A stretch of 64,000 nt of DNA from Fistulifera solaris (lineage: Eukaryota): the NCBI GenBank assembly GCA_030295235.1, contig AP026151.1, positions 496,001-560,000 on the forward strand, read 5' to 3'. The notes under the pieces are model-generated. The model was not told the DNA's origin. It did no database searches and saw only the letters and a list, made by a program, of their open reading frames with translations. Positions 1 to 64,000 of this stretch are shown here, in pieces. The first letter of the stretch is position 1. Each line of letters starts with the position of its first letter. Position numbers and translations under genes: made by a program.

Positions 1-905
1 ACGTTAACTTCCGACGATCGGAAGCTACATGCGCCAGCATTTGTGAGACTTTTACATCAGTATCCGCAGATCGCACAAGTGCGGTATCACGTGTCATTGG
101 TAGACCAACAGGAAGATGGGGAAAATTCTCAGAGCTACAGCAAAGGTAAAAGGATTTCAACGTACCCTGCTACCCATTATCAATATTCAGTGCCACTGGT
201 CATCTTCAAGGCGTTAAATCCTTTTATGAAGCGTATCCAGAAGCCATCGGCTTTATTGACAAAGGGCTAGGAACAGCTTTGCATTATGCATGCTATTGCA
301 GTGGAAGCGTCTCGGTTGTTCAGTTCTTACTCGATCGATTTCCCGACGCTGCAAGAATTACGAATCGGCAGTATCAATCGCCATTGCACATGGCTTGTTC
401 TGCAAGTTCTTCAAGTTCAGTTCAAAATAGAATAGGAAGCTCACAGCTTCAAATCGTTGAGCTTCTTTTGGAATGTTTTCCTGCTGCAGTGCGGCTGCTT
501 GACGAAAATGGATGCACCCCCTTTCACATGGCTTGTCAAGCTGGAGCACCTGTAGAAGTTCTTGCAGCACTTGTACGTTCGAGTGCCGAAGTCATTCAAA
601 TGGCGACCCGAACTCTCGAAAAGCCGCTTCACGTCGCAGCCGCCTGCAACAAATGCATTACCACCATTCAATATTTGTTAAACTTGGATCCTTCGCAAGC
701 GGCGGCAATTGATGACAAGATGCAAACGCCGCTGCACAAGGCGTGCACGGCGCAGCCCATATCACCAAAAATCGTTCGCACTCTTGTCAACGCTTACCCT
801 AACGCATTGACTATGAGAGATGATAACATAGAGACGCCGTACGATATCGCACTTCGGTTAGGACACGCATCACCTGACCTTCTCCGCGTTCTCAGCACCG
901 AATGA
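1..905 (+). CDS. Ankyrin-repeat protein, 5' end outside window, frameshifted near 150-230
   Basis: Repeated ankyrin motifs TALHYAC, SPLHMAC, TPFHMAC, KPLHVAA, TPLHKAC, TPYDIA; the 279..905 frame extends upstream as AYPEAIGFIDKGLGTALHYAC. Confidence 0.85.
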
Positions 906-1080
906 CCCGTACTGCTGGATAAAGTTAAGAAGAAGGAAATAAAACAGGGATAACGAAGCGACTTGTCTACAAACTACAAGCGGTTCCGCTAAACAATTTG
1001 CAAGCCTTAAACATTTTTTTTGTTATACCTAACTTATTGTAGTAGTTTGCTCTCCATTTGATCACGAACTCCTCTCTTGA

Positions 1081-1962
1081 TTAAAAGATGACTCCCACAC
1101 CTTCTACTGTGTGAAATTTCTTTTGCAAAATCGAGCAATACGTCGGCCAAATATTCTTTTCCAGCACTTGCGCATTCGTCAAGACGGGTTCGACTTTGAC
1201 GGGAATATCGTCTTGCACCTTCAAGACCCCCGCCAAGGGCGTCTGGTCCGTCGGTGGTGTCGTGACAAAGGAATCGAGATTCTGCGATGGCACAACCATA
1301 TGACGCAAGGGAAACCAACCGTACTTGTCATCTTGATCAAAACCGGTGTGTACGGCGAGGCGCAAATGGGGAAACCGGGGTGTCACAAAGGGTTCGCCTG
1401 TGGAAGTATCAAAGATACGAAGTTCTGGAATGACGTTATGGACCAAATTGACGTAATTGACGTCGTTGGTGGCTTCGGGCGTAATCAAAATGTTGGCTTT
1501 GGTCAATTCCAAAGCGGCCTTCAAGGCTTGTTGAGCTTTGGAAGGGTCCTTTTGGCGACCAAAGGATCGAGCGTGTACAATACCAAGCCCGATTTGGAGC
1601 ACGCGAATTGTAGAACCATCTGTCGAGAGAAAAAAATTAAGGGTGTGAGAGGAGATTTCTCTGTAAGAATTATTGCAACTCAACTCAAACTCAACTTGTT
1701 CGGAAAAGTGTTGCGGCATCCACGAAAGTACGACATCACCAGCCGTAAAACCCATTTCCAAGAAACCGATGGCCAATGACTCGGAATAATACTGCACATG
1801 ACGTGTCGTCCAAGTAATGTTCTTGTGTTCGTAACGCACGACATCAAGATTGGGATTCGCCGACGCGAGGGCATCGACTTGACTGCCGCCGGCCGCCGCA
1901 AACGTTCGTATCGCAACGCTTCGTCGTGCCCGTAGAGCATTTGCCGCAATCGATCGAAGCAT
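1081..1962 (-). CDS. Probable mitochondrial protein resembling the N-terminal part of AMP-binding (acyl-CoA synthetase) enzymes; intron ~1620-1696 and one frameshift ~1552
   Basis: Arg/Ala-rich presequence MLRSIAANALRARRSVAIRTF; after splicing, WT..LAIGFLEMGFTAGDVVLSWMP..MVLQFACSKSGLVLYTLDP and PRFPHLR resemble ACSF2-type sequences. Confidence 0.6.
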   Translation of the reverse strand: MLRSIAANALRARRSVAIRTFAAAGGSQVDALASANPNLDVVRYEHKNITWTTRHVQYYSESLAIGFLEMGFTAGDVVLSWMPQHFSEQVEFELSCNNSYREISSHTLNFFLSTDGSTIRVLQIGLGIVHARSFGRQKDPSKAQQALKAALELTKANILITPEATNDVNYVNLVHNVIPELRIFDTSTGEPFVTPRFPHLRLAVHTGFDQDDKYGWFPLRHMVVPSQNLDSFVTTPPTDQTPLAGVLKVQDDIPVKVEPVLTNAQVLEKNIWPTYCSILQKKFHTVEGVGVIF

Positions 1963-2294
1963 ATTGAGAGAAAAAAGGGATGAAACGTAATCAATTCGAC
2001 GAAATGAGAATGAGTTGATGCTTTTGTTGCTGTTATTTGCAAATAAATAAAGCGCAACAAAAAACAAAAACGTCGGCACCTAACGGACGGAGGACATACC
2101 TCATACTTGGAGGACTCAAAGTTTCATTGATTCCCGAATATGACGTGGCCTTTTAGGTTATGAGTTCATCACTTCCACCCAACCAACTTTTTTTCTCGTT
2201 CGACAGAAAAACGAGCATTTCGTCGTTATTGTTGTTCTGTTCATCCTGTGAGAGACATAGCACCCAAAGAATTTATTTCATAGAATATTCAAGC

Positions 2295-3945
2295 ATGGGA
2301 AAGAAAGAGAAAAGCAAAGCCTGTCCGATTCTTCGCAACAACCGCCAGAGGTTGTCGAAGAAACGCGAAAACGATCGGCTTCCGTCGACGAAGAACAAAA
2401 ACGAACAAGAAAAAGAGCAAACGGCAGTCCGAGAGTTCCGAATCATCAAATGCCGACGAAAAGCCCAATTTCTTTTCGAAAGAGCTCTTTTCCGAGTTGC
2501 CATTATGTGAAAAGACACAAAAGGCTTTGCAGGAAATGAAGATGGAACGGATGACGCAAATTCAATCACGAGCGATTCCGGCCTTATTGACCGGTAAAGA
2601 TGTTATTGGGGCGGCCAAGACCGGTAGCGGTAAAACGCTGGCCTTTTGTTGCCGTCCTTGGAATTGTTGCATCAGGCCAAATTTTCCTCAAAAAATGGGA
2701 CGGGTGTCGTCGTGATTACGCCCACGCGCGAATTGGCGATGCAAATTTACGGTGTCTTGCAAGAATTGTGTCAATATCATAGTCATACTTATGGCTTGAT
2801 TATGGGTGGAGCGAATCGCAAAACGGAGGCGGAGAAATTACAGAAAGGTGTCAATTTGATCGTTTGCACACCGGGTCGACTTTTGGATCACTTGCAAAAT
2901 ACGAAAGGCTTCAATTATCGAAACTTGTTGGCGTTGGTCATGGATGAAGCCGATCGAATTCTAGAACAAGGATTTGAGGATGATTTGCGAGCTATTTTGA
3001 AGCTACTGCCCAAGGAACGACAAACGATGTTGTTCTCGGCGACACAAACCAAGAAGGTAGAGGATTTGGCGCGTTTGTCTGTGAATTTTGAAAATTCCAT
3101 CTTTGTGGATGTCCCCAATGAAACGAAACTGGCGACTGCGGCGGGTTTGGAACAAGGATTTGTTACCTGTCCCTCGGATCAACGGTTTCTGTTGCTTTTA
3201 ACCTTTCTCAAAAAGAACAAGAAAAAGAAGATTATGGTTTTCTTTTCGTCTTGTAACTCTGTCAAGTTCCACGGAGAGCTGCTCAACTATATCGATGTAC
3301 CCGTCATGGATATCCATGGTCGACAAAAGCAAGTCAAGCGCACAACAACCTTTTTTCAATTCTGTAAGGCCAAAACGGGCACCTTGTTGTGCACCGATGT
3401 CGCCGCCCGTGGTTTGGATATTCCCGAGGTAGACTGGATCATTCAATTTGATCCGCCGGATGATCCGAAAGAATACATACACCGCGTGGGTCGAACGGCT
3501 CGAGGCGCCACCGGCTCGGGACGCGCCTTGTTGTTTTTGACTCCCGAGGAAACTGGATTTCTCAAGTACTTGCAAGCGGCCAAGGTGTCATTGAACGAAT
3601 ACGAGTTGCCCAAAACAGCCAACGTTCAGTCGCAATTACAACGTTTGATTGAAACCAACTATTATTTGAATCGGGCCGCGCGTGATGCGTACCGCAGCTA
3701 TTTGCTGGCGTATGCGAGTCACTCGCACCGCGATATCTTCAACGTGCACGCATTGGACTTGCAGGCGGTGGGCACCGCCTTTGGTTTCACGACACCACCG
3801 CGCGTGGATGTGGCGTTCGGGAAAGAATCAAAACGTAAAAAAAGTGGTCAGTGGGAAAAAGGCAACGGGTACGGGACACGCTTTCTCGGCTTCCAATCCG
3901 TACGGAAAACGGAGCAAGGATGATAAGCGGCAATTCTCTCATTAG
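2295..3945 (+). CDS. HAS1: DEAD-box RNA helicase HAS1/DDX18 (several apparent frameshifts)
   Basis: [44 protein letters not shown], and a family-type C-terminus [10 protein letters not shown]...KRQF. Confidence 0.93.
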
Positions 3946-4069
3946 TCTACACAATAGTATTAGTAAAATAGCGACGGTTTTACCAGGAAATCAAACAATA
4001 CAAACGTAGTTTACTTGAACTTATTCTACACAGAAACACCTTTTCACCTTCATTGTTCTCTTATTGTGT

Positions 4070-4873
4070 TCACGCACGATGCCATTTTGCACGGACGTTG
4101 CGAATCATTCTCGTGACAAAGGAAGTGATGATTCCCGGACGACGACGAGGAGGAGGAGACACCGGACGCGTGTAGTAGACGGGTGTGAATACGACCCCAG
4201 CCGGCGCATCCTTCTCCGTGACCGGCTCGACGTGACGCTCCAAGTGATCCGCCATATCTCGAATGATGCTCACCAATTTTTGCGTCCAGCGAATTTTGAC
4301 TTGTTGGGCTTGCGGACGAATGGCTTCCAAGGCGGCTTGTACCGATTGTAAGGCGTAGGTTCCTGTGCGAGACGCACTCTTTTCAATCAGATTCTCCAAA
4401 CGCTCCATTTCATCAAAGACGGCTCGTTCCATCGTTTCGAGTGAGTGTACTGCAGGAAGTTGCGGAAGCGACCATTTCGAGAAAGGTTCTGCCACAGTTG
4501 TCTTCCAGAATTGCAACGAACGCTCTCCCGTCGTTTGTGCACTTTGTTCGATCTGCAATTCGAGCTGCTGCATCGCCGAAAAGACCGTTTGCTCCCATTT
4601 TTCCGCACGGCTTTGGCTATTATCAGAGAAATCAATCTCCTTTTTCGGAACCTCCTGCAACGACAATTCACTCAATTCCAATTTGGCTTGCTGCAACATG
4701 GCCATGGCGGACACCATCCCGTCTTCTTCCTCCTTACGGAATCGACGAGGAATCCAGCCTTGCTGATCCAAAGCTGCGGAAGAATGAATACCGGTAGGCG
4801 CAAAGCGTTGCATCTGCGGAAGCAAGCCTTCCGCGACGATGAAAGAGAAAGAAACGCTCAAAGCAATCTTCAT
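4070..4873 (-). CDS. Hypothetical protein with N-terminal signal peptide and a short internal repeat
   Basis: 267-aa ORF with hydrophobic N-terminus; EQTVFSAMQQLELQIEQSAQTTG and ERAVFDEMERLENLIEKSASRTG form a duplicated segment. Confidence 0.6.
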   Translation of the reverse strand: MKIALSVSFSFIVAEGLLPQMQRFAPTGIHSSAALDQQGWIPRRFRKEEEDGMVSAMAMLQQAKLELSELSLQEVPKKEIDFSDNSQSRAEKWEQTVFSAMQQLELQIEQSAQTTGERSLQFWKTTVAEPFSKWSLPQLPAVHSLETMERAVFDEMERLENLIEKSASRTGTYALQSVQAALEAIRPQAQQVKIRWTQKLVSIIRDMADHLERHVEPVTEKDAPAGVVFTPVYYTRPVSPPPRRRPGIITSFVTRMIRNVRAKWHRA

Positions 4874-5289
4874 TCTGAAAGCGTCAAGTGGGTAAAAAGA
4901 AATTTCTAGCTGAATGATAAATGAGGGAAGTGTTGAGGAAACGAACGCTTTACGCCGCCGTTTGTTATGAAGAGTTCGGTGGGTGGAGGACGAGCACGCG
5001 AGCGCCGCATGACAAGTGTACTTCCATCATCAGCTATTTAAGCGAAAAAACTTAAAATAATAGTCCGTTGCAGCATTGTATGACGGAACGAAGTGACACG
5101 TTCGCCGTTGAAGGTAAATGGATACAAAAACTGTACTCGTGTCAAAATGCTTCACTAGGGTGATCCGTTGCACCCCGTCTCTAATTCCAGTTGAGCCTCC
5201 ATCATAGACTAGTCTAGTCTAAACAAATGAAGTTCCATGTCAGTTTATTTCCTTCTTTTTTATCAATAAAAATTCATTCGATGATTTAT

Positions 5290-7664
5290 TCAATAGCCTA
5301 CAGTATGGAGGCATTCCATAAAGACATTGACGTCCACCCGTGCTTTCGGATTGCCCTGTTTGGCCATTTCCGCCACCATCAACAACTGCTTGATACCGAT
5401 CGGTTTCGCAATCGCCTTGGCGATGCTTTTTGATTCCTTTTCACCCATATGAGCCGCGACGCGTAAGACTTCCATGATTTGACTGGGTTGATCCAACAAC
5501 GGAACGCTCTGTTGAATGCCAAAGGCCGACGTCAAGCCCAAATCTTCCAACAAGTGCGGGACCGAAGTCGTACCAATGACAAGCAAACGACGTCCGTCAT
5601 CGGGTGGGACTTTCTTCAACAGCACGAGCAAGGTTTGCAACACGGTGTTACTGAAACGTGGTCCGATGGGGACGTATTCAATCAATCGCTCAATGTCGTC
5701 CAAAAAGATAATCGACAAGGAGGACTTGTACGAATCCATAAATGCTTTGTGGATCATTTGCGATTTCGATGTTTCCGAATAACCAATCATTTCATCGGCC
5801 GATACCATGCGGACAAAGGGAAAACCCGAGTCGACGGCGATTTTGGCCGCAATGGCGGTCTTGCCCGTATTCGCATGACCGGCCAGCAATACGGTCATGA
5901 GGGGGGTCTTGGAGGATGTGCGCACTTGATTGACGAGACGTTCCAATGTACCCATAAACAAATCGAACGAGTCACCGTACGGAACAAAGCCGTTGCGATA
6001 GCATGCCTTGAGTTCCTGCGACTTTGCACCAAATTTGGGTTCGACATCTCCCAAGGCGCGTTCAAAGTCTTCGTACTGCAAAATTAACTTTTTCGTATCG
6101 GGTGCCTTCTTCAAATCCTTCACATCGACACAACGAGTGAGTGCGTATGACGACGCCGCCTTGACGAGACCTTCAATTTCGGCACCGGAAAAGTTCTTGC
6201 ACTTCTCGGCAATTTCCGGGAGTCGGTCCAAAACTTCGGGCGTAATGCGCTTGGCTTCTCGCATGTTGCGCGTGTGAATGCCGAGAATTTGCAAGCGTCC
6301 CTGCAGATCGGGCAAACCAATCTCTACGTGGACTTCCAAACGACCGGGTCGGAGCAACGCATCATCAATCATATCCTTTCGATTGGTCATACCAATCAAG
6401 AGAATGTTGTTGAGGGAATCGACACCATCAATTTTGGACAGCAACTGATTCACAACAGAATCCGAGACACCGGTTCCATCTTTGACCGTACCACGTTGCT
6501 TGCAAATAGCATCCATTTCGTCCATAATGATAATATGCAACATACTTTGGTCTCCCATTTCGTTCTGTTCTTTTTCTGCCTCTACAAAAAGTTCTCTGAT
6601 CTTTTCTTCACTGCCGCCCACAAACTTATTGAGAACTTCGGGACCGTTCACTGCAGGAAAGGCGAAATGTGAATGAAAATGAAATGAATACATGAGTGTG
6701 TAAGTTGAATGTCAACAAGGAACACTGAATTCCATTCTCTCCACTTACCAATTTTGGGTTCACGCGCATTGAGCGCTTTCCCAATTTGTCGCGCAATCAA
6801 TGTTTTCCCACATCCCGGTGGTCCATAGAGCAACATGCCTCGGACATGATTGATTCCCATCTGCTTGATGATATGCGCGGGCCAAATCCGACTCGCAAAG
6901 GCCCGTCGAAAGATTTGATTGAATTCGGCATCGAGTCCCCCAATACCCAATTTTTCGAAATCAAAATCGTTGACAAAGATTGAATTGGCTCCACCACCCG
7001 CGCCTTCAACAATGAATTCACCCGTCAACACAAACGCGGTCGTGCCTTCGGCTCGTTTGAATCGAATTTGAGTCGATGACACCAACTGTCCCATATTCGT
7101 ATCCAACGTGGGAATTTCTCCACTTCCTTCTTTGCTTTTCCGACGTTGTTTCGGATCAATGGCGGCCAATTTGTGGACGGTAATTTCCAGTTTCGTTCCT
7201 TCAAAATCAATTGCCATGGACTGTCCGACCGCCAGCACTTGTTCTTCGAGGACCAACAAGACGGTTTGGGCCAATCGTTCGGTATCCAAATCGTGCGGAC
7301 GCGATCCTTTGGCGGCCGCCGCTTTGCTCAAAGTATCGACCGTCATTTCCAACAAAGCCAAGGCGGCGACCGGTCGAGGGAGTGGCGTTAAGGTGACGGC
7401 AGCCGCTAATGACAATTTGGCAAAGCGTCGTTGTAAACCATTGAGCGCGACTTGTTCGTCCGTAATGCCCGAATTGGCTTCGACGGCGTACGGATGTCCA
7501 TTCAATGTGATCAAATGGGCTGTTCCTCCGCAAACAGGTTCCACTTGGTGCTGTGCAAAGAATTGTTGCATTTGTGTCATGTTATCGGGACTGATGTATA
7601 TTTTATTTGTCAAAGCCAACCGGTTGGACGGTAAATTGGCAACTTGGAGTTTTAATTTGAACAT
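5290..7664 (-). CDS. NSF: Vesicle-fusing ATPase NSF/Sec18; intron 6651-6748
   Basis: [44 protein letters not shown] across a GTAAGT..CAG intron, RPGRLEV, and second AAA domain GHANTGKT / IGPRFSN. Confidence 0.97.
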
Positions 7665-8184
7665 TGTTGGCTAAGAGAATGCGTACTTGAAGAGTAATGA
7701 AGGCGTCAAAGGAGTTTCAAGAGTTTTGCGGATGAAAGGGATGGTATTATCGTTCGTTGTTACAAAAATCAAAGTAGACTCAATCACATCGCAACGGATC
7801 CTAAAAATAAACGGAGGAAGCGACGACGAATAAAAGGAAAACGGTCGCAAAAGTCGCACACGAGCGGCACAAAAGGATGACCTCTTTATGACCGACACTC
7901 CGTAAGTACACTTTTACATACAGTCAGCCTCCCTTTTGCAACGCACGAGTCAACACATCGGACGACGGTGGGACGTTTCAGCCCCAAAGGTGCGTGCGCG
8001 CGCGCCCGATCGACTGCTCCGGAGTAACTGACAGACGGACGCGCCATCTTTTCTTTCTCTTTCGCATCTCTCATCTCGCGCGCACCCCGCCATTCTCTTT
8101 TGCCCGATTTCTTCTTTTTCTTGTTGATCGTCGTGGCACATCTTTCTTCATCATATTACCAGGTACCATTCCTAGATAGGAATC

Positions 8185-10967
8185 ATGACAGTCACAACAC
8201 CTCTTACTGGAGGACGTGCTCGATCATCTTCGGTCGGAACCGATTCATTCAAAATATCCCCTTCCTATTCTCCGTTGCGACCCGAACAACTGCCTCATCA
8301 CCACTCCTCGTATGGAGCCACCACCGCGCCCTTGTTGCCACTCCCGCAAGAAGAACCGGTACAGCCACTTCGATTCTATCGCATTTTGCAATATTTCGTA
8401 TACGCGACCATCAACGTCGTGATTGGTGTACCGGGATTGTACGGATACGCTTCCGTCATCTTTCATCATCCCGTCTTTCAACCGCACATGAATGCGTTGA
8501 GTAAATTGGTGCTATTGAGTAGCTTCTTACATCAATTGGCGTTTACTTTATGTTCAAGTTTACCGTTTGCGATTGGCATGGTGCAGGATGCCGGTTTGAT
8601 CTTTTGAGTTCCATGAGTACGTCTGTGGCGGAACAATTGACCGAGTATTATTCTGCGGAACAAGATCATCATCTGAGAGAACGCGCCATTCTCAGTACAA
8701 CCATTGTACTGTTATCGGGAGGTACCGCGTGTTTGGGATTGGTCCTCGTCATTATGGGCAAATTCAAATTGGCGAATGCGGTCGCCTATTTGCCCATGCC
8801 CGTTGTTGGAGGATATCTGGCGTTCATTGGTTATTTTTGTTTTCAAGCCGGTGTCGCCCTCTGTATCAGTCAACCCATGACGCGCGTCGAAGATTGGGCT
8901 TTGTTATTGCAATGGCCTCTCCTCAAATTGGCGTTACCGGGATTGGCCGCGGCGGTGGTCTTTACGTGGATTGCGCGCAATCCGAAGTATGATGCGTGGT
9001 TGCCCTTGGCTATGATGGCCGTTCCGGCGGCCTTTTATATCGTCGTGTGTGGCATTACGCGAGTTGGTTTGGACGGTGCTCGAGAACAAGGCTGGGTCGG
9101 ACCCGAATCACCCAGTGTGCCGGTATCGGAACTCTTTCATTTGGTCGATTGGTCACTGGTGCATTGGTCTTGTGTCGCGGATCTCTTATTGACTTGGGTT
9201 GGAATGGTCTTTGTGGTGTCTTTTGCGTCGTGTCTCGATGTTGCGGCCATTGCGATGGATATGGGAGAAGCACTGGATACGAACAAGGAGTTGGTCACCG
9301 TCGGGATCGGGAATGTATTGTCGGGGCTTGGATTTGGATTCACGGGGTCGTACATTTTTTCGCAAACAATTTTTACGTATCGCACCAATGTTCATTCCCG
9401 TTGGATTGGTGTCCTCGTCATGGTGGCCTATTTGTACATTATCACATCACCCGTCAATCTTCTACAAGTGTCTCCTCTCTTCTTCTTGGGTTCGACGCTG
9501 ATTTTCATTGGTTATGACTTGTTGTACGAGTGGCTTTTATTGATTCGACACAAGATTTTCCGCTCGGAGTATTTGATTGTGTGGGCCACTTTCTTGGCCA
9601 TTCAAGTGGTGGGAATGGATGCGGGGATCGTTTTGGGTATTTTGGTGAGCTTGGTCGATCATGTTGTGACTTCGGCAAAGCTGGTGCAAGTGACTCGCGT
9701 TTCCAAAAAATCACGTGCCGTGTGGTCGCCCCTCGAATCCAAAATATTGAATGAGCAAGCTTATCATTCCCAATCACCCAAAGTGATCGTTCTTGAAATT
9801 AGTGGCACTGTTTTCTTTGGAAGTTCCTTGCAGTTATTTCAACGAATGTTGGAAGAAACTCATTTGAGTTTCGAGAATGATGATGCGCATCACCATCCGT
9901 TTCATCAACCGGGATGGCAATCACCGCATACCAATTCGACCGCCTTGACACAAATCCGATCCCCCAAATCACCCAACGGACACCACCATAATGGCGCTCC
10001 ACCATCACAACATCGAGTCGTCTTTCGACCTCCGCAGTTCATCGTCTTGGATTTGACCCAGTTATCCGAATTGGATGCGTCGGCGTGTCGTGGTTGCTTT
10101 TTGCAGTTTGTGAGTATCTGCTCCAAACACAACGTGTTAGTGTGTGCGGCCGGACCGTCCCAACGCACGGATTGGATGTTGCGCAGTCACAATGTATGCT
10201 ATTCGACCGTTCCAGAAGAAGAAAAGCTGAAAGCGCAATGTTTACAATCCCACTATGCCACGACACAGCTCAATACGAAAATTGACAAGATGCTCGTCTT
10301 TGTTACGACGCTGGAAGCACTGGAATTTTGTGAAACGACCTTATTGCAACGGGCACATCGCACAACGGTCCTGTCCCCACTGCAACGACGCATACAACAA
10401 GGACAAACATTGACGGTGGCATCAATATTTCAACTCCTGTTGGATGCAACGGAGGAAGAAGAGGAATTGCTGAAATTGTTGGAGAGTGGTCGCTATCATG
10501 ATGAAATTTCTTTTCAAGCGGGTGATGTAGTGTTTGCGAAAGACACTCACGCCGATGCCTTTTATGTGGTTCTTCAAGGAAGTGTGGCGATAGTGTCCAC
10601 GTCCAGCACCCATCGCCGAAAATCCTTTCGGCAACCCTTTCCGGGGACGAATGCTGGTGCCCTGATAACACCGACATCACCCACCACCACGGCGACGACC
10701 CCCCGCCTGGACCCAAAATTAGCGGCTCACGCCACGAGTGTGTGGCCGACCGGAGGCGTCTTTGGATTTGTCGATTTTTGGTTGCAACGCCCTCGGGTCT
10801 TTCAAGTCGTGTGTTGCACCCAATCTCCTACTATATGCGCCAAAATGACGCATTCCCATTGGAATCTGTTGCAACAAGAGAATGAAGCACTCGCGGCTTT
10901 GGTGCAGCGCGTTTTATTAAATGCGAGCGTCGCGGATTTGGCGAATTGTACTTGTAGTGAAACCTAG
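8185..10967 (+). CDS. SulP/SLC26 family anion transporter with STAS and cyclic-nucleotide-binding domains (frameshift ~8602)
   Basis: VQDAGLIF, YLPMPVVGGYLAFIG, GSYIFSQT, many TM segments, STAS motifs VFFGSS and LDAS, cNMP-like region GDVVF..FYVVLQGSV..GGVFG. Confidence 0.88.
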
Positions 10968-11001
10968 TAAAAGAAGGAATATAGAAAAGCCCAAGCATCG
11001 A

Positions 11002-11232
11002 CTAAGATGCGTTATTATCATTACTACTACTACCACCGGGATTATTCGTTTCCGCTTGCTCTTGTATTCGCTGGGAATGAAATTCGCGCAAGGGCTCACT
11101 GAAAATATAATGGCCGGAAACAACCCCCACACCGGCCGCAACGAACAAATGCAACAAACTGCCCGGTCCAGTACGTGTCCGACGAAATCCCGGTCGCATA
11201 CCAATGGCGCGTAAAAAACCTTGCCAGTACAT
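11002..11232 (-). CDS. Single-TM microprotein, PIGBOS1-like
   Basis: 76 aa; LFVAAGVGVVSGHYIFSEPL resembles the PIGBOS1-type G..G.YI..P TM motif, followed by a polar tail. Confidence 0.55.
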   Translation of the reverse strand: MYWQGFLRAIGMRPGFRRTRTGPGSLLHLFVAAGVGVVSGHYIFSEPLREFHSQRIQEQAETNNPGGSSSNDNNAS

Positions 11233-11563
11233 GTTGATACGCAAGATAGTGTAGATTGATTAGCTGTTGTTGAAGAAAAAGAATGATAGGAATGGGAATG
11301 ATGTTCCCTGAAGAACGTTTTATTGCTCATCACATTTTTTGCCATCGGTCGTCGCGTCGTCGCGGCACACCGCGATCGTCAGCCCGTCGATCCGACCTTC
11401 TTTTCGTTACCTGGTACTGTATACACTTCTGCTATTCGAGCTAAGGTTACCAAGTACCGGTACCCGGTACCGTACCCTGTACACTACAAGTATAATGATG
11501 CTAGAGGGAGACTTCCTTCAGAGCTAGTCTATAATAAACCTGAAACATAGAATAAATCACATT

Positions 11564-13287
11564 TCAAGAAACAGGCTTCTTCCACTTCTTCGCAGGCGAT
11601 GGGGGTACCCCTCCTAGCCAATCCGTGTTCAAATGCTCTCCGCCAGCCGTCTGCTTTTCTTCCCGAGTCGCAGGTTTCGACCACCGTCGTTCCTTTTCGA
11701 CTCCTAACAAAGCATCACTGTCTCCGCCAATCCATCCGCTGTGTCGCATGCCGGGTACACCGCCTTCCGGTTTGTCTGGAACTCCATAGAGTGACTCGTC
11801 GGTGGAGCTAGCTGTTGTCGTCGAGTCCGCGACTGGCGTTGGTTTGGCGACTTGGACTGACTTTAATTCCGAAGTCACTGTGCTATCGACCGTCTTTTGA
11901 GTGGGTGGGCTTGAATATACTTTCTCGGCTGTTTCAGACACTTTGGGTGCTGATTGTTGTGAAGACACATCAATCGCTGCACTGTTCGCTTTCGCCCCGG
12001 ATTGTTTCCACGTTCGGACCGGAGACAATATGGCCGTACCACCAATCCAGTCACTGTTGGCCGTTCCTGTCGCGGCTGGTTTTGTCCATTTTTGGTGGGC
12101 GATGCCGGTACTCCTCCCAGCCAGTCCGTGTTCAAGGGTTCTCCTCCAGCCTCGTGCTTTTCCTCCTTAGTGGTAGGTTTTGACCACCGTCGTTCCTTTT
12201 TGACGCCGAGTAACGCATCACTGTCTCCGCCAATCCACCCCCCGTGTCTCATACCCGGCACACCGGCTTCTGGTTTGTCTGGAACTCCGTATTCGTAATC
12301 TTGTTTATCAGCTGCTGTTGTCTCACTAGCTTCGGGAGTTTCATCGGGGACATCACGTGGCAGTTCTTTCTCGCTCGCTAGTTCTACCTTGACTTCTGGT
12401 TTAGGTGGTAGAGCAGATTCTTCTTCGATTTCGCGGGGTTCTGTATGACTCGAAACTGGTAGCTGAGATACATGTATGGATGCGACTGAATTAGTCACCG
12501 CATCTATAGCTGTTGGTTCAGTAGGGGATTGCTCATCCAGAGTCGTCGTGGTTGCTTTCGCTCCCGATTGTTTCCATTTTCGGACCGGAGACAATATAGC
12601 CGTCCCACCAATCCAGTCGCTATTCAGTTTTTCGGTCGCGGCCGGTTTCGTCCACTTCTTCACGGGCGATGTTGGAACTCCTAGCCATTCCGTACACAAG
12701 CGTTCTCCTCCAGCCTCGTGCCTTTCTTGACGAGTGGTGGGCTTCGACCATCGTCGCTCCTTTTTGACTCCCAGCAACGCATCGCTATCTCCACCGATCC
12801 AACCCCCGTGTCGCATCCCTGGCACGCCGCCTTCGGGTTTGTCTGGAACTCCGTATTCATAGTCTTGCTTGTCCGTCGCCTCACTGGGTTCGGGAGTTTC
12901 ATCCGGGACGAGCGGAGGCGCCGGATCGTTTTTCACGACAGGTACATTGATTTCTGGCTGCTCAGCCGTTGTTGCTATAGGGCTTGATTCTGTCTCTTTT
13001 ATTTCTGCCCCGGTCTTGACCGGCGAAGCCACCACAGGACGGTCGCCTTTGAGATCTTCCGGCTTTTTCCATTTCCTCGTGGACGCAGCGGGACTTCCCA
13101 GCCATTCCGTATTCAAATGTTCTCTCTCGTGATGATCAGATGCTACCGGCTTGGTCCATTTCTTTTCCTTGGAGACTCCCAACATGGCGTCACTGTCTCC
13201 ACCGATCCAGCCTCCATGACTCATGCTGGGGCTCTTCTCGGGCTTGTCTGGGACGCCATAAGGGCTATCGTTTGTTTCGTTTGTCAT
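11564..13287 (-). CDS. Low-complexity protein with four YGVPDKPE..GWIGGDSDALLGV..W.KP modules (frameshift ~12090)
   Basis: ORFs 11875..13287 and 11564..12028 join through an A-run; four conserved modules are separated by S/T/P/E-rich linkers. Confidence 0.8.
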
Positions 13288-13798
13288 AGCAACTGCTTAT
13301 ATCTCGGAAGTGCTTTGGGCATTGACAGTCTTGGTGATCGATCCTCTTGGCTTCTCGTTTGTAAAGCAAAATCAAACAAATGTTTCGTCGAAAGGCGTCG
13401 TCCGAGACGCCGAAGCCGAAGAGGCATTTGTGACTTTTCATGAAGGCGATCTTATCCCTTCTTGTCCCATCCGGTCATGTTTGCTACTTCGTTGTTCACA
13501 GTGCTCCGAAACGCTATTTTCTTAGCCGTGGTCCACTTCGTGTTTATTGTCTCTCTCCGAAAAAGTACTGTCCATCGACAGGTTCAAAGGTAACCGTGAT
13601 GGTCTGTCGGTTGCACGCATCGACAATGAACCAAATAAGCTGCGCTGCTTCGACAAAAGTTTTCGAATGAATTCAATCGAAGAGGATCATTATTGTGGGT
13701 CTGCTAGCAAACAAGCAAGTAGAAAATACTACAATTTTCGAAACTAATCGCATGAGAATGCGAGAGAGTCAAAGAGCCTTCGTGACGAACACTCCACA

Positions 13799-14530
13799 AT
13801 GAACGCGCCTACTTTGAATTTTGTTGAAGCAACTGAGGTGCGTAACAGATCGCAGCCAGCGTCGATCCAAGAATTCTTTTTTCCAATGAAGGATGCGTTG
13901 TTCTACATGAGATTGCTTACTTTCTCGGTTTCGAGATGTTGTGGTGAGAAATCAATTTTATGCAGCGGAGGAAAATACAGGACTGCCGTATTGTGTGGTT
14001 TCAATGACGATTACTACGCAAATCAGATGTTAGACTCTTTGGACTGAATCCTTCCGTGTCGACACTTTGTGTACGCTAGATAGTATCTGAGAAACCTTTT
14101 GATCGCACACAGAGATTGCTGTCGGTGCTATCTATGTATCGTCGTCATTTCGCTTGCCTGCCTTGTTGAATTATTGGTCCCCGTAGGTTTACTGCTGACG
14201 ATGTTTCTATTTTTCCACTCAAAGACTGAAATAACCGTTGAATTCAAGCCCTTGGTAGAACCTGGAGTTGCTTACAAGCTTCAATGGAAGAACTACGCGC
14301 AAGATTGGCTATCTGCCGCGGGGAATGAGAAGAAGGTGACACCCGGCGGCAATCTAACGACCAAGGCCATTGCCACCAACTTAGAGCCCGGTCAAACGTA
14401 CTGTGTGCGTCTGGTGGTAATCGACAGTGCTACCGGCGTCGAAAAGGGCCCACCGGGAAAGGAGTTAGTCTTGGATACCGAACAAGTCGGATGTACGCCC
14501 AAAACCAGCAAGGGTTGCGTGATTCTGTGA
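13799..14530 (+). CDS. Small fibronectin type III-like protein with C-terminal CaaX (CVIL); exons 13799-13837 and 14225-14530
   Basis: Spliced ORF MNAPTLNFVEATE/TEITVEF..YKLQW..TNLEPGQTYCVRL..GCVIL; phase-0 GTGCGT..AAG intron. Confidence 0.8.
13997..14096 (+). ncRNA. Intronic box C/D snoRNA with two LSU rRNA antisense elements
   Basis: Terminal stem GGTTTC/GAAACC; box C ATGACGA 14004-14010; D' CTGA 14044-14047; C'-like GTGTCGA 14056-14062; box D CTGA 14087-14090; guides complementary to conserved LSU sequences CCAAGGAGUCUAACAU and UACUAUCUAGCG. Confidence 0.85.
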
Positions 14531-14701
14531 TGAGTATTATGCCTCGAGTGTCGTCGCACTTTACAGATTTCGTGCTGATGTCTTCGCCATAAAGATTAAA
14601 CTAGATTATTTTTTTCTCTTTGAGGAATGCCTAACTTCGAGACTAGAGTAACCCTATGAAAACTTCTTGGGTATCAATCTAAGCATTAACAAATACTCCT
14701 A

Positions 14702-15570
14702 CTACATAAAATAGAACCGGGCCATGATACGCGCCCAATTCCAACCGAATCCCAAGGGGTATCCCACAAGAATAGCGCAATAGCAAATTACAACGGCCAC
14801 AATCGGAAACAAAAAGACCTCTGTGTGCGACAAGAATGGCAAGGCTCTGTATCCTAAATGTGTAATATACCAATACCAGCTCAAGGCACCTGCGTAGATC
14901 GAATTTGCGATGACCAAGGAAAGTAATCCTTCTTGCAAAATGACGGGGAGGAGGAAAAATTGAACCACGTCTGTGATGCAAGGTGTCAGCATCAGCGTAA
15001 GATCATGTTTGCAACCATTTGTACGAACTTACACAAGAGTACGAATACCGGGAAGAAGGAATTGCAGTGAATATCAAATGCGTAAAGCCATTCGACCTGC
15101 TGTCGCACGTGACTCGTCGATTGTTGCACTACTAACTGACGGTTTGCGATCTCTCGACAAATCGTAGCAATCAAAAGTCCCAAACCCAACCAGTTCCATA
15201 ATACCGTGTATAACAAGAACGATATAGCTCCTTGTAGAGAGATCCGAAAAGCTACAGAATAAGCAATCCCCGCCACCACGAGGAAGACAGCCTGCATCGC
15301 CACAAAGGCCGGGTCATCCCGAGCCCAATGATTTTTCGTTTGTTTTCGATAATAGCTCGTCTTGTAGACAACTTGCGGACGGGTCGATATTAACGTCTTC
15401 ATCTGATCCAAAGCCGACTGAATATCCATTTGCCGCACATCCGTCAAACGCTGAAAGTATTGTAGAGGTCGGTTCGCGGCGGGCACACGTGGTGCCGGAT
15501 TCGCTAAGGGATCCGCGCCCGACGGGACGGCGAGTCTCGATTTTCGGGAGTGAGCGGCTTCAGAGGACAT
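14702..15570 (-). CDS. UNC50: UNC-50/GMH1 family Golgi membrane protein; intron 14971-15032
   Basis: QMD..A..QM, YRKQTKNHWARDDPAF, VEWLYAFDIHCNSFFP, ITHLGYRALPFL. Confidence 0.93.
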
Positions 15571-15954
15571 TGTGACTGCAATCTTTATTTGATGGATGAG
15601 CTTGAACGAGGTTTACGAGTTTTTTGTGCATTATTTGATGCAATGCGAAGTGCTGCGGGCTGCGCTACAAGTATGCACATAACTGCACACGGACGAGCGA
15701 TTGTTGTCATTCGTGGCGGCCCCGCGTACTTTTTCAACTACTCTAACTATTAGTACCGGTCCGACTATCATGCTGTTTAACCCTAGCCTCAATGTTTGGA
15801 TTTCACCATCATCTGTTCCATCTAACTAATCTACTGTCGTTTATCGCTTCTTTTGCCTGCTGACTGCTGATGAAGGATACGAGAAAGCTATGAAAAGAAA
15901 TGTGTTTTTCATCAAAGTGAATTTTGAACGGGCTAATTAAATACAACTGCTGTC

Positions 15955-16746
15955 CTAGTCTTCCATTGCGTCACGATCCTGCTGCAGCTTTTTCTTTGCC
16001 GTATAAATCAGTGACTTGACCATTGCCCGAATTTGCGCGTCTGTCATTACTTGCGAGTTCTGAATGGCGTTTTGTATGACAATGGTGTATTCCGGAAGCG
16101 TGCTATTGAGCCACAAGAATCCGTTGACCCCGATGGCAACTTCAAATTCGATCTTGGCCGCCGCAAGTTCCTGCAAAACGACGTTATCTGGTTGCAACAA
16201 CTGACGAGCCAAGCCTGTAGATATTCGAATTAAATTTCCACCCTTGAGTTCTCCGTAACATCCCTCCGATGTCATCCAGTCTTTCCGTGGCATTCCGGCA
16301 TCATGAGGTCCTAACAAGCACGACAGCGACGGTTCAAGCAACCCTTCATTTAAAGACGAGACCCGTGCGTAAACGACTTGACCAACCTGTAAATGTGGTT
16401 TGTTGCGTTTCGTGGCACCTTCGAACGACAAATTCGATAGAATCGCTAAATGCGACGCGCCGATATTGACACGATAATAGTCTCCGCCGTTGCCATCTTG
16501 TCCCATTCGATCTTCTACAATCCCAACGACTCTGTCTTCTAAACGAGGTCGATAACGGGAAAGATTGACTTGAACGAAATAGGTGTTTTTGTTTTGTTGC
16601 GACAACCAGCCCGCCAGGGTCGCGTACACTTGCTGCGAAGCGGCGTCGTAGCGCAGGCCCGTTCCTAGTTTCGACGAGAGAGGTATGCGTTCCGTCACAT
16701 TGTCGCCTGGTAAAACAGCAACTGTAGCTTGCGCTGATTTCGCCAT
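15955..16746 (-). CDS. RRP40: Exosome complex component RRP40 (EXOSC3)
   Basis: VLPGD, LGTGL, RYRPRLEDRVVGIV, LSFEGATKRNKPHL, FEVAIGVNG. Confidence 0.92.
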   Translation of the reverse strand: MAKSAQATVAVLPGDNVTERIPLSSKLGTGLRYDAASQQVYATLAGWLSQQNKNTYFVQVNLSRYRPRLEDRVVGIVEDRMGQDGNGGDYYRVNIGASHLAILSNLSFEGATKRNKPHLQVGQVVYARVSSLNEGLLEPSLSCLLGPHDAGMPRKDWMTSEGCYGELKGGNLIRISTGLARQLLQPDNVVLQELAAAKIEFEVAIGVNGFLWLNSTLPEYTIVIQNAIQNSQVMTDAQIRAMVKSLIYTAKKKLQQDRDAMED

Positions 16747-17117
16747 GTAAATACTGGTCAAATAGAAATGAAAATGAAAATGATTGTTGTGGTTTTTTTG
16801 AGACTATGCGGCGCGACGCGCAAAAAAACTTGGGTAGACACGCGCGGACGGCCAGACGGAAAGCGACCCGGATGTATCATACAGTACAGAAGAGAGTGGC
16901 CTCCAACGAAGTTTTCTCGCGAAAACCGCAAACGGCGGGGACACACGATACAACCATGATGAACAGCGAGAAATATAATAATAAGGCTCTTCGTTTTGCA
17001 ATAAAGCAGTCATCGGTTCACAATTATACAACACGTGGTTTCTTTGAGGCAAGAACACGAATTGAAGTTGATTTACATCAGTTCTCGCCGGATGGAGTTC
17101 GCTTATGCTTCGTGAAA

Positions 17118-18117
17118 ATGAATAATCGGATAAACATGCGACGCCTTGAATCGTCGGGGGAAAACATGGATGGTTTCTTGGCTCTCTTGATTATGATGGT
17201 GTTTATTTTTTGTGCTGCGTGGTATGTTACTTTATGGCTCTCTGTGTTCATTCCTGTGTTCTCGCACAGAAATCTGTTCTTATAATCTACTTTTTATTCA
17301 ATCAGGGCTCCGACGTGCATTCGAAGATGTTATCGGCGATCGGACGCTGCCAATCAAGGCCGGCGATCTTCGGTTATTGATCCTAGGATGGAAGCAGAAA
17401 TCGAGATGTTCCGTCGCATGATGGAAGACGCAGTCAATGCAATTGCGCCACGAGAGGGTATGACGGTGGATGCTCGCCGCGAGTACATTTTAAATTGCTT
17501 AATGACCAAGGTAAGCAATACAAGTATAAGTCAGCGAACACACGGGTCGAATCTTACGTTTCGATCTGTAGCACATAATTGCTTGCGATAATCAAAATGT
17601 CGATACAGCAACTACGACAAATGAAAGAGACGACGTTGTATTGAGTTTGGGTAAAGATTGTGAAGATGAGGCAGACGACCCGAAAACAACCTGCGCTATA
17701 TGTTTAAGTGAATACGAAGACGGCGACGAAATTTCTTGGTCCCATAATCCCAACTGCCCCCACTTTTTTCATCGCACCTGCATAGCGGAATGGCTTTTAT
17801 CACATGAAGAGTGCCCATGTTGCCGTTTTGATTTCTTGCGATTTGACGATGATGACGAACAAGTCGATATAGAAACAGGATCGCGAGATTTGCGCGTTCC
17901 TCCTATCAGCAACAATGACCCTAACGGTTCGAATGCCGATTTTGCTCGAAATTTACAGCTTTTCTTTGAGTTGGTGGCAAACCGGCGGCCGGCCGCCGAT
18001 GTGCCGACCTCGAATGAAGTCCGCAACCGTGCTACTACCATACCACCAGTGCGGCAGCCGCCACTTGCGAACAACCCAACGATGGAAAGTACAAGCAATA
18101 GCCAAGAGCAATCATAA
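17118..18117 (+). CDS. Transmembrane RING-H2 E3 ligase (ATL-like); introns ~17222-17305 and 17511-17570
   Basis: N-terminal TM segment; CAIC..CPHFFHRTCIAEWL..CPCC RING-H2; GT..AG introns. Confidence 0.8.
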
Positions 18118-18453
18118 CTGCCTAGATAGGAAAGTGCACTGAAGCAACGAAGCGCGGTCATAATCGTGTTTTTGTACATGCGAATGACGATGGGGAAGGC
18201 ACAAGTTAAAGATGCGAAACACCCTTAAGCTAGAAATTTTCTGCTACAACAGCCATAGTATGCCTTAGCATAGGTGGTCGCTTGTCGCATGAGATGGCCA
18301 TGAAGAAGGTGATAGGCATTCAATCGTACGAGCTGCTAGTGACTAGTGAATGAAACTCGTTAGCTAGATCTAGGTTCTATAAGTCGGCACCATAATTCTC
18401 GAATCTTGCTTGGCATTCGATCAAACAGCTGGAGCAACTGACTTAAACTTTAA

Positions 18454-19398
18454 CCCTTTCAGTACCAAAAATTTTTAAGAGTAATATTTGACTCTTTGCT
18501 AATAAACCGTTGATTTTCTTGTCGATAAACCAATTTATCACGAAACAAATCTCACAAATCCAAACAATAACTATAGTTGAAGAAGAAATAATAATTATAT
18601 TTCTTTGTTTTGGCTTAGGATAAATCAAAAATGGCAACATCTAGATTGCAAAGAGTAAATATTTAGTCTAGTGTTCGACACCGTATTAATACCAAAAACA
18701 GAAAACCGTACTATACTGTACTAAACCGGTTTTTGGTTTTTATGATTTTGAAAAAAACGGTTTTTTTCGTTAGACGTCTGTACGCCGTAGACCCTTAAGT
18801 TTCCGGTGGATATCTTTTTTAGCCTAGCACGCCTTTTTCCAAGCAATGGACTATCAGAGCGCAGCAGATCAATAACCAATCACCAGTCTTGATTAAATGT
18901 TGAGTTTTATATTCCTTGCACAGTTTCGTTACGCCAGTAAATAGACATGAATTTTGAGAGAACTTAATGTTTTATTTTCGCTAAGCTTCAAGTAAGCCAA
19001 GAATGTTTTAACCTGGTCAATCAATTGATCACATTGGAAATAATCTCATTGCATAAAAGATCAAATTGGGAAGCTTTTCTTCTTGAAAAGCTTCCTGTAG
19101 CTGTAGCTACAGGGACGTAATGACGGTGTTTTGAATAATACGGAATAAAACCATAAAATACGATAAAACCGGTTTAATACGGTTTAAAACCGTTTTGGTT
19201 TTTTCAATTTCAATAAAACGGTATTTTTCGAACACTAATTTAGTCTACTCTTAGGCTTTTTGGTCAAAATATCGGGGCTGTAGATGTCCGTTGAAATAAT
19301 TTTAGCTGTGTCCGATGTGTACGGCGGACACCAATGACGTCATATAATCGGCGCACTAAGAGTAAAATGTTACTCTTAAGGAATCGGTATTGAAAGGG
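18454..19398. mobile_element. Non-autonomous piggyBac-type element (MITE), interrupted by a hAT MITE
   Basis: TTAA at 18450-18453 and 19399-19402; imperfect ~40-bp TIR CCCTTTCAGTACC..TTAAGAGTAATATTTGACTCTT versus reverse complement CCCTTTCAATACC..TTAAGAGTAACATTTTACTCTT; AT-rich, no ORF. Confidence 0.85.
18669..19237. mobile_element. hAT-type MITE
   Basis: TIR TAGTGTTCGA/TCGAACACTA; perfect 8-bp TSD ATTTAGTC at 18661-18668 and 19238-19245; subterminal AAACCG/CGGTTT clusters. Confidence 0.88.
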
Positions 19399-20147
19399 TT
19401 AAGCTACAGACACTTTAGACTTTAGACACTAGACTATTAATAACTATTATAAAGCTGTTCGTCAAATTGATAAGTTGATACAAGGTTAGGGAATGGAGAA
19501 TGGAGATAGGAAGCGGAGAAGGAAGAAGGAAGGCAAAGGGCATAGAACATAGAGCATGGCCATCAGCAATAGGAATAAGAAATACGTAGGTAGAATAGCA
19601 TGATCAAGAATCATGAATTTACAATCAATAATCAATAATCAATACATGTCGGATTACGAATAGACTGATCAAAAGTCATTTAGCAATAAGCGAAGGACGA
19701 AGATTTCATTTGCTTCATAATCCGTCTCCTGTTGTAGTTGTAAAGTTTATCTTTTACGACTACGAATCACGAGTTTCGAGTCCCGAACTCCTAACGACCG
19801 TAAACGTAAACCGTAAAAAATATATTCAGTACTCCGCCTTATGAAAACCTTTCACGGAAACTGCATGGAAACTGGGTATGAAATTTATGACACATAAAGC
19901 CACTTCTTTCCGGGTGCAGTCGCAGTTCCGATGCATAAAGCGCAATGCGCAATGGACAAAGACGGATGGAGTCAGGCAAAGTACAGTGCTGTATCAAATA
20001 AAAATATAAAAATTTGCAGGGCGTTTGCAAATAAAGATTCAAAGTTGTACAGCCAAAAAGACATTTTCGGTTCTGTTTTGGATGCCACAAACGAGGAGCG
20101 ACAGGCTCATTTTCTCATCTATAGCATCACCGAAAAATTTGGAAACA

Positions 20148-20684
20148 ATGGCACCTAAGTTGTTATCCATCAGAAGTCGCAGATGGCGTAGCACTGCTTT
20201 TGGCAGGGCACAGACCGCTGCAAGTACAGAAGCGAAGAATTTCTTCATCTCTCAAGAGGAAACTGCTTCGGATTCATCAAGTACAAGTATCCACCTTGAG
20301 GTGAATGATCTGGATGATTTTGCATTAGCCATGCAAGACAACCCGTTGAAGGCTTCAGAGTTTGCCGTCATCAACAACGTTAAGCATCTTTCATTACATC
20401 AGAGAAATGCGCACGGTAATGATTGTGATAAAACAATTCGGACTTTGCCGGAAACGACATGGAAACAAACGACTCCAGAAAGTATGATCATCATGTGCGG
20501 CGAAGACACGATGAGCGACGATGACCTTTCTGTATCTACGTTTTCATCAGAAAATACTTTACCCGCGTATTGTAACGATTCACGGATTGATCCCTCTAAT
20601 TCGCCAGACTTCAACGCCGCTATTGCGCTGCAAGAGCAAGAGATCATCCGTCTTGCATTACAAATAAGCTTATATGATGTATAG
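20148..20684 (+). CDS. Hypothetical protein with C-terminal UIM-like helix
   Basis: Open ORF ending in EQEIIRLALQISL. Confidence 0.55.
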   Translation: MAPKLLSIRSRRWRSTAFGRAQTAASTEAKNFFISQEETASDSSSTSIHLEVNDLDDFALAMQDNPLKASEFAVINNVKHLSLHQRNAHGNDCDKTIRTLPETTWKQTTPESMIIMCGEDTMSDDDLSVSTFSSENTLPAYCNDSRIDPSNSPDFNAAIALQEQEIIRLALQISLYDV

Positions 20685-20865
20685 CCCATCGACAGAATTG
20701 CTAATCTTTCGATTTAAGTCGAGTAAAACGTTTGATTTGCGCGAATAGAACCAATATTTCAACATGCTAGTTATCAATCGCACCGAAGTTTCTCGGTCGT
20801 TTGCAGAGTAGCCCGCAAATTTTAGAAACGAAGGGACCCTCCACCAGTAGCTCCATAAACAAAAG

Positions 20866-22669
20866 TTAACTCGATTGCTCGTCTTCGCATTTTCTCGTTA
20901 TCATTTCCATCATTTCATGACCAAACATCACGTCGACGCCTTGTGACGCAAAGAACTTGTTTACGCGCTCGATATCACGATTGAGAAGATCCATAGCGCC
21001 CGGGTGCTTATGATCCACAGCTTGCCCAAAATCGATGAAAACCACATGCAACTCGTCCATGTCTTTCTTTGACAATTCGTCACACCGATTCCCTATTGTG
21101 GATGCAGGAGCGATCAAAATATTGTATTCACTGAGATCTCCATGCACTAAGTGGGCCTTTAAATACAATCTGGCATTAACAGTTGAGTAAATGAATAAAG
21201 CATAGCAAACGCAACAGCATGTAATCTCACCTCTGAAGTGCTGTCACGACTTGTTCATATAACGTTGACCAACGCGAGCTGCCACGCCTTAGATCAAGCT
21301 CACGCAATTGTGGGGCAGGCCAACCATCTTCACCGATAAATTGCATAAACAGTATGTTCTCTTTTACCAAAAGCGGAGAGGGTACAGGGACACCGGCACG
21401 CTCAGCTCGGACTATATTTCGATATTCCTTTTCGGCCCACAAAGCCAGCTGCTCGTGAGGTGATGCTTTTCTGAAGGATTCTCTTCTATAGCGCGGGTCT
21501 CCATCTACATAATCGCCACGAGCGCGAAACTCCTGGATCTTCTTGAATATTTTTACAGCTACATCACTGGTACTCGTCTCAACACCATCCGCATGATGAA
21601 TAACCGCCTCTTTCCCTTCTTTGACGATACCATTCAAATGCTCGATGACGCCGTTATTAATCGCATGTGTAATGCATAATCTTACAGAAGGATCCATTCC
21701 GCGCTTGGTAGTATCTGCATCCGAATTGGCTCGCCCAGTTCCATGAGCAGCCACGCCTTTGTTCGTACTACTTTTCTTTAATGAGCTCATGAAGGAGTTG
21801 TAAGCACGATTGCCAACAATGACATCGTCATCATAGCGGTGATCCAAACCTAATCGGTGAGCATTGGAAAGACCATTCAACTCGACATCGTGCTTTGTCC
21901 TTATTTCATTGTCGGGTCCTATCACAGAGCTCTGATTTTGCCTAGCCCACTCGAGCCTTCCAGCTGTATTCATTCGAAAACCGGGATCTTGTTCCTGAGT
22001 CTCGTCCTCGACCAATCGTGGAGTATTCTTTCGTAAAGGCCATGCATCCATTTCCGCCTGAACCTCTGCTCTAGTTTTTATTCGAACGTTCCCCGTACAA
22101 GCATCTTGTCGTTGACGAGCCAAAACCGTCTCCTTTTCCTGTTCTTCTTGTGCTAAGCGTATCGCAAGCTCTAATGATTTTTTGTGTTCTACTTCGTCGG
22201 CCTCAAGCAGTGCCTTTTGTATTGCCAATTGATCTTCCAAAGATATCTCTTGGTCCGACAAAGCAGATGACAAGTGGGCGTTTATGTCTGCTGTGGCTCC
22301 AGGAGATATTAAACTCTCTCCATTGGAAACTCCGTCTGATTGCAGTAAAGCGCTATCACTTTCAACACTTGGGTCGATTTTCTCCTCCGAATTTTCGGCA
22401 GTGGCCTCTATGAGTGACAGTCGTAGTGCTTGCTGAAGGTACTCATCTTCATCTTCGTAATTGACAGCGGAATGCTCAACATCATTCTTTGAACGTTCGA
22501 TGGCTAATAACAAAGCCTGGTCTTCCTCATCCATCATCTCCGAATGCATTGCTGTTTCCGCACGCTTGCCGTCTTCTTCTTCTTTGAGTATCGACGCAAA
22601 ATTCGTCACAGGACCTCTGGAATGCGCCGCAACGCCCCATATACCATTTCCAGTGTTTCCCGTGTCCAT
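20866..22669 (-). CDS. RIO-family kinase, RIOK3-like; intron 21170-21230
   Basis: GKEAVI, AVKIFK, YVDGDPRY, WAEKEYRN, WPAPQL, LVHGDLSEYNIL, IDFGQAV; pre-kinase TKHD..N..L..N.AYN region. Confidence 0.85.
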
Positions 22670-23129
22670 GATCTGTGCACTGCAGTAGAAGTATCTTGCT
22701 AGGATGGATTTTTTATGTCATCAACACGATCGACTGAATGTGTCGATGATCTCGCTCCCGATCAATCGTGAGCCACGAAAACGCAAAAGGGTGTGCGGGG
22801 CACGGCGTTAAAATGTCGCGAAGACGATAATCCCAGCTTTCACCGTCGTTGGAATGGCCTGAAAACAGTATCTCCTTAGATAGCAAACAGCAAGGTAGAA
22901 ATAACAGTCAAACGTTGTGTAGCTTTAGGAGCCGGGACGACAGCGTGCGCCATATATGAAACATCTTTGAGTAAGAGGCCAATTTTATGGCTCCGAAATA
23001 GTACAATGAAAAATGGCCTAGATGCTAGATATTTCCGGTATTTTGGCGATTTCGAATTTAGAAATAGAGCACTTTGCGGTAAATAATGCTAGACAACAAT
23101 GATGCTTGTGTTTCAAGCAAAATTCTTGC

Positions 23130-23717
23130 GGCTCCGTTTATCGCCACTCGGCGATAATATTAACCCCAATCGCGGATAATATCGCGGATACGCGATAATT
23201 TTCCGCGATATTATCGCCTGGTGGGGATAATTTGGATTCCGTCTGACGTTGCATGAAAAATTCCATCGCCCGGTCGAGCCATTTTTTACCACAAGTCTGC
23301 AGTAAGGTTACCTTTAAAAATGCGCCTGACTGCATAATTGCCGGCGCAACAACGACCGCGACAAAATTACTTTTGCTACTGGGGATCACCTTGTCATTGG
23401 CAGAGCGCAAGGAGCATATCAAGTTGCGACCGAGTGAGGCGCGCAAGATCATTTTAGAGGAGATCTTGAAACTGGGGCGCAGAATCTGAAGGTGTTTGGT
23501 CGGTTGCGAGCTTTACCAGAGGTACTGTATGTTTTCGCTTTTCTTTCTTTTCACAAAACTCTAACTAGCCCGAGACGCCAAAATTCCTACATGGAACTTG
23601 GAATCCAAAAAAATTATCGCGTGTCGGGGATATTATCGCGGATACGCGATAAAATTCTGCGATATTATCGCGAGCTCAGGATAATATCGCGGATACGCGA
23701 TAATCTGCTTCGGAGCA
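23130..23717. mobile_element. Degenerate MITE-like element with subterminal TTATCGCG/GCGATAA motif clusters
   Basis: Clusters of ATCGCGGATACGCGATAA-type motifs at 23138-23230 and 23612-23705, bounded by GCTCCG/CGGAGC; no clear TSD. Confidence 0.5.
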
Positions 23718-24486
23718 TCTCTTTTACACATCATGTAAGAGTAGAATGTGCACATAGGAGGTGTCTTTTGATGCTGTTTGTGAGCTAATAGCACCCTGCT
23801 TGCAAGAAAATGGGTTGCAATGTTAAGCGACTGCGTGAAATCACTACATAGCCGTTGAGACATCTCACGAACAATCCCTGGGTTTACCCGGTACTCAAAG
23901 CCTAAGTAGATGTTTTAACGGTTTTGATCGAGTTTTATGCTTATCTCAACGTCTATTTTTCCTGTCGAGAATATAGATACTTAGCTCTCAGGACATACCG
24001 GCATGCGCGCAAGTTCCTCTACCGGATAATTTAACGCCGTGCCCGGGTGTGGGATTTACTTTACCGGTAAGGATACAGGGTTAAGGATACAGGGTAATAT
24101 TCATTTTCATTCTAATTCATTCATTCGTTTAGGTTTGGGTTCACTCTGGTGCCGAGGCTTATCGTAGCGGTACCAAAAGCTCAAGCACGGCCGCCGAGGA
24201 TTTTACTGTAAACTGTAAACCTGAGTCGTGGGTACCGGTAAGGACATTCTACATTATGAACGCCAGTATGTAGAATAAGGGACTGAGTCTGTCGTACCAC
24301 CAAGGGTACCACGAAAAGGTACGCGTCCACGTAATAACCCAACGCTCTTTGAAAGCCAACGCGAGAGTTCATCATCACCCCCGCCTTTGAGATCGCTACC
24401 TCTATTTTAGTCGAAATGGATGGGTGAAACGAGAGCTTCTTATAAGAAATTAGTATTCGTCATTATCGCACTTGTCTTGAAATCAA

Positions 24487-25729
24487 ATGGTTGTTCACCG
24501 AGAAAGAAGAAAAAATAAGGCATGTACGCGCACATCGACTGCACCGTTGCGTGTCACCTTGCAATATGTTACCGCTCTTATTCTTATGCAATTGACGATG
24601 GGGTTCTCTCCTCATGTCATGAACCGTTTCGTACTCAAACGAAGTTCGCCGACTTCTGGTAAAGTGCTGTACGGTGGAAATCAACCATTAAGGACATCGT
24701 CGACGGTTCAGTTTATGAGTCCGACGGAAGAATTTGTCGATGCTCAAACAACAAATAGCTCCGATGGATTCCCTCCTCCTTTTCAGTCACCTTAGAGAAA
24801 GATGACTACTCGTACAAAGAAGCAGTCCTGAGAACGCTTGGATGGGTTAGTTTAGCTGGTATTTTCGGTTGTGTTCTCTGGGCCGTGGGCGGGTCGACGG
24901 TAGGGGAAGAATTTTTTGCGGGTTATCTTGTGGAGCAGAGTCTTTCGGTAGACAATCTGTTCGTTTTTCTTTTGCTCTTTGAGTACTTTAAGGTTCCTGT
25001 GAAACTGCAGGATCGAGTGTTGAATTGGGGTATTTATGGAGCTATTATTATGCGGGCTGTGATGATCGGTCTCGGAGCGGCTGCCTTGCAACAGTTTCAT
25101 GCCATCTTGCTAGTGTTTGCGTCCATTCTTATCTACAGCTCTGCGAAATTCTTTATTGGAGGCGAGGAAGGGGAGGAAGAAGACCCTAGTCAAAACACAA
25201 TTGTCAAGTTTTCAAGGAGTCTTATACCATCTACCGACGAATTTCACGGCAAGAAGTTCTTCACTATCGAGGATGGATTAAAGAAAGCGACTCCATTATT
25301 TATCTGCATGATTGCTGTTGAAATCAGCGACGTTGTCTTTGCCGTTGACAGCATTCCTGCCGTTTTTGGTGTCACCGAGGTAAGTATTCTCTATGACGTT
25401 GATCACTCACTCGTCTAGTGCCGATACCGAATCTCATCTTTGCTTTCATCCTCCAGAATCCGCTGATAGTTTTCTCCTCTAATATGTTTGCCATCATGGG
25501 TCTACGGAGCATGTATACAATTCTGTCAAAGGCTGCAACAGATCTAAAGTATCTCGAGCCAGCAGTCGCTTTGGTTTTGGGCTTCATCGGGTCGAAAATG
25601 GTTGCTGAGTACTTTAATTACGAGATACCTACCAATATTGCACTTGGTGTTGTTGCCTCACTCCTTATCTCGGGAGTTGGAGCGTCAATGTGGGATAAGC
25701 AACAACGAGAGGATGACCAGAATGAGTAA
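24487..25729 (+). CDS. TerC family integral membrane protein, plastid-type; frameshift ~24790, intron ~25380-25457
   Basis: EFFAGYLVEQSLSVDNLFVF, VLNWGIYGAIIMR, DVVFAVDSIPAVFGVT, SNMFAIMGLRS; signal peptide ending GF. Confidence 0.9.
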
Positions 25730-25976
25730 TCTGCTTTTTCCTCAGAATTGCTATATTTGCTACGACTCCAAGATAGAGTTGAAAACATAAATTTTATCAT
25801 TAGTTAAATCATAATTTGTTCACGCCGTATTTTAAACCAGTGACAAGCTTTGCTAATTCATGGTCTCTTACTATACAGGATCAATGACGAATCAAGGTAA
25901 GTAAGCAGTAACATTATCACTTTGCTTTTAATCATTATTGTTTTGAAACTTCAGCACCCGAAGTTCTCGATTATCC

Positions 25977-26905
25977 CTAGAGAATAGAGCAAGGACATCC
26001 GGCGCCTGTCTGTGGTGTATTCGACGAATTCTGCGCATTTCGTGAGTTGTTGGCTGATGTTGAACCACTGGAAAGCTTCTTATCTTTCGCCTCGTTAGTT
26101 GATTCAAGGGCGGGTTTTATCGAGACATTGATCGGAGTGGGATGTGTTTTGAAACTTGGAATTTGAATATCCTCTAACGTGCGTGAATCTGGCATAAGAA
26201 ATCCTTTCCCCATACAAACCAATCGTAAATGTTCGCCACTCGCACATGAAGGAGCATCTTTGAAAAAAAAAGGCATACGTCAAAAATGGCGATTTGTGAA
26301 TGAGTAGCGGCAACAGCGTTACTTACCTTCAGGCCAGGCTGACAGTAGAGCCCCCTTCACATCACCGACTGTGTCGCTAGGATTGCATTCAATGGTTACA
26401 GCTAAGCCGTCTCGGTTAGCAAAAAGAAATCGCAGCGTTATTTTGTTCGGGTCGTATTTGAAAGATGGTCGTGACTTTTTGACGATGAAATGATCGGGGT
26501 GGATGGGCTTGCCGTCGCCTCGTCAAGTTTTGCTACTGATGCCTCCAAGGTATCATTTGCTTCGTTATCTGTCTTGTTATTCTCTTTCATGTTTTCCGAA
26601 CTCGCCCGTAATCCATCCTGAGTAGAAGTTGGCGCACCGTCACCTACAAATCCTGAGCTTTTCTGGTCACGATTAACGTCTCCAGTTGTACTTTCGGTAG
26701 CGGCACCACTATTCATATTCGGATGTTTTTCTAAGACTTCCTCCTGGTTCAAATCGGAAGCAAGAAGAGTAGTCTCTATCTCGTCCGCTGTTGAAGATTT
26801 GTCCTCGGTCGTGTCTGTTGCTGCTTTGTGGTCTCTTTCCACCCCCACTGCGGCCCCACTTTCGGCCTCTAAAGCTTTTTCAGGCTTTTCTGATTTTTCC
26901 ATCAT
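25977..26905 (-). CDS. Membrane-anchored ubiquitin-fold (MUB/UBL3-like) protein with acidic N-terminal extension; frameshift ~26440, intron ~26257-26326
   Basis: LRFLFANRDG, TVGDVKGALLSAWP, LRLVCMGKG, PTPINVS, C-terminal CPCSIL CaaX. Confidence 0.75.
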
Positions 26906-28014
26906 TAGAAACAATACTATCGCTGCTAAATTTTGTATGCTGCCGTCGATACAGTGGCAAGGACGGATTTTCGAACGACTCGATCAACGTTTCATCAACC
27001 TTGTCTCCGCTGACGCGCTAAGCTCCCGTCGTTAGCCACTTTCTTCTGCACGTGATGTTATTTGGGCTTGTTTAGCAGCGTAGAATACTATCCGCGAAAC
27101 AAGCAAGCGTTCGGTAAAGCTTTTGTGTGCCTTTTGCTTTGTTTTGCACTTCGCGTTGTGCAGCGCAGCGTTTGCTTTTGCTTGACTTTTTCTGCGACTG
27201 AAGAAAACGGAGACTACGGAAAAGAGTAGTCTAGCATTAATTAATGAAAGTCATAAGTAGATATCGTATCCTATCGGTACTGGTATATGGTATTAAACTA
27301 CTTCGCATCGTGTCCGAAAGGTTCTGACTAGTCATTTTCATTCTTGTCGTTTCGTGGAGATGATGCATTGTTGGTGAATGACTCACTACCAGGTAAAGAA
27401 AACTAGTCACTAATCGTATCTCCTCCGCCTAATCCATGATGTTCTAACGTATTAGTGGTAACAACTAACAACTGCTAGGGTCTAGGGCCAAACAAATATG
27501 TTAATCGAATGAAAATTGATAAGATATGACGAAAGATATTAAACTGAGTCAAGGTGTTTTTACGAAGCAGCATGTAAGATCTAATTGTTCGTCACTTTTG
27601 TGCTCCCTTGCAAGCAACTCCTCAAGTATAGGTAATGCGAAAGTATAGGCTATAGGTAATACTCCACACGAACCGCCAGCGAAGCAGAAACGTTTTGTAT
27701 TTTTGTCTCTACCAGGTTTCCTTATAAGCAACTTGGCTAGGTCAAAGTGGAAGGCGACAATCAGAAATACGACGACTGAGGAGTCGAGTTGTTACAACTC
27801 ACAGGTTGAGTTAAGTGTGCAGAAGTGGTACATTTCGTAATGTGATTCGACAAGATACAAACTTAGCAACGAAACTAAAGAACTTTGGCACGAAATTTGT
27901 TTAAAACGAAAAATAAGGAGGCTTTTTAGGATTGCTTTTATTTAAAACCAAGTTTAGCTTATAGATTGTGCACACCAAGGTTTTAGAGTCACACAATAAT
28001 GATCGTAAGCCAAA

Positions 28015-28472
28015 TTAACTCGATAACTTAGCGTGATTGGTAATCGCAGCTTCGATCGCTTCAGCGTTAGCGCCGTTAACCACGTCAACCTTTTCTCCAT
28101 TCACGAAATAATGAAATGATGGAACCGATCGGACACCCTCCCGCTTCATTAGCTTGGATGCTTCGGGGAGGCATCGCCAATAACCTTGAGGAAAACGGCG
28201 TCGGGGTACTTTTCCGAAAGTTCTTCGAATTTGGGGGCAATTACTTTGCAAGGCCCACACCAGGTGGTCGAGTAGTCGACAACTACCAAGGCGCTACCCG
28301 CGTTCTTAATTGTGCTATCGAAGGCCGATTCGCTTGCAATATCGATGACTGCCATATCAAGTGGAGCGTATTTTACCGTTCGGGTAACGGCGAATGGGTG
28401 CGACGGCGAGAAAGCTGCCGACAGTGATAGGAGCGACGCCAACGTCGTGAGAAGGCAAGTTTTGCGGATCAT
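28015..28472 (-). CDS. Plastid-targeted thioredoxin, probably f-type (frameshift ~28165)
   Basis: Signal peptide plus AAF-SP; WCGPC; GVRSVPSFHYF. Confidence 0.9.
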
Positions 28473-29004
28473 GTTACTGCTCTGTTTCGAAGTAATGGGC
28501 TGAATATGCTGATTGCGGGGTAAAAAGGATTGACTAAAGTAAGTCAAAGGTTGATCACCAAGTTTGCTGTCAGTACCTGGTATTTTCGGCGTCTTGGGAG
28601 GATCGTTCTTCGCGTCAATGGAACTGTTGGTGCATGCGGTTATTATGCATAGCACAGGGCACGGCGTGTGGCTTCGTCGCGAGCGCTGAAGCCGGTACAA
28701 ATCTTATTACGGAGTACAATATTAGTACCGTAAAGACAGTTCTAAGTGGCATTTCGCTACATCTTATTCTATTCTCATTCCGTATCCGGTCATGAATTTT
28801 CTTCAATGAGAAAGTGTGCTTCGCTTTTTGCAGTCACGCTCGTGTCTGGCAGGATCCGATAGGTTATGAGTTGTGAGCAAGCCGCACTTTCGATCGAATG
28901 AGATCCGTTCGAAAAATAGCGCGAGACACGCACAAAATCCGATCTTCTCGGTTCTTGCCGATCAAAAACACATTATTATCGTGATCTCACATAAATTTTC
29001 AAAC

Positions 29005-30600
29005 ATGTGGTCTACTGGAACTGTTTTGCTAGTGCTGTCGATGCCGCTTTCGGCGATGGGTTTTCTGCCTGGAATGGCGGCAGCTTCTGGAAGCCGCGTT
29101 CGATCTGACGGTGCAAACTTCCGTCTTTTGGCCTCCGATACTCCAGAGGTTCTTCCTGAGTTTGCTGACAAGAAAGAATACATGGAGTACATGGAGACGG
29201 TCTCGTTGTTACCAGAAGGTTTTGCAGTCGGTACCGCGAAAGGCGTAAGTTGAAAGTTAAATATGGCAAAATGGAAGTTTTCTGCGCTGATAAATTGATG
29301 TTTTGCAGACATTTGTATCGGAAGAAGCCCCTCTTTTAGGAAACCTACCCATCAAAGCGACAGTGATTCATTTAACAAAAGGAGCTTCGGACAACTGGGC
29401 TGCTGTTTTCACCAAAAACAGGGTAAGTTTCGTTTTGCAGAATAATGCTTTTTCTAGCCGAGTTGTTGTGAAGCTCATTTGCCTCATATTTTGCTTTAAG
29501 TTCCCTGGAGCGCCTGTGATTGTCGGTCGTAAGCGTCTTGCTAGCGGGGGTCCAATACATGCCCTAGTAATCAACAACAAAGTATCCAATGTGTGTTCTG
29601 GTGGCGACGGAGTCGGAACTCGGAGCTTGTCTGTCAAGCTGTTGCCGATGTGCTGAACTTGCCCGGGGGAGCTGCAACCGTCTTACCAAGCAGTACAGGA
29701 GTGATTGGTTGGCGGCTGCCGGCCAAGGAGTTGGCGGATGACATCGTCCCGAAAGCTGCAGAAAATCTGCAGTCTTCGTCCGCGTTGGCGGCAGCGGAAG
29801 CGATTTGTACTACGGATCGTTATCCAAAGGTGCGAAGCAAGACTCTTTCGAATGGAGCCCGCCTAGTCGGCATTGCGAAAGGTGCTGGAATGATCGAACC
29901 GAACATGGCAACGATGCTGTGTTATATTATGACCGACGCTACTATTCCCAAAGCTAAATTACAAACCATGCTATCGGAATCGGTGAACCAATCGTTCAAC
30001 TCAATTTCAGTCGATGGAGACGAATCTACGAGCGACACAGTAGTACTTGTTTCATCAAACCAGAAAGGGGAAGTCCCCGACGAAGAGTTCCGAGAATCTC
30101 TCGATTTCGTATGCAAAGGCTTGTCGGCAGATATTGTGCGCAACGGAGAAGGCACCGGCCACGTTATTCGAGTTCAGATTGATAATTTCCCTGGATCTGA
30201 CCATTTGGCTCGTCGCTTAGGACGTCATGTGGTGAACTCACCACTCTTCAAATGTGCTGTTTCGGGTAATGACCCAAACACAGGACGACTTGCTGCTGCT
30301 GTGGGTTCCTTCATGGGCAAGTTTGCGAACGAGGAAGACATTTCAGGTATGACTTTGACCCTCGGTGGCCGTGTTATTTTTTCGCAAGGCAAATTCGTAC
30401 TAGAAGGCGATGCCGTCGAAAAGGAAATCAGTCAACACATGTCGAATGCGCAATTCGATGAGCATTCAGACTATCCTCCTCATCAGCGATTTGTGGAGAT
30501 TGGAATCAATTTTAATGGAGCGGGATCAGGCAAAGCAGTTGTCATGGGAAGCGATTTGACTGCTGAGTACGTTGCTGTCAATGCGGATTATCGAAGCTAA
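29005..30600 (+). CDS. argJ: Ornithine acetyltransferase ArgJ; introns 29245-29308 and 29422-29500, frameshift ~29615
   Basis: AAVFTKN, SSTGVIG, TTD, GIAKGAGMIEPNMATML, DGDESTSDT, GEG, YV.VNADYRS. Confidence 0.95.
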
Positions 30601-30661
30601 GTCATACGGAGTAAAGACGAAACTACAATCAGTATTTACTTTTACACGTACACACATGCAA

Positions 30662-31405
30662 CTATCGTGATTTAGGGCCTTTTTCTGCCTGTAAATGTGC
30701 TTTTTGTTTTTCTTCAGCTTTGATGACTTGTTTGAGAAGCCAAATCATTTCGCTCTTATGCTCATTCATTTCCTCGATTTCCGCTTTAGCATCGGCGAGC
30801 TCTTGTATGAGACGTCCGGTTTCTTCATTGACTGCAGGTGTAATGTGCACCTCTTCAGCGGGTTCCGCAACTTTTCTGGCGTTTTCTCTTTCAACCCGTC
30901 TCTCTTCTTGTTCTTTTCTTAAGCGCTGTCTCCTTTCGTCAAATTCTGCTTTTATTTCAGCCTCCCATTCCCTCTTTCGCTCTTTGATTTTGTCTTGGTG
31001 TTCTTTCCGTAATTTTTGCTCCAGTGTCTTTATTTCTCGTTCCATCTCTTGTCTTCGCAAGGTTTCAATATCTTCTAGGCTTTCTTTTTTCTTCTCCAGC
31101 AATTCCTCGTAAGCTTGTTGACATTCGATTATTTTGCGTTGCATTTCCTGAATTTTGCGATGATAATGTTTTCGAAATGCAGGTTCTTGGGTCCGCGAAG
31201 ACGTCCCCGCAATTCGCGATCGAATCGCTTGATACGTATTGACATCAATGCGGTCCGACTTCAATCGAAACATGGGATTGACTTGACTACGACTTCCGAC
31301 GGCAGCCACGCGGGCGGAGTGTCGGGGATCCGTGGATAAAATCCAGACCGGAGGCGACCATGATTCGCCTTCGCCTGTTTCTGCGGTGGGGTCGAGTCGG
31401 GGCAT
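30662..31405 (-). CDS. Hypothetical coiled-coil protein
   Basis: ATG at 31405; long E/K/R-rich heptad region; ends KSEMIWLLKQVIKAE. Confidence 0.7.
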   Translation of the reverse strand: MPRLDPTAETGEGESWSPPVWILSTDPRHSARVAAVGSRSQVNPMFRLKSDRIDVNTYQAIRSRIAGTSSRTQEPAFRKHYHRKIQEMQRKIIECQQAYEELLEKKKESLEDIETLRRQEMEREIKTLEQKLRKEHQDKIKERKREWEAEIKAEFDERRQRLRKEQEERRVERENARKVAEPAEEVHITPAVNEETGRLIQELADAKAEIEEMNEHKSEMIWLLKQVIKAEEKQKAHLQAEKGPKSR

Positions 31406-31811
31406 GAAGGCGAATAAGGAGTGATCGATTGTATTATGAGACAAGTACGGAGTATAGACTAGGTGACAGGAGAATATAGTAATAGTAATGAAATCACGAC
31501 GCGACAACGAGAGCAAACGCGACGATGGCAATAGAAATGCACGCGGACGACTGACTGACGAGCTAAAAAACGTGTTTGATCGCACAGCGAATGAGTGAGG
31601 TCTCGTCTCGAAGATCGATCGAGGCTGAAAAAGGTTTCCAGGAAAACGCATCCAGTGCGTCGTCCTCGTGGATCTGTAAAGGCAAGCCGTTTTCCTTATA
31701 AATGGTACAAGAATAAAGGCACACCGTCTTCTTCAGGTGCAACAAACGTAGCGGTTCATAAGATTGAAAGCGTAATCGAATAAGATGAGGTAAGTGTATT
31801 TTTGCCATGCG

Positions 31812-32600
31812 ATGGCCGATTCTGATAGCATGACACATACTATTTACCCTTTGAAAAATAGCACTTCTCTTACATCACGTGATCGGCTTCGGGAAGATTC
31901 TTGTAATAGTCTCGAGGCCACACCCGAAATGTGTATCCACTGCTTTGACGTTTTGATTCACAAGTTAACGACGACCAGTCACACAGCAGATGGGAGAGCT
32001 CCACCCACATTCGTGGGTCAACTAGCAGATGACTCCACTCAGTGCCCACTTTTCGTCACATGGCAAATCCGAAATAGTCCTTCGGATCCCTTCGAACTTC
32101 GTGGCTGCATAGGAACTTTGTCACCAAGACGGTTGACGAAGTCGATCGGTGCATATGCGTTGACCAGTGCATTCAGTGATCGGCGTTTTTCACCCATTAC
32201 TCTACCGGAAATTCCATGCTTGTGTGTATCGGTTTCTCTGCTGGTTCAGTACGAAGAATGTGAACACTGCCATGATTGGATAGTTGGTGTGCATGGTATT
32301 ATGATCGAATGGTACGATGCGCAAGAGGAGCATTATTCCGCCACGTATTTGCCCGAAGTAGCTTCGGAACAGGGTTGGGATCAGAAGAAAACGGTCAAGT
32401 CACTGATACGAAAAGCCGGATATCATGGCCCCGTAAATGATGCGTTGCTACAGACTATCAAGTGTACGCGATATCAAAGTTCGAAACAGTCGTTAACATA
32501 TGACGGGTATATTGAGCATAAAGGAGATGATTCAGTACGAGAAATTTTACAGCAAGTGATGAGCAGTCACGGTGACAAAAAAGACTGTTCTCTGATGTAA
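31812..32600 (+). CDS. AMMECR1-domain protein
   Basis: PLFVTW, LRGCIGT, SAFSDRRF, VGVHGI, SATYLPEVA.EQGW, LIRKAGY, TRYQS. Confidence 0.93.
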   Translation: MADSDSMTHTIYPLKNSTSLTSRDRLREDSCNSLEATPEMCIHCFDVLIHKLTTTSHTADGRAPPTFVGQLADDSTQCPLFVTWQIRNSPSDPFELRGCIGTLSPRRLTKSIGAYALTSAFSDRRFSPITLPEIPCLCVSVSLLVQYEECEHCHDWIVGVHGIMIEWYDAQEEHYSATYLPEVASEQGWDQKKTVKSLIRKAGYHGPVNDALLQTIKCTRYQSSKQSLTYDGYIEHKGDDSVREILQQVMSSHGDKKDCSLM

Positions 32601-32690
32601 TTAAAGTCAAGGGGTACGAAGCGGAAGCATTTAATTCAGGCGTTAGAGTTATACAGGTTATCGATTTTTATATTTTCACAAGCGTTCAGT

Positions 32691-34257
32691 TCATTCGTCG
32701 TATCTAAGCTCATCCTCTAGTGCGCTCGCAAAAACTCTGCACTGATCGGCGAACTCTTCATCCGCAACATCCATATCATCTTCGCTATTGCACAGCAGTT
32801 CGTACGCAACCTCCACCATGCTCACCTTTCCTTTCGAGGAACATGATATTATGTCTGTCACAAGGACTCGCTTCTGTCGGGGTGACAGAGCTCCCTGATT
32901 CGACAGCCTCCGTAATGCTGCAACGCAATCCAAGCGGTTCTTTTGCTTCGCGCCCGCTGACTCAACATTTATCTTCCTGCGGTTTCTAGACGACGATGAA
33001 GGTGATGCGTTCTGACTCCATTGTTTAATGATGGCAACCGCTTCGGTTTCCGGTCCCTCTTCTCCTTCATCATCATCATCTAACATACTATCGTCGTCAT
33101 CAACATCTTCTAATTCTATAGTATCCATTCCGCTCTCCATACTTTCGTCATCGTTCAACTCGTTATCGACATCGTTCAATAAGTCATTCAGGTCACCGTT
33201 TAATATGTCCGACAGGCTACCAAGAACAATGCGTTTCACCGGCTTTTTTATCGGGGGTGATGTTTTCGTCCCCCAGCAGTGGGCCAAAATTTTTAATTCC
33301 AAGTATTCCGTCCATTCCTACTTCGTCCTCCTTTTCTTCCTTTTCTGCCGTTTTACTCTTTAACTTGGCCGGCTGTGACGCAGCTCGAAGAGCTTGCTTG
33401 GCGGCCTCAGATTCAGCATGCCAGGAAGCATGATGATGGCAAAGAAGCCATTTTCCTGCCACTTTTCGAAATATATTAGTCGCAGTCAGTTTGTTGATGA
33501 GCTCTGTTTGTCGTTTTTGCCCTCGAACGAAGCGTCTCGCGTATACGTGCTCGTCACAAGAAACGATGGCTGTGGAAGCGCCTTGAATCGATAACCGGAT
33601 GTTGTGTGGTTCCATCCAATTCTTTTGAAAGCTCCCTTGCGTTGCCGCGAACATACGTTGCCAGCTGTGTAGCACTTGCTTCGACCCAACCAACGGTCGA
33701 CTACTCGGATGAATGCAAGTCGCTGTGCCGTCCTTGAGCCATACCGCCTCCATTTCTTCATAGCTTTTGCGAGAAAATGCTTTATAAAAGGCAGCATTGA
33801 CCTGTAAAACATCTCCACAGTCATCAATGTGACCTTGATCGATTTCCACTTTGATTTGTGCTGCTTGTCGGTAATCTTGGCTTTTCACTGCTTTGTAAAG
33901 TTGTTCTTCCAGCTGTGCTATATTTTCTTCCTTCGCTTCGTCGGAGGAAGGTACGGGAGGGGCAATGCTCACGACCTTTTTCAACTCCGCTTCTAAATCG
34001 AGGGGAGCGTTCGGGGCCTTTAAAATTCGATCAATTTCCGCTTGTGCTTTTGCTACGCGAATCTTCTTTTCGACAGCGGCTGTTGTGTTCATTTGTCGGA
34101 GCGATGGATGATCGTGTCGGTCTTTTTCGTCATTGAAGTTCGCTTCAAACAGAAAGGTCGTCCTCCTTATTGATTTAAGAGTGGAAGTTACAGTCCAGCA
34201 CTTCGACGGTGTCCCTGCAAGAGATAGAATCAGCAGTGCCGCTATGAATCTGGTCAT
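32691..34257 (-). CDS. Signal-peptide protein with UVR-like and SnoaL/NTF2-like domains plus an acidic C-terminal region (frameshift ~33245)
   Basis: LYKAVKSQDYRQAAQIK (UVR); VNAAFYKAF..MEAVW..CIHP..G..V..SW, ATNIF..W..HHHAS (SnoaL). Confidence 0.75.
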
Positions 34258-34791
34258 GGTGATGTTGTAACGGAGTAGAGGTTTATGCCTTGAGTAATTC
34301 TGACTTGCAAATAGGTTTGTGTTTATGTCCTTGTAGCATGAAGAAGAATGAAAACATCACAAGTGCTTTGTCGAACATCAGCTGTCGTTTGTCGTGTTTT
34401 CCGTTTTCCATCGTCGGCTCGCTCCATCGCGAAAAGTAGGTGGATGGATGACGTTCGACTTCGACGTCTTGCAGCTTGCAGCATGTAGTTCCACCGAGTA
34501 CAGTGTGCCGTAGTGTGAAATCTGTACAAGAGGTGTGCATGACAGACTGTACGATCGCACCGTTACTCCTTTACTACTTCAATGGAAACGTCAGATATGA
34601 CGTCACTCTGTGCGGCAGCAAAAACCAGAGATGCGTGTTACGGAGTAATTGGATGTTGGATACGGATAGATTTTTCATTATGTTTGACGACCTTGGTTGT
34701 TTGATAACATTCGCTTGTTGCAGGAACAGTATTTAATCCTAATTAAAACTGAAATTTGTGCGAGAGAACGCAGAAGAAGTGTAGGAAGGAA

Positions 34792-37215
34792 ATGCGAAAG
34801 ACGGTGCTTCTCCTTGCTTGTATCGGAACGTGCTCGGCCTTCCAACCAACAACCTTCATTCAAAACAAAGGGCAACCTCGACCTTTATTCGCCGTCGAAA
34901 AGCCTAAAAACGAAGAGCCTGAGGAAAAGAAATTTCGTTTCCCTCGATTTCTGAAACGTTGGCGTAATTATGCGGCAATCACTGCTTTTTCGTTGACGAG
35001 CGTCGTAACGCCTTTGGCAGCCCAGGCATCGGCTCCAGTCATGGCGATACCAAAGGCGGAACAGCGTGACCCCATAACGGATGCACTGATCGAGCGTCAA
35101 CGCCGTCAAACAGTAGAAGCACAGCAGGAGCTTCAGAGAATGGCGAAGCAAGCTCGAGAGATAGAAGCTACGCAAGGGGAAGCTGCTCGTTTGAACTTTG
35201 AAAAAGAGTATTATCGCCAGAAGGAGGAAGAAGCAGCCGCAAAGAAAGTTGGATTGAGGCAGTTGAAACTGGATCTTCTCGAACAAGGTATTGATCCATT
35301 TACCGACATTGAAGGTCAGCGGCAGACTATCTTGTATGAAAAGGGTGTTGACTTGGCCGAGGTTTCCGGTACACCGTTCAATCTAGAAAAGGAGTTGGCG
35401 AGGCGATCCCCGAAAAAGACGGTTGCATTTCAAAAAGCCCCTCATCGTAAAATCATTGCGTGCATGGTTCAGGAACTGAACAACCGTGGAGAGGATCCGA
35501 TCGAATACTTTCAAAAGCATCAAGATAAGACTAGCAAAATCATGGAGATGCCGTATGAGAAGGCCGCCCTACTTGCTCAGCAATTTTCCGCGAATCTGGA
35601 ACAGTATGGACAGGTTCGTAAGCCTGCTGAGGGTGAAAAGAGCGTCAAGGAAATGATGGTGAAAGATCCCGCTCAGATCAAGGCGGAGAAAGAGGCTTTG
35701 GCACAAGCGGCGAAATTAAAAGCTAAAGCGGAGAAAGAAGCTGCCAAGGCTGCCGCCAAGGGAGAAAAAAGAAGCCAAAAAGGCTCAAGCGGAACTCGAG
35801 AAAACGGCTAGTGCCGCACCTGCAATGGAGACTGAGGCTCTTGGCTCTGACCTCCCCGCTGACGTTGTAGACGACGAACAATCTTACGATGATGGTGCTA
35901 TATCCAGCATCCCGGCGCCCGTTCCTTCAAAGGCAGCGACGGAACAGAAAATTCCCCCATCGTACCCGTCTCTGCAACCATCGTGACTGTTGCTGGAGGT
36001 GGGTATGCCATCAACTTGATACGCGAGAAACGCGCTGAAGCAGAAGCGGAGCGCCAGCGTCAGTTCAAGTTGCTCATGGGGGTAGATGACGATAATGATG
36101 AAGATGACAGTCTAGATACCGACTACAGCCCGCAGAAAACCATACAAAATAATGCACCATCGGGATCGAGCTCGGCAACGAAGAAGGAGGTGCCGACCTT
36201 TGAACCGCAAGACGCGCCTGCGCCCAAAAAACGACGCCTTGGAATTAAAGGTGTGTTTGGCAAAAAGGGCAGTGGGCGCGCGACTGACTTGAGTACCTTG
36301 GTCGGACCTGGTGGAAACTATCCACAGTTTGCCGCCCTTTTGGCAAAGATCTTGACTTTTGGAGCGCCTGGTCGGTTCCCCACCGTTGTGAAGCTCCCAG
36401 GAGGAATGCCGATGGATGAATTTGATTTAGAGAAGGCCAAGCAACTGCTTACTGAAGCGAGAGAGTCGTCGGGTCTGGAGCTGGCAGACTCGGCGGAAAT
36501 CTTTGCGAATGTTGTAAACTGCATGTTGATTGATATTGTCGATTTGGCATCCACGTCATTGAAAGAAAAAGGTGATGTTACTGTCAAATCCATCAATATT
36601 GTTGTTGACTTTATGAACCATGCTGCTTCGCTTTATGAGTCTGTAGCCGAAGGTGTGGTCATCAAACCAGTTGTCTATGAGGGCGATTTAAGCAAGGCCA
36701 AGTTAGAACAGTTGTATAGCACGTACGCTGTTTCTGGAATGATGGGCATGTTTGGAGGTGATGGAGGGACTGCTGTATCGGAAGACTTTGATAGCCGAGT
36801 AGCCTTACTGCAAGATGTATTCCAAATTAACGAGAAGAAAGCTGAGGGACTTATGATGAAGGCTGTACAAAAGAATATGCTGGAAATGATGAAAGAAGGG
36901 AAAAACTTGGAAGGCATGGAAGAAATGTTGAAGGGATTGGGTGGTATGGACGGAATGAACGGATTGGCGGGTTTGATGGGCGAAGACGGTGAAGGCCCTA
37001 GTCCTGAACAGCTAAAGGAAATGTTGATTTCTCTCAAGCAAATGAAAGATTCTGGATCGATTCCGCCAAACGAATTCGAAGAAGTGAAGAAGCAGTTCAA
37101 AGAGGCTTTTGGCTCCAGTTTAGATGATGTGGTAAAAGACGCGAGCAAAGATGGCGAGTTGAGTAGCACGGAGAAAGAGTTGTTGGAGCTAATGAAGGCA
37201 ATAATGGATGACTAG
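34792..37215 (+). CDS. Plastid-targeted hypothetical membrane protein (frameshifts 35760-35980)
   Basis: MRKTVLLLACIGTCSAF-QP bipartite presequence; two long ORFs with a coding-like linker and a TM segment. Confidence 0.7.
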
Positions 37216-37349
37216 AATTAAATTATTTTACTTGAACGAATATGGCACGCTTAGACTTAATTAGCTCTGAAAAGAGCAAACTTTAAAGCTAATAAGCTCA
37301 TCAAATGTTAAAATTTAAGTTCTAGTGTACTTGGATTGGTGAATGGTAT

Positions 37350-38916
37350 TTATTCTGGCGATGAGTCAATCATGCCCAAGTCAACCAATATACGATATGC
37401 GCGCTCCTTCAAAGGAAGTGCGATGTACTTCTTCTGCAACTCAGCCTCCTCGTCGGGGCTGAGAGGTTGCCGTCGGTACTGTTTCTTCTTTCCGATGGTT
37501 GAGCTCATATCGTCAATTGATGTTTCACTGTTTCCTTCACCTGCAGTAACTTTTTCCTCATTGACTGGCATCGGAATGTCCATCTCTGGTACCTTTTCGT
37601 GGTCTGGTATTGTAATCTCAGCTTGCAAGGTGTCTGAATCTTCAACTTTTCCAACGCTCACTGGCTCAATCTTTGTGGCTTCAGTCAGAGGCCTTTCTTG
37701 CTTCAATCGTTCTTCAAGCAAAGCCCTTCGAGCCGCTTCTTCTTCCTTTACCTTTCTTAATCGTGTCTCTTCTTCTTTTAGTCTTTCTTCCAATAAAGCC
37801 CGACGAGTGGCTTCTTCTTTCAGAACCGAAGCCGCTTTAGCGGTCTTTTGATATCATCTTCCTGTAGAGGGTCATCGACACTCAGGTTGTTCTTGCTCTT
37901 ACCATCAAGTTCATCTGCCAACCCCTTGCTTCCTTCATTGTTTTGCGTGTAATCTACTGACTCAGTCCCTTTCGTTGATATCTTGATGACTTCGTCTGTT
38001 GCTCGTACTTGTTCTTCCATGGTCTCATCTTTCTTTACCGACATTTTCCCTTGATCCATTGTGGCATCCTTCTCCACTTTTTTCTCCTGCAAATCTTCCT
38101 GGATTATTGGGGTAACTTTTTTGACGGCTTTAATTCCTTTGGGTTTGGTAGTTGTTGGGCTTTCTTTCTCGATAATCTCGGCAGAGGGATCCGAAATGAC
38201 TCTTACGTCTTCCTCGATCAGAGGCACACTAGATGTTACAAACTTCTCGGCATCATCTGTCTCGGAAGCTTTGGCAGTCTTGTCACCGCCAAAAGTTGCT
38301 CCAATTCGCGAAAAGCTTCCTTGGAGATCGACGACGGCAGAGGCTGCACTTGCAACTCTGAAGTAGTAGGAGCACTTTTTTCTTTCATTTCATCTTCGTC
38401 ATCGCTGATCGGAGGTACCAGCGACAGCCCTAATACCGTGCCCCCTCCTGCAGCAAGCATGATGACTCTGCGTTTGGTCCAGACAGTTCCTTTTTTCGAC
38501 GAGACCGGAATAGTGGCTAATTGAGTATCTCCATTGACGGTAGTCGATGTCAACTGCACCGTTTCTCGTAGTGCGATGCCATTCGAAGACGCTCGCAGTT
38601 CTTCGGTCGTTGTCGCGTCGTCTTTTGGAAAAAGTGCGCCGACTGGTCGAGGAAATGTGAAGGATGCAGCGAATAAAAGAGATGCCAATGCCCGTCTCTT
38701 CTTCTTGTTTGCTGTTGGACGAAACCACGGTGGTAAAATCGCCACCAGTCGATGACGCCATTTTCCTGTTCTATCTGCATCAATTTCCTCGTTCGCCGTA
38801 GTCATGGGTAAAGAAGAAAAGTCCGACACACGAGGTGAAAGATATGACGGCACGAATGCGTGAGAGCTTTGCAGAACGCATAGCAACAGAACTAACGCGC
38901 TTCTAACTTTCATCAT
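37350..38916 (-). CDS. Plastid-targeted hypothetical protein, three frameshifted ORF pieces
   Basis: SSHAF-VP presequence; E/K-rich body; C-terminal KERAYRILVDLGMI. Confidence 0.65.
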
Positions 38917-39347
38917 TCGGAGGCGGGTCTTAGATGAATATATATGTTAATAGCTTGGGGTGTCAGTTTGGCTATAATTGTTTATTCTCTATTCGAAGAT
39001 CTCAATCTGAAATCTGAATGAATCATCATCGTCATCATCGCTTCAAACAAATCATATTCTTTCATTATTCTGTTCCTCGTTCGTGCTTGATTTATACATA
39101 GACGAGCCAACCCCTACGACATTCATCCCTTAAGTACCGTATACCAGTGCTGAGGCTACATAGACGACCCAAAAAGGCCCCGACCACCAGACCTGTCCGT
39201 GTTCCCACCTTTTCGACAACAACGACAATAATAACAAACACAAACACAAACACGAAATGCATAATAGGCTTTCGTGTTCGACGAGAGCCTTGAATCAATA
39301 AAATAACTTAGAAAGCTTGAGTATGATATTGACAAATCACAGCTAAG

Positions 39348-40094
39348 ATGACGAGACCACGACCAGCCCTCAGTGTACTCATGAGCTTGTTAGCATTAGC
39401 CAACGGTTTCACGACAGTCATCCAGCCCCAATCATGTGTTCGGGTGTCTCCGCTGTGGATGCAATCGTGGCAACGCTTGAGTCCCCAAAAGCCTTGTATT
39501 GTTACGTACTTTCAAGCTGACGACACAGAGCTGGAATTTGAAGAGGCAGAAACGCCTGTGAGCAAATATTTCGACCAAATAAAGAGCATGATTTACTTTT
39601 TGTGGATGCGAAGCGCGGTCGCTTTCATGTGTGCGAGTCAAAGGGATACGGCTTCGAGCGTCATAGATGAACCTGCAGATACGGAAACTATCGACAATTC
39701 TATTGAAGTTCCCCAAGAAGTCACAGAAGAAGAATTGGCATCCCAAATTGGAAACGAAAATTCGAATCATTTAGAAGATGTAGTCGAGGCGGATGAAGTA
39801 TTAATGGAAGATCAAGTACCAGTGACCGACCCAGAGATTGAAACGTCAATAGAAGCTGAGCACAGCGAACTTACGACTGACCCGGTAAAGGAGGAAAAGC
39901 AAGTCACAATTGATAGTGAGCGGCCATCCACAATGCATGCTAGAGAAGGTGACCGCGTTGTTGCTCTAAAGGATGAGTTCTTGGATCCCATGCTAGAGGC
40001 AATCTCGCTAGATTTTGGTCGACCATTAGAAATAGTTGAGACTGGTGTCCCTCCGTTGCGCGAAAAGTCAAAGCCTGAAGCAAGCTCGACATAA
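39348..40094 (+). CDS. Hypothetical acidic protein with signal peptide
   Basis: 248-aa ORF; LLALANGF presequence. Confidence 0.6.
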   Translation: MTRPRPALSVLMSLLALANGFTTVIQPQSCVRVSPLWMQSWQRLSPQKPCIVTYFQADDTELEFEEAETPVSKYFDQIKSMIYFLWMRSAVAFMCASQRDTASSVIDEPADTETIDNSIEVPQEVTEEELASQIGNENSNHLEDVVEADEVLMEDQVPVTDPEIETSIEAEHSELTTDPVKEEKQVTIDSERPSTMHAREGDRVVALKDEFLDPMLEAISLDFGRPLEIVETGVPPLREKSKPEASST

Positions 40095-40188
40095 ATTACA
40101 GATAATGAAGCAATGTAGGCAGCAGCGAAAGGTCTTATTCGCTTTTTTTAGACTGAATTACTCTTGATCCTATTACCCTACATATCAT

Positions 40189-41601
40189 TCATTTATTGAA
40201 TCCTTGTCCCATGACTGGAAGCTTTGGAGTGAGTGGAAGAGCCAGCCCTTCGTTCGCAACGCGTCTGTGGATCTCAGCGCGAAGGCTTCGGATGACTTCC
40301 ACGGGTCGTGCAAACGGCCCCGAAGCGTTGACAGTTTCCTGAAGATCAGCAATTTCTTTTTCGCTCCACCCCCTAGACCAACCATCTGTGAAATGTAAAC
40401 GCTGTTTTTGCAAAGAGGACAGTCCGGTGTAAGACTCAGAACGGCCGCGACTTGTTCTCGATCAAGGCTGCAGACAACTTCTTGGTTTTGGCTACCATAC
40501 AGAATACCGTTTGTGCGCTGGAGCTTTCCGATCTTTACAACAACTCCACTTTCAGTCTTTAGATCAACAAGAGCACCCAATCGAGCCTCAAGAATCTGAA
40601 TGCGTGCGACCGACTCACGGACTACGAAACGTAAATTATCTCCTGGAGGACAACTATCTGACATTTCAACAAGATCGGAGAACTCTGGAATTGTGAGGCG
40701 CACCGGCTCTTCTCCCGCATATTCGTGGCTCTGAATCAATGGCGACGAAAGTAGTTTTACATACACCACGCGTAGGTCCTCAGGAGATTTCTGATCCGGC
40801 TGAAGACCAATCTGGATTCGGTGACTGCCCAAAACTTCAATTGCAAATACCAGGCCACCCTCACTATCGGGACCGGTCGCTGGCTCCAACCCGATGATAC
40901 GGATGCCACTAAGCTCCTCCATTACAGCAACAAGCTTTTCATAGAATTCTTGTACTTCATCGAGACGCTGTACTTCGCTCTCGAGTTTTTCGTTTTCGAG
41001 GCGCAACTGTTCAAGGTGGGTCGGGTTTACGTTCTCGTCAGCAACTTCTAGCTTTTCAATTCGGACTTCCAATTCCCTGGACTCATTTTGAACTTTGGCA
41101 ATTTCTGCTTTCAATGACGCAGCTTGCTGTTGCAAAAGAAGCAGCTGCTCTTCTTGATGTGCCAGTTCTTCTTCATCGACGTCGGTGTCATCTTCCATCG
41201 AGTCGTCTTCCATTGCTGTATTCATGTTTTCCATCTCCTTCATGAGTTGATGCAAATTTTCGCGTTTCGTAGTGAAATGCGCGTACTTGCTTTGCAAGTC
41301 AGCCTTCGCCGTTTGAAAGTTGTGAATTTGTGCGACCAGATTCGAAAAGACTTCTCGCTGTCGCATTTCCAATGCTGCTTGCTCCTCTTCTGTTGGTGCC
41401 TCGATACTCGGACTTTTCTTTTTCCGCTTCAGCAATGAAAGCGTGAAGGATGCGACGTTTCAAATACTCATCACGAACCTGCTCATAGCGAGGCAAAAGA
41501 GTCGCGGAATCGAAAGGAGTGGTATGAAATTGCTCGTCGATATCAAAGTCTTTCAATGATTCAAGGGTCTCTCGAACCTTGCGCAAGTCTACGGAAGCCA
41601 T
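40189..41601 (-). CDS. Coiled-coil plus globular C-terminal protein, possibly kinetochore-type; frameshifts ~41430 and ~40365
   Basis: Three overlapping ORF pieces; long coiled coil ending ELSGIRI, followed by beta-rich segments. Confidence 0.6.
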
Positions 41602-42284
41602 CTCTTCTTGTTGTCTTGAAATAACTTTGTTGGTCAGGTTGATCACCGCATGTACTGTTTTGAAAGAAGAAGACGCACACTGCAGATTTGCAGCAGCAGT
41701 TTATTGCAGGACCAACGTCGTCAACAAAAACACGGAATTTCTTTGAATGCAACTGCCGCGCGCGCCTGCCCGCTCACTTAGACAAATCAAAACTATGCCC
41801 TAACTCCAAAACGTCAAAAACTTGCAACCGGTAAAATATCTTTTGCTTATAGCTCCTCTCACGGTAGACCTATGTCAGTTGGCCTCGAGCTAGACCTCTA
41901 GTTAGTTACTCAGTCGGTCTAAAGCTTACGTAAAACTAAAAATTTATCAGAACTAATAGCTTTTGAGAGTTTCTCGCTTGTTACTTTCGCTAGGGCAAAA
42001 GTGTACACGTTGCAAACACAAAGAGGGAGTAAAAGGTTTGTCTACGTGGTTGACGAGGACTTGGGACAGAAGAGTCTGCAATTGATTAAAGCGTTGTAAA
42101 CACGGGTAACATTGTGGACCAGGAACACGCAACAATGAGCTCTTTGTACTACGGGCGAGAGCCGGCAGTCGAACGTTATACAGCAATTAGGTGCATTGTT
42201 ATCACTACGAGCGAGTGAACATGAATTATGGACTATGGACGTCTGCACCTTTGTGTGCCTAATATTTGGTTACTTTCTGTAAGG

Positions 42285-42542
42285 CTACCGTTCCCAGCGA
42301 CTCTCCGTCACTTTATTGCTGTCGTCTTTGTACATCCAGTTGTCGGCTTGAATCGACTGCAATAAGCCTCTGAGCGAGTGCAACTTGGCTTTCAGAAGCT
42401 CCCGATGACTGTTTGCCGCTGCTTCTTCATGTTCGTGCTCCTCACTGATACTATTGAGGCGGTCTTCGTGCTCCGGAGGGGATATCTCGTGGTGTTGCTG
42501 TTGGTCCAGACGACGAAGAAAAGAGTTACCAGTTGATTGCAT
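42285..42542 (-). CDS. Small protein, APC16-like
   Basis: 85 aa; C-terminal helix KLHSLRGLLQSIQADNWMY resembles the APC16 L..L..D.W.[FY] motif. Confidence 0.45.
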   Translation of the reverse strand: MQSTGNSFLRRLDQQQHHEISPPEHEDRLNSISEEHEHEEAAANSHRELLKAKLHSLRGLLQSIQADNWMYKDDSNKVTESRWER

Positions 42543-42835
42543 TGTTAGCTGTTGTTCCTCGTATGATACAGGAAGCTTATATTGTTCCGAAGCAATTTCT
42601 AATATACTCGAAAGTACTACGACTGTTGTTATGCTGTATGGAGCGCTTTACAGATACCAAATATTGATGGATTGCGCGATCGTTTTATTTTATACTTCCA
42701 TGTGCTCCGCCATCATGGTCGTCGTTTTTTTTTGCGTGCTTTCATGACTCGACTAAGGTTAGTAGGTTTACAAAATTCTTGGTTTTTCGCATTATGGACT
42801 CTAGAGACTACCGGTACATGTCATTTTTACAAAAA

Positions 42836-43242
42836 ATGATCATTTGCTCTGCTGCAACAACGCGAATTCAATGATAGTACTACGAAACATCTGTTGCCCT
42901 GTTGATTTCTGCGCCGGTCCGCTCCTTTTGGTGAGAAACAGCCAACGAAGCGTCTCGGTGCTTGCCGCACACAAAGCAGTCGGTGACATGTGCGACAAAT
43001 TGCGCGGACTAGAAATCGAGCTTTCCGATTGCTTTGATAAGGAGAGTCTGTGTCAGAGACTGGAAGATGCGAGGAATGACAAAAGAAAGTCTCAGGCGAG
43101 ACAATTGGTAGCCGACGCAAGCCCCAAAACCGACGCGGCACCAAAAAAGACCATCGACAGCGCTGACTTGCTCCACGAGATTCGCAGCATGTCCGCACGA
43201 GCATTGCGCGAAGATCTCGCGAATCAAATAGCTCTGTTCTAA
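42836..43242 (+). pseudogene. Truncated or degenerate gene fragment
   Basis: SDCFDKESLCQRLEDAR and EIRSMSARALREDL look like short helical repeat units; no clean start; stop overlaps the stop of the convergent gene. Confidence 0.4.
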
Positions 43243-45084
43243 CAAAAGGACAAACCTCCAATACGAAACATATCACCTCCGGTCATCTGGAGTGTTAATT
43301 TTGTCGAATAGCAATCAGAAGATAAAGCTGGCAATGCTAGTGTTTCCGTGAAATATTCACTGGTCAACTTTTCATGAAATCCCGAAAGCACAGTGGACGA
43401 AACTAACTTTTCACACTGATGGACAGTTGCTTCTACTGTGCTGTTGTACCACTTCTCCGAGTAACTCTTCATGTAAATAATTGTGATTGTTGTCACGGTA
43501 GAGTTGGTTGCAGAAGTATTTAGGTGAAGGACGGCAGTTCCATTTCGCGACCCGTACAAACCATAGTTTGTAGGCGGCCATGTCTGGACGTTTGTCCAGT
43601 TGTCTGACTTTACCAGAATTGATTCGATACCTTCAAAATGGCTGTGTTCGTCTTCTTTGCGCAAAGCAATCCATCCAAAAGGGCAACCCCTGGTTCGGTC
43701 CTCTGCAGTGCAGTTTTCAAAACTAGCAGCAAGATGATCCGACCATTCCTTGCCAAAGCCGTCGAGTGCAACTTTTTTATCAAGATGAGGACGGAAATAG
43801 GAATCGAGCATCTGGCTCGTTTGCTTTGAGCTCGGATTATGTTCCGCTGCTTTGCGTTCCAGTTGCTGCTCGCAAAGATCAACAATGATATGAAGAGAAT
43901 TAAAAGCAAATGCCAGGACGATAGCCACATGTCCTCCCCACGGAATATGCTTGCTATCACCCCTCCAGTCCACGAGAAGCTTTTTCTTCCTCGCTGTCGC
44001 TGAGCAGAAAATCTTGGATCATGTCGACAAAACTTATGGTCAGCACTTGATGATATCGCGTAAGTTTGCTTATTTCCGCACGATAACTTTCCACGGCTTC
44101 GACAGAATGTCCCTTTAAGAAGTTGACGGAAAAGTCATCCAGAAAAATAGCAAATGGTCGATCCTTTGAACAGCTGGTTAAATCCTGGATCACGTCGAGA
44201 AAGGCGGTAAACAGATTCTGGAAAGAGAGAGTGCCATCCTTTTGTTCACCACTGTGATACGAGAAATCATTGACGGCGTACGCATCAATGACGATATCGG
44301 GTCCTTGCGAAAGCATCGACAGGGGAAAGAGTCGCAGCTGGAGCATCATGGTAGCAAGTTGTGAACCCGATGCGCCAATCGCATAATTGACGACTCGTAT
44401 GGCATCAAAGCCCAGATAAGCGTTCACAAACCCTTGTAGGTGACCAGGCCACGCACACTGCCCTTGTTTCTTGACTTTGCCATTTCGTTCGCAGTTTGAG
44501 CCAGCTGTTGGAGACCCTCCAAAGACCAGGACTTGAAGAGGTGGGTTGTTGACTGCGTCCTTGTACCTTTTCCATAAAATATCTAGAATGCGCCGCAATT
44601 TAATGTCATCTGCAGCCAGGGTCGCTGGTCGAACGGATCTTCGCAGGACAGTAAGCGGAAGTGCTAGAACGACTCGGTCGATCAGAAGCTTGAGTTCTTG
44701 GGAACGTGATCCAAAAGGTTCATTCGCAGGACTGAATAACAAAGCCTCCTTGATGAGTGAAATGTCTTTGGTCCATATAGTACCAACGGAAGGTAAACCA
44801 CGTTGAGAATAGTTGCCATCGACCAGTCGATGGCAAATTTGCGCGAGAGAGTCGTCGTCGTTCTTCCAAACTAGTTGATTGCCTCCCAACTGGAGTTCCT
44901 CCACACGTTCCTTTGGTATATGAAGCGCCGCAATCGCTTTGAAATCGTTCCTTAAATATAGTGAGAAGATTTCGTGCAGGGACACCAAGAAGCACAGTGC
45001 GAGCGCCAGAAAAGCCACTACATGTTTGATCTTGATCGGCGAAGTAATTCCGATGTTTTTTTTCGTTGTTGTATCATCCGACAT
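43239..45084 (-). CDS. Type II membrane SGNH-hydrolase-like protein (frameshift ~43962)
   Basis: N-terminal TM; blocks VLVFGGSPTAG, NYAIGASGS, DIVIDAYAVND, KHIPWGGH. Confidence 0.7.
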
Positions 45085-45527
45085 TACGGTGGTACTGGTA
45101 TAAAACAAATAATAAGATAATCGATCTCTGGTAACACAGAATTGGGAGTTGATCTGCGATCAATGGATCGAAAGACACCAACACTCAGCAACTACAACAA
45201 CACGAAGATCAAAATGGGAAACGGGAGAAGAATACGTATAATAATCATCTCTCGTAGAAAAGCAAATACGTATTACAGTATGTAACTACGTACGTACCGG
45301 TACCAGGTACTCCCGTCCGTAATAATCCGTAATACGGAGTAGCGTACAGTTATAACGTGGTGCTATCATAGAATCGACTAAGGTTAGTAGGTTTACAAAG
45401 GGCTCGCATCTTACATACAAAGTACTGTACGGAGTAGTCATTTTTATTTATGCGACCCGCAGTGATGAGACGCATACGATCTTCCAAGCATCATTGACAC
45501 CAATTACGGAATGAATAATATTCTATT

Positions 45528-47590
45528 ATGGCGAACTCTCGCTTGTTGTGATCTCAAATTCAATGACAGGGGAGAAGGGATTTCGTCGCGGCTTCCTGCT
45601 TGAAAAGCCGGAAAAAGCGAAAAGAGAGCACCCCGAAGAACACAAATGTATCATCAGCACTTTTAGACATAGAAAGTACTTCGCGTTCTGTTTTCGAGGT
45701 TCAGGGAACTGAGATTTGTGCAGCTGAGGCTGAGCCTGAGAGGCCTTGGAAAAGGATGAGGAGTCGTCGTCGTTATTGACTGCGGTGAAGACAACTTCCC
45801 GATCACCTCCTTGCGTCAATTGTTTGGAGTTTCCCGAAGAACTGTCTAAAGCAGAAAACGCGACAACAACCTTTGCGAAGCCCTCGGTCGTAAGAGAAGC
45901 AGTAGCACTTGTGAGTCCAGAACCAAGGCCAAAATGGCTACTTGCAGAAGAGCCCTCTCGAACCGATTCCTCTCAGGTGCCAGAAAACGAACCGATAATA
46001 AGTCAGGATATAGAAGAAGAAGATGACAATGACATAAATGAGGATCTTGCGAAAACGCTTCTTCTAATGAAACGAAGTTCTGATTGGCGGAAAATTGGGT
46101 CTCATTTCGTCCAGGCGCATTTGCAAACTGCGAAGAAGCGAACTAACGTTTGGGATCTAATTGTCGATGGTGACCTTAATCTACCGAAATCTCGTCTCGC
46201 CCTTTGCTTAGTATCACATCATGGAATTGATCCAATAAGAGCAGGCTTGAAAGATACGAGAAGCAAATCAGCGCGGTGTCGTGCGATGAAATGTCTTACA
46301 TTAATCGAGTATTATCTAGATCAAGACGGAGTTGAGTATGATCTCGTTGAGCTCTTGCTACCGGAGATTAGATGTTTGGTAAAGTCAGAAAAGGGAAGGA
46401 CATATCTAGCACAACAGTCTATGGAGGTTGCCATTAAACTGATTTCTGCTGCAGCCATTGTTGGCACGCATGACGGTGATGTGGCCACGTTGCTTCATAA
46501 CTACATATCAATTGTTGACGAGCTTCTCTGCACGCAATTGGATTGGTTCGGCGATGATATTCACTGGTTCACTGTTGAAGGAGCACGACGATGGTGCAAG
46601 TTCGTCGTTTCAACACACTGGCGGTATGTGAACGAAACTCATAGAGACCGGGGAAAGGCAATCGATTGGTGCAGAGCGCTGCAGGGGACTAGCGCACATA
46701 ATGTGCAGGTTTCAAGCTTCTCTGCGACGCTTCTTCCATCTTCCGAATTTCCATTTGATAGCTTCATTGCATCACTCCGGGTATCGCTGGAAGGAAACGA
46801 CCTTAAATATGCGGGTTTCTTGAATGGCTTCCTCGCCTGGCTGGGTCGCAAAGCGACCAGGATTCAGATCGACCTCAACGACAAACGAGATTGTATCGAG
46901 GATCTTTTACTCGAGCTATTAAAGCAGACAGCTCATCCAGTCTCACTTACTGCCGCTCTGTAAGTTATTTGATTATGCTTCTGTTATCAAGTCAAGTTAA
47001 AAATCATCTGACCGCTCTCTTGTTTCAGGAATGCTCTATGGTCATGTAATGGTTTCGTTCCAGGCGATGTGCTCCGCATGTCGATTCCACTAAAGCGCCT
47101 TCCGCACTCATTGGAACGCATGCTTGCTCTTGTTTCGAGGGAGAATGCCGATATCACCAAAGAATACGGGATGGTTCGAAACTTTGCGCTAAACACGTTA
47201 TCCTGCTCATTGAAACTAATAGGGACGAGTTTATTGGAACTTCTGTCTCATTATGATATTGAAAGAGATCTCATCGAAAACGTGTCTGAACAAAACTAGC
47301 CACGCTGCACACGTTTACGGATCCAGATGTCGGCTTCCAGTTTTGAGAACATCAAACGTAGCGCTAAAACGTGTCAGTAGCTCGATGTTTGAGAGCCTTT
47401 TTAGCAAAAAGACTATGACTTTTCGCACTATGCTATCGAAATCTACTGGGGTATAACTGCCTGCCTTCAGCAACAGAGGACTACAAATTGGCCTGCGTTG
47501 CATCGTGAACATAAAACATTGATGTTCAAAGCGAACACTGACATCGATTAGAAACCAAAGGTTACTATCGAATGCCGCACCGCGCAGCAA
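45528..47590 (+). CDS. Hypothetical helical protein; intron ~46960-47028, frameshifts; ends approximate
   Basis: 405-aa ORF plus downstream pieces joined by GTAAGT..TTTCAG. Confidence 0.5.
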
Positions 47591-49248
47591 AATGTGTTAA
47601 CTATGCATAGCAACGTAGTAGGCCAATAGTAAAAAGATTAAAAGCAAATCATAATCTCGAATGCAAGCACTAGATAGCGAAAGTCCGCATCGCCACATTG
47701 AACACAGCATCGAAACCAATCAATACTGTCTACGTATAAAGATGACCGACAAAAGAACCTTGTATCATTATTCATGAAAATCCTTAAGCATTAATCATTT
47801 AACTCTTGTCAGAGCTACGAGGAACTGTTACTGGTCTACAATGTCAAGAACTGCGTCTAGAGTAAATTGCTTTTGTTCAAGCGCTATGCCCATACTTAAC
47901 CTTGAAGTGTGATGGATCCGGTTTTGAACCCACATTTATTTTAAAATTTGAAGCTTTCATTTCATGTTTCGATTGTCGCATTCAACACTAAGTAGTCAGG
48001 AAATGAGACAACGAGGCATGTAGCGTAAACAACTTTCGCTTAAAGGCGATGCTCCTGTTTCATCCCTGTTTTGTTATCAATCGGGTTTCGAAGTTTTGAA
48101 GCCAAATTAACATAATATTACTTATTTTAAAAAATAAAAAATAATTCCCTCAATATCCGAGAGTGCAGAACCAAACGAACAGAGCCAAGCGCCGAAACCA
48201 AAGCGTGACTTCGGGTTAAAATCCCCATTACACCAAATGCTTTTTGCTTTAATCGTAGAACCAGGAAACCCCTTCTCTGCCTTAAATAGTTCCAATACTG
48301 GTTGAGTCTAAATGTAGTCATCGATCGTTCGCCTACGTGTATCAATACACTCCGTTATAAGCTTAATAGGGGGTAGAGCCATTAATTTGATCCATATATC
48401 TAGGATGGTCTCTTCCGTATGATACGGCAGACTACGCGGCGGAAAAAGATATCGACGAACTCATTGATCAGGTAAAGCTGTGATTCAATCCTAGAGATTT
48501 TCTTATTCCGTTTGCACCTCATCTGCGTTAATCGATCCAATGTTTCGAACCATCGCTTACGTCATTAAGCTCAACGCGCCCTCAAGCATTTACATGACAG
48601 ATTCCAACCATTATACATGGATAGTCAAGAAAAAATATCATGCCAAGCCCCGGAGCTTCTTCAACATTGATCGTCTTGCCAGCGCGGTATACGGAACTTT
48701 TTCACTATGTCCCGCATCTTTCCTGAGGAAACGAACCTCTGTAAGCTATTGAGTTATTAATCGGAACTCGTTATTCCAGCTCTCAAGCACCAGATGATGG
48801 TCGTTTTAGAGAAACCACAAACTCAAATCGTAACCATAATGGTCTTACCCATCGAGTGATTCCGGGAGATATTACTAAGAAATAACACAGACAAATAATA
48901 TTTTCAACCTCAAAGAGCTCGCTTTCCTTGTTGGCTTGGATGGTGATGCGAGGTTCGTATTTGCAACGATTCGCTGCTTTTGAATCTTTGTTGGACGTGG
49001 TTACTTTTACATAAATGTAAAGAATAGAACTATTTCAATCTTGATCTTGAATAAAAATACCGATAGAAGTTAGATATCAAAAATTCGGAGTGCTTATGTC
49101 ACTACGCAAGCATCGAATGAAGTGCAACAAAACTTACTCACAGATTCAAGATTTCAATAGAGATAGCTTGATCCTTGAATCTTGTGAGTTCCGTTGGTTT
49201 GCTTCTTCGCAACCTGATAGAATTAGTTAAAGTATATTTGAAAGCAGT

Positions 49249-49833
49249 TTGCACTTTGTGAATGACTTTATCCTATCTACGAAAATTAAAGCACAGCGAG
49301 CATGGCAACAACAGTTTCTCTCTTCTCTCCAGGAGTGGCACCATGATATGGATACCCCATCGCTCCTTCAAAACCAGTTTACCAAAAGACTAGTGGCATG
49401 GTTCGATCATCGTCCCACGGTGGACACCCCTATCGAAGTTCCTACCTGGCTCCTTATCGTCCGCGATCATTACTCCCAGACCGACTCCCAGTCATATCAC
49501 TACAACGAACAACACTGGGCCAAACTTCTTAGTCGTTTCCTAATTCAGCAAGTCGCCAAGGTATGGAAGCAGAGATGGTCCCACACCAATGAAGCACATA
49601 CGTCAACCGCAGCTCTTCATGAACGTCAGCGTTTGCAAGCCGAGGTCACTCGACTCTACGAGATGCAACCCCAATGCATCATTCAGCACGCCTTCGAAGT
49701 ACCACTCCAAGATCGACAAATGCATTATAGCGATACTCTTTTGCCTGGCTTACCAGGCGTGGCGCCAAAAAGGAACATTGCATTAACGCGATATTCGCCG
49801 TTTTTTACACCGATAAGCAACCATTTTTTATAA
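49249..49833 (+). mobile_element. Probable remnant of a non-LTR retrotransposon ORF C-terminus
   Basis: W..LL..F......W..R..H and RLQAEVTRLY resemble the C-terminal part of diatom LINE-like ORFs; lies in gene-poor AT-rich DNA; no RT domain seen. Confidence 0.45.
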
Positions 49834-50179
49834 CGAATCTGGTGCTCGGAAGTCACCTGTTTCAGAGATGCCGTCGTGGCTTTTAAGAACGATAGGTCCA
49901 TTAACAGAAGAAATACAGTGAAAATTGATGATATCAATTTGAAAAAATAGTGAAAAAAGCGGTCAAATGTCAAATCTAAAGTTGGCCTCTGTAACTTTGT
50001 TATGACGAAAGACAAAGTAAATGATATGAAAGAGACGGGCGTTTTTAATCAAGTGAATTCAAGCCGTCTCAAGGATAAATATATTGAATGTCTTCGATTA
50101 CTTTCGGAGTCGCATGCATTATATTGACTGATGAAAGATGAAAACTCTTTCACCTACAGCGATTCAAACATTTTTACAA

Positions 50180-50625
50180 GTTATGGAAGATTGTACGTTG
50201 TCAATGTCTATCTTAGTTAGAGTATAGATCCTGTTCGATTTTCTAAGTTGAACGCGCTCAATGTTACAGGGTTGTTCAGACATAAAAAATGGCTGATTGT
50301 TTGATTAAGTTTGCTGTCGGTATCGATTCGCTGGCTTAAGGCCTTTAGTTGGTGCTAATGTGTGAAGCAAACTTAGCGTCACGTTGCGTAATGGAAGATT
50401 GGACAGTGGTCAACCGCAATAGCTTTAAGATATATATCAAGTAAAGAATTTCTAAGTTGGATACGCTGCTATTGTAACAAGTAAAAGGCTCGCTCGCAGC
50501 AGAAATCTTGTGTATCGTATTGTTCTCTTAAAGACTTAATGTGTGAAGCAAACTTGGAACCGTGCTGCGTAATGAAAGATTAGACAGTATCAACCTCAAT
50601 CGCTTTAAGATATAGATCCAAGTAA
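50180..50625. repeat. Degenerate ~181-bp tandem repeat (about 2.5 copies) with a further partial copy at ~51237-51305
   Basis: TAATGTGTGAAGCAAACTT at 50356 and 50537; TTCTAAGTTG..GCT....GT.ACA at ~50241, ~50450 and ~51237. Confidence 0.8.
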
Positions 50626-51313
50626 GGGCTGGTTTCGCGAAAAGGCAAACTCCGCTATAATTGCGTGGATGTACACAAATACCTATAGTAAGTGCGATGC
50701 AACAAAATTTCTCGGCGGATGAACAACGTGAAACAACGCGATAGATGCGCGTGCCACCATGTTGGGCATTTATCATCGAAGTGAAGTTAAATAATGATTA
50801 TTTTTACATGATGATGCTTAATTTACCTAAATGGATGAATTGGGGCTTTGAATTTCGTCATTAATGCATATTTTGGGGCGCAACCATGAAAACCCATTCA
50901 CGCCGCGGAGAAATAACACGGCAAATCGACTCAAAAGCTAATTAGTATTATTAATATCTCGACCGTCAACGCTCCATTTTTGGACAAACTTATACATTAT
51001 CTTCTTGTTTATTATATTAAGCTGTGGGCTTGGTTTGACCAAAACTGAACAAGCATAGCGTAAGATATAAGCACTTCATTTATTTTTGCCATGGTCGTCG
51101 CGATGTCATCGCGATGGAATATTTTGAGGTGAAGAGTTTTTACTATAGTATCCATCTGTATCACGTAAGAAATCCTACCACGTCTACGAGCATTTTTTGT
51201 CAGTTGCTTTGTACGTTTAACCAGCCCTTAAAGTTTTTCTAAGTTGGACCCGCCGCTACTGTAACAAGTAACAAGCTCGCTCACAGCAGAAAGCTGGTTT
51301 ATCGTAAATAAAC

Positions 51314-52759
51314 TTATTCCTCGTCGGAGGAGCAATCTAAATCTAAATTCACGAAGTCTGCGTTTTGAAAAATGTTTGCCACAGGTTCGCGTGCTCTATT
51401 TCGGTTGTTTTGCGGTGAAGATGAATGCAATGGTGGTGGAACGGAATTGGTTGGTGCGTGACTCGCACTGTCGTTCGTTGCTGCTGTATTGGGTTGCGCA
51501 TCGTCGTCGTCATCATCGTCATCGCTGCTGAAGAGCGCCAGATCTTCCTCGCCTGGACAAGCCGTCCACAAGCCCACTTGCTCGTCCTCTGTCGACCTCT
51601 CCTTCCGTTTCTGCGATGGAGCTGCTGCCGACAAAGCGCTTGGACCGCATTGATGATGATGATTCTGTCGTTGATTGTTTGAAATATCGCTGCTATGAAC
51701 ATTCGTTGAAATTTTGATCAGAGTTCTCGTTGCCGGTGATGGTGGTGGCGGCGGCAGTGCCCTAGTTGAGTCTGTAGGGAGGGCTGTGGGACGTTGCTCT
51801 CTTTCTAAAGATAACTGCCCCGGGGAGTGCATTGGCTCTTGAAATGCAGCCGAAGTGGACATCTGCTCACTTCTACTCGTCGAAAACAAAGTCGTCTCCT
51901 CTGTTTCGTAAATTGCGTCAAATTCATCACAATCCTCGGCCACACTCTCCAGAGACGACGTGAGCGTGTTTCGCTTTTCCATCCATTCAATAAATCGAGG
52001 ATCGGCTATGTCGCCACCATCTTCCTCATTTGCCGGCGGAGACCACACGCATTCAATATTTTGCTCACCAACGAGCAACATTCGCCTATATTCATTGGCT
52101 TCGCTGGTCGCTTTGTTGTCGCCGCCGGGCGACGAATCAAGTAAGATAGTGACCTCTTTCAACATCCATACCATTCCAATTCGAACATACTTGGGAAGCT
52201 TTTGCTCTTGTTCGACAAAACGCGGCTTGATCCAAGCATTAATTTTAGCACCCGTCTCATCCAGAAGCTCGACGACCCACAATGTATCCGATCGCGCATC
52301 AATCGCGTGCACCAAAACAAGGAGTGATTTGTTGGGGGCCAGCTTCCAATCGACTTGACCCCGTAGAATTTCCAGTATCATGACAAACTTGGGCGGCATG
52401 AAGCGACGAATTGTCGTGTATCGCTGTTCTTCGGATAGATAGGAACGTAGCATCGGTGTCACAATTTGCAAATGGCAAAGCATGTCGACCCAGGCGCGAG
52501 AGTAAAAGACCACACCCGATGTCGGAGTTTTTGTGTTTTCCGCAATACCCTGAGTGAATTCAATACCCCTTTCTTCCTCGTGACTCTCTTCATTCATGCT
52601 GATACTCAGAAGAGATCCGTTTTTGGCATTCAGCTGCTCACGTTGCGCTTGAAATAGAACACCGGCAGGTCCGACCGGTGCATAGCGACGACGGTGACAT
52701 TTTGCCTTCTTTTGTGGGTTGTGCGAAGACAGCAGGACTTGTGATGATATGTCTGTCAT
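51314..52759 (-). CDS. HROB/MCM8IP-like OB-fold protein (DUF4539)
   Basis: PVGPAGVL, SRAWVDM, LLDETG..I.AWI, IGMVWMLKEVTIL, VGEQNIECVW. Confidence 0.7.
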   Translation of the reverse strand: MTDISSQVLLSSHNPQKKAKCHRRRYAPVGPAGVLFQAQREQLNAKNGSLLSISMNEESHEEERGIEFTQGIAENTKTPTSGVVFYSRAWVDMLCHLQIVTPMLRSYLSEEQRYTTIRRFMPPKFVMILEILRGQVDWKLAPNKSLLVLVHAIDARSDTLWVVELLDETGAKINAWIKPRFVEQEQKLPKYVRIGMVWMLKEVTILLDSSPGGDNKATSEANEYRRMLLVGEQNIECVWSPPANEEDGGDIADPRFIEWMEKRNTLTSSLESVAEDCDEFDAIYETEETTLFSTSRSEQMSTSAAFQEPMHSPGQLSLEREQRPTALPTDSTRALPPPPPSPATRTLIKISTNVHSSDISNNQRQNHHHQCGPSALSAAAPSQKRKERSTEDEQVGLWTACPGEEDLALFSSDDDDDDDDAQPNTAATNDSASHAPTNSVPPPLHSSSPQNNRNRAREPVANIFQNADFVNLDLDCSSDEE

Positions 52760-53250
52760 TGTTGTTTAGTTAAAAAGCTTGACATTCATCGGTAATCAAT
52801 ATACTATGAATAATCTGGAGAGAACTTTGGTCGGCTCGCATTATTATTGTGTGTTTTCTTCCGCAACGCAGCATTGCGGGAAAAAAGTGCGCCGCGGAAA
52901 TTGCAGTGCGCGAAGCAGAGCCGCGCACCGCGCCTGTCGCGCGGACGCGTCGTTTCTTGTTTCTTCTCCTCCACCTCCGAACAAACACTCATCATCGCGA
53001 GACGCCGACACAAAAACACAGAAAGCGTAAAAGCTTTATTTCTTTTCAAATCATCGTATTTACCACCTAATTAATGTCGTATATGCATGCACATAATAAT
53101 CTGCTCCGACGAGACTTGGGCGGCAAGCTGTTGAAAGCGGCAAAATGGCGATATCAAGGGGGACGGCCCGCCGCTGAATTTCACACACACGTTCACAGTC
53201 TTCTCCTTCGACAAGATCAGAATAGACGCGATCATGAGGAAAAATACCGC

Positions 53251-53753
53251 ATGCAAGCTCTGCCTCAACCATTGGGTATTTCGGTAGCATCCTATCATTC
53301 CAGTGCCGCCAATGAGAAAGCTGTGGCAATTATCTTGGGATTGGGTGCCGTGTCGGCGGCGTCTTACGCAGCATCGAGTGGAATTAAAGCTTACAATGAG
53401 TGGAAGGCATCTTTACCAGAAGAGCCACCCGTGATAGAAAAGGAGGAATTGAACGAAGAGCCGAAAAAGAAAAGGAAGAAGAACAGGAGAAAGGTGATAG
53501 AGAAAACATTTTCGCGAAATGGTTTGGGGCTGGTGTCGGTGCAAAATATTACGAAGGAGGCTTTGAGGAAGAGATGACCCGTCGCGAAGCTGCTCTAATC
53601 CTCGGTGTCCGTGAATCTAGTTCCCCTGCTCGAATCAAGGAAGCTCATAGAAAGCTTCTTGTTTTGAATCATCCTGATACGGGTGGCTCGACCTACATTG
53701 CTGGAAAACTTAACGAAGCAAAGGAGCTTTTATTGAAAGGCAAGCGAATGTAA
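53251..53753 (+). CDS. PAM18: Mitochondrial import motor J-protein PAM18/TIM14 (frameshift ~53465)
   Basis: [53 protein letters not shown] segment. Confidence 0.93.
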
Positions 53754-54362
53754 TGTTAGACACTAAAGCGATGCGTTTATATTGTCTTTATTTAGAACCT
53801 TAGTTTTAAAACGTCTACCTTGAGTCGTGACTCTTACTCCCTCCCGCCTCCCCGTTGTGTCGCGGTTTCTATTTTTTTCAATCTCTATGAAACAAAGCTG
53901 GGCCTGCGCGACAATGTAACCGCTTTTAACCGCTTCAGGACTCTAGGACCGTTGGAAGTACTTTAACTGGTATAGTCACCAAAGAAGATGCGGAAATGCT
54001 TATGTACACTTTTCGCTATGGTCAGAGGACGTTTCTGGTGTCGTCGTTGCCTACAAATTCCAGAGATGCGATCGCACAACAAAACCATCATTATTCATTA
54101 TTATCATTGAATGTAAATGATCTGTCATAGTCATTCATCTGCGTCGGACCTTCCTCTATTGCATCTTGATCGTCTTTCACGACGTTCTTGTATTTGTGAG
54201 TGTTAAGCTGTCAGCATTGGCTGACTCGGGCCATCGCACTCACATGGGCTTCTCCGTGATGTCGTCATTTTGCTGTGCTGGGATCTCATCATTTCTGTCA
54301 TTCCTTCCTTCTCTCTACTCTTCTAGATGAAATAATACGTTCACAAACTAAGCCTGCTAAAT

Positions 54363-55862
54363 ATGAAAAGCGCGCGATCTCCTGATCTTCCACGAAAACG
54401 GCCTCGTCGCGATGGAGCGAAACGCGCAAGGGCCGCATTGGTACAGCATTGTAGTTGTTCTTGCGAAAAGGTTTATACGGATTTCTCTGACTCTTTACTT
54501 TCTTCTACAGGGAGATGTGTCGAACGCAACGGATAATGCTCGAAACCGCTCCAGCGGTATGCCGGTGAAAGTCCGCAGAAGCTCTCGGCTTTCTGGAGTT
54601 GATAAATTGAAAGAGGAAACTGACGGAATCTCTCATTTTCATGAAAATCTTTCGATTGAATTAGCCAAGGATCTTTCCGAAGAACCGAAATCGAAACGGC
54701 GACGAGTAGAAACACGTAGAAGCAGCGGTAGCTCTTGTTTTGGCGATGAGACTGACCACCACACAACAACTTTTGATATGAATGTTTCATCTCCTTTTGA
54801 TTGTTCGAAGTACACCCTGGGATTTTCGCGGCATGACAAAAGCACAAGAGGAGATGTCCTTCAAGCTCCAGAGTATGTTTGTGATATCTTTCAGCGTCTT
54901 TTCAAGATCGAGGTAAGCGACTCGTGACGTTGCTGAAAAAACTTTCGGCGTATCAGCTCAATTACTTTGATTGCTTTTGTACATGGCAGTCGAAAGTGTT
55001 GGAAACCGCCTCCAGATTGCATCCTTCGATGGAAAATCAAGCAGAACTCAACCCAACAATGCGCATGATCGTTATTGACTGGCTAGTCGAGGTCCACGCA
55101 AAGTTTCGACTCGATCCTGCCACCCTTCATCTTTGTGTTCATATCTTCGATCGATTCCTATCTGTTCAACAAGTCAGTCGAGGTCGAGTCCAACTCGTTG
55201 CTGTTACATCTCTCCTGCTTGCTTCCAAGTACGAAGACATATACCCGCCACAGATCAAAGATTGCGTTTATGTCACAGATAGGGCCTATAGTCGCGATGA
55301 CATCCTAGAAATGGAGAGCGAAATCTTGGCCAAGCTAGACTTCAAAATCTCTGAACCCACCGGATATCCCTTTCTTCGGCGTTTTCTGTTCATCTCGAAA
55401 GCCACTCCTCTGATGGAAACTGCGGCGCATTATTACATGGACAGAATGCTTCAAGAACCAGACTATTTGAAACATCGCCCGTCCCTCTTCGCTGCCTCAG
55501 CCGTTTGTTTAGCAATTAACAACGAAGATATCCGATCCAGTGATGGCGTGGAGAGCAAGCCAGGAATTGTAAGAAAAGTCGCGCGTGTTGTCCATGAGCA
55601 AACCGATTACTCACTTTTCAACTTTACTGCTTTGCAGCCCGTCATACTGTTGGAGTACACTGGCTTTACTGCTGAAGAAATTCTGGACGTCTCAAGCTTG
55701 ATTGTCAATAAACTTTCTAAATCGGTTGTCCTTGCTTCCAAACGTCAGCTGTATGCTGTCAAGGAAAAGTACTCTCACCCGGATTACATGAGCATCGCGG
55801 TTGACATTGACCCACCTGAAATTGCCAGCTTGAGCAACCGACAGGGAAAGAAGCGAAGCTAA
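54363..55862 (+). CDS. Mitotic A/B-type cyclin; introns 54441-54510, 54913-54989, ~55569-55637
   Basis: Spliced D-box RAAL/GDVSN; cyclin box MRMIVIDWLVEVHAKF, LQ-like VQLVAVTSLLLASKYEDIYPP, AVKEKY. Confidence 0.92.
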
Positions 55863-56408
55863 TGAGCATCGCAATCGTCTCTCCTCTCGCATAATCCGCT
55901 TTACTTTCACTACATGTGACTGACGAATGGAGAGGCTTTGCTCCCAGACGGACTTGCTGTTTTGTAACAACAGTAGCAAGCATCGTAGATTCATTATACA
56001 AAATTCATACTTAGAGCGGAATAAATTATTGTAAAATATTGCTTTGGACTGAAGTATTTAGTCGATCTATTTTGAGCTTTTCTCATTGATCTTGAGTGGA
56101 GCTATGTCTGCACGAGCAAGCCTTAATGCGATAGCGATGCGACGGTAGTGGCGAATTCCTAGGATGTGAGGCTGAAACAAGACTCCTCAACGTTCACGAC
56201 TCACGAAGTCCGACGTGAAAAATTGCGGGACGACGAGCTCGGGTCACAATTGGATGCGGGGATGATGATGCTTTCATTGCATTTTTGATTGAGGACGAGG
56301 AAGAGTCGTTCATTGGCTGTAAATGCACTCATTAATAAACCGATTATTGAACTGAAAACAGTGCTGCTTGTCCTGGTTTGCTCTATATTAATCAAATTGT
56401 TCACGAGG

Positions 56409-59048
56409 ATGTCAAACAAGACTCAGCATGTGCTGGCTTATACAATCCGACCACCGTTAACAGCCGGCGACAGGGGAGAGCCTTCCAAATCTATTTTGAA
56501 AGATGTCGAGCGAATATTTGCCTTGATAGAAGATGAGAGACATTTGATTGCCCATCGTCTTTACGAAAGTGTTCAACGTCGTATCCGTCAAATAGAGGAT
56601 CAACTGCCAGTGAAGAAGAAAAGCCGTAAGTTCAAAGGATTGCTCAAAAAGAAAATGCAGCTCTTACTAAAGAACAAGAGGAACTACAACTTGCTAAGAA
56701 TATATTGAAAGAAAAGGAGAGTGAGCTTCATAAACTGGAGGTAGGTTCTGCGTGTTGTGTTTGCCCAAGCCGTTGTGCTTAACTCACGGGCAATAAAATA
56801 TTGACTTTTTGTGATAGAATGTCAGCAGAATTTTTTATGGCGCGCTCAAAAACCTAAATACAGACGAAGACTGGACATTTGCGTCGCTGCACTTTGGAAT
56901 AACAACCTACTATCGCCGCGAGGAGGACGGAAGTTTAAGTGTCAAACTGGAGGGGGGAGCTCACGGGTGTTCCGCTTTTCGAACAGATTGCTGTACTACG
57001 GGCTGGGGATTTACACTATAAATGGGTACCATTTTGTTCGTCGTCAATGATAATAGCTCAGTTGGGGAAGCTTGACATTATAAATTGGTTCATGATCGGG
57101 ATCCCTCAGTTTGGATTGGCGAGAGATGGTTGCTATCGAGCCATTGGTTGCGACAACATGTCTGAAGATGGTAGTATTATCATCGCTGGACAAGGTATTA
57201 ACGACATAATGCCAGGGGATCATCCTCCCGAAGATCCCTTTCTTTCTAATGATCCTGCCGTTTTTGCACTCAACATCCCTCCGGCACCGACAAAACGCGG
57301 TAACGGTCGAATGACCATTCGGAAGTTTGAAACTGTTGTAAACATTACATCACCCACTTCAGCCAAAACCAGAATAGTGGCCAACTTGAACCCAAATATT
57401 GCTTTTCTTTCTCAAGGGATCATCGATTTTGCGTTGAAACATCTCGCGGGGGTCGTATTAGCCAAGCTTCAGTCGGCAGCTAAAAGGTTGTGAAAAACCC
57501 AGTCACAAACCATCATGCTCAACAAATGCGCGAAGAGCCCGATTTTTATCAGACATGGTTAATGGCGAAATTCAAAGCGTTTTGTGATGAGAAAGGATGG
57601 GAAATGCCGAGGGTGTCTGCGTTTACCGTAAACGAAGAGCAGCTGGCACACAACCGCAGGTATACAGATCGCAAAACAAGGAAGCTCAATACGTTTGGTG
57701 GGCATGATAGCTTCGTTTCGGATAGAGTTGATCAAGCGTCCGTACAAAGCGCGTGTAATATGAAACCAGAAAAGACTGACGACTCAGTTTCGGAGATCAC
57801 CGCGAAGTCCAGTGTGTCGATGTGGCAAAACAATCCGGTCTCCAACTACATGCAAGCTGTTAAGGTTCGCAAAACGCAAGAAAAGGAAGCCAAAATCGCA
57901 CAGGTCCGACAGCGCGTGACGGATATGATGAAGCCCAAGATGCTATCATTTGAGCAACAAGATCGTCTTGAGGAGCTTCGTCTTGCCAAACAGCGTAGAA
58001 TGGAGGGGATGGGCTTGTTTTTGCGCGATGACTCGGCAGCTGCACGTACAGCTGCAGGTTCAGCTACAGATACTTCACGAAGCCTATCACAACATCGTAC
58101 TTTCAAAAGAAAGTCAATTTACAGCTATACGAGCATGGGAAGTGGACTCGGATTTCTGTTATGACAGTCTTCGTCGCTCTACTGTTCGTCATGCTGCACC
58201 CTTCTTTGCTGGCGATCAGCTTTTTAGATGGCTCGCTTTTGCGTGGAGGAAATGACACAACGAGCGAATGGATGCGTGATTTTTACACGACTTTGTATAT
58301 CGCTCTATGCACACTCTTGCATTGTTGTCTCTGTGACGTTTGCCTCGTCTACACGTTCTCTTCGCTCGAACTTGGCAGTAAAACCGGTCAGCAAATACGA
58401 AGTTTCTATGGGACAAATGTGAGGGTGGGTGTTTTTGTCTTGTCTGTGGGCATGGCTATTTTTAGTGTGACAAAGGCGTCCCTACGGGCTCTATTGTATA
58501 TCTCTTTCCGGACATTAAGACAGTTGCCATCGTTGGCGCAAACGACGGCAGGAACGAGTCTCGATAAAATCGAGCATTTCTTGTCCGGAACCGACAAGGA
58601 GGTTGCTGCTTTCGCACTGCTAGTGCTTCGCTGGCTTCGAAGTACTTTAAGTTTCTCGTGGGAACGATTCGATACGTTTCTTTTCCGTATCCCTATCTCT
58701 GACGCCAAGCTCGGCCTTCTGGGTGAGGTCGTTGAAACAATACACGACACTGCCTTGTACCCTTTTGCGGTCGCTGCTAGATTTCTTTCTCATGGCTCGT
58801 TGAATGATATGAGCTGGAATATTCACATGAGTTGGAGGCATGATATATTTTCGACAGCGAAGTATTTATTCTCGTATTCAGCAGTTTTCCTCGTCACGGT
58901 GGTTCTTCTGTTCCTTTTGACTGCCCCAAGAACGAGGCAGGGTGGATCACCTAGAGTTCCTTTATCAGATAAGGATGCAAATTCAGTGGCGGGAAGTCAG
59001 GTACTGGTCACCGCCAGTGGCTCGCGTAGCTCAGCAAGCACCAGGTGA
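56409..59048 (+). CDS. START/SRPBCC-like domain protein with C-terminal TM region; intron ~56741-56817, several frameshifts
   Basis: DWT..TTYYR, KLEG, DLHYKWVPFC, ANLNPN..FL..IIDF..K; hydrophobic C-terminal segments. Confidence 0.65.
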
Positions 59049-59496
59049 ACCAACTGAACTCTGTTCCTAGTTCAGTAGGGGTGTTTGAGAATGCAAGAGA
59101 TGGTCGCCAGGGAAACAATTAAGCTAGGGCTCTTTACTTTAGAAATTAGTTTGAAATATTACCGAGTACTATTTACTGGTACCGTAATTGACGCAAGTAA
59201 GGTTACTGTAGACCCTAATTTTACGGTTAGGGATTTTTTATTTTTATTATTTTTCTTTTTTCAAAAAAAGTTGATGGCTAACTTCAATACCGCTAAGACT
59301 AAATGCCGACTGTCCTTTATCCGGACGCCGAGAGCCACTGTTTTTCCCTTTCTCTTCCCGAACCGAAACTTCCGGAGCCTTCTGTTTTTCCTCTGCCTGA
59401 CCATTTTCGTTCTTCTTCGGCTTTTCGTATCTTGTTCTGTGATACGTTCTGTTGTCATTTTATTTCGCAACGAAGACAACTTTGCGGAGTCGCACA

Positions 59497-60669
59497 ATGT
59501 TTTCAAGGCAATACCTCTCCCTGTTATATGCCTGCTTGGCGATCGTTCCGACGAGCGCGTTTGTTGGGTTTTCTTACAGTCCTCGACCGACGGTTTTTCT
59601 TCAGAGCACTCTAGGGCGTAACGAAAACGAATGGGGAATACCTTACAGCGAAGACTTGCCTCCGTTGGCTGACAATCGCATGCCGGTTTCGAGGAAACTA
59701 CCAAACGGAGGTCAAGTAACACTCTTGGGAAGTAAGTATTGCAGGGACGAGGGATGATGGTTACTGTAGAACCGGCATGTTGCCTGTTTTTATATCAGCA
59801 ACTTCTAACAAAATTGATTGACTTCTCCTTTGACAGGTGGCCCCGGGGATCCTGACTTGCTAACTATGGCCGCCTTTAAGCTGTTAACGAAAAAGACCCG
59901 AATACCTTGGTGATCGTAGATCGGTTAGTCTCCCGAGAAATATTAGATTTGATCCCCAATGAAATAAAAATTGCGAGGAAGCTTCCGGGTTGTGCGGATC
60001 TCGCTCAGGAAGAAATATATTGGTGGGCGTATCAAGCGCTGAATAAAGGAAAGCACGTCATTCGTCTGAAGATTGGAGATCCGTTTGTATTCGGTCGTGG
60101 CGGAGAAGAAGTCTTGAAGTTTCGGCATTTTGGTGTCGAGGCTAAGGTCGTTCCGGTAAGTACTCTGGCACGCGCTTCAACAACAACTAGTTGGCACGAC
60201 AGTTCTCACATTCGAATGTTAATGGTAGGGAGTTTCGGCTGCCTTTTCCGCGCCTCTTTTGGGGATGATTCCTGTGACTCACCGAGGATATGCCAATCAG
60301 GTCGTGATGTGCACTGGATACGGTCGTGACAATAGCTCTCCGGATTTGATACAGTATCATAAAGAACAGACGGTCGTTTTTCTCATGGCGGTGGGACGGT
60401 TGCAGCAGCTTTGCAGGAGTTTGATCGAAAAAGCCAACTATCCACCGAGCACTCCAGTCGCGATTATCGAAAAAGCCGGCTGCCCCGACCAACGAACCGT
60501 TGTCGGCGACATGACGAACATTGCCGATATTGCTGAGCAACACAAAATAAAGCCACCAAGTACGATAGTGGTTGGCGAAGTAGTGCATGCATTACTGGAT
60601 AATGGACAGATGGACGGCAAACGCGTTTCGGGATTGATTCAAAATGCAGTCAAGAATTCTTCGAATTGA
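59497..60669 (+). CDS. Uroporphyrin-III C-methyltransferase (SUMT, plastid); introns ~59732-59836 and 60156-60228
   Basis: TSAF presequence; GPGDPDLLT, DRLV, RLKIGDPFVFGRGGEE, VPGVS, IPVTHRG, VVGEV. Confidence 0.93.
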
Positions 60670-60960
60670 AAAGGGCTGAGTGATTTCATTTGGACGTTGG
60701 AGTGAATTCCGGTGATTCGAAGCGATCTAATGAGTTGCCACGTCTCCTTTATGGATAAGAACATTTCACACGGATCATTTCATAAAACCCAGCTGATTGT
60801 GGCTAGAAAAGAACCTTTCCGTCTTGTGCCCTTTTTACAACTCACGATTTTGAATAAAAAACTGTAACATGATCCGTATCAACCCGTGGTAATTTTATAA
60901 ATATCCAGTTTGTGAAAAAGATTTTTCTAAACCATGAGAGCGATGTGTGCGTTAGCTAAA

Positions 60961-61354
60961 TTATTTGATTTCTAAGCCTTTCTCTTTTAGCGATTTCAAA
61001 GTAGGTTCGGGGGGAACTTTGCCCGTACAGGCACGAACCATACGACCGGCCAGATTGATTTGACAAGTGGCACAGTCACCTCTGCGAAAGAAAGTCAGTG
61101 AGGGGGGACGTATCGTACGGAACTTTTGATGAAAATACCCAGGCACTCACTTTTTACACGAATATTTGACCGGAACCCCCAAGCTTGCACAAGCTTTCGA
61201 AAGAGGACTTCCCGCTGGAAAATCTTTTCTTTTTACCCCGAAATGTCAGTGTTGTCATGTGCAGCGACGACGAGGTAGCCGAGGGTTGTTGTGTGAGCAC
61301 AACAAAGGACGAGACCGAGGCCAAGAGCTCCAGTAATAACACCAGAAACTTCAT
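60961..61354 (-). CDS. Small plastid 2Fe-2S ferredoxin-like protein; intron 61082-61150, frameshift ~61230
   Basis: Signal peptide plus SSF; C..GDCATC..RAC cysteine pattern after splicing. Confidence 0.7.
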
Positions 61355-61932
61355 TTTGCGCGAGGATTTCGTTTAATGGTGGAAGAAGAGCTTGTATTAG
61401 GAGTTTGCGTCGTCTCGAGAATGAAGAATGAAGAAGCTACTTGTCGTGCGATGTCGTGATGATGATGTGGACGATGATGGCGGAGGTTTTCTGTTGTTTG
61501 ACGTACTTGCGTACTTTTCAACGTAACTTTCAGTACCAAGGCGAGAAAGGTAAGATGCGTGAAGAAGAGTGATCGACGGACGAAGGTCTGGTTGTTGCAT
61601 TTACTTTCATTTTAAAAACATTCTGAATTCCAGATTCCTTTTAAAACTCCCCGCCAGAGTGTGGAGCGCACGGTACGGTACCGGTACCAGTACCGGTACC
61701 GGTACTGTAGGTCTAATTCCCGATTGAAGTTCAGACATGACTGAAATTTCATCGACAACGGCGCGTAGACGACTACGTAAAAATCGCGTACGTCACCGCA
61801 TATCTTTCTCCCACGTGAGCGGCCAACGTGCGAACGCAAACGCCGCATCGTCCGGCCCATCGTCGCCCAGCAGCAAACAAACCGTCTCTCTCACCATTGA
61901 TTAGCACGGCAACATACACAAACAAATCAACC

Positions 61933-63285
61933 ATGAGATTCCTTGTCACGGCCGCTCTTCTTGCAGTTGTATCTGCTTTCACAACGCAACAACCTGGCTT
62001 GGCGCACCGCACGCGTCAAGCGACCGTCGTTTATGACGGTAAAGCCAATGGTGAGTTTCGTTTGTTGCGTGTATTAGTAGTAGTAGAGCGCCAAAAGAGA
62101 ATGACCTTTGAGGTGAATTATACACAATATACTGGTAGAGAAATAAATTGAAAAGCAAAGAGATTAGGCAATTTGAAGAGTGAATAAGTGACGACGATGA
62201 AAGCAGATGATGCACATTGACCGTTGCGTGAGGCATTCTCGTTAGAGGGATTGAAGTGCCGTTCCTATTCGCGATCCTTTGGAATCCAAATTCAAATTTC
62301 GAACCTTTTTTCCAGAGCACATCTCTCACACTCTTCATTTCTTTTCTCTTCCAGCTATCCGCGATCGTATCAAGAATGTAAAGAACACGGGAAAGATCAC
62401 CAAGGCCATGAAACTGGTGGCGGCGGCCAAAGTACGACGTGCGCAAGACGCTGTCTTGGCCACCCGTCCTTTCTCGGAGACTCTTCAATCGGTGTTCGGC
62501 GGTTTGATTCAGCGACTTGACGGAGAAGCTGTCGATCTTCCTCTTTGACGCAGCGTGAAGTCAAGAAGGTCACTCTCACCGTCATTACCGGTGATCGTGG
62601 TCTGTGCGGTGGATACAACTCCTTCATGATCAAGAAAGCCGAAGCTCGTTTCGCGCAACTCAAGAAAAGTGGAGTTGATGTCGATATGGTATTGGTGGGA
62701 AACAAAGGTATTAAGTACTTTCAGAGACGCAACTACCCCATCCGAAAGACCTTTCCGACCGGCCAGAACCCCAGCGCCAAGCAGGCCCTGGCTATTTCCG
62801 ATGAGTTGCTAAACACATTCCTTTCGGGTGAAAGTGATGCCGTGGAACTTTTCTACACCAAATTCGAGTCGCTCATTTCGTCCTCGCCCAGTGTGCGTAC
62901 TTTGGTGCCCTTCTCGGCTAGCGATATCACCCAGAAGGCCGACGAAGTCTTCCAGCTTACTTCAGACCACGGTGCCTTTGGTGTCACCCGTGAGGAATTG
63001 GATGTTGCCGCTCCCCAGGAGTTCCCCAACGACATGATCTTCGAGCAAGACCCTCTCCAGATTGTCAACTCCATCCTTCCCCTGTACTTGAACGGCCAGA
63101 TCCTCCGTTGTTTGCAGGAATCCGTCGCCTCTGAGCTGGCGGCCCGTATGCAGTCTATGCAGAGTGCCAGTGACAACGCTTCACAGCTTGCCAAGTCGTT
63201 GACTCTCGAGTACAACCGTGCTCGTCAGGCGGCAGTTACACAAGAGATTTTGGAGATTGTTTCCGGCGCTAGTGCACTTGAGTAA
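61933..63285 (+). CDS. atpC: Chloroplast ATP synthase gamma subunit; intron 62051-62354, frameshift ~62545
   Basis: VSAF presequence; [56 protein letters not shown]. Confidence 0.97.
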
Positions 63286-63340
63286 AAAGTGATGATTAAA
63301 GTATAAGCAAAAAAATCTTATGGTGTATTTTGATGGAACG

Positions 63341-64000
63341 TCATTGTGTCTTGTTGCTGGGTCTCTGTAGATAACGAACGGACTGTGTCGCAAAGTCGAC
63401 CAGATACCCTTCCGCTTCTTGAGTGGAAGTCGAAAGCGCGATTTGGAACGAGTCGGAAGCAAAGCCAGCTGCTTGCGCAAGACCTACTACCGCACTCGGA
63501 AGATAAATAGCATGTCCCACAATCCACAATGTACAATCCTTCGACGACTTTGTCTCTTTCAGATGGTTGTTTATAGCCGTAGTGGTCTCACGGGCATACG
63601 CTCCCAAAAGTTGATGCATCAATTCACGCTCCTGTTGATTTTCGTTTTCCAAATAGTCCCGAAGTGGAGCATAACCAATTTTACGAAAGATTGCACTTCC
63701 ACCTGGTTGAATCGTTCCATCGTAAAGGGATTGAATTGGATGTAGGGAGGCTGCAGGACAAAAGAGTCGGGCCGTTTCCACCGTGCGCGGAGCGGGTGAT
63801 ACGAGCAAAAAGGGATGATGCGGTTCGAGTTCTTTTCCAAAGGATTGACCGGCTTCGATGGCCTGTTGACGACCAATTTCACTGAGCGGACGCTCCCAGT
63901 CATTAATGCAAGGTAACGTCTTGCCGTGTCGAAGAAAGCCGATGCGTCTCACACCCGCCGTGGCATCCTTGAAAGCTGGAATAGGGGCGACCCAATCCTG
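63341..64000 (-). CDS. Histidine phosphatase (PGM/SixA-like) superfamily protein, 5' end possibly outside window
   Basis: LRHGKT, RPLSEIGRQQA, SPAPRTVETA, IVGH. Confidence 0.8.
   Translation of the reverse strand, partial: QDWVAPIPAFKDATAGVRRIGFLRHGKTLPCINDWERPLSEIGRQQAIEAGQSFGKELEPHHPFLLVSPAPRTVETARLFCPAASLHPIQSLYDGTIQPGGSAIFRKIGYAPLRDYLENENQQERELMHQLLGAYARETTTAINNHLKETKSSKDCTLWIVGHAIYLPSAVVGLAQAAGFASDSFQIALSTSTQEAEGYLVDFATQSVRYLQRPSNKTQ

What the first reader, a model, noticed from the sequence alone, without database searches (positions are those of the whole stretch)
13997..14096. Double-guide box C/D snoRNA hidden in an oversized intron of a tiny prenylated FN3-like gene
Seen: the 387-nt intron (13838-14224) is several times longer than most introns here (~60-100 nt). 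It contains a 6-bp terminal stem, boxes C, D', C' and D, and two antisense tracts placed 1 nt upstream of D' and D. From recalled conserved LSU rRNA sequence, ATGTTAGACTCTTTGG pairs with CCAAGGAGUCUAACAU (16 nt, one G-U), and CGCTAGATAGTA pairs with UACUAUCUAGCG (12 nt). The D+5 rule predicts Am at the second A of CCAAG and Um at UAC[U]AUC. Inference: these appear shifted from the neighbouring yeast/human sites I recall, so the guide pair may be lineage-specific. The host is not a typical ribosome-biogenesis gene.
Basis: partly seen in the sequence, partly recalled or inferred. Interest (0 to 1): 0.75.

Follow-up and report, generated by a model that had tools for sequence, protein, structure and literature searches.

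The report
Intronic two-guide box C/D snoRNA
A 100-base stretch inside a spliced intron has every sequence hallmark of an ordinary small nucleolar RNA that would direct two sugar methylations on the large ribosomal RNA, though its expression, its targets in this organism's own rRNA and its conservation in relatives could not be tested.

Summary
Window 13997-14096 (+) has a perfect 6-bp terminal stem, box C AUGACGA (6 of 7 consensus positions), D' CUGA and D CUGA. Two antisense tracts each end 1 nt before a D-type box.

The 387-nt intron 13838-14224 is real. Contigs from 3 runs of one study join 13837 to 14225, GT..AG.

I collected eukaryotic LSU rRNA contigs with a primer outside the targets. 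The 16-nt target is exact in 10 of 43, and fully paired allowing G-U in 23 of 43. The 12-nt target is exact in 4 of 11.

Complementarity of 16 nt or more occurs at 10 of 127,956 window positions, and 12 nt or more at 0.8%. The box-and-stem layout alone is not significant.

Rfam gives no family. The predicted Am and Um sites are absent from the Arabidopsis and Dictyostelium maps I read.

Not shown: a stable RNA, the methylations, this organism's own rRNA, or conservation in relatives.

The host is a small FN3 protein with a CaaX end, from a widespread family whose intron position is conserved.

Verdict: a well-supported new member of a known kind.

The parts
13799..13837 (+). Host gene exon 1 (39 nt, 13 codons, start of the FN3 domain)
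   Evidence: ATG at 13799 and reading frame. The exon end is set by the spliced contigs. Family members without the interruption (P0027, P0039, P0058, P0088) read continuously across the equivalent junction.
13838..14224 (+). Spliceosomal intron, 387 nt, GT..AG, phase 0
   Evidence: Contigs of runs X2, X3 and X4 skip exactly these 387 nt. X1 contigs cover the intron unspliced.
13997..14096 (+). Predicted box C/D snoRNA, 100 nt, same strand as the host gene
   Evidence: Boxes, stem and guides read directly. No Rfam family matches.
13997..14002 (+). 5' half of the terminal stem, GGTTTC
   Evidence: Perfect 6-bp complement of 14091-14096. It pairs in both the MFE and the centroid fold.
14004..14010 (+). 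Box C, AUGACGA
   Evidence: Matches RUGAUGA at 6 of 7 positions (U5 to C). The GA dinucleotide and G6 are kept.
14027..14042 (+). D' guide, 16 nt, antisense to LSU rRNA CCAAGGAGUCUAACAU with one G-U
   Evidence: The exact target directly follows the primer site in 10 of 43 LSU-like contigs, and 23 of 43 pair fully with G-U allowed. The antisense core is part of a published LSU reverse primer (PMC13739419).
14044..14047 (+). Box D', CUGA, 1 nt after the guide
14057..14062 (+). Possible degenerate box C', UGUCGA
   Evidence: Only 4 of 6 consensus positions match. It lies within the 10-nt palindrome GTGTCGACAC. The assignment is uncertain.
14074..14085 (+). D guide, 12 nt, antisense to LSU rRNA UACUAUCUAGCG
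   Evidence: Exact target in L055 and L073 (both Rfam LSU_rRNA_eukarya), and in L088 and L096. That is 4 of 11 LSU pieces spanning the site. The string is part of the Candida 25S reverse primer CA-INT-R (PMC11395346).
14087..14090 (+). Box D, CUGA, 1 nt after the guide and directly before the stem
14091..14096 (+). 3' half of the terminal stem, GAAACC
14225..14530 (+). Host gene exon 2 (101 codons plus stop): rest of the FN3 domain, DTEQVGCTPK motif, C-terminal CVIL
   Evidence: Translation. fn3 scores 19.5 bits, below the 25-bit cut-off. Relatives P0003 and P0004 pass at 27.6 and 27.5 bits. All 5 sequences in the alignment end C-x-I-L.

Best explanation
Window 13997-14096 (+) encodes an intron-borne box C/D small nucleolar RNA with two working guides.

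Inferred from the established biology of intronic snoRNAs: the host pre-mRNA is spliced, the 387-nt intron is debranched, and exonucleases trim it back to the RNA protected by the core proteins. These proteins (Snu13/15.5K, Nop56, Nop58, fibrillarin) assemble on the kink-turn that boxes C and D form next to the 6-bp terminal stem.

Shown as complementarity to eukaryotic LSU rRNA: the 16-nt tract before D' pairs with CCAAGGAGUCUAACAU at the start of LSU domain II. The 12-nt tract before D pairs with UACUAUCUAGCG, just 5' of the snR13/U15 site near the peptidyl-transferase region.

Inferred by the fifth-nucleotide rule: fibrillarin would 2'-O-methylate the second A of CCAAGG and the U at position 4 of UACUAUC.

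The host is an expressed small FN3 protein with a CaaX end, whose function is unrelated to ribosomes.
For: - All defining sequence elements are present in the right order, spacing and strand.
- The intron is removed in contigs of 3 runs from one study.
- LSU contigs were collected with a primer outside the targets. The 16-nt target is exact in 10 of 43, and fully paired with G-U allowed in 23 of 43.
- The 12-nt target is exact in 4 of 11 LSU pieces spanning it. Two of the four are Rfam-confirmed eukaryotic LSU.
- One assembly (G003) carries both exact targets, in L060 and L088.
- Both guide strings occur inside published LSU rDNA reverse primers.
- Chance level: 16 nt or more at 10 of 127,956 anchors (3 of them the candidate itself), and 12 nt or more at 0.82%.
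- The candidate is the only layout hit in the window with a stem of 6 bp or more.
- Both targets lie in the conserved LSU core, not in expansion segments.
- The 3' splice site sits at the same codon boundary in all 5 close relatives. It does so in many more distant family members too. This fits the positional conservation reported for introns that carry RNA genes (PMC3675471; title and start of abstract only).
Against: - No RNA evidence for a stable RNA of about 100 nt. The runs found are assembled contigs and cannot show one.
- This organism's own rRNA was not available, because no genome is held.
- Box C has a C at position 5, and box C' is poor at 4 of 6.
- The 12-nt target is exact in only 4 of 11 LSU pieces. 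The other 7 differ by 1 or more bases. Two of them (L035, L058) pair at no more than 8 of 12 positions and may not be aligned at the homologous site.
- Rfam finds nothing even at E up to 10.
- The metagenome scan for guide 1 plus D' gave 14 loci, and none encodes a relative of the host protein. Either the orthologous loci are not in that collection, or they do not keep those exact 19 bases. Conservation in relatives is therefore unshown.
- Fold energy is ordinary, z = -0.21. This is normal for C/D RNAs.
Confidence: 0.82

Rival explanations
1. It is a real intronic box C/D snoRNA, but only the 16-nt D' guide is functional. The 12-nt match before box D would be fortuitous, or would serve only as accessory pairing.
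For: A 12-nt anchored match (at most 1 G-U) to the rRNA panel occurs at 0.82% of window positions. About 3 of the 359 CTGA sites are expected to have one by chance. The exact 12-mer is present in only 4 of 11 LSU pieces spanning the site.
Against: The match sits in exactly the required register, 1 nt before the D box of an RNA already supported by its other guide. It has no G-U or mismatch. It targets a core LSU stretch. Given the D' guide, the chance of this is about 0.008.
Confidence: 0.08
2. It is a decaying or silent snoRNA copy. The sequence descends from a working snoRNA but no longer accumulates, for example because box C carries C at position 5 and box C' is degenerate.
For: No evidence of a stable RNA. 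Box C deviates from consensus and box C' is weak. No conserved copy was found beside a host-gene relative.
Against: The stem is perfect, and D, D' and both guides are intact, with no mismatch apart from one G-U. A decaying copy would be expected to lose these first. The altered box C position is the U-U pair position of stem II rather than the sheared G-A pairs (recalled kink-turn knowledge, not tested here).
Confidence: 0.07
3. It is a chance look-alike in an ordinary long intron.
For: The layout alone (box C variant, CUGA, stem of 6 bp or more) is expected 0.29 times per window of random sequence. The fold is unremarkable.
Against: For the joint chance, the layout's 0.29 is multiplied by the chance of a 16-nt guide at an internal CTGA (about 8e-5 per anchor) and by the chance of a 12-nt guide at the D box (0.008). 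This product is far below 1e-4 per window.
Confidence: 0.01

Closest known systems
Canonical eukaryotic intronic box C/D snoRNAs with two guides (for example Arabidopsis U15, or the Ostreococcus tauri intronic Ot-CDsno RNAs)
   Same: Size of about 100 nt. Terminal stem, C and D boxes, an internal D' box, and two antisense tracts each ending 1 nt before a D-type box. One snoRNA per intron on the host's strand. Hosts in O. tauri also include non-ribosomal genes (supplement of PMC7671301).
   Different: No sequence-family match in Rfam. Box C is AUGACGA. The two target positions are not in the O. tauri predicted list (Table S4). The first site cannot be mapped onto O. tauri numbering with certainty.
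U18 / SNORD18 and snR58 / SnoR58Y (neighbouring LSU sites)
   Same: They guide methylation in the same conserved stretch at the start of LSU domain II. The sites are Arabidopsis A661 (U18) and C675/U676 (SnoR58Y) (Table 1 of PMC8053127). The U18 site equals yeast Am649 and human Am1313 (Table 1 of PMC8817022).
   Different: The site predicted here lies between them: 8 nt after the U18 site and 6 nt before the SnoR58Y site, which is A669 in Arabidopsis numbering. I counted this myself on plant-like LSU contigs such as L081. It is not methylated in Arabidopsis and is not listed for Dictyostelium.
snR13 / U15 / SNORD15
   Same: It targets the same conserved LSU segment ending in GCGAAACC. The sites are Arabidopsis A2282 and G2289, yeast Am2281 and human Am3764.
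   Different: The U predicted here is 10 nt upstream, U2272 in Arabidopsis numbering by my counting. It is absent from the Arabidopsis and Dictyostelium tables. There is no sequence similarity by Rfam.

Membership tests
Box C/D snoRNA (class) | Box C (RUGAUGA) near the 5' end | tested here: met
   AUGACGA at 14004-14010, 6 of 7 positions, U5 to C.
Box C/D snoRNA (class) | Box D (CUGA) near the 3' end, brought next to box C by a short terminal stem | tested here: met
   CUGA at 14087-14090. Perfect 6-bp stem 13997-14002 / 14091-14096, formed in both the MFE and the centroid fold.
Box C/D snoRNA (class) | Internal D' and C' boxes | tested here: inconclusive
   D' CUGA at 14044-14047 is perfect. 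The best C' candidate, UGUCGA at 14057-14062, matches 4 of 6 positions. C' is often unrecognisable in accepted snoRNAs (the legend of Figure 2 in PMC8053127 notes this for U15.1a).
Box C/D snoRNA (class) | Antisense tract of 10 nt or more to rRNA ending 1 nt before D or D', so that the fifth upstream nucleotide pairs with the target | tested here: met
   16 nt (1 G-U) and 12 nt (0 G-U) against eukaryotic LSU rRNA contigs. Tested on other eukaryotes' rRNA, not on this organism's own.
Box C/D snoRNA (class) | Accumulates as a stable RNA of about 60-150 nt bound by fibrillarin, Nop56, Nop58 and Snu13 | not testable with these tools
   Only assembled contigs of 4 runs were available, and they cannot show RNA ends or levels.
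Box C/D snoRNA (class) | 2'-O-methylation present at the predicted rRNA positions | not testable with these tools
   No modification data are available for this organism.
Any curated Rfam snoRNA family | Match to the family covariance model | tested here: not met
   0 matches at gathering score over the whole window. 0 matches at E up to 10 over 13700-14400.
Fibronectin type III domain (PF00041), host protein | Score at or above Pfam's gathering cut-off (25 bits) | tested here: inconclusive
   The window's exon 2 scores 19.5 bits. Relatives P0003 and P0004 score 27.6 and 27.5 bits, P0002 21.1 and P0005 22.4.
CaaX prenylation substrates, host protein | Cysteine four residues from the C terminus, conserved in relatives | tested here: met
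   The window protein ends CVIL. All 5 aligned sequences end C-x-I-L. Prenylation itself was not tested.

The most novel reading that the evidence does not exclude
The snoRNA specifies two LSU rRNA ribose methylations that yeast, human, Arabidopsis and Dictyostelium all lack. One is at the base of domain II and one is just 5' of the snR13/U15 site near the peptidyl-transferase region. This would be a lineage-restricted addition to the ribosome's modification pattern in diatoms or their relatives. Carrying the snoRNA could also be what preserves this intron position across a widespread family of FN3 proteins with a CaaX end.
Probability: 0.4. Interest if true: 0.4.

Novelty: new member of a known kind. 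Interest (0 to 1): 0.3.

Why it matters
My three literature searches found no systematic catalogue of box C/D snoRNAs, and no rRNA methylation map, for diatoms or other stramenopiles (searches of the held library only). This locus gives a concrete snoRNA supported by sequence, with two testable target positions in functionally central parts of the large subunit rRNA.

It also shows that long introns in small, unrelated genes are worth screening for snoRNAs in such genomes. Beyond that it is an ordinary example of a well-understood class.

Tried and rejected
- **Whole genome of the window.** Not held, so the organism's own rRNA could not be read.
- **Earlier findings.** Closed.
- **RNA runs.** No RNA holder is listed. 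The 4 runs found are contigs whose kind is only guessed. They show the splice but cannot show a small RNA.
- **Viral contigs, reverse complement of guide 1.** 18 loci, none of them rRNA by Rfam.
- **Metagenome scan, guide 1 plus D'.** 14 loci.
  - By eye on the printed flanks, 8 share near-identical flanks and look like one coding family.
  - None encodes a host relative.
  - L022 and L028 look like analogous guides, but L022 is cut 41 nt upstream and L028 has only a weak box C. Rfam names no family for either.
  - L025 shares 23 identical bases but has no snoRNA features.
- **Viral contigs, host protein alignment.** No relative found.
- **The genome search.** The Rfam LSU model on handles failed or was not held. 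A 400-nt DNA query then worked.
- **Other guide-like matches in the window.** None has a proper box and stem context.
  - 28684: inside a hairpin-like GGCTTC...GAAGCC.
  - 54025 (-): 12 nt against a variable region.
  - 44109-44123: 15 nt against SSU, but followed by TTGA, with no stem.
  - About 28 anchors of 15 nt or more occur in the window, so these look like chance.
- **Minus-strand layout hit at 14148.** It overlaps the candidate, has only a 5-bp stem, and its 'guide' is the sense copy of the LSU tract. Rejected.
- **Mapping the first site onto Ostreococcus numbering.** Uncertain, because no U18 equivalent is listed.
- **Full yeast and human site lists.** Not read. The absence of the two sites there rests on recall plus the partial cross-table in PMC8817022. 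A search of PMC5027482 found no occurrence of the strings 1321 or 3754, the positions I work out by offset from Am1313 and Am3764. Its site table was not seen.

Full report
**What is in the sequence**

Window 13997-14096 (+) reads, in order:
- GGTTTC, one A, then box C ATGACGA (14004-14010).
- A 16-nt spacer, then ATGTTAGACTCTTTGG (14027-14042), A, and CTGA (14044-14047).
- 26 nt that contain a poor C' candidate, TGTCGA (14057-14062).
- CGCTAGATAGTA (14074-14085), T, CTGA (14087-14090), and GAAACC.

The two ends form a perfect 6-bp stem. It appears in both the minimum-energy and the centroid fold. The overall folding energy is no better than that of shuffles, z = -0.21. Box C differs from RUGAUGA at one position (U5 to C), and C' matches only 4 of 6.

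**The intron and the host gene**

The element lies on the coding strand inside a 387-nt GT..AG intron (13838-14224). The gene has two exons, 13799-13837 and 14225-14530.

Contigs of three public runs (one study; their kind is only guessed to be RNA) join 13837 to 14225 exactly. They span about 13676-14620, as a short spliced transcript would. A fourth run's contigs cover the intron unspliced. So the intron is real and is removed. Contigs cannot show whether a small RNA accumulates.

Exon 2 scores just under Pfam's cut-off for the fibronectin type III domain, 19.5 against 25 bits. Two relatives pass at 27.6 and 27.5 bits. The protein ends CVIL.

Five close relatives were found, including the window's own gene call. 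All keep a C-terminal C-x-I-L. All four foreign gene calls read from intron sequence into exon 2 across a Q codon, at the same boundary where the window has AAG. The 3' splice site is therefore positionally conserved.

A profile search of 1.84 billion representatives found 458 proteins at E up to 0.001 and 144 at E up to 1e-10. Many are large proteins with multiple FN3 repeats, and there are dozens of small single-domain ones. Four of them (P0027, P0039, P0058, P0088) have an uninterrupted N terminus that matches the window's exon 1-exon 2 junction. The host is thus a real, conserved, small FN3 protein with a CaaX end, with no evident tie to ribosome synthesis.

**Do the guides match rRNA?**

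No genome is held for this window, and the window contains no rRNA. I therefore collected eukaryotic LSU rRNA independently of the guides. I scanned prokaryote assemblies, which often hold contaminating eukaryotic rDNA, for the reverse complement of the LR3 primer. This primer site lies just upstream of the first target.

That reference is L073, which Rfam confirms as LSU_rRNA_eukarya together with SSU and 5.8S.

First target, among the 43 loci with 16 nt available:
- CCAAGGAGTCTAACAT is exact in 10.
- The guide pairs over all 16 positions, G-U allowed, in 23.
- Most of the remaining 20 differ in the last few bases after TCTAAC.

Second target, UACUAUCUAGCG:
- It is exact in L055 and L073, out of 8 loci that reach that far.
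- It is also exact in L088 and L096. L097 has one mismatch. All three were found by searching the same assemblies with a 400-nt probe.
- In total it is exact in 4 of 11 pieces.
- Assembly G003 holds both exact targets, in L060 and L088.

Two published primers give independent confirmation of what these strings are:
- The D guide is part of CA-INT-R, a reverse primer for Candida 25S rDNA (passage read in PMC11395346).
- The core of the D' guide is part of an LSU reverse primer used on dinoflagellates (passage read in PMC13739419).

This organism's own rRNA remains unseen. Since the bases after UCUAAC vary among eukaryotes, the outer three pairs of the 16-nt duplex are not certain here. The inner 13 or so lie in near-invariant sequence.

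**Is this more than chance?**

The layout alone is not. A box C variant, a CUGA and a stem of 6 bp or more within 55-150 nt occurs once in the window, at the candidate. It occurs 0.29 times on average in 100 simulated windows.

The guides are what count. Against a 21-kb rRNA panel, contiguous complementarity of 16 nt or more (at most one G-U) occurs at 10 of 127,956 positions, and three of those are the candidate itself. Complementarity of 12 nt or more occurs at 0.82% of positions.

With 359 CTGA sites in the window, about 0.03 would carry a 16-nt guide by chance. The chance that the next box D also carries a 12-nt guide in register is about 0.008. Combined with the layout, a chance origin is far below 1e-4.

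Other long matches in the window lack boxes and stems, and occur at the expected chance rate.

**Which positions, and are they known?**

By the fifth-nucleotide rule, the D' guide selects the second A of CCAAGG, and the D guide selects the U at position 4 of UACUAUC.

I counted along plant-like LSU contigs and fitted the spacing to Arabidopsis Table 1. That table lists A661 (U18), C675/U676 (SnoR58Y), and A2282 and G2289 (U15). On this numbering the two sites are A669 and U2272. Neither is among the Arabidopsis Nm sites (PMC8053127, table passages read).

The Dictyostelium table, with its yeast, human and Arabidopsis equivalents, lists no site 8 nt after the U18 site or 10 nt before the snR13/U15 site (PMC8817022, table passage read).

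The Ostreococcus predicted target list has the U15 equivalent (25S.A2124 and G2131) but nothing 10 nt upstream (supplement Table S4 of PMC7671301).

The full yeast and human lists were not read. Their lack of these sites is recalled.

Two metagenome loci suggest the first site is not unique to this lineage. L022 and L028 come from unknown AT-rich eukaryotes. They carry antisense tracts of about 22 and 20 nt to the same LSU stretch, in the same register before a CTGA. Their flanks extend the complementarity to LSU variants seen in other loci. Their snoRNA layouts are incomplete or weak.

**Mechanism**

Shown: sequence layout, strand, splicing of the intron, and complementarity to eukaryotic LSU rRNA.

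Inferred from the established biology of intronic box C/D snoRNAs: release from the debranched intron by exonucleases, protection by the core proteins assembled on the C/D kink-turn, and fibrillarin-catalysed 2'-O-methylation at the two positions.

The C at box C position 5 falls, from recalled kink-turn structure, at the U-U position of stem II rather than in the sheared G-A pairs. It should therefore be tolerated. This was not tested.

**What weakens the case**

- There is no small-RNA evidence and no modification data.
- The organism's own rRNA was not seen.
- Conservation in relatives was not shown. It returned no locus encoding a host relative. Either such contigs are not in that collection, or they do not keep those exact bases.
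- Rfam recognises no family. That is common for lineage-specific C/D RNAs, but it means family membership beyond the class cannot be claimed.

**Verdict**

This is a well-supported, ordinary intronic box C/D snoRNA with two guides. It is a new member of a known kind. A host outside ribosome biogenesis is not remarkable, because Ostreococcus intronic snoRNAs sit in comparably unrelated genes. The modest interest lies in the two target positions. They appear absent from the mapped model organisms, and my three searches found no snoRNA or rRNA methylation catalogue for diatoms or stramenopiles.

Noticed in passing
window 13799-14530 (+) and proteins P0002-P0154: The host belongs to a widespread family of very small single-FN3 proteins. 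They share a conserved DTEQVGCTPK-like motif and a C-terminal CaaX box. 63 of 68 small members held end C-x-x-x. The commonest last residues are L (26), Q (16), S (11) and M (6). The same FN3 type also occurs in very large multi-repeat proteins. A cytosolic, lipid-anchored FN3 domain is unusual, and its function is unknown.
   Followed up: partly
proteins P0017, P0021, P0023, P0026, P0033, P0035, P0037, P0038, P0040, P0041 and others: Many family members' gene calls start with non-homologous residues that end in Q or K just before the conserved T-x-I-x-V-x-F. This suggests that the phase-0 intron at this position is old and widespread in the family. Whether those introns carry a snoRNA could not be checked.
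   Followed up: no
L022 (match at 1269-1287, -) and L028 (match at 2001-2019, -): Two metagenome loci from AT-rich unknown eukaryotes (34% and 26% GC) carry antisense tracts of about 22 and 20 nt to the same LSU stretch. Each is followed by one base and CTGA, the same register as here. They may be functional analogues. L022 is cut by the contig end, and L028 has only a weak box C, TGATGC.
   Followed up: partly
L025 (match at 2001-2019, -): This locus shares 23 identical bases with the window (the 3' part of the guide, the spacer, D' and the next four bases). It has no other snoRNA features and no host-gene relative. Unexplained, possibly chance.
   Followed up: partly
window 15958-16761 (-): The next gene downstream encodes an RRP40-like exosome subunit (S1 and KH domains, E 7.9e-22). 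The exosome trims snoRNA 3' ends, but the adjacency is probably coincidental.
   Followed up: no
window 21230-22669 (-), 8550-10964 (+), 5293-6693 (-): Other genes in the window: a RIO-domain kinase, a SulP/STAS transporter with a cyclic-nucleotide-binding domain, and an NSF-like double AAA ATPase.
   Followed up: no
window 14181-14198 (+), same intron: A 13-nt tract, CCGTAGGTTTACT, followed by G and CTGA, is complementary (with 3 G-U pairs) to the conserved 3' end of SSU rRNA. No box C or stem goes with it, and matches with that many G-U pairs are common in the window. Probably chance.
   Followed up: partly
window 14055-14064 (+): A perfect 10-nt palindrome, GTGTCGACAC, lies between D' and the D guide and overlaps the putative C' box.
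   Followed up: no
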